Positions 1 to 25,708 of a DNA stretch of 25,708 nt are shown here, one piece after another. Each line of letters opens with the position of its first letter. The first letter of the stretch is position 1. A program made the position numbers and the translations under genes. The stretch covers positions 1 to 25,708 of IMG/VR virus record IMGVR_UViG_3300018050_001983. One strand, given 5' to 3'. The DNA is from a virus (lineage: Duplodnaviria; Caudoviricetes). The notes beneath the pieces were generated by a model. The model searched no databases, was not told the origin of the DNA, and saw nothing but the letters and a program-made list of their open reading frames with translations.

Positions 1-1
1 G

Positions 2-1234
2 CTTGCTAAAGCAAAAGGTTTGAAGAAAGCTGACTTAGACGGTGACGGTGATATGGAAAAAGTCAGAGAAAGTGAACAGATTTCCGAATGCGGAGAAATG
101 GGTCCAATGGCTAATGGTATGGATAATAACGAAGGTAAAATGAATATTAGTACAAACATGAGCAGTGATGGCAATAAAAGTGTTACTGTAACTGCAGATG
201 GCGATGCTGCTGTACAATTGATGCAACTATTATCTTTAGCTGGTATGGAAACAAAACAACCTGAAATTGAACAAATGTATGAAGCCAAAGATTCCCGTTA
301 CGAAGCAAGCACAACACCAGAAGAAAAAGTTTTACCTTTAGAAACACAATTACAAGGTGGCACAGGCGAAGTTGCTGGTAAAACTAAGAAAATGGTTAAA
401 GATGGCGCTGCCAGATTCAGTGACAGCCCTATTGCAGTAAAAGAATCTGTATCATTAAGTTTTCTTAAAGAATATGAATCTTTACTTCTAAAAAAAAAGA
501 TAAATGAATCAGATAGTCCCCAGGTGCAGGATCGTTTTGGTCTAGAGCTTGGGGATTTTCTTATAGAAATGAATATAGTAAATCTAACACAAGATGGTTT
601 CGTCTTAGAAGCGGATGAGTATGCCTATAATTATCTTAATAAATTAGGATATTTAGATAAAGAAAAAATAAATGAAGCAGAAATAATCACTGAAGGTCCA
701 ACTAAAGTTGTAGAAATCGAAGACTCAGAAACAGGCGATCTTATAGAAGTTGAAATTGAATACGAAACTTATGACGGTGAATTAGATTTCGTTAACACCA
801 AAGTATTGAATAATCCTACTAAACAATTAAATCAATCAGAATTAGATCAAGCTGAAAAAGAACTAATTAGTCTGTTAAAAAGTCGTGCAGAAAGAGACTA
901 TGATGATTATGATAGAAACGATTATCAAAGCTCTAGAGAAAAAGAATATTACAGTAAATTTCCCATGCACTATGCAGGGTTAAAAGACACATTAGAAGCT
1001 AAGTATCAAGGTCGTGAAGTTCCATTAGGCAAACCTATGCAGGGAGATGTTAAAAAATCTAAAGTGTATGTAAAAGGGCCCAAAGGCAATGTAGTGAAAG
1101 TGAATTTTGGTGACCCAAATATGCGTATTAAAAAATCCAATCCTAAACGCCGTAAAAGTTTTAGAGCAAGACATAATTGTGCAAATCCCGGTCCGAGGTG
1201 GAAGGCTCGTTACTGGTCCTGTAGAATGTGGTGA
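2..1234 (+). CDS. Acidic phage virion/head-associated protein with conserved basic C-terminal domain (5' partial)
   Basis: Frame is open from base 2, so the true start is probably upstream of the window. Very acidic body, then a basic tail YQGREVPLGKP...RRKSFRARHNC..PGPRWKARYWSCRMW of the kind seen in large T4-like phages. Confidence 0.7.
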   Translation, partial: LAKAKGLKKADLDGDGDMEKVRESEQISECGEMGPMANGMDNNEGKMNISTNMSSDGNKSVTVTADGDAAVQLMQLLSLAGMETKQPEIEQMYEAKDSRYEASTTPEEKVLPLETQLQGGTGEVAGKTKKMVKDGAARFSDSPIAVKESVSLSFLKEYESLLLKKKINESDSPQVQDRFGLELGDFLIEMNIVNLTQDGFVLEADEYAYNYLNKLGYLDKEKINEAEIITEGPTKVVEIEDSETGDLIEVEIEYETYDGELDFVNTKVLNNPTKQLNQSELDQAEKELISLLKSRAERDYDDYDRNDYQSSREKEYYSKFPMHYAGLKDTLEAKYQGREVPLGKPMQGDVKKSKVYVKGPKGNVVKVNFGDPNMRIKKSNPKRRKSFRARHNCANPGPRWKARYWSCRMW

Positions 1235-1238
1235 TATA

Positions 1239-1622
1239 ATGAAAATTAAAGAAATAATTACAGAAGATAAGGTAGGCAAGATTCCTGCCAGATTACAGGA
1301 TGCCACTGTTGGTTTAGATAAATTTAGAGACGATACTTTCGCTGATAGAATTTATGAACTAAATCGGGTAATGATGGCAGTTGCAGTGGCCGATGGAAAA
1401 AATAATATTAAGCCAGAAGTAGATGCAGAAAGCTGGGCTGGCAGAAATAACCTAGCATTTCCCTACACCGCCGAAGAACAAGAAATGTTGAAACAAGCTT
1501 TTGGAGTAATAGGAAGTCATTACCAAGATCTTAATAATGGGGATTTTAAAAGTTCAGAACTTGCAAGTACCTATACCAAAAGTCCTGTTGCTCCAGTTAA
1601 GAAAAACAAATATGGCGTCTAA
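1239..1622 (+). CDS. Hypothetical protein with N-terminal capsid-targeting-like peptide
   Basis: ATG at 1239, just after the previous stop, is preferred over the track's 1107 start. Begins MKIKEIITE, like 16590 (MKIKELFEA). Confidence 0.7.
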   Translation: MKIKEIITEDKVGKIPARLQDATVGLDKFRDDTFADRIYELNRVMMAVAVADGKNNIKPEVDAESWAGRNNLAFPYTAEEQEMLKQAFGVIGSHYQDLNNGDFKSSELASTYTKSPVAPVKKNKYGV

Positions 1623-2140
1623 TTAGGCTCAATACCTAAGTATTTGTACCAACCTGGATGCTGCACTTTTACAGTTCTTGCACGCCATTTGTTAATTAAA
1701 TGATAATGATCTGGCTTAAATGGCATACGATTAGGCTTAATTAACTTTGACCCTTTTTTACTATTGCATGTTCGGCAAGCAGATACACAATTTTCCCAAT
1801 TAGTTTTACCACCATGCTTTCTTGGTATTACATGATCAATTGTTAAATCAAATGGTCTAAAAGTATCTAAACAATATTGACATTGATACATATCCCGTAG
1901 GAATAAATTATGTCTGCTGAACTTTGCAGACTTTTTAAAAGAAAAATATTCCGTTGTGACAGCCACACTGGGGACATTTATAGTTAATTTTTCACTGTGA
2001 ATCTTCCAATCATCATATTGTTCTAATACCACAATTCTGTCCATAAACATTAATTTAATGGCATGCTGCCAACTAATAACACTAAGTGGTAATATACTGA
2101 TAGGATTGCAATCTTGATTTAAAAGTAAACAGTCACTCAT
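1619..2140 (-). CDS. HNH endonuclease (McrA-like)
   Basis: RDMYQCQYC...TIDHVIPRKHGGKTNWENCVSACRTCNSKKG motif. Confidence 0.9.
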   Translation of the reverse strand: MSDCLLLNQDCNPISILPLSVISWQHAIKLMFMDRIVVLEQYDDWKIHSEKLTINVPSVAVTTEYFSFKKSAKFSRHNLFLRDMYQCQYCLDTFRPFDLTIDHVIPRKHGGKTNWENCVSACRTCNSKKGSKLIKPNRMPFKPDHYHLINKWRARTVKVQHPGWYKYLGIEPN

Positions 2141-2203
2141 CTTAACACCAAATATCTTAAATAAATAATTATATACTGTTATATATATTTAAACAACCAA
2201 GTT

Positions 2204-3769
2204 ATGTCCAAAACAATTGAATCAGTTTTAATTAAAAAACCTAATAAGAAAGAGTCGTATACTGAATTTCAAATTAAGGAATTTTTAAAATGTGCTGATC
2301 CTAACACTGGGCCAGAATATTTTCTAACAAATTATTTTTTTATACAACATCCTACTAAAGGTAGATTAAAGTACACCCCATTCGAATACCAAAACAGATT
2401 AGTTAAAACTTATCATAATTACAGATACAGTATTAGCCTAATGCCAAGGCAAACAGGTAAAAGCACCACTGCTGCAGGGTATTTATTATGGTTTGCTATG
2501 TTTGTTCCTGATAGCACTATCTTAGTAGCAGCTCACAAATATACAGGCTCACAAGAAATTATGCAAAGAATAAGGTATGGTTATGAAAGTGTGCCCGATT
2601 TTATTAGAGCAGGAGCAGTTACTTATAATAAAGGTAGTATAGACTTTGACAATAATTCTAGAATAGTAAGTACAACTACTACAGAGAATACTGGTCGAGG
2701 CATGAGTATTAGTTTACTTTATTTAGACGAATTCGCATTCGTAAGACCAACCATAGCACGAGAGTTTTGGACATCTATAAGCCCAACTTTAGCAACTGGT
2801 GGTAAATGTATAATAACTAGCACACCAAACAGCGATGAAGACCAATTCGCTGAAATATGGAAATTAGCTAATAAGTGTCAAGATGAATATGGTAATGAAA
2901 CAGAATTGGGTATTAATGGGTTTAAGGCTTTCCGCAGTTATTGGCATGAGCATCCAGAAAGAGATGAAAAATGGGCAGAACAACAAAAAGCTCAATTAGG
3001 TGAAGAGCGTTTTGAACGCGAAATGAATTGTAGATTTATTATTTTTGATGAAACATTAATTAACAGTATAACATTAGCAGAAATGGCAGGAATAGACCCT
3101 GCTTATAAAACTGGTCAAGTAAGATGGTATAAAAAGCCTACTAAAGGTAATACATATGTTGTTGCATTAGATCCTAGTCTAGGCACTGGAGGCGATTATA
3201 GTGCAATAGAAGTTTTAGAATTACCAAGCATGCAGCAAGTGGCAGAATGGCAGCATAATAAAACACCTATCCAACAACAAATAAAAATATTAGCAGAGAT
3301 TTGTTCTGAAATAAACGATAGTATAGAATCTATAGAACACATATATTACAGTGTGGAAAATAACACTTTGGGCGAAGCAGCATTGGTAGTAATTAATGAA
3401 TATGGCGAAGAAAACTTTAAAGGTATTTTCTTAAGTGAGCCAAAAAAGCAAGGAACTTCAAGAGTATACAGAAAAGGATTTAACACTACAAACAGATCTA
3501 AACTTACAGTATGTGCCACTTTTAAAAACTTAGTTGAAACCAAAAAATTAAAATTAGCCAGTAAACCTTTAGTAAGCCAATTAAAAAATTTCATTGCATC
3601 AGGAGGTAGTTATGCTGCTAAATTGGGAGAAAAAGACGACCTTGTTATGTCGTTATTGCTAACAGTTAGAATGGCAGTGCTAATACGAGAATTCGATGCA
3701 AGTTTAGATGACAGAATGCCTCAAGATGAGCAAGAATTAATACTGCCCATGCCCTTTTTAATGTCTTAA
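2204..3769 (+). CDS. terL: Terminase large subunit (T4 gp17-like)
   Basis: Walker A PRQTGKST, Walker B LLYLDEFAF, ITSTPN coupling motif, RNase H-type nuclease VVALDPS...DDLVMS. Confidence 0.95.
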   Translation: MSKTIESVLIKKPNKKESYTEFQIKEFLKCADPNTGPEYFLTNYFFIQHPTKGRLKYTPFEYQNRLVKTYHNYRYSISLMPRQTGKSTTAAGYLLWFAMFVPDSTILVAAHKYTGSQEIMQRIRYGYESVPDFIRAGAVTYNKGSIDFDNNSRIVSTTTTENTGRGMSISLLYLDEFAFVRPTIAREFWTSISPTLATGGKCIITSTPNSDEDQFAEIWKLANKCQDEYGNETELGINGFKAFRSYWHEHPERDEKWAEQQKAQLGEERFEREMNCRFIIFDETLINSITLAEMAGIDPAYKTGQVRWYKKPTKGNTYVVALDPSLGTGGDYSAIEVLELPSMQQVAEWQHNKTPIQQQIKILAEICSEINDSIESIEHIYYSVENNTLGEAALVVINEYGEENFKGIFLSEPKKQGTSRVYRKGFNTTNRSKLTVCATFKNLVETKKLKLASKPLVSQLKNFIASGGSYAAKLGEKDDLVMSLLLTVRMAVLIREFDASLDDRMPQDEQELILPMPFLMS

Positions 3770-3799
3770 GTTTAGTAAAAATTAACTAAATAATATATT

Positions 3800-5221
3800 A
3801 TGATTACTATTAAAGAAATAGCCAAAGAAGTTTATGATAAAATAGCAAATGTTTATCAACATGGTTTTCAGATGAAAGATGAAAACGGAAAAGATACAAC
3901 AAAACCCAGTGATGCTAAACTTTTTATATTTCCTTTTTTAAAAGGCCATGATTTCAGTCAGATTATGGTTACATTAAGTGACGGTACAGATGATCAACAA
4001 GATGAAAAACATAATGGAAAACTTAGTGTTCAGTATTACGAAAACATTGACAAATACTTAACACCAGCCCTTAAAGAGCAATGGAAGAATTTTAGATTAG
4101 GTTTAAAAGATATTGCAATTAGAAACCTGTGGGATTACGATGATCAAAACATTAGTAGGCCTGCTTTTACTAAAAAACCAGAAACAGACACAACTGATAT
4201 TACTATTGATAACTTAAAACACAAAACAGACATAGCGGAAAGTTTAACTGGAACTTCTAGAACAAGCTATCAAAACTTAGGTCCAGTGAGAATTATTGCT
4301 AGACATTTTAAAAAAATAGATCCTGAACAGTCTGGAGCAAGGTCAAGAAACATTGGTAATTTGTTTATAGAAACTGCTGAAGGTGAACGATTTAAATGCC
4401 CAGAAGGCACTACATTAAACGGCGCAAGAGCAATAGCAAGACATTTTAAAAATGGTGGCAATTTACAAGATGACTTTGGCCAACATATTACTACCATCAT
4501 TAAAGAAATGCATGATTTAAGATTTTTTGTTAGAAATATGCGGGGAAAAACATTTGAAGATGTAGATACAAACAACATGGTACAAACTGCTATAGATCAT
4601 TATGGTGATTTGCATAGAACATTGTTTAGCCTTAGAGGACAAAGAGGATATAACCAATATAAAGAACTTTGGGAACCTGAACAAGATTCAGATAATACTT
4701 TTGATTTAATTGAACTAAAGGAAAAATTTAGTAGAAAAGTGTTTGACGAAAGACTTACAGTAGCATTGCCTATTGTTGATAAATTATATAAAAAAGCCAA
4801 AAGCCGAGAGTTACAAGAATTTGAGGATTGGTCATCTGACATAATTGAAGAAATAGAAAACAATCCAATAGATAAACAAAATACTGAACAGATAAGTCAA
4901 AAAGCTGATATTGAAGAAAATATTTTTGACAACGAGGATATTGATCCTAAGATTCAAAGTATATTAGACAAAAATGGTTTTCTATACAACATTGAAGATG
5001 GTACAGTTTTTTTTGATAGCCAGGAAGAAGTAGAAAGAGCCAAAGATTTCTTTGCTGCGGAAGATCCAAACATGGAATTTCCCAAAATGGGCGTTAGCAA
5101 CTATAATTATGGATTGTATGGTGCCACTACTAACGATCGAGAAATCGTAGACCAAAGACCAATGGAAGAATCTAAAAATAATATTTTGGATATGATAAAA
5201 TTGGCGGGTTTAGCCAAATAG
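3800..5221 (+). CDS. Hypothetical phage protein downstream of terminase
   Basis: 473-aa ORF preceded by late-promoter-like TAAATA (3787-3792); no motif recognised. Confidence 0.75.
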   Translation: MITIKEIAKEVYDKIANVYQHGFQMKDENGKDTTKPSDAKLFIFPFLKGHDFSQIMVTLSDGTDDQQDEKHNGKLSVQYYENIDKYLTPALKEQWKNFRLGLKDIAIRNLWDYDDQNISRPAFTKKPETDTTDITIDNLKHKTDIAESLTGTSRTSYQNLGPVRIIARHFKKIDPEQSGARSRNIGNLFIETAEGERFKCPEGTTLNGARAIARHFKNGGNLQDDFGQHITTIIKEMHDLRFFVRNMRGKTFEDVDTNNMVQTAIDHYGDLHRTLFSLRGQRGYNQYKELWEPEQDSDNTFDLIELKEKFSRKVFDERLTVALPIVDKLYKKAKSRELQEFEDWSSDIIEEIENNPIDKQNTEQISQKADIEENIFDNEDIDPKIQSILDKNGFLYNIEDGTVFFDSQEEVERAKDFFAAEDPNMEFPKMGVSNYNYGLYGATTNDREIVDQRPMEESKNNILDMIKLAGLAK

Positions 5222-5283
5222 TTTGATTTCTATTTAAGAAATTTGTATAGTACTCCTGTGCATTACAAATTTATATCTTTTCA

Positions 5284-5313
5284 TTGACATGATAAATATA
5301 TTTGTTATATAAT
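5284..5313 (+). promoter_or_regulatory. sigma70-type promoter of the SSB gene, with nested TAAATA
   Basis: TTGACA 5284-5289, 18-bp spacer, TATAAT 5308-5313; TAAATA at 5293-5298. Confidence 0.65.
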
Positions 5314-5371
5314 TGCAAGGTGCAGTTATATATCTAGGCACATATTAAGACCATCTTAAGGAGAAAACATT

Positions 5372-6406
5372 ATGGCAACTTCATTGGCAGACATTAGGGC
5401 AAGACTTCAGGCACAAGCAGATCGTTCAAGTGGTACCGCAACAGTATCAGATAACGCAATTTATGCACATTGGAATATTCCAGAAAACACAATTGCACGA
5501 GTAAGATTCCTTCCAGACGCTAATCCCAAAAACACTTTCTTTTGGATTGAACGAGCAATGATTAAATTGCCGTTTGCAGGTATTGAAGGGCAACCAGACA
5601 GCAAACCAGTTACAGTACAAGTTCCTTGCGTAGAAATGTGGAACGACACTTGTCCTATTCTTGCTGAGGTTCGTACTTGGTTTAAAGATCCAAATCTTGA
5701 GGATATGGGTCGTAAGTATTGGAAAAAGCGTTCATATCTATTTCAAGGATTTGTAAGGGATAATCCGTTGTCAGATGACAAACAGCCTGAAAATCCTATC
5801 CGTCGGTTTGTAATTAGTAGTCAGATTTTTAATCTGATTAAAAATGCACTTATGGATCCAGAACTAGAAAATCTACCTACAGATTATGATGCTGGGCTAG
5901 ATTTCAATATTAAAAAGATTAGTAAAGCAGGTTATGCTGATTATAATACTAGCACATGGGCTCGTAAAGAATCGGCACTAACAGCACAAGAACGCGAAGC
6001 TATTGAAAAGTTTGGACTTTATAACCTATCCGACTTTTTGCCTAAACGGCCTGAGGCTAATGAATTGGCAATTATGAAAGAAATGTTTGAAGCAAGTGTG
6101 AACGGTGAACCTTATCAAATGAAATGGGCAAACCATTTTAAACCAATGGGGGTTAACCTTAATACTACTTCTAGCTCAACTAGCACAACATCATCTGCTG
6201 TGGATGTAGATGATGAGCCAGAAACAGTTACTAAACCAGTAGCAACTGCTCGCGTTACTCCTAAAACTACAGTAACCGCTCCAGTATCAGTAGACGAAGA
6301 TGAAGATCCCCCATTTGATCCTGATCCAGTTGTTAAGCCAGCTAAATCTAGCAGCCAACGAGCTGAAGATATTCTAGCAATGATTCGCAATAGGCAAAAA
6401 CAATAA
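5372..6406 (+). CDS. 32: Single-stranded DNA-binding protein (T4 gp32 family)
   Basis: VRFLPD, C-x6-CPI, KYWKKRSY core motifs; acidic/Ser-Thr-rich tail; strong SD AAGGAG. Confidence 0.9.
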   Translation: MATSLADIRARLQAQADRSSGTATVSDNAIYAHWNIPENTIARVRFLPDANPKNTFFWIERAMIKLPFAGIEGQPDSKPVTVQVPCVEMWNDTCPILAEVRTWFKDPNLEDMGRKYWKKRSYLFQGFVRDNPLSDDKQPENPIRRFVISSQIFNLIKNALMDPELENLPTDYDAGLDFNIKKISKAGYADYNTSTWARKESALTAQEREAIEKFGLYNLSDFLPKRPEANELAIMKEMFEASVNGEPYQMKWANHFKPMGVNLNTTSSSTSTTSSAVDVDDEPETVTKPVATARVTPKTTVTAPVSVDEDEDPPFDPDPVVKPAKSSSQRAEDILAMIRNRQKQ

Positions 6407-6415
6407 TAGCAGTAC

Positions 6416-6441
6416 AAGGGCGTATATATACGCCCTTTTTT
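6416..6441 (+). terminator. Rho-independent terminator
   Basis: AAGGGCGTATA/TATACGCCCTT inverted repeat running into a T tract, right after the SSB stop. Confidence 0.8.
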
Positions 6442-6455
6442 AAAGGATATAAAAA

Positions 6456-6665
6456 ATGGCAAGAACTACAAAAGTAAATGAAAACTTTTCTCTAATTTAT
6501 AACAGCAGGGAAGAACAAACCGGCGATACAGTAATGGATGTTGATGTTAGGTTCGATAACCCGAAAGATGATTCAGTTCTTATTAAACATTTAAATTTGT
6601 GGCTAACGGCAATTGGGCGTACAGACATCGTAGTATCACCCAAAGAACATAAGTTGGGTAAATGA
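6456..6665 (+). CDS. Hypothetical protein
   Basis: 69-aa ORF with SD AAGGA between the SSB and recombinase genes. Confidence 0.75.
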   Translation: MARTTKVNENFSLIYNSREEQTGDTVMDVDVRFDNPKDDSVLIKHLNLWLTAIGRTDIVVSPKEHKLGK

Positions 6666-6679
6666 TCGAGGAATAAAAT

Positions 6680-7750
6680 ATGTCAACAAAACCTTTTGAT
6701 ATTAGTAAATTTAGAAAAAGCATTACCAAGAGCATTGATGGTATTAGTATTGGGTTCAAAGACCCTACTGATTGGGTCAGTACAGGTAACTATGCACTAA
6801 ATTATCTTATTAGCGGTACTTTTGATCGTGGTGTTCCATTGGGCAAAGTAACTGTATTTGCAGGTGAGTCTGGTGCAGGTAAAAGCTTTATCTGTGCAGG
6901 AAATTTAGTGCGAAATGCACAACAACAAGGCATTTATGTGGTGCTAATCGATACAGAAAATGCACTGGACGAAGCTTGGCTTAAGGCCTTAGATGTAGAT
7001 ACATCTGAGAAAAAACTGCTTAAACTAAACATGGCAATGATTGATGATGTTGCTAAAATGATTAGTGAATTTGTAAAAGAATATAAAACACTACCAGCAG
7101 ATGATAGGCCAAAAGTATTGTTTGTACTAGATAGTTTAGGTATGCTACTTACCCCTACAGATGTAAATCAATTTGATAGTGGTGATCTTAAAGGTGATAT
7201 GGGTCGTAAACCCAAAGCACTAACCGCTTTAGTAAGAAACTGTGTGAATATGTTTGGTGATCTTAACATTGGACTAGTGGCCACTAATCATACTTACGCA
7301 AGCCAAGATATGTTTGACCCGGATGATAAGATCAGCGGTGGTCAAGGTTTTATCTACGCAAGTAGTATTGTAGTGGCAATGAAAAAACTTAAACTAAAAG
7401 AAGATGAAGAAGGTAATAAGATTTCCGAAGTAAGAGGTATTCGTGCTGCTTGTAAAATTATGAAAACAAGGTATGCTAAACCGTTTGAAAGTGTACAGGT
7501 TAAAATTCCTTATGAGACAGGTATGAATGTCTATAGTGGACTAGTAGATCTATTTGAGGGCAAAGGGTATTTTACTAAAGATGGCAATAGGCTTAAATAC
7601 AGCCTAGTAGATGGTACTGAATTGAAATTATTCCGTAAAGAATGGGAAAGAAACGATTCAGGATGTTTGGATCAGGTTATGCAAGATGTATTAAAAAATC
7701 CACACAAACAATCTGCTATTGAAAATAGTGAGGTTACCAATGACAATTGA
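6680..7750 (+). CDS. uvsX: RecA-like recombinase (UvsX)
   Basis: STGNYALN, Walker A GESGAGKS, IDTENALD, VLDSLG, SGGQGFIYASS. Confidence 0.93.
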   Translation: MSTKPFDISKFRKSITKSIDGISIGFKDPTDWVSTGNYALNYLISGTFDRGVPLGKVTVFAGESGAGKSFICAGNLVRNAQQQGIYVVLIDTENALDEAWLKALDVDTSEKKLLKLNMAMIDDVAKMISEFVKEYKTLPADDRPKVLFVLDSLGMLLTPTDVNQFDSGDLKGDMGRKPKALTALVRNCVNMFGDLNIGLVATNHTYASQDMFDPDDKISGGQGFIYASSIVVAMKKLKLKEDEEGNKISEVRGIRAACKIMKTRYAKPFESVQVKIPYETGMNVYSGLVDLFEGKGYFTKDGNRLKYSLVDGTELKLFRKEWERNDSGCLDQVMQDVLKNPHKQSAIENSEVTNDN

Positions 7751-7967
7751 TATTGAAGTTTTAGCTGAAGTATATAGTATTCTAAAACAATATATTCCCA
7801 GTAAAGATCGTCAAGAAGCTGCTGATACTCTTATGAGTACATTAGTGGATGTTTTAGGCGATCAAGAACTTAAAGAGTTCGGCACAGTGGATGTATATAC
7901 TAAACGAAGCTATGATGAATATAGTGGCAATATTGATGATAGTGATGACGACGAATACGACGAATAA
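7740..7967 (+). CDS. Small acidic hypothetical protein
   Basis: ATG at 7740 with SD GAGG overlaps the end of uvsX; acidic tail; stop overlaps the next start (TAATG). Confidence 0.7.
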   Translation: MTIDIEVLAEVYSILKQYIPSKDRQEAADTLMSTLVDVLGDQELKEFGTVDVYTKRSYDEYSGNIDDSDDDEYDE

Positions 7968-8419
7968 TGTGGTACAATCAAATCGTACAGGACTTAGGAA
8001 ATATTCCTGAGTTTATTGCCTATTATGAAAATGAACTGAATAAAGCCAAATACGATTGTACCATTAAAGGAAATTTAGAAAAAAATCTTGCAGCACTTCC
8101 AGGTATTACTGAACACCGATTTAATCAATTGCAAGAAATAGAAGCAGTTCTAAATTTCCTTAATCTACAACTTAAAAAAATCCGCAAACGACACTTTCAA
8201 AAATATTTAGAAAATTACGCTAGAGCACTGACAAGTAGAGATGCAGAAAAATATGCCGATGGCGAACAAGAAGTTGTAGATTTCGAAACCATTATTAACG
8301 AAGTTGCTCTACTTCGTAATAAATGGTTAGGAATAATTAAAGGCCTTGAAAGTAAGAACTTTATGATGGGCCATGTGGTGCGTCTCAGGACTGCAGGTAT
8401 GGAAGATATTACTATTTAA
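7967..8419 (+). CDS. uvsY: Recombination mediator UvsY-like protein
   Basis: 150-aa helical protein two genes after uvsX, with YLENY.RALTSRDAEKY.DGE segment. Confidence 0.7.
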   Translation: MWYNQIVQDLGNIPEFIAYYENELNKAKYDCTIKGNLEKNLAALPGITEHRFNQLQEIEAVLNFLNLQLKKIRKRHFQKYLENYARALTSRDAEKYADGEQEVVDFETIINEVALLRNKWLGIIKGLESKNFMMGHVVRLRTAGMEDITI

Positions 8420-8523
8420 AAAATTCTGTGCTGCAGTCTAGTTCTATAACTTTTGGCTTTATACTCAGCAATCTTAATTGTAAAGCCTAAAATTTTATTA
8501 CCAATTATTTTCAATAGTTCCAT
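8416..8523 (-). CDS. Putative 35-aa peptide
   Basis: MELLKIIGNK...RLQHRIF; start overlaps the end of the 8511-8666 ORF; below track cutoff. Confidence 0.35.
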   Translation of the reverse strand: MELLKIIGNKILGFTIKIAEYKAKSYRTRLQHRIF

Positions 8524-8666
8524 GATGATAAATGCTTTCTCTCAAATTCTTTGGTTAAAAATTCTATTTCTGCTACACTCTGTGGGTTATGACGCTCAAT
8601 GTAAACTTCAATTATAGATTTATAGTTTGTTTCAAGTAACTTTTCAAGCCATTTTACTAACATCAT
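8511..8666 (-). CDS. Small protein, 51 aa (DUF3563-like pattern)
   Basis: MMLVKWLEKLL...YIERHNPQSVAEIEFLTKEFERK; SD GAGGA and upstream minus-strand TAAATA; missed by the ORF track. Confidence 0.65.
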   Translation of the reverse strand: MMLVKWLEKLLETNYKSIIEVYIERHNPQSVAEIEFLTKEFERKHLSSWNY

Positions 8667-8706
8667 TTTTAAGTCCTCTTTGTCTATAGTATTTAGTCAA
8701 TTTTAT

Positions 8707-8718
8707 TGCAATGCAGCA
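8707..8718. promoter_or_regulatory. PhaR-box-like operator
   Basis: TGCAATGCAGCA in the divergent intergenic region; fits the proteobacterial PhaR consensus TGCRNYGCASMA as recalled. Confidence 0.45.
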
Positions 8719-8755
8719 TTTTTGCTTATAATAAATAGTATTTTAAGGATTGTTT

Positions 8756-9292
8756 ATGTTACCAACTCTACTCAGTAATGAGGCAATAAAAAAACTATTG
8801 CTACTAGCAGAACACACTCCATCAGGTGCATTTGTAGAGATAGGGGTTTATAAGGGTGGGAGTGGTTGGCATTTGAGTCAGTTAGCTGAAATACAGAATA
8901 GAGACATTTATCTTTATGATACATTTGAAGGTTTACCTTATCATAGCAGTATAGATAAACATAAAGCAGGAGAATTTAATCATGCTTCATATGATGATAT
9001 TGTAAATGCAATTCCATATGCAACAATTGTAAAAGGAATTTTTCCTAACAGTGCAGTTGAGATGGGCGATATAGCATTCGTTCATTTTGATTGCGACCAA
9101 TATCAATCAATAAAAGAAGGTGTTGAATATTTGTTACCAAGAATAGTAAAAAATGGTATTATGTTATTTGATGATTATAATTGGTTAAAAGGTGCAACAC
9201 AGGCAGTGGATGAATTATTTGGCAAAAATAATTTACATTTTGTAGGTGCACCACATGCCAACAATTTGGATAGAGTGTACAAAATTATTTAA
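8756..9292 (+). CDS. TylF/MycF-family (macrocin O-)methyltransferase
   Basis: FVEIGVYKGGS, YDTFEGLP, IVKGIF, FVHFDCDQYQS, FDDYNW..GATQAVDE. Confidence 0.88.
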   Translation: MLPTLLSNEAIKKLLLLAEHTPSGAFVEIGVYKGGSGWHLSQLAEIQNRDIYLYDTFEGLPYHSSIDKHKAGEFNHASYDDIVNAIPYATIVKGIFPNSAVEMGDIAFVHFDCDQYQSIKEGVEYLLPRIVKNGIMLFDDYNWLKGATQAVDELFGKNNLHFVGAPHANNLDRVYKII

Positions 9293-9299
9293 AAAAAGT

Positions 9300-9328
9300 T
9301 TGACTTTTATTAGTAATGTATGTACAAT
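9300..9328 (+). promoter_or_regulatory. sigma70 promoter for the two tRNA-Ile genes
   Basis: TTGACT-17bp-TACAAT. Confidence 0.75.
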
Positions 9329-9351
9329 AGACAGTGTTGTAAGTAGTGAAT

Positions 9352-9443
9352 GCCCCTGTAGCTCAGTGGAAGAGCAGCGGATTTATACCCCGTAGCGCCA
9401 GATAAGCGGCAGGTCGTAGGTTCGAATCCTACCAGGGGCACCA
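9352..9443 (+). tRNA. tRNA-Ile(UAU) with 22-nt variable region
   Basis: Acceptor GCCCCTG/CAGGGGC, D stem GCTC/GAGC, anticodon loop TT-TAT-AC, T arm GTAGG-TTCGAAT-CCTAC, encoded ACCA. Confidence 0.88.
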
Positions 9444-9451
9444 AGATTTTA

Positions 9452-9529
9452 GGGCTTCTAGCTCATGGTGGTTAGAGCAATCGACTCATAATCGATAGGT
9501 GCTGGGTTCGACCCCCAGGGAGCCTACCA
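9452..9529 (+). tRNA. tRNA-Ile2(CAU), lysidine type (Met not excluded)
   Basis: Cloverleaf with arm ATCGA-CTCATAA-TCGAT resembling bacterial Ile2; ACCA end. Confidence 0.85.
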
Positions 9530-9557
9530 AATATTTTAGTAAATAGTTTTAAATTTA

Positions 9558-9586
9558 TTGACAAGAACATATTAAGAAGTTATAAT
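9558..9586 (+). promoter_or_regulatory. sigma70 promoter for tRNA-Leu(UAA)
   Basis: TTGACA-17bp-TATAAT, perfect consensus. Confidence 0.85.
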
Positions 9587-9610
9587 ACATGAATAGTAAA
9601 TAAGTTTTTA

Positions 9611-9908
9611 GCCAGTATGGAGAAATTGGTAAACTCAGCGGACTTAAAGAAAATTTGAGTGCTCTACTGGAAACGGTAGAAGTAGAACCTGTCAAATTCG
9701 GTGAAGGCTGTAAAATGTTAATACCGAGCCAAGCCTAATAGAAATATTAGGAAGGTGTAGAGACTAGACGGCAGGCACCTAAAGCAAGAGCAATGGTGAA
9801 GGTATAGTCCAGACCACAAACTGCGTGAGCAGGTAGTGAAAACTATAGTGGGATGAAAATCCGCCGGCCTAATCAGCCTTGCCGGTTCGAGTCCGGCTAC
9901 TGGCACCA
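9611..9908 (+). tRNA. trnL: tRNA-Leu(UAA), split by an intron (exons 9611-9645 and 9856-9908)
   Basis: Joining exons gives GCGGA-CTTAAAA-TCCGC; acceptor GCCAGTA/TACTGGC, long V-arm, T arm GCCGG-TTCGAGT-CCGGC, ACCA. Confidence 0.92.
9646..9855 (+). ncRNA. Group I self-splicing intron (210 nt, no ORF)
   Basis: Inserted U^AA in the anticodon; ends in G; core elements AAATTCGGTGAA, AATACCGAGCCAAG, GTAGAGACTAGACG and AAGGTATAGTCC; internal guide GAGT pairs with exon end ACTT through a U.G wobble. Confidence 0.92.
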
Positions 9909-9934
9909 AGTTTTTTTATTGTAAAAAAGAGTTA

Positions 9935-9963
9935 TTGACATAAAAGGCTAAATAAAATACAAT
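9935..9963 (+). promoter_or_regulatory. sigma70 promoter of the attenuator leader
   Basis: TTGACA-17bp-TACAAT; expected +1 near 9970, at the ATG. Confidence 0.8.
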
Positions 9964-9969
9964 AGGTAT

Positions 9970-10104
9970 ATGATGATTAAAACACTATCCACTTTTAAGT
10001 TTGTACATGAGCCAAGTTTTGTGGCCTATCTGCCACAATATTGGACAATGTGCACTCGTATTAGTAATGGTGCATCAAAGCCCGGGAGGGTCCTTAAAGG
10101 ATAA
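9970..10104 (+). CDS. Putative attenuator leader peptide (44 aa)
   Basis: MMIKTLSTFKFVHEPSFVAYLPQYWTMCTRISNGASKPGRVLKG*; last codons and stop lie on the 5' arm of the antiterminator. Confidence 0.7.
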   Translation: MMIKTLSTFKFVHEPSFVAYLPQYWTMCTRISNGASKPGRVLKG

Positions 10105-10135
10105 GTGTAAAAAACACCTAATCGTTTAAGGACCC
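10088..10135 (+). promoter_or_regulatory. Antiterminator hairpin
   Basis: GGGTCCTTAAA (10088-10098) is the exact reverse complement of TTTAAGGACCC (10125-10135); inner pairing GAT/ATC and GTGT/ACAC; shares bases with the terminator. Confidence 0.75.
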
Positions 10136-10165
10136 CAGGATTAAAAACCCTGGGGTTTTTGTTTT
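10131..10165 (+). terminator. Rho-independent terminator (attenuator)
   Basis: ACCCCAGG/CCTGGGGT stem followed by TTTTGTTTT. Confidence 0.85.
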
Positions 10166-10340
10166 GTAGTAAGTGTGAAAGGGAACGCGATCCTGCCTGC
10201 ACTATAAACATGGGCTTAATGAGGGCGGAGCCGAAGATGAGAGGCCAGTGGCGATAACACTGGTAGTAAAAATCGGCTGTATTTAAACAGATTGATTTCA
10301 GTCTATTTAAATACCAACATTCGTATCGAGTGTTGTAAAT

Positions 10341-10423
10341 GCCCCGGTGGCTAGTGGAAATTGGTACACCTAATGGTCTTAGAAGCCATGCTTTTCTCGG
10401 TTCGAGTCCGAGCTGGGGCACCA
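10341..10423 (+). tRNA. tRNA-Leu(UAG), atypical (short V-loop, enlarged D region)
   Basis: ATGGT-CTTAGAA-GCCAT; acceptor GCCCCGG/CTGGGGC; T arm CTCGG-TTCGAGT-CCGAG; ACCA. Confidence 0.85.
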
Positions 10424-10428
10424 TATAT

Positions 10429-10504
10429 GGTCAGATATCTTAAGAGGAAGAGAGCATCCCTCATAAGGATGAAAGTGCAGCTTCGAGTGCTGCTCTGACC
10501 ACCA
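10429..10504 (+). tRNA. tRNA-Met(CAU), elongator type
   Basis: CATCC-CTCATAA-GGATG; acceptor GGTCAGA/TCTGACC; ACCA. Confidence 0.85.
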
Positions 10505-10510
10505 GTTTTA

Positions 10511-10586
10511 CTCCGATTGGGATAATAGGTAGTCCACCTCGTTTGGGGCGAGGAAGGTGCTGGTTCGAGTCCAGTGTCGGAGACCA
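10511..10586 (+). tRNA. tRNA-Pro(UGG)
   Basis: CCTCG-TTTGGGG-CGAGG; C1-G72; ACCA. Confidence 0.92.
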
Positions 10587-10593
10587 GTTTTTT

Positions 10594-10670
10594 GGGAGTA
10601 TAGCTCAGCGGTAGTAGCAAGATGCTTTTAACATCGAGGTCGGCGGGTTCGAATCCCCCTGCTCCCACCA
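10594..10670 (+). tRNA. tRNA-Lys(UUU)
   Basis: GATG-CTTTTAA-CATC; acceptor GGGAGTA/TGCTCCC; irregular T stem; ACCA. Confidence 0.88.
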
Positions 10671-10676
10671 GTCTAT

Positions 10677-10684
10677 TATAAATA
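10677..10684 (+). promoter_or_regulatory. T4-type late promoter
   Basis: Exact TATAAATA 21 bp before the amidohydrolase ATG. Confidence 0.7.
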
Positions 10685-10705
10685 ACCATTGTTAGGAATA
10701 AACAT

Positions 10706-11746
10706 ATGATTTCAGCCGATTCGCATATAATTGAACCTGTAGATTTAATAAAAAAATATGCTAGGTCTGAAGTTATAATGCCAAAATTAGTTACTAATTT
10801 TGAACAAAGTGAAGGTTACTTGATAGATGGATTTAAAGATATTATTTTTTTACGCTATCTTTATGGAAATAGAAAGTTAGATACAAAAATAGATTGGTCA
10901 GATATACCCAAAGCTGCCTGGAACCCAGATGCACGAATTAATTATCAATATGATAAGATGTTGGATGCAGAAGTAATTTATCCGACTCTAGGCATGGTAT
11001 TATTAAAGCACGAAGATTTAAATTATCAACGATGCTATTTTGATGCATACAATACTTGGCTATCAGAGTTTTGTTCAACTGACCCTAAACGACTGATAGG
11101 TATTGCTGTTATTCCTCATACAACCCCAGAGGAAATGTGCAAGTACCTAGAGAAAGTTCAAGATTTAAAACTGCCCGGTCTACTTTTACCTGCAAGTACT
11201 GAATTAGGTAATTTAAAATATAATATATTTTGGGAGGCGGTTGCTAATTTAAGGCTACCAGTGTCTTTTCATACTCATACTAGTTATTCAACCTGTATAC
11301 CGAATATTGAACCTAAAATATCTTCATATTTGTCAGCACCTAGGGAAATACAAAATGTTTTATTTTCCTTAATATTTTCTGGCATATTGGAAAAATATCC
11401 AAATTTAAAGATAGTGTTATCTGAATCTGACATAGGTTGGGTGCCATATGTAATTAATAAAATGGATTATATGTTCACAACTAGGCAAGAAATTCCTTAT
11501 AATATACAAGTTTTACCTAGTATAATTATGGAAAGGCAAGTTTATCATACCTGGTTAAACGAAAGAATTCATTCAAATATTCTAAACAATTATAATAAGA
11601 ATATTATGTATAGTAATGATTATCCTCATCCTGATTCTAATAACCTAACAAAACATCAAGTTTTAGAAAAATTCCTTATTGAGGTAGATTCTAATCATAG
11701 GGAAAACATTTTAGTAAACAACTGCCGAGAACTTTACGGTTTTTAA
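10706..11746 (+). CDS. Amidohydrolase family 2 (metal-dependent TIM barrel)
   Basis: ISADSHIIEP, AEVIYPT, YNTWLSEFC..DPKRL, PVSFH, ESDIGWVP, SNDYPHPDS. Confidence 0.9.
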   Translation: MISADSHIIEPVDLIKKYARSEVIMPKLVTNFEQSEGYLIDGFKDIIFLRYLYGNRKLDTKIDWSDIPKAAWNPDARINYQYDKMLDAEVIYPTLGMVLLKHEDLNYQRCYFDAYNTWLSEFCSTDPKRLIGIAVIPHTTPEEMCKYLEKVQDLKLPGLLLPASTELGNLKYNIFWEAVANLRLPVSFHTHTSYSTCIPNIEPKISSYLSAPREIQNVLFSLIFSGILEKYPNLKIVLSESDIGWVPYVINKMDYMFTTRQEIPYNIQVLPSIIMERQVYHTWLNERIHSNILNNYNKNIMYSNDYPHPDSNNLTKHQVLEKFLIEVDSNHRENILVNNCRELYGF

Positions 11747-11763
11747 ACAGAAAACAGTTCTAA

Positions 11764-11834
11764 TGGGGTATAGTGTAACGGCAGCACCCTTCACTTTGAC
11801 TGAAGTAGATCTAGTTCGAATCTAGATACCCCTT
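11764..11834 (+). tRNA. tRNA-Gln(UUG)
   Basis: CTTCA-CTTTGAC-TGAAG; acceptor TGGGGTA/TACCCCT; CCA not encoded. Confidence 0.88.
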
Positions 11835-11842
11835 CCCTATTT

Positions 11843-11917
11843 GCCTCTATAGTTAAATGGTTATAACGCCGTGCTGATAACGCGGTATTTCTAGTTCGAT
11901 TCTAGGTGGAGGCACCA
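11843..11917 (+). tRNA. tRNA-Ile(GAU)
   Basis: CCGTG-CTGATAA-CGCGG; ACCA. Confidence 0.92.
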
Positions 11918-11923
11918 AATTAT

Positions 11924-11952
11924 TTGACAGTATAAAAAATAGCATATATAAT
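11924..11952 (+). promoter_or_regulatory. sigma70 promoter
   Basis: TTGACA-17bp-TATAAT. Confidence 0.85.
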
Positions 11953-11984
11953 TTATGAATATTCCGAGGTGCGCGGAGAGTAAA

Positions 11985-12038
11985 AAATGTTTTGGTAAAG
12001 CAACCGACTAAATAGTTAAAAGGATTACCAAAATGTTT
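11985..12038 (+). promoter_or_regulatory. Translation-repressing hairpin with late promoter in its loop
   Basis: AAATGTTTTGGTAA pairs with TTACCAAAATGTTT (14 bp, 2 G.U), covering the ATG at 12033; TAAATA at 12009-12014. Confidence 0.7.
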
Positions 12039-12686
12039 AAGTGTAAATTTTGCTACAACTTAAGAAAAAATTCAAATAGTTTAAGAAATCACGAAAGACT
12101 TTGTAAAGATAACCCAGATAAACAAAAGACTTTTTTTCAAACTAATCCAGTTAAAGTTGCAGAAAAAAGAAAAGAAAAAGGTTACGAAAATCAATATACA
12201 AAAGCAAAAAAGTTAGGTATTCCTGCGCCTATAATAAGCGAAGAAACTCGTAAGAAAATATCAATTAAAACTACACAAAATAATTTAAATAGAGATAATT
12301 TGATTAAAGAAAAAATAAGTGATTCGATGAAAAAAGCTCACGCTGAGGGTAGAGCCTGGAATATTGGAAAAAGTAGATGGAATAATGAACCATCTTATCC
12401 TGAAAAATTTTTTATGCAAGTGATTCAAAATGAATTCAATGATAAAAATTATATTAGAGAATACCCATTTGGAATTTATTCTATAGATTTTGCTTGGCCA
12501 GATAAAAAAATAGCTATAGAAATAGATGGAGAACAACATTTAAGATTCGAGTCGTATAAAGAAAGAGATTTAAGAAAGGATGAATTGTTAAAAAATAACG
12601 GATGGTTAGTCTTGCGTATTCGATGGAAAGATATGTATAATGACACCAAAAGGTGGATAAAAATTGCTAAAGATTTTGTAAAGTGA
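12033..12686 (+). CDS. Free-standing putative homing endonuclease (Zn finger, NUMOD3-like helices, DUF559/Vsr-like nuclease)
   Basis: CKFC...HERLC; SEETRKKIS; IDFAWPDKKIAIEIDGEQH...D...GWLVLRIRW. Confidence 0.8.
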   Translation: MFKCKFCYNLRKNSNSLRNHERLCKDNPDKQKTFFQTNPVKVAEKRKEKGYENQYTKAKKLGIPAPIISEETRKKISIKTTQNNLNRDNLIKEKISDSMKKAHAEGRAWNIGKSRWNNEPSYPEKFFMQVIQNEFNDKNYIREYPFGIYSIDFAWPDKKIAIEIDGEQHLRFESYKERDLRKDELLKNNGWLVLRIRWKDMYNDTKRWIKIAKDFVK

Positions 12687-12693
12687 AACTTAC

Positions 12694-12768
12694 TCCGCGA
12701 TACCGTTCTAGGTGAGGCGGGTCTGACTGTTAATCAGAAATAGGTTGGTTCGAATCCAGCTCGCGGAG
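12694..12768 (+). tRNA. tRNA-Asn(GUU)
   Basis: TCTGA-CTGTTAA-TCAGA; acceptor TCCGCGA/TCGCGGA, G73; no CCA. Confidence 0.85.
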
Positions 12769-12794
12769 TAAGTTTCATTAAAAGGATATTTTGA

Positions 12795-12867
12795 TGCAGG
12801 GTGTAGCAGAGGTCAGCTAGCCAGTCTCATAAGCTGGAAGTCGGTGGTTCGAATCCATCCCCTGCTT
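12795..12867 (+). tRNA. tRNA-Met(CAU), initiator-like
   Basis: U1xU72 mismatch, A11-U24, CCAGT-CTCATAA-GCTGG; followed by CAA rather than CCA. Confidence 0.8.
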
Positions 12868-12917
12868 CAAAGTGTCTTATTAAGATATATTGCTGGAGTC
12901 GCATAGAATAAGATTAA

Positions 12918-12991
12918 GCCCCTTTAGTTAAAAAGTATAACAGTTGCCTTGTAAGCATCAATCGGGGGAGCGTTACCTCCAAGGGGCACCA
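12918..12991 (+). tRNA. tRNA-Thr(UGU)
   Basis: Loop CTTGTAA; acceptor GCCCCTT/AAGGGGC; atypical T loop AGCGTTA; ACCA. Confidence 0.82.
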
Positions 12992-12997
12992 AACAAT

Positions 12998-13075
12998 TCC
13001 GGAGTAGTTCCAATTGGCTAGAACGGCAGCCTCCAAATCTGCATGATGGGAGTTCGAATCTCTCCTCCGGAGCCA
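12998..13075 (+). tRNA. tRNA-Trp(CCA)
   Basis: Loop CTCCAAA; acceptor TCCGGAG/CTCCGGA; GCCA. Confidence 0.88.
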
Positions 13076-13081
13076 TCAAAT

Positions 13082-13157
13082 GTGAGTGTGACCCGAAAGG
13101 CTAGGGGACGGTTTGCAAGTCCGTTATATGTAGGTTCAAGTCCTATCACTCACTCCA
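13082..13157 (+). tRNA. tRNA-Cys(GCA)
   Basis: Loop TTGCAAG; U73; TCCA end. Confidence 0.88.
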
Positions 13158-13164
13158 AATTTTT

Positions 13165-13239
13165 GCGGGTATAATTCAGTGGAAGAATGTCACTTTGCCA
13201 AAGTGAATGTCGTCGGTTCGAACCCGACTACCCGCTCCA
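13165..13239 (+). tRNA. tRNA-Gly(GCC)
   Basis: TCACT-TTGCCAA-AGTGA; GCGGGTA/TACCCGC; TCCA. Confidence 0.93.
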
Positions 13240-13241
13240 CG

Positions 13242-13316
13242 GCTGATGTAGATCAGAGGTAGATCGCCATCTTGGTAAGATGGAAGTCCCCAGTTCGATC
13301 CTGGGCATCAGCACCA
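13242..13316 (+). tRNA. tRNA-Thr(GGU)
   Basis: CCATC-TTGGTAA-GATGG; ACCA. Confidence 0.93.
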
Positions 13317-13323
13317 CTATAAT

Positions 13324-13401
13324 GGATCCTTAACTCAGTGGAATAAGAGTGTCTGTCTTCGAAACAGAAGGTCGTCGGTTCGAATCCGCCAGGATCCGCC
13401 A
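13324..13401 (+). tRNA. tRNA-Arg(UCG)
   Basis: TCTGT-CTTCGAA-ACAGA; GCCA. Confidence 0.9.
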
Positions 13402-13409
13402 TTTTCCGT

Positions 13410-13484
13410 GGTGTCTATAGTGTAATGGGAGCACCACTCTCTGTGAAAGAGTGAGGATGAGATCGAAACTCATTAGACACCCCA
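13410..13484 (+). tRNA. tRNA-His(GUG)
   Basis: ACTCT-CTGTGAA-AGAGT; encoded G-1:C73 pair; CCA. Confidence 0.92.
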
Positions 13485-13485
13485 A

Positions 13486-13561
13486 GCCGTTATAGCAAAG
13501 ATGGTCTATGCAGCGGACTGAAAATCCGAGGATCTCCGATCGTTACGGAGTGACGGCACCA
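13486..13561 (+). tRNA. tRNA-Phe(GAA)
   Basis: CGGA-CTGAAAA-TCCG; T loop ATCGTTA; ACCA. Confidence 0.88.
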
Positions 13562-13566
13562 TTTAT

Positions 13567-13658
13567 GGAGAAGCAAACCGATTGGCGACGGTGCCTGTCT
13601 TGAAAACAGTTGAGCGTTAGTAACGCCTTGGGAGTTCGACTCTGCCCCTTCTCCGCCA
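13567..13658 (+). tRNA. tRNA-Ser(UGA)
   Basis: Loop CTTGAAA; long V-arm GCGTT/AACGC; GCCA. Confidence 0.9.
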
Positions 13659-13690
13659 TTGTTATCAAAAAACAACATCAAATATAGCGA

Positions 13691-13751
13691 TTGACATTTA
13701 AGTGAATGCTGTATATAATGTTGAAATAGTGCAGTAAACGATCTTTAAAAA
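13691..13751 (+). promoter_or_regulatory. sigma70 promoter followed by boxA-like element
   Basis: TTGACA-17bp-TATAAT (13691-13719); GATCTTTAAAAA at 13740-13751. Confidence 0.78.
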
Positions 13752-13765
13752 GTTGTACAAATTTT

Positions 13766-13837
13766 GCACCCATCGTCTATCGGTTAGGACACCAGATTTT
13801 CATTCTGGGAAGCGGGGTTCGACTCCCCGTGGGTGTA
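13766..13837 (+). tRNA. tRNA-Glu(UUC)
   Basis: CCAGA-TTTTCAT-TCTGG; T arm CGGGG-TTCGACT-CCCCG. Confidence 0.9.
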
Positions 13838-13838
13838 C

Positions 13839-13907
13839 CCATATTGAAACACATTAATTGTCCCACAGAGGCCATTACTAATATCTGTATAGTGTGTTTC
13901 AATATGG
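13839..13907 (+). repeat. Long closing stem, copy 1 (CCATATTGAAACACAT...GTGTGTTTCAATATGG)
   Basis: 16-bp inverted repeat around a variable interior; near-identical arms recur at 14759-14850. Confidence 0.8.
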
Positions 13908-14044
13908 TTCTGAGAAAATGTGAGGCCAAACAGCCCAACTATCAGGGTAAAACTGATTCCTACTTCCTGCTAGCCACAGGTTCTACAAGTAGGAGAGCTA
14001 CCTTATGGCTCTTAAACAGATGATAGTAACCATAATCATTTTTT

Positions 14045-14127
14045 GGATGACGGGCGGCATTGGCGACCGCAGCTGACTGTAAATCAGTGCCTTCGGGAAC
14101 GGGGTTCGAATCCCTGGTCATCCACCA
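14045..14127 (+). tRNA. tRNA-Tyr(GUA)
   Basis: GCTGA-CTGTAAA-TCAGT; V-arm with CC-TTCG-GG; ACCA. Confidence 0.92.
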
Positions 14128-14132
14128 AAACA

Positions 14133-14393
14133 TGCTGTCTAATCAACAGCTACTCTGACCCAGAGGAAAGAAGTGGTGTGATAACCACGGGTGGTTCTGA
14201 GATTAAAAATCTCACAGTAGCAATACTGCGGTCTAACCTAACCGGCCTTGGCAATAGGATAATCCTCCCTGGTCGAGAAGCGGATGGAGGGCGGGCGTGA
14301 TGGTTGATTTACTGATGCAGAAGGCGTATACACCCGGATGCAAGTGATGTAATAAACTTGATCTGCTATAGTTACCGCCGCAGGGAGGCAGCA
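14133..14393 (+). ncRNA. Unidentified structured RNA (~260 nt)
   Basis: GC-richer spacer closed by TGCTG/CAGCA with at least five local hairpins and CCTCCCTG/CAGGGAGG. Confidence 0.6.
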
Positions 14394-14403
14394 CCCGAAT
14401 TTA

Positions 14404-14478
14404 GGTTCCATAGTATATCAGCGAGTATAGCGCCCTGTCACGGCGCAGGAACGGGTTCGAATCCCGTTGGGACCGCCA
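14404..14478 (+). tRNA. tRNA-Asp(GUC)
   Basis: GCGCC-CTGTCAC-GGCGC; GCCA. Confidence 0.92.
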
Positions 14479-14572
14479 AAGGAAAACCAGGGAGAGCTGC
14501 GGTTTGAAATTATAGACCTCTTACCGCTCGCTCTTAAACAACAGAACAAGACCGTGTCCCATATTAGATTTA

Positions 14573-14662
14573 GGAAGGCTCCCATAATGGTATTGGAGAA
14601 GATTGCTAATCTTTCGCCCGGCGTAATCCGGGTTCGGGGTTCGAGTCCCCGGCCTTCCGCCA
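14573..14662 (+). tRNA. tRNA-Ser(GCU)
   Basis: GAAGA-TTGCTAA-TCTTT; V-arm CCCGG/CCGGG; GCCA. Confidence 0.92.
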
Positions 14663-14671
14663 ATTAAATAA

Positions 14672-14732
14672 TTGACATTATATCCAAATGGCACTATAAT
14701 GTTTACATAGTGTAATAAACGATCTTTAACAA
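14672..14732 (+). promoter_or_regulatory. sigma70 promoter followed by boxA-like element
   Basis: TTGACA-17bp-TATAAT (14672-14700); GATCTTTAACAA at 14721-14732. Confidence 0.8.
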
Positions 14733-14758
14733 ATAATAAGTGTCAACAAAAGGTTAAC

Positions 14759-14850
14759 ACCATATTGAAGCACATTTCGGACAGTGGAGATACGCAAGTG
14801 TACAGTCTGTTCCCAAGAAAGAGCCACAGGGGAGTGTGTTTCAATATGGT
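14759..14850 (+). repeat. Long closing stem, copy 2
   Basis: ACCATATTGAAGCACATTTC/GGAGTGTGTTTCAATATGGT, 20 bp including three G.U pairs. Confidence 0.8.
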
Positions 14851-15025
14851 AGGAGCAGAGTCTAGTGGGAAGGACAACCAGTGACCCCGGTACTTACGAA
14901 AACCGACCATCAATTGGGAATTAGTGAAAGGGCTATATTGGTAAACGGAGTAGCGGGAGAGGGTGATGCCTCAATGTGTCTACACCGGCCATAAATTATT
15001 GTGTAAACGCAACACCAAATTTCGG

Positions 15026-15054
15026 TTGACAATAATATCCGTTTTTGCTATAAT
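15026..15054 (+). promoter_or_regulatory. Early sigma70 promoter (extended -10)
   Basis: TTGACA-17bp-TATAAT with TG at -15/-14. Confidence 0.88.
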
Positions 15055-15086
15055 ATAAGTATAGTGAATAGCAAGGAGCGAACGAA

Positions 15087-15275
15087 ATGAGCACCGCTAA
15101 GAAATGGTTACCCACCGATCCACGGCACTTCGAAGGTAAGACCCTCAGGGAACTTCAGGATCGGTTGGTGGAAGCAGAGCAGTTTGCCCGAGACCATCCA
15201 CAGTTTGAGTATGGTTGGCACAATGAGTATAGGCAGGAACTGCGTCGTCGGATCGCCGAAAAGATTGGCAAGTAA
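15087..15275 (+). CDS. Hypothetical early protein
   Basis: SD AAGGAG; directly after the promoter. Confidence 0.8.
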   Translation: MSTAKKWLPTDPRHFEGKTLRELQDRLVEAEQFARDHPQFEYGWHNEYRQELRRRIAEKIGK

Positions 15276-15289
15276 ACAAGGAGATCAAA

Positions 15290-15484
15290 ATGAGTTTTCT
15301 AACCCGTGAAGAACGATATGACTTGCTCTATGCTATCAAGCGTGGAGACAACCCCAGGATCCGTCAGCGGGCCCTGACCAATGAGGAATCATGGTTCGTT
15401 CAGGAGTTCGATGTAGAGAAGTTTGATAGGATCATGCAGGATCCTGAGGTTGTGGCTGTAATGCAACGGTTGCGAGATCGATAA
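15290..15484 (+). CDS. Hypothetical early protein
   Basis: SD AAGGAG. Confidence 0.8.
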   Translation: MSFLTREERYDLLYAIKRGDNPRIRQRALTNEESWFVQEFDVEKFDRIMQDPEVVAVMQRLRDR

Positions 15485-15489
15485 TTTGG

Positions 15490-15518
15490 TTGACAAATAA
15501 ATCCGTTTCTGCTATAAT
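15490..15518 (+). promoter_or_regulatory. Early sigma70 promoter, near-copy of 15026
   Basis: TTGACAAATAAATCCGTTTCTGCTATAAT. Confidence 0.88.
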
Positions 15519-15547
15519 GCTTTTATAGTGAATAACGAGGAGTAGAA

Positions 15548-15748
15548 ATGGCCGTTGACACACGAGACAATCTAGTTAGGGATCTTAACGATGTGCGGGA
15601 TCATTTGGTAGATTGTGCAGAATTGGAACGCCGACTAACTCATCGTCGACACCTAAGACCTGATTATCGAGAACTGATCAATCGTGTAGATGCTTTGGTT
15701 GATGCTGAACGAGCACTGAACCTGCGTATTCAAACAGTGGGACGATAA
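15548..15748 (+). CDS. Hypothetical early protein (coiled-coil-like)
   Basis: SD GAGGAG. Confidence 0.78.
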   Translation: MAVDTRDNLVRDLNDVRDHLVDCAELERRLTHRRHLRPDYRELINRVDALVDAERALNLRIQTVGR

Positions 15749-15749
15749 A

Positions 15750-15785
15750 ATGAACGAACTAATTAAACATTTTGGAGTTGAATGA
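15750..15785 (+). pseudogene. 11-codon remnant paralogous to the next gene
   Basis: MNELIKHFGVE* shares start MNE and end HFGVE* with 15789-16031. Confidence 0.6.
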
Positions 15786-15788
15786 TTT

Positions 15789-16031
15789 ATGAATGAACGA
15801 ATCTTTGAACTTGCCGAACAGGCTTGGCTTGCTGATAGTGTAGAGATTGATCCCAACTATAAGAAATATGTTGGAACCGAGCGTATCTTGAAACACTTAA
15901 CAGGGTATAACCAAAAGTTTGCCGAGTTGATTGTAAAAGAAGTGTTAGCAGTTCAAGAAAAACTTATTGCTGACGGACACAATGCATGGCATTTACATAG
16001 TCCCACAAAAGAACATTTCGGAGTTGAATGA
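15789..16031 (+). CDS. Hypothetical protein (MNERI..ELA...KFAELIV...EHFGVE type)
   Basis: 80-aa ORF; GGAG in the upstream remnant could serve as SD. Confidence 0.75.
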   Translation: MNERIFELAEQAWLADSVEIDPNYKKYVGTERILKHLTGYNQKFAELIVKEVLAVQEKLIADGHNAWHLHSPTKEHFGVE

Positions 16032-16276
16032 TGCGTAATCGCAATGGTGATTTCTACAGTTTCGAAAAGATCGACAATCACACCTACACCATCGTGGGCG
16101 AACTCTCTCACTGGCGTTATGGTGGTCGGGAAGGTCAAGAACGAATGGATTTTTCGGATCTTGGTTTTGTAGATCCCAGTGGTGGACCGTTCGTCAGTAT
16201 TGGCGACCGGATCGAAGGACGCACTATTGTTCGCATCATGGCCGATCCTGAAGGTATACTGTTTAAGGTTGAATAA
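16028..16276 (+). CDS. Hypothetical protein
   Basis: ATGA overlap with the previous stop; FVDPSGGPF motif. Confidence 0.75.
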   Translation: MMRNRNGDFYSFEKIDNHTYTIVGELSHWRYGGREGQERMDFSDLGFVDPSGGPFVSIGDRIEGRTIVRIMADPEGILFKVE

Positions 16277-16279
16277 TAA

Positions 16280-16539
16280 GTCCCGGCAGGCTTTACAGAC
16301 ATATCCCTAGTCGGTGTAGCACACTTGGCTGAGGCGGGTGAAAACCCCGTCAACTAAAATATGCGAGTGATAGCGGACTACGCATACGGACATTTAGGCT
16401 TGAGGGCTGTCGCCCAAGATACATAAGACACTATGAAACCACTTTAGGGAGTGGCATCATAGTTCAATACACTCAGATCCCAATTGACCTAAGCGTTCAC
16501 GGAGTAGGCACGCATTTGGTGCAAGTATATTGAACTATG
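16280..16539 (+). ncRNA. Structured non-coding region
   Basis: Chain of hairpins ending in CATAGTTCAATACACT/AGTATATTGAACTATG; no credible ORF. Confidence 0.45.
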
Positions 16540-16589
16540 CTGTAATATAAAATAGTTTTGAAATAATAAATATTATATTAGAATCTAAT

Positions 16590-17315
16590 ATGAAAATTAA
16601 AGAATTATTTGAAGCAATAACACCTGAAGAAAAAATCAGAATGATTTATTCACCTGGGGAACGCTGGGCTATGATAATTGGCGGACGAATTCTTACAGGC
16701 ACTAAACTTATCACACTTGGACAATCTTTTAATAAACTAAATTTAAAAAATATAAAAAATCCTGGTCCTAGTCCTTTATTATTTCATGGGTCAACTGCAG
16801 AATTTAATAAGTTTAACGATAGATCATGGTTTTCTACAGAACCATTAACTGCTGGATTTCACGCTGCATTTGGTACAAGAGGAAATCCTTTTGTGGAGGA
16901 ATATATGTATGTTTGTGCAGCTAAATTAGGTAAAATTTCAGTTGTGACTGATTTAACACCAGGCAAAGAGAGTCTAATAGATATTGATAGAATATACTCT
17001 AAAGGCTATGATTCTTTTGTTATCAAAAATGTCTCTGATGCAGGAGTTGGTCCCAACACTGATCTCTATAACATCAAAGACGGCAGTCAGGTCAAGATAT
17101 TAAAACGCTGGTTGATTACCGATGAGGTTACTGATACAGAAGAAGAATTTGACCAAATTTTATCTGGCAAAACTGTCAAAAAACCAGTTGTTGATCAAGA
17201 CTTACCTTTTACAGTAGATGACCCTGGACTAACACAATTTAAGCATGGACAAAAAATTTCCAAGGATAATTATGAATTGGCAAAATCCTATGGCTTAACC
17301 GCATTTCGAAGTTAA
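16590..17315 (+). CDS. Putative virion-packaged ADP-ribosyltransferase-fold protein
   Basis: N-terminal MKIKELFEA; LFHGS..EFNKF...WFST...A and GYDSFVIKNV.D motifs like ART-PolyVal domains; TAAATA at 16567. Confidence 0.6.
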   Translation: MKIKELFEAITPEEKIRMIYSPGERWAMIIGGRILTGTKLITLGQSFNKLNLKNIKNPGPSPLLFHGSTAEFNKFNDRSWFSTEPLTAGFHAAFGTRGNPFVEEYMYVCAAKLGKISVVTDLTPGKESLIDIDRIYSKGYDSFVIKNVSDAGVGPNTDLYNIKDGSQVKILKRWLITDEVTDTEEEFDQILSGKTVKKPVVDQDLPFTVDDPGLTQFKHGQKISKDNYELAKSYGLTAFRS

Positions 17316-17361
17316 AGAATCTACTAATATATAAAAAGATATATTACGAATAAATTCAACT

Positions 17362-17390
17362 TTGACAAATAATTCTTTTTAATATATAAT
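17362..17390 (+). promoter_or_regulatory. sigma70 promoter of the RNA ligase unit
   Basis: TTGACA-17bp-TATAAT. Confidence 0.85.
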
Positions 17391-17420
17391 ACACAAATAA
17401 TAGTAGTGCTGGTTCTGTGT

Positions 17421-17539
17421 TTAAAGTAGTGTCTTATGCACGACTGTATCTCACCGGTCTTCTAAACCGGCGTTAACCGAGTAACTGGAGTATGCAGGTT
17501 CGAGCCCTGTCAGTCGTGCATAAGGCATTCCCACTTTAA
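17421..17539 (+). ncRNA. D-armless tRNA-Arg(UCU) mimic in the ligase 5' leader
   Basis: Anticodon arm CCGGT-CTTCTAA-ACCGG, V-arm GTTA/TAAC, T arm GCAGG-TTCGAGC-CCTGT, 19+7-bp closing stem, no CCA. Confidence 0.8.
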
Positions 17540-17559
17540 TTTTAACCCGGAAAAATAAA

Positions 17560-18579
17560 ATGAGAAAACTAGCTACGATTCGTCATATCGATGCAATTGA
17601 TCCTATTCCTAATGCTGACTCTATTGAAGTAGCCACATTAGGAGGTTGGAAAGTTGTGGTTAAAAAAAATGATTTTACTGTGAATGATCTAGCAATCTAT
17701 TGTGAAATCGATAGCTGGATTCCACATACTATTGCCCCATACTTGAGCAAAGGCGAAACTCCTAAAGTATATAATGGAGTAGAGGGCCAACGGCTAAAGT
17801 CAATTAAATTAAGGGGGCAAATAAGCCAAGGTCTACTCCTAAAACTAGAAGATTTTTTCCCAACTGCAAGCACTTTGCCAGTTGAAGGACAAGATGTAAC
17901 AGATATTCTAGGTATTCAAAAATGGGAAGCACCTGTACCAGCTCAATTAGCTGGAGAGGTAAATGGAATATTTCCTAATTATATTCCTAAAACTGATCAA
18001 GAAAGAATTCAAAATCTTGTAGATGAACTTGCTGATTGGAAACAACAAAATCTTACATGGGAAGTTACTGAAAAATTGGATGGTTGCAGCATGACCGCCT
18101 ATTTAATGAACGGTAAATTTGGAGTATGTAGCCGCAATTACGATCTTAAAGAAAATGAAAAAAATAGTCTTTGGCTTGCTGCTAAACAGCAACAACTAGA
18201 AGCAGCTTTGCGCACTTTAGGCGATAATGTTGCTATTCAAGGTGAGCTAGTAGGAGAAGGCATTCAAGGCAATCCATATAAGTTAAAAGGACAACAGTTT
18301 TACCTTTTTGATATCTTTGACATCAAGACCGGAGAGTACTTTCATCCTTCAGATAGACAACTTTTTGCAAGAAATACTGGTATGAATCATGTGCCTATTG
18401 TTGCTCATGAGCATAAGATTACTGAATCAATTACAGAAATTTTGATTATGGCAGAAGGCTCAGCTAGGCTCAGCAAAGATACTGTAACTAGAGAAGGTCT
18501 TGTGTTTAAAGCCAATGAAAACACAAGTGTGCATTTTAAGGCCATTAGTAACAAATTCTTGCTGAAACAGGACAAATAA
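17560..18579 (+). CDS. ATP-dependent RNA ligase, DraRnl (DRB0094)/Rnl5 family
   Basis: N-terminal MRKLATIRHI..I.PIPNAD.IE OB domain; motif I TEKLDG; CSRN; QGEL.G.GIQGN.Y; FDIF; REGLVFK; FKAISN.FL. Confidence 0.92.
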   Translation: MRKLATIRHIDAIDPIPNADSIEVATLGGWKVVVKKNDFTVNDLAIYCEIDSWIPHTIAPYLSKGETPKVYNGVEGQRLKSIKLRGQISQGLLLKLEDFFPTASTLPVEGQDVTDILGIQKWEAPVPAQLAGEVNGIFPNYIPKTDQERIQNLVDELADWKQQNLTWEVTEKLDGCSMTAYLMNGKFGVCSRNYDLKENEKNSLWLAAKQQQLEAALRTLGDNVAIQGELVGEGIQGNPYKLKGQQFYLFDIFDIKTGEYFHPSDRQLFARNTGMNHVPIVAHEHKITESITEILIMAEGSARLSKDTVTREGLVFKANENTSVHFKAISNKFLLKQDK

Positions 18580-18580
18580 A

Positions 18581-18832
18581 ATGGTCCTCTATAAAGTAAT
18601 GAATATTGAAACAGAAATGTTTCACAAAGGCGGGGTCTATACCAGGTGGAGTAAACAAGGCAAAGTTTGGACAAGTTTAGGATCGTTACGATCCTTTATT
18701 ACATTAACAATGAAAGGTGCGCAGGATATAAATAAATGGCGCATAATTGAATATCAAGTAAATGTTGCGTCAGTTAAAGAACTATCCGAAGTAATAAAAC
18801 CTGAAAAAATGATAGAGCTACTAAGTAAATGA
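18581..18832 (+). CDS. Hypothetical protein
   Basis: 83-aa ORF tightly coupled between the ligase and the GGQ protein. Confidence 0.75.
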   Translation: MVLYKVMNIETEMFHKGGVYTRWSKQGKVWTSLGSLRSFITLTMKGAQDINKWRIIEYQVNVASVKELSEVIKPEKMIELLSK

Positions 18833-19215
18833 TTCAAGATAAAAAGCCATTATTCTCAATTACTGACAAAGATTGTGAGTGGAGCTATGCTCGGGGTTCG
18901 GGTAATGGGGGGCAAGCCAGGAATCGATCCAATAATGCTGTACACTGTATGCATCGTCCTTCTGGTGCCCATGGCTATTCAGAAGCTAGTCGTAGCCAAG
19001 CTGAAAACAAACGAGATGCATTTCAAAAAATGTATGAGTCGGATGCGTTCAAAAAATGGTTACATATTGAGTTTATGAAACGATCAGGCGAAATGGCAGA
19101 AATAGATAGACGAGTAGAACAAGAACTTTTAAAAGTTAAAACTGAAATAAAAATTGATGGTAAATGGACAGAAGTTGCAATTGAACAATTGGACAATATG
19201 GAAGTACAAACATAA
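18829..19215 (+). CDS. RF-1-domain peptidyl-tRNA hydrolase (ArfB/release-factor-like)
   Basis: YARGSGNGGQARNRSNNAVHCMHRPSG...SRSQAENKRDA, the class I release-factor catalytic domain. Confidence 0.88.
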   Translation: MIQDKKPLFSITDKDCEWSYARGSGNGGQARNRSNNAVHCMHRPSGAHGYSEASRSQAENKRDAFQKMYESDAFKKWLHIEFMKRSGEMAEIDRRVEQELLKVKTEIKIDGKWTEVAIEQLDNMEVQT

Positions 19216-19228
19216 ATAATTTTGATTA

Positions 19229-19669
19229 ATGCAATTTGACATGTTTTATCGAATCCAATCTATTGAAGACATTTATGTAAAATATATTGCAGATGATCCA
19301 GTAAGACCTAATATATCTTATTCGAATAGAATTGGCCAGTTTAAAGATGTATTTTTATTAGAGGAACTTGGTAAAATTAAAGCTATGACTTGTGTAAGCT
19401 ACCAAGACAATATTCCTAAATTAGAAAACGAATTGTTTATGTCTTCAGAACCAAAAGTCGCAGTATTTTATTCCATTTGGAGTTATGAAAAAGGCTATGG
19501 TCAAAAATTAATTTTACAAAGTCTTAATTATATCAGACAAAACTTTAAAGAGATAACAATGGTATTGACATTAAGTCCTAAAACTGAAATGGCCAGGAAA
19601 TTCCATTTGAATAATGGTGCTATAGTTTTTTGTGATAATGATGAAACAGTAAATTACCAATATCTGTAA
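19229..19669 (+). CDS. Hypothetical protein, GNAT-like fold
   Basis: YSIWSYEKGYGQKLI and ARKFHLNNGA resemble acetyl-CoA-binding motifs. Confidence 0.55.
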   Translation: MQFDMFYRIQSIEDIYVKYIADDPVRPNISYSNRIGQFKDVFLLEELGKIKAMTCVSYQDNIPKLENELFMSSEPKVAVFYSIWSYEKGYGQKLILQSLNYIRQNFKEITMVLTLSPKTEMARKFHLNNGAIVFCDNDETVNYQYL

Positions 19670-19672
19670 ATA

Positions 19673-19942
19673 TTACTTTCCTATTCTATATAAAATATTC
19701 AATGCTCTTTGTCTAAGTTTATCTGTAAATTCAGATTCAGTAAGCATACCTTTAGCAGTGTTGCATTTTCTACAAGTAACTTGTAAATTGTCTATTGTAG
19801 TAGGTCCGTTTTTGGCTTCTGGTATTACATGATCCAGATGTATTTCAGCATTCGTTAAATCCTCATCACAATATACACATCTATAACCGTCTCTAGCGAT
19901 TACATGTCTTCGTATAAATGCTGGTATATGTGTTTTTGACAT
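19673..19942 (-). CDS. Small HNH endonuclease
   Basis: RDGYRCVYC...HLDHVIP...GPTTIDNLQVTCRKCN..KG. Confidence 0.9.
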   Translation of the reverse strand: MSKTHIPAFIRRHVIARDGYRCVYCDEDLTNAEIHLDHVIPEAKNGPTTIDNLQVTCRKCNTAKGMLTESEFTDKLRQRALNILYRIGK

Positions 19943-19983
19943 CTGTTATTTATTAAAGTAAAAATAAATGATTAAGCATTTTT

Positions 19984-20859
19984 GTGTATATATATGTTAA
20001 TAAAATGTCCAATATAAAAATTTTCCAAGCATATTACTTGCAAGATCAGTTGTCACATTTAGACAACGAATTTGTTCCCTACAATAATACTAGCAATCTA
20101 GAAGGAGATTATAGGGAATACCCAATATTTAAAGACTTATACAATATTGGGGTAAATGAAAATCTAGATCTTTGGGGATATTTTAGTTGGAAATGGAAAG
20201 AAAAATTGTATGGACTTAAAGCACTTGACATCAAACAGCAAGTAGAAAATAATCCAGGGTATGATGTTTATTTTTGGAATCCATTTAGTGAGCATGCTGT
20301 ATTTTTCTTTAATGTATGGGAACAGGGACAAATACATCATCCGCATCTTATAACCATTATGGAACATATATTCCCAAAATTAGGATTAGATCCAAAATGG
20401 GTATATCAACCCATGCATCCTGATGTAATATGGTTTGGGTTATATTGTGTAGGGAATAGAAAATTCTGGCAAGGTTTTTTAGACTTTGCGACTATATACA
20501 AAAATTCTATAGATCAACTTCCTTACTACATAAAAAGTCTTCATAATAGTGGAGCGCAGTATGAACATTTCCCCACATTGTGGTATTTTCCTTTTATACA
20601 TGAGCGTTTGCTAAGTACATATCTTACTATAAATTATCCCAATTTAAAAATATGGCATTATCATCATAGAAAGGATGATTTGGGATATATCTGGGATAGA
20701 CTTTATCATTTAAAAACAATGGCTATTAAATATAAAGAAGTTGAGTTATTGAAAGAATGGCAATATTTAAGATATCAATTAGGAGTAAACTGTAAATTTA
20801 GTGAGCAGTGGGTAAAGAAATTTGATAAAAATTTATTAAATATTTACAATAAATTATGA
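19984..20859 (+). CDS. Hypothetical protein, possibly glycosyltransferase-like
   Basis: IFQAYY, YREY, WGYFSWK, FIHERL; true start may be the ATG near 20005. Confidence 0.55.
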   Translation: MYIYVNKMSNIKIFQAYYLQDQLSHLDNEFVPYNNTSNLEGDYREYPIFKDLYNIGVNENLDLWGYFSWKWKEKLYGLKALDIKQQVENNPGYDVYFWNPFSEHAVFFFNVWEQGQIHHPHLITIMEHIFPKLGLDPKWVYQPMHPDVIWFGLYCVGNRKFWQGFLDFATIYKNSIDQLPYYIKSLHNSGAQYEHFPTLWYFPFIHERLLSTYLTINYPNLKIWHYHHRKDDLGYIWDRLYHLKTMAIKYKEVELLKEWQYLRYQLGVNCKFSEQWVKKFDKNLLNIYNKL

Positions 20860-21473
20860 TAACCACCGAGCAAAAATTTAATGTTCTAAATAATGAATTA
20901 TTGATCAATATAATAGATGATTATAATTCTAGAGATGGTTATGAAACTTCCACCATGAATAAAGCTAGTCCGGGTAGTTCATTATATATACTTCAAGAAA
21001 TATTAGAAAATTGTTTAAATAGGCGTCTAGAATTTGTAACCGGTAATTTTTATAAACATAGCAAACCTTATCTTCCACATACAGACTTTAAAACATATCA
21101 AAATAATTATCTTAATATTGTTATACCTTTATTTTTTTCAGAAGAATTGCCTAGCCTTGTAATATTTGATCAACTATGGGAACAAGATAGTATTACTTGG
21201 TGTATGCATCATCCAGTGCAATATTTCAGCTATAATATTGGAGTAAAAGGGTGTCCTTATGAATATCCTGTAAAAGGACTAACAAATAAAGATATAGATA
21301 CAGACTTATATCAACACCTACCCCATTACCCGCAAGCCTGTTTATTTGGATTATCGGGCCAAGCTTACCCGTTTGTGCCAGGAAGTATTATAGCATTTGA
21401 CAATAGATATATACATTGTACAAGTAAGATGAATGGGGAAAAGTTGGGAATTAGTTTAAGGTTCAAACAATGA
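20856..21473 (+). CDS. 2OG-Fe(II) oxygenase-like protein
   Basis: PHTD...NIVIPL...GSIIAFD..YIHCT. Confidence 0.65.
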   Translation: MITTEQKFNVLNNELLINIIDDYNSRDGYETSTMNKASPGSSLYILQEILENCLNRRLEFVTGNFYKHSKPYLPHTDFKTYQNNYLNIVIPLFFSEELPSLVIFDQLWEQDSITWCMHHPVQYFSYNIGVKGCPYEYPVKGLTNKDIDTDLYQHLPHYPQACLFGLSGQAYPFVPGSIIAFDNRYIHCTSKMNGEKLGISLRFKQ

Positions 21474-21964
21474 CATTATATGCGATTACAGGACACACTG
21501 CAGGCATAGGCAAATGTATCTATAATCGTTTGTCTACATCTGCAGTAGGATTTAGTTTAACGACTGGTTATGATATAACCAGTGCTTTTGACAGACAACG
21601 AATTATAAACGAATCTATTAATTGCGATGTATTCATTAATAATGCACCAGCAGGATTTGGACAAACATTATTGTTTTTGGAACTATTTCAATTATGGAAA
21701 AATGATCCAAATAAAACTATTATAAATGTAGGAAGTAGAATAGCAGAAATAAAAGAACTTCCTATTAATAGGCATGACTTATTACAATATCAAGCTGAAA
21801 AACTTATACTAAAAGAAATGACAAGTAGAGTTACTGGATCTTGTAATATTAAATATAAATGGTTTGGTTATGTAGGCACAAAAAAGATATTGGCAAAATA
21901 CCCTCATTTTACAGAATCGGATTACATTACTGAAGAACAGGCAGCAGATATAATATTATCATAA
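21470..21964 (+). CDS. Short SDR-like Rossmann-fold protein
   Basis: AITGHTAGIG, DVFINNA, IINVGS, YQAEK. Confidence 0.8.
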   Translation: MTLYAITGHTAGIGKCIYNRLSTSAVGFSLTTGYDITSAFDRQRIINESINCDVFINNAPAGFGQTLLFLELFQLWKNDPNKTIINVGSRIAEIKELPINRHDLLQYQAEKLILKEMTSRVTGSCNIKYKWFGYVGTKKILAKYPHFTESDYITEEQAADIILS

Positions 21965-22032
21965 TTACCTTTTTTTAAGACTATATCACTATAAAAAAAT
22001 TCTTAACAGTTTCTGTAATAAATAGGATTATA

Positions 22033-22746
22033 ATGATAATCTGTAATAACAGAAAAGACACCCTTCCTGTACAAATAGTAGAAAAGTACAATTATGAAAT
22101 AATTATAAATGAAATTTCTGCATTAAACCTCTTAGATAGAAATTACTGGGACGGAATAAATTTTGGGCAGGATATAGATAACAAATTTAGACAAATTGCA
22201 CTTACACATAGTAATTACTACGGTCGTTGGTTTAATTTTAAAAACAAACAATATCAAGATTTATTTCTCAATGAGATAGATTATACCCTGATTAATAAAA
22301 TTAACGATGAAGATTTTACATCGAGACGCAGCAGAGCCCGAGTAGTTACAGATATGCAAAAACTTCGAGAGCAACATAATGCAGAATTTATATTTAAACC
22401 GCAACTAAAAAAACAATTTCGTAACACTTATTTAGAAGAAGTTATTAATGATATAGGGTCTAGATTTGCGGGAGGCAGTGGCAGAGCTAAAATAGGATGG
22501 ATGGCTCATGGCACTGTTGTAGGAGAACATATTGATGCTGATAGTAGTATGGTTTTAAAAGTTCATATTCCACTAGTAACTAATCCAGAAGTAAAATTTT
22601 ATGTAAAGTACAAAGAAAGTTTGCAGGAATATCATATGCTAGCAAATGGAACTGCATATCTACTTAATACTGGACTGCCACACAGTGTTAAAAACAATGG
22701 AATTAATGACCGTTATCATCTAATAGTAAATGTTTATAATAGGTAA
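22033..22746 (+). CDS. Aspartyl/asparaginyl beta-hydroxylase-family 2OG-Fe(II) oxygenase
   Basis: EHID...KVHIPLVTNP...LNTGLPHSVKN..DRYHLIV. Confidence 0.82.
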   Translation: MIICNNRKDTLPVQIVEKYNYEIIINEISALNLLDRNYWDGINFGQDIDNKFRQIALTHSNYYGRWFNFKNKQYQDLFLNEIDYTLINKINDEDFTSRRSRARVVTDMQKLREQHNAEFIFKPQLKKQFRNTYLEEVINDIGSRFAGGSGRAKIGWMAHGTVVGEHIDADSSMVLKVHIPLVTNPEVKFYVKYKESLQEYHMLANGTAYLLNTGLPHSVKNNGINDRYHLIVNVYNR

Positions 22747-22751
22747 TTAGT

Positions 22752-23549
22752 ATGACTAAAAAAACTCCAGAACAGTCATTAGAAGAAATGTTTAGACGGG
22801 ATAAAGCTAGTGCTTTTCCTCATAAGTCAGCTTATACGATATGGAGAGATGAATTTTATGAGAGAAAACAAGAGTATGAAAATTTTCGTAAATTTAATAG
22901 ATGGTTTGATCCTAGTTGGACACTTCCCGAACATGTAGATAAAATTAATAAACTATTTCTTAAATACTTTCCTAGTCATAAAATTGTAATTACTGACAGG
23001 AATGAAGGTGTGCCTGTACATTTAAATGCAAGTAGATCAAATCGTGCATGGGATTGGAAAAAGTGGCAAACATGGAGTTATACTATTGGAGTACCTTTTA
23101 ATTTAAATGATTATAATGATGATGTATATTTAATATACTCTGATTTTATTAAAGATGAGTTACTACAAAATACAACATTTAGAACAATCCAAACATTTTG
23201 TACAGAATATGGAAATCGTCCAGAAAAGCTTAAAATTATACCTGCCAAACCATTTACTAGGTTAAGTTTTCCTAGTTCTAAAATTTTACATGGAGTATGT
23301 GCGTCTTCTACTATTTTTGTATGGATGTTTAGTGACATGGAGTATATATCTAACCCACCTCATAACCATATAGATCATAAGGTTATATCTAATATAAATG
23401 AAATAGATATTGATATGAAAAAAATTTCTGATATGACTAGCACAGAAGTAAATCTTACAAGATATCAATTTATGTCTGACTTAGATTATTATATTAAATA
23501 TCAAGCTCCATTGGGGCAGTATGACTACATTCCTCCTAATTTAGAATGA
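22752..23549 (+). CDS. Hypothetical protein (possible cupin/oxygenase fold)
   Basis: 265-aa ORF; PVHLN...FPSSKILHGV pattern weakly suggests a double-stranded beta-helix. Confidence 0.55.
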   Translation: MTKKTPEQSLEEMFRRDKASAFPHKSAYTIWRDEFYERKQEYENFRKFNRWFDPSWTLPEHVDKINKLFLKYFPSHKIVITDRNEGVPVHLNASRSNRAWDWKKWQTWSYTIGVPFNLNDYNDDVYLIYSDFIKDELLQNTTFRTIQTFCTEYGNRPEKLKIIPAKPFTRLSFPSSKILHGVCASSTIFVWMFSDMEYISNPPHNHIDHKVISNINEIDIDMKKISDMTSTEVNLTRYQFMSDLDYYIKYQAPLGQYDYIPPNLE

Positions 23550-24196
23550 CAGAAGCAACCGAAACAACAATTATTTTAAATGATTTTGAGGAAGTACGGA
23601 TGTATATATTACTAACTTACGATCCTTCAGATGTTAATACATTAAAAATGTTATTTGATATTTGTAAGATAGCAGAAGTTGACCCATCTAATACTATTCC
23701 ACATTGTTTTAGCACTAATTACCATGACAATACTGCAAGTATCATTTATCAATTTATACATAATAAATTAAGTATAATTATAGTTGAATCCAAAGGGGAG
23801 TATGCTACCATGGCATGGTCCAAATTTAATGATATTATAGTTGCTCCAAGACGAGTTTATAAAACAAAAGGTCTTCGAAATACAGATATTATAATGAAAT
23901 TTGCAATGCCATGGGTAGAGAAAAAATATAATAAAGTTGCAAAATATATTGTGTCTAGTTTTAATAATACTAAGCACGGAAAACTTCAATACAATATTTT
24001 TAAAACAAAAAAATTCTTTAAAACACATTTTAAGTCAAACATATCCTTTCTAGACTATTATCCTCTTAGTGATAGTCCTGTAAATTTTTTTGGCACTGAG
24101 CAATTTCTAATATATAAAAAACTAGGGCAACAGAACGATTTAACTTTTTCCTATATAGAAGAAACTATAAATTCTACTTCACATCAAATTCAATAA
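23546..24196 (+). CDS. Hypothetical protein
   Basis: 216-aa ORF with ATGA overlap. Confidence 0.65.
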   Translation: MTEATETTIILNDFEEVRMYILLTYDPSDVNTLKMLFDICKIAEVDPSNTIPHCFSTNYHDNTASIIYQFIHNKLSIIIVESKGEYATMAWSKFNDIIVAPRRVYKTKGLRNTDIIMKFAMPWVEKKYNKVAKYIVSSFNNTKHGKLQYNIFKTKKFFKTHFKSNISFLDYYPLSDSPVNFFGTEQFLIYKKLGQQNDLTFSYIEETINSTSHQIQ

Positions 24197-24210
24197 AAGG
24201 GACTTTCTAA

Positions 24211-25143
24211 ATGAACGATTTTATCAATGAGCACTACACAGAAATATCAGAAACCTCGCAAAAAAATAAAATAACACCGGTATTTGGTAAAAACCCAATA
24301 CATAATGTTGGATACGAATACACAAACCTTGATCTAAAATCAATGTCTTCTGATCAAATTATGGAATTCGGAAAAAATATTATTAGGGACAATGTTATCT
24401 TATTAAGAAATCAAGATCTAGATAATCCGGATGATATTTATAGGGTAGCTACTTCTATTGGTAGAGTCATGCCTGCAAAACAATTTTATAATGTAGAAAC
24501 ACATCCAGGCTTAGGTAGAGTAACAAATGAGCGTGACAGTGATGGAAAAAAAATAGGAATTTTTGCTGATAAAGAACTTGATTGGCATAGCAATGGAAAT
24601 AATAGAGAGACCGGAAAAGAATGTTGTGTAATACTGTATTGTGTGAAGCCTGGCCTTAATAGTATAACAAGTTTTGCAGATACCCGTAGAGCCTATCAAG
24701 AGCTTCCCGGTGATATAAAAGAAATAGTGGACGACATAGACTGCGTTTTTCAATTTAAAAATAATACTTTTTACAACTTAGATGAAAATGATCAGGAACT
24801 TGAGTTTTTTGATAACAGACATCTTTATCCAGAGGGACTTGTAAAACCATTGGTTTATACACATCCATATAGCAGTGAAAAAGGACTATATTTTACTTTT
24901 CATAGTATTACTAAAATGTGGCGTAGAAATGGGAAACCACTAGACGAAAATTGGTTGCGGTCATATTTAATGAATCATGTATTTCAAGAAAAATACATCT
25001 ATCATCACAGTGATTGGCGAAACGGCGATATAATTTTTATGGATCAATTTCACAGTATTCATAAAAGAAATGAAGTTCAAGGTGATAGATTTTTATGGCG
25101 TATAACAATTGATTATCGTAAAAGTATTAGAAAAAGTATCTAA
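24211..25143 (+). CDS. TauD/TfdA-family dioxygenase
   Basis: VILLRNQDL, LDWHSNG, TSFADT..AY..LP, KPLVYTHP, W..GDIIFMDQ...IHKR...R.LWR. Confidence 0.85.
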   Translation: MNDFINEHYTEISETSQKNKITPVFGKNPIHNVGYEYTNLDLKSMSSDQIMEFGKNIIRDNVILLRNQDLDNPDDIYRVATSIGRVMPAKQFYNVETHPGLGRVTNERDSDGKKIGIFADKELDWHSNGNNRETGKECCVILYCVKPGLNSITSFADTRRAYQELPGDIKEIVDDIDCVFQFKNNTFYNLDENDQELEFFDNRHLYPEGLVKPLVYTHPYSSEKGLYFTFHSITKMWRRNGKPLDENWLRSYLMNHVFQEKYIYHHSDWRNGDIIFMDQFHSIHKRNEVQGDRFLWRITIDYRKSIRKSI

Positions 25144-25145
25144 AA

Positions 25146-25708
25146 ATGTCTCCTCATGTAATTATTTTTGCTGATAGAGCACCAGATGGAAGACATAGGT
25201 TTGGTAGTAAAATTAATAGTATAAGATATACATATTCTGCAGGTGCGTTTAAAATTGCTAGCGTACTAAGACAATCTGGATTTTCTGTTCTTGTTGTTTA
25301 TAGTTGTCTTAATCTAAGTTTTTCAGCAATAACCAAAATAATAAATGATAATAGCAAAAATTTGTTATGGGTAGGAATTTCTACTTCATTACTTCAGGCA
25401 CACGCTACTGATTATACACCATATAGAGAAAAATGGCGTAGTGAGGAAAATTATTTTGTTGACCCTTCTTTGTTATTTCAAACTGTGTTCAATTCTAAAC
25501 GAGTAACTTTTCAAATGCCCTGGGCAGATATAGAAATAGAAATGATAAGTAAGTTGTTAGCTCAATTTAAGATACCGCTATTGCTTGGGGGGTCACATGT
25601 GACGCAAGTGATTAACGGGGGTATGAAAAAACTTCACTTCAACACACATATTATTCGTGGCAATGCAGAATCATATATTAAAGAATTTACATTAATGCTT
25701 GCTAAAAA
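25146..25708 (+). CDS. B12-binding radical SAM-type protein, N-terminal part (3' partial)
   Basis: Open to the window end, so absent from the track; AGAFKIASVLRQSGF.V.V, VGISTS, LLLGGSHV, IIRGNAE are B12-binding-domain motifs. The CxxxCxxC motif is not within the window. Confidence 0.7.
   Translation, partial: MSPHVIIFADRAPDGRHRFGSKINSIRYTYSAGAFKIASVLRQSGFSVLVVYSCLNLSFSAITKIINDNSKNLLWVGISTSLLQAHATDYTPYREKWRSEENYFVDPSLLFQTVFNSKRVTFQMPWADIEIEMISKLLAQFKIPLLLGGSHVTQVINGGMKKLHFNTHIIRGNAESYIKEFTLMLAK

Follow-up and report, generated by a model that had tools for sequence, protein, structure and literature searches.

The window, which is the whole of a 25.7-kb virus record (25,708 nt), carries ahead of 21 tRNA genes an element that likely acts as a ribosome-dependent transcription attenuator sensing the supply of usable tRNA, as judged from its sequence, its modelled folding and its relatives. 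T4-like terminase, ssDNA-binding, UvsX and UvsY genes are present in the window, and the closest cultured relatives are the Pseudomonas phages PA5oct and Paride for the terminase (57%) and Phosso and Atu_ph07 for the recombinase (67%). At least half of the sampled words are held by 14 of the 24 runs listed, all 14 being freshwater, river, lake or wastewater metagenomes, and the source of the window is a freshwater jumbo phage. Upstream of the element, a tRNA-Leu(UAA) at 9611-9908 contains a 210-nt group I intron (Rfam RF00028), which is polymorphic within the population, since it is missing from contigs of three other runs and from a sister strain. A 92-nt tRNA at 9352-9443 has a UAU anticodon and a long variable arm, and is called Ile by ARAGORN. 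The element and the array that follows it comprise these features:

9935..9963, plus strand: predicted sigma70-type promoter, TTGACA-17-TACAAT, 11/12 consensus, retained in the sister strain
9970..10104, plus strand: leader ORF of 44 codons with 19 amino acids, lacking Asp; start predicted to be leaderless or near-leaderless
10003..10055, plus strand: hairpin within the ORF, -22.8 kcal/mol, z -4.0 against codon shuffles; possible polymerase pause
10088..10135, plus strand: predicted antiterminator hairpin, -23.5 kcal/mol, with the stop codon within its 5' arm
10132..10165, plus strand: intrinsic terminator, stem 10132-10156 plus U tract, its 5' arm common to the antiterminator
10172..10290, plus strand: conserved structured RNA, unclassified, the first read-through product
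10341..11917, plus strand: six tRNA genes without a second consensus promoter (Leu-UAG, CAU, Pro-UGG, Lys-UUU, Gln-UUG, Ile-GAU)
10706-11746, plus strand: amidohydrolase gene among the first six tRNA genes
11924..13658, plus strand: internal promoter (12/12) at 11924, endonuclease-like gene at 12033-12686 and 11 tRNA genes
13691..14662, plus strand: internal promoter (12/12) at 13691, boxA-like element and four tRNA genes (Glu, Tyr, Asp, Ser)

The ATG at 9970 lies 6 nt past the -10 box, so that a transcription start at the ATG itself is plausible, and promoters at 9300 and 9558 may also read into the leader. Within the ORF, 32 of the 61 codons and 28 of the 32 isoacceptor (decoding) classes are used, no amino acid forms a run, and all 19 amino acids are reached by codon 34. 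Taken singly, this ORF does not have a composition significantly beyond chance, and significance is reached only at the family level: 44 codons would contain at least 19 amino acids with a probability of 0.094 if windows of the phage's genes serve as the null and 0.14 if its own base composition does, while the use of 32 codons has P 0.007 against the AT-biased genes of the phage and P 0.21 given the peptide. A preliminary description of this DNA had correctly given the promoter, the length of the ORF, its 19 amino acids without Asp and its 32 codons; its term "pan-codon" is too strong for 32 of 61 codons, and what stands is an all-amino-acid leader in which isoacceptor classes are modestly in excess. 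Searched by BLASTN against 50,697 annotated phage records, the leader gave just two short chance matches, and the sole homologous cluster of the peptide is the sister allele.

An assembly error is ruled out as the cause of the missing Asp, as the ORF recurs in two RNA-library contigs of separate studies, in full in one and from codon 10 in the other, and both lack Asp. One RNA-library match begins at 9965 and one spans 9996-10234 across the terminator, although these contigs carry no information on strand, ends or level. The sister allele, found on two other contigs, is 96% identical and differs by four changes, all non-synonymous. Among them is Tyr24 to Asp at codon 24, which leaves another Tyr in place and brings the allele to all 20 amino acids. 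Because the usual Asp site of the family is lost in both alleles, the Asp of the sister appears to have been regained at a new place.

The pairing of 10088-10098 with 10125-10135, which the preliminary description had placed over the 5' arm of the terminator, was recovered by repeat search and by folding; it is perfect and lies inside an 18-nt inverted repeat. The leader as a whole folds with z -5.3, none of 200 shuffles being equally stable, and the terminator hairpin (10132-10157) has -14.3 kcal/mol. A simple terminator scan missed 10132-10165 because of its 9-nt loop, and other scans found it. In a model in which RNA under the ribosome is masked and the remainder folds at equilibrium, the terminator probability in the window is 0.24-0.31 with the ribosome at codons 1-32, 0.35-0.79 at codons 33-36 and 1.0 from codon 37, the value of 1.0 with the ribosome at the stop following from the masking; with no ribosome it is 0.41. 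Switching is obtained in 37 of 52 non-redundant leaders and is not clean in 15 of the 52, in Atu_ph07 or in the first RsoM2USA leader.

Without a ribosome, the same model favours the antiterminator in 41 of the 52 leaders, so that any loss of translation would open the switch. This behaviour would suit a general ribosome speedometer, which reports ribosome availability or elongation rate (in dormancy, under antibiotics or under ribosome-inactivating defences) with amino-acid content secondary, and broad uORF sensors do exist in toiL and whiB7. We consider such a device improbable as the whole explanation, for it predicts neither the selection for all 20 amino acids nor the leaders matched to their tRNA clusters that are described below; ribosome speed is likely sensed in addition to tRNA supply and not in its place.

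That tRNA supply is what the attenuator senses is suggested by its relatives. A search pattern made of the antiterminator core and the terminator returned 93 viral loci, four of them with neither a short ORF nor tRNA. These pattern loci, together with tRNA-linked terminator-only matches, synteny matches and the window, form a set of 97 leaders that collapses to 52 (<85% identity); the leader ORF was picked on length and start context, composition not being used, and one locus (L352) duplicates the window exactly and does not count as a separate case. All 20 amino acids occur in 41 of the 52 non-redundant leaders (expected 1.0) and at least 19 in 50 (expected 5.5), while the other frames (shifted, reverse) give 0, 0 and 1 all-20 leaders of 52. 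Among the 47 leaders that can be aligned (five short or unalignable ones omitted, and kinship ignored in the statistics), 39 (83%) contain all 20; column shuffles yield 7.4+-2.4 such leaders, and crossover chimeras 47%. No alignable leader is without Cys, yet this single residue is spread over 21 alignment columns. Completeness above that of shuffles and chimeras, with a Cys that is kept but wanders, indicates that selection keeps the presence of each amino acid and not its position. In 44 of the 47, more decoding classes are used than after synonymous resampling (28.3 vs 26.3-26.8 of 32), which amounts to a modest effect at the isoacceptor level. It is no general rule that the classes a leader lacks (in the window leader Ile-AUA and Leu-UUR) mirror the upstream tRNAs, for codons of Leu-UUR occur in 40 of the 47 leaders.

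New amino acids are front-loaded ahead of the switch, above order shuffles, in 43-48 of 49 leaders (one 14-amino-acid leader omitted), and the last new amino acid comes a median of 11 nt ahead of the helix. Counting against the main reading, in 29 of the 49 the first Glu comes no more than 15 nt from the helix, on the border of the sensing zone. In all 50 leaders with an anchor (two have none), the fold is the same and the antiterminator arm contains the stop 8-23 nt from its beginning. The antiterminator core is imposed by the search pattern and the main family is of common ancestry; the pairs adjoining the core co-vary, in 6 of 50 at one position. The inner halves fold at -20.1 natively and -15.9 when swapped, the native combination being best in just 8 of 50, and the terminator is nearly invariant in alignment A1, in part owing to the search design. 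Relatives retain the position of the stop inside a covarying antiterminator, and the mean identity of their peptides is 38%; covarying arms and poor peptide conservation are what the preliminary description had anticipated.

Samples drawn on other grounds also link such ORFs to tRNA genes. Among terminator-only matches (119 loci, 151 oriented matches, 66 with short flanks), an ORF of 19-20 amino acids was found in all five with downstream tRNAs, versus 3 of the 80 fully covered matches without tRNAs. Synteny anchored on UvsY gave 80 loci, 11 with downstream tRNAs and five of these with the terminator; all five ORFs have 20 amino acids, and two of the five are contigs already in the pattern set. 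At one UvsY-anchored locus (L224), no leader was seen. In bacterial genomes, 118 usable matches to the same pattern included four with an ORF of 19-20 amino acids, five with a tRNA and one with both. At three bacterial loci (L429, L387 and L399), short ORFs with 19-20 amino acids end 32-34 nt before a terminator of the same type, one of them preceding tRNA-Gly, and these are possible cellular all-amino-acid leaders.

The same relatives bear on the proposal that the peptide or the released leader RNA is itself the functional product, the terminator simply ending a small transcript and the tRNAs being made from other promoters. Some residues are conserved in the main family, pN/pS is 0.52 and thus below 1 across 44 nearest-neighbour leader pairs, the hairpin within the ORF is strong (z<-2 in 38 of 52 leaders), and so are the internal promoters of the array. 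The proposal is nevertheless very unlikely, given a window peptide with a mean identity of only 19% to its relatives and no Pfam or PHROG family, six tRNA genes without another consensus promoter, and an antiterminator conserved around the stop. An antiterminator controlled by a protein or ligand (a phage factor or the downstream structured RNA), with the ORF incidental, draws on the conserved unclassified RNA past the terminator and on a gene of 50-60 aa found there in many relatives, but is likewise very unlikely, since indels that keep the frame (in threes in 25 of 42 inside the ORF vs 4 of 41 past the stop) and selection on composition point to translation and the structured RNA sits past the terminator.

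Of the signs that a leader tests the tRNAs encoded behind it, the strongest is the match between the two in split arrays. Three of 12 cultured records (Atu_ph07, Phosso and RsoM2USA) carry the same geometry, with the stop 29-33 nt before a terminator, in unrelated sequence:

MF403008.1 339118-339246: Atu_ph07 leader, 42 codons, 18 amino acids
PV764938.1 419754-419918: Phosso leader, 54 codons, 19 amino acids
MG752970.1 87248-87361: first RsoM2USA leader, not annotated in the record
MG752970.1 112047-112124: second RsoM2USA leader, seen by eye in one of eight upstream regions printed

The cluster behind the first RsoM2USA leader reads Met-Ile-Asn-Asn-Gln-Lys-Arg-Phe-Ala-Val-Phe-Pro-Lys-Asp-Thr, and 33 of the 36 leader residues fall within the amino acids of that cluster (P 1.8e-4). 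Behind the second leader the cluster reads Pro-Cys-Glu-Tyr-Leu-Trp-Ser-His-Val, and 21 of 24 residues fall within this set, with all nine present (P 2e-6). Similar division is visible by eye in other phages. Of two leaders in G002, the first lacks Glu, Lys and Trp, whose tRNAs sit behind the second, while the second lacks Ala, Phe, His, Pro and Gln, whose tRNAs sit behind the first, Cys being the exception; G002 may have a third leader. The second leader of G001 lacks Glu and Tyr, and those tRNAs lie upstream, behind a Tyr-rich first leader, and in G003 Trp is missing both from the leader and from the 20 kb of array covered. Mismatches also occur: leaders lack Val in G008 and Leu in G005 although the respective tRNAs are present, the Atu_ph07 leader lacks Leu with a tRNA-Leu downstream, and the window leader has Ala and Val codons while its downstream set has neither tRNA.

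Since sequence model R1 has no match in 18 stretches of cultured phages and their leaders were found by geometry, these are apparently either analogous to the window family or very diverged. No leader was seen in the tRNA stretches of the other nine cultured records (XbC2, CBB, Munch, Vibrio 2.275.O, Paride, PA5oct, BF, 121Q and XacN1), negatives that are weak because the scan missed one RsoM2USA leader later spotted by eye. The absence of a leader from the tRNA stretches of PA5oct and Paride, the closest cultured relatives by terminase, counts against the main reading.

Downstream of the terminator, the structured RNA at 10172-10290 follows 33 of the 52 leaders by pattern. In 30 aligned copies, 15 of 20 pairs change on both sides, and none of 500 shuffles attains the covariation score; an extra pseudoknot pairing, visible by eye in the alignment, stands outside this count. 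The tally of 21 downstream tRNA genes in the preliminary description holds (18 from ARAGORN, Thr-UGU from Rfam, and by eye Ser-UGA, which is called in the sister strain, and Leu-UAG, which has a weak Rfam match), as do the internal promoters at 11924 and 13691, both retained in the sister strain. Its statement that the leader gates the array is too strong, because 15 of the 21 tRNAs bypass the switch through these two promoters, and may hold for the six with no other consensus promoter. In a relaxed scan of 9300-15100, the one terminator candidate past that of the leader is weak and sits where a tRNA ends, which would leave read-through free to extend over the array. Among relatives, a consensus promoter lies before the first tRNA in 5 of 40 and within 1.5 kb in 8 of 40, and Phosso has two further promoter-like sites before its first tRNA. 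The 50-60 aa gene lies directly past the terminator (e.g. L004:1599-1751 and L023:1597-1770) and is absent in the window; two such genes tested have no Pfam match, and the gene may be a main regulated product in those relatives.

Several other elements lie in or near the array. The gene at 12033-12686 encodes a DUF559/HNH-type endonuclease, and contigs of four runs stop matching at 11953-11975, which suggests that it is a variable insert. A repeated element at 13721-13751 and 14702-14732, following promoters at 13691 and 14672, is what we take to be boxA-like. Between tRNA-Tyr and tRNA-Asp, 14130-14403 forms several hairpins (no Rfam match, fold z -1.0), and a contig related to this segment has high depth in one RNA library. 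Long-armed hairpins downstream of promoters at 13839-13907, 14759-14850 and 16455-16542, the first two sharing arm sequence, are possible processing stems or small RNAs. A lone tRNA with its own promoter (17440-17518, UCU anticodon by eye) is followed by an RNA ligase gene (17560-18579) and an RF-1-domain protein gene (18829-19215), possibly a set for tRNA repair and ribosome rescue.

The attenuator reading and the broad sampling of the tRNA pool put forward in the preliminary description gain support from the relatives, namely from the conserved stop in a covarying antiterminator, the selection for all 20 amino acids and the cluster-matched leaders. Host sigma70 polymerase would start at about 9970 and a ribosome would load on the leader at once, while the hairpin within the ORF may pause the polymerase. 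The antiterminator would form earlier in time than the terminator, and would win with the A site in codons 1-36, the terminator winning from codon 37. A ribosome reaching the last codons would therefore let the terminator form, and one held earlier by any scarce or uncharged tRNA would allow read-through into the structured RNA and the tRNA genes, as the sole consensus-promoter source for six tRNAs and a supplement for the other fifteen. The net effect would be negative feedback on phage tRNA supply, with starvation, demand from phage codon use and host tRNA nucleases as candidate natural triggers. In a broader scheme, on which our judgement is evenly divided, large phages would run closed-loop tRNA control: each cluster would be headed by a test gene written in its own amino acids and a complete array by an all-20 leader, such that the loss of any host tRNA, cutting by anticodon nucleases included, would be detected and matching replacements transcribed.

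It is a long-open question whether phage tRNA arrays serve codon compensation or the replacement of destroyed tRNA. If a sensor turns up tRNA genes just at times of faltering decoding, this would speak for the replacement view, which single-codon changes could then test. Cultured carriers are available (Phosso on Sinorhizobium meliloti, Atu_ph07 and RsoM2USA), and the two natural alleles, one with 19 amino acids and one with 20, offer a control that already exists. A compact leader of the all-amino-acid kind would, in addition, report tRNA damage, and, if the closed-loop scheme is true, leader content would record which tRNAs hosts attack.

Among known systems, T-box riboswitches also let tRNA charging set the choice between terminator and antiterminator. 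There, the RNA binds tRNA directly and has no ORF, whereas the window has an ORF, and its leader and downstream RNA have no match in Rfam, T-box included. Closer are the leader-peptide attenuators of amino-acid operons (trpL, hisL, pheL/pheM, thrL and ilvL). As in the trpL/hisL type, a short leader ORF lies between the promoter and the controlled genes and ends in one arm of an antiterminator, the rival of an intrinsic terminator, the two hairpins being mutually exclusive as predicted and conserved in silico. A ribosome at the end of the ORF would cover that arm (stop in the arm in 50/50, model 37/52), stalling is predicted to give read-through, and the leader codons correspond to what the controlled genes produce. 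Unlike trp, his, phe and thr attenuators, the window has 19 amino acids and no run of one control codon, and it precedes a structured RNA, tRNAs and an amidohydrolase gene instead of biosynthesis or synthetase genes. It also has no clear 1:2 protector helix, unlike the trp/his type, so the untranslated state is predicted to read through.

The uORF of whiB7 (wblC) in M. smegmatis lacks Cys alone among the amino acids, and a single Trp codon is enough to make it sense Trp; like the window, it combines 19 of 20 amino acids with an antiterminator/terminator switch, and losing its start raises whiB7 expression (PMC10274678, accessible text). It differs in its target, a host stress regulator, and in an Ala-enriched uORF often missing several amino acids, and the accessible text reports neither selection for completeness in about 45 codons nor matching to tRNA clusters (PMC10274678); the window element is not upstream of whiB7 in Actinobacteria but precedes a phage tRNA array. 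The toiL uORF of E. coli topAI is multipurpose and senses stalls at many positions, but, as described in the accessible part of that report, acts by translational attenuation and Rho, with no intrinsic terminator and a toxin-antitoxin target (bioRxiv 10.1101/682021). Phage tRNA arrays offset tRNA-cutting defences, and their expression level matters (PMC11555353; PMC10264068); the accessible portions of these studies describe a strong promoter and no sensor, and supply a motive, not evidence, for the switch in the window. None of "attenuat-", "leader" and "terminator" occurs in the main text of the Atu_ph07 or the RsoM2USA paper, and a jumbo-phage review contains neither "attenuat-" nor "leader". 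In line with the preliminary description, which knew of no phage tRNA array under such control, no attenuator of phage tRNA genes was found in the literature searched (subscription journals and supplements lying outside its scope). The mechanism proposed for the window would thus be one already known from trp/his attenuators and, in multi-amino-acid form, from the whiB7 uORF, and its target, the tRNA genes of a phage, would be what is new.
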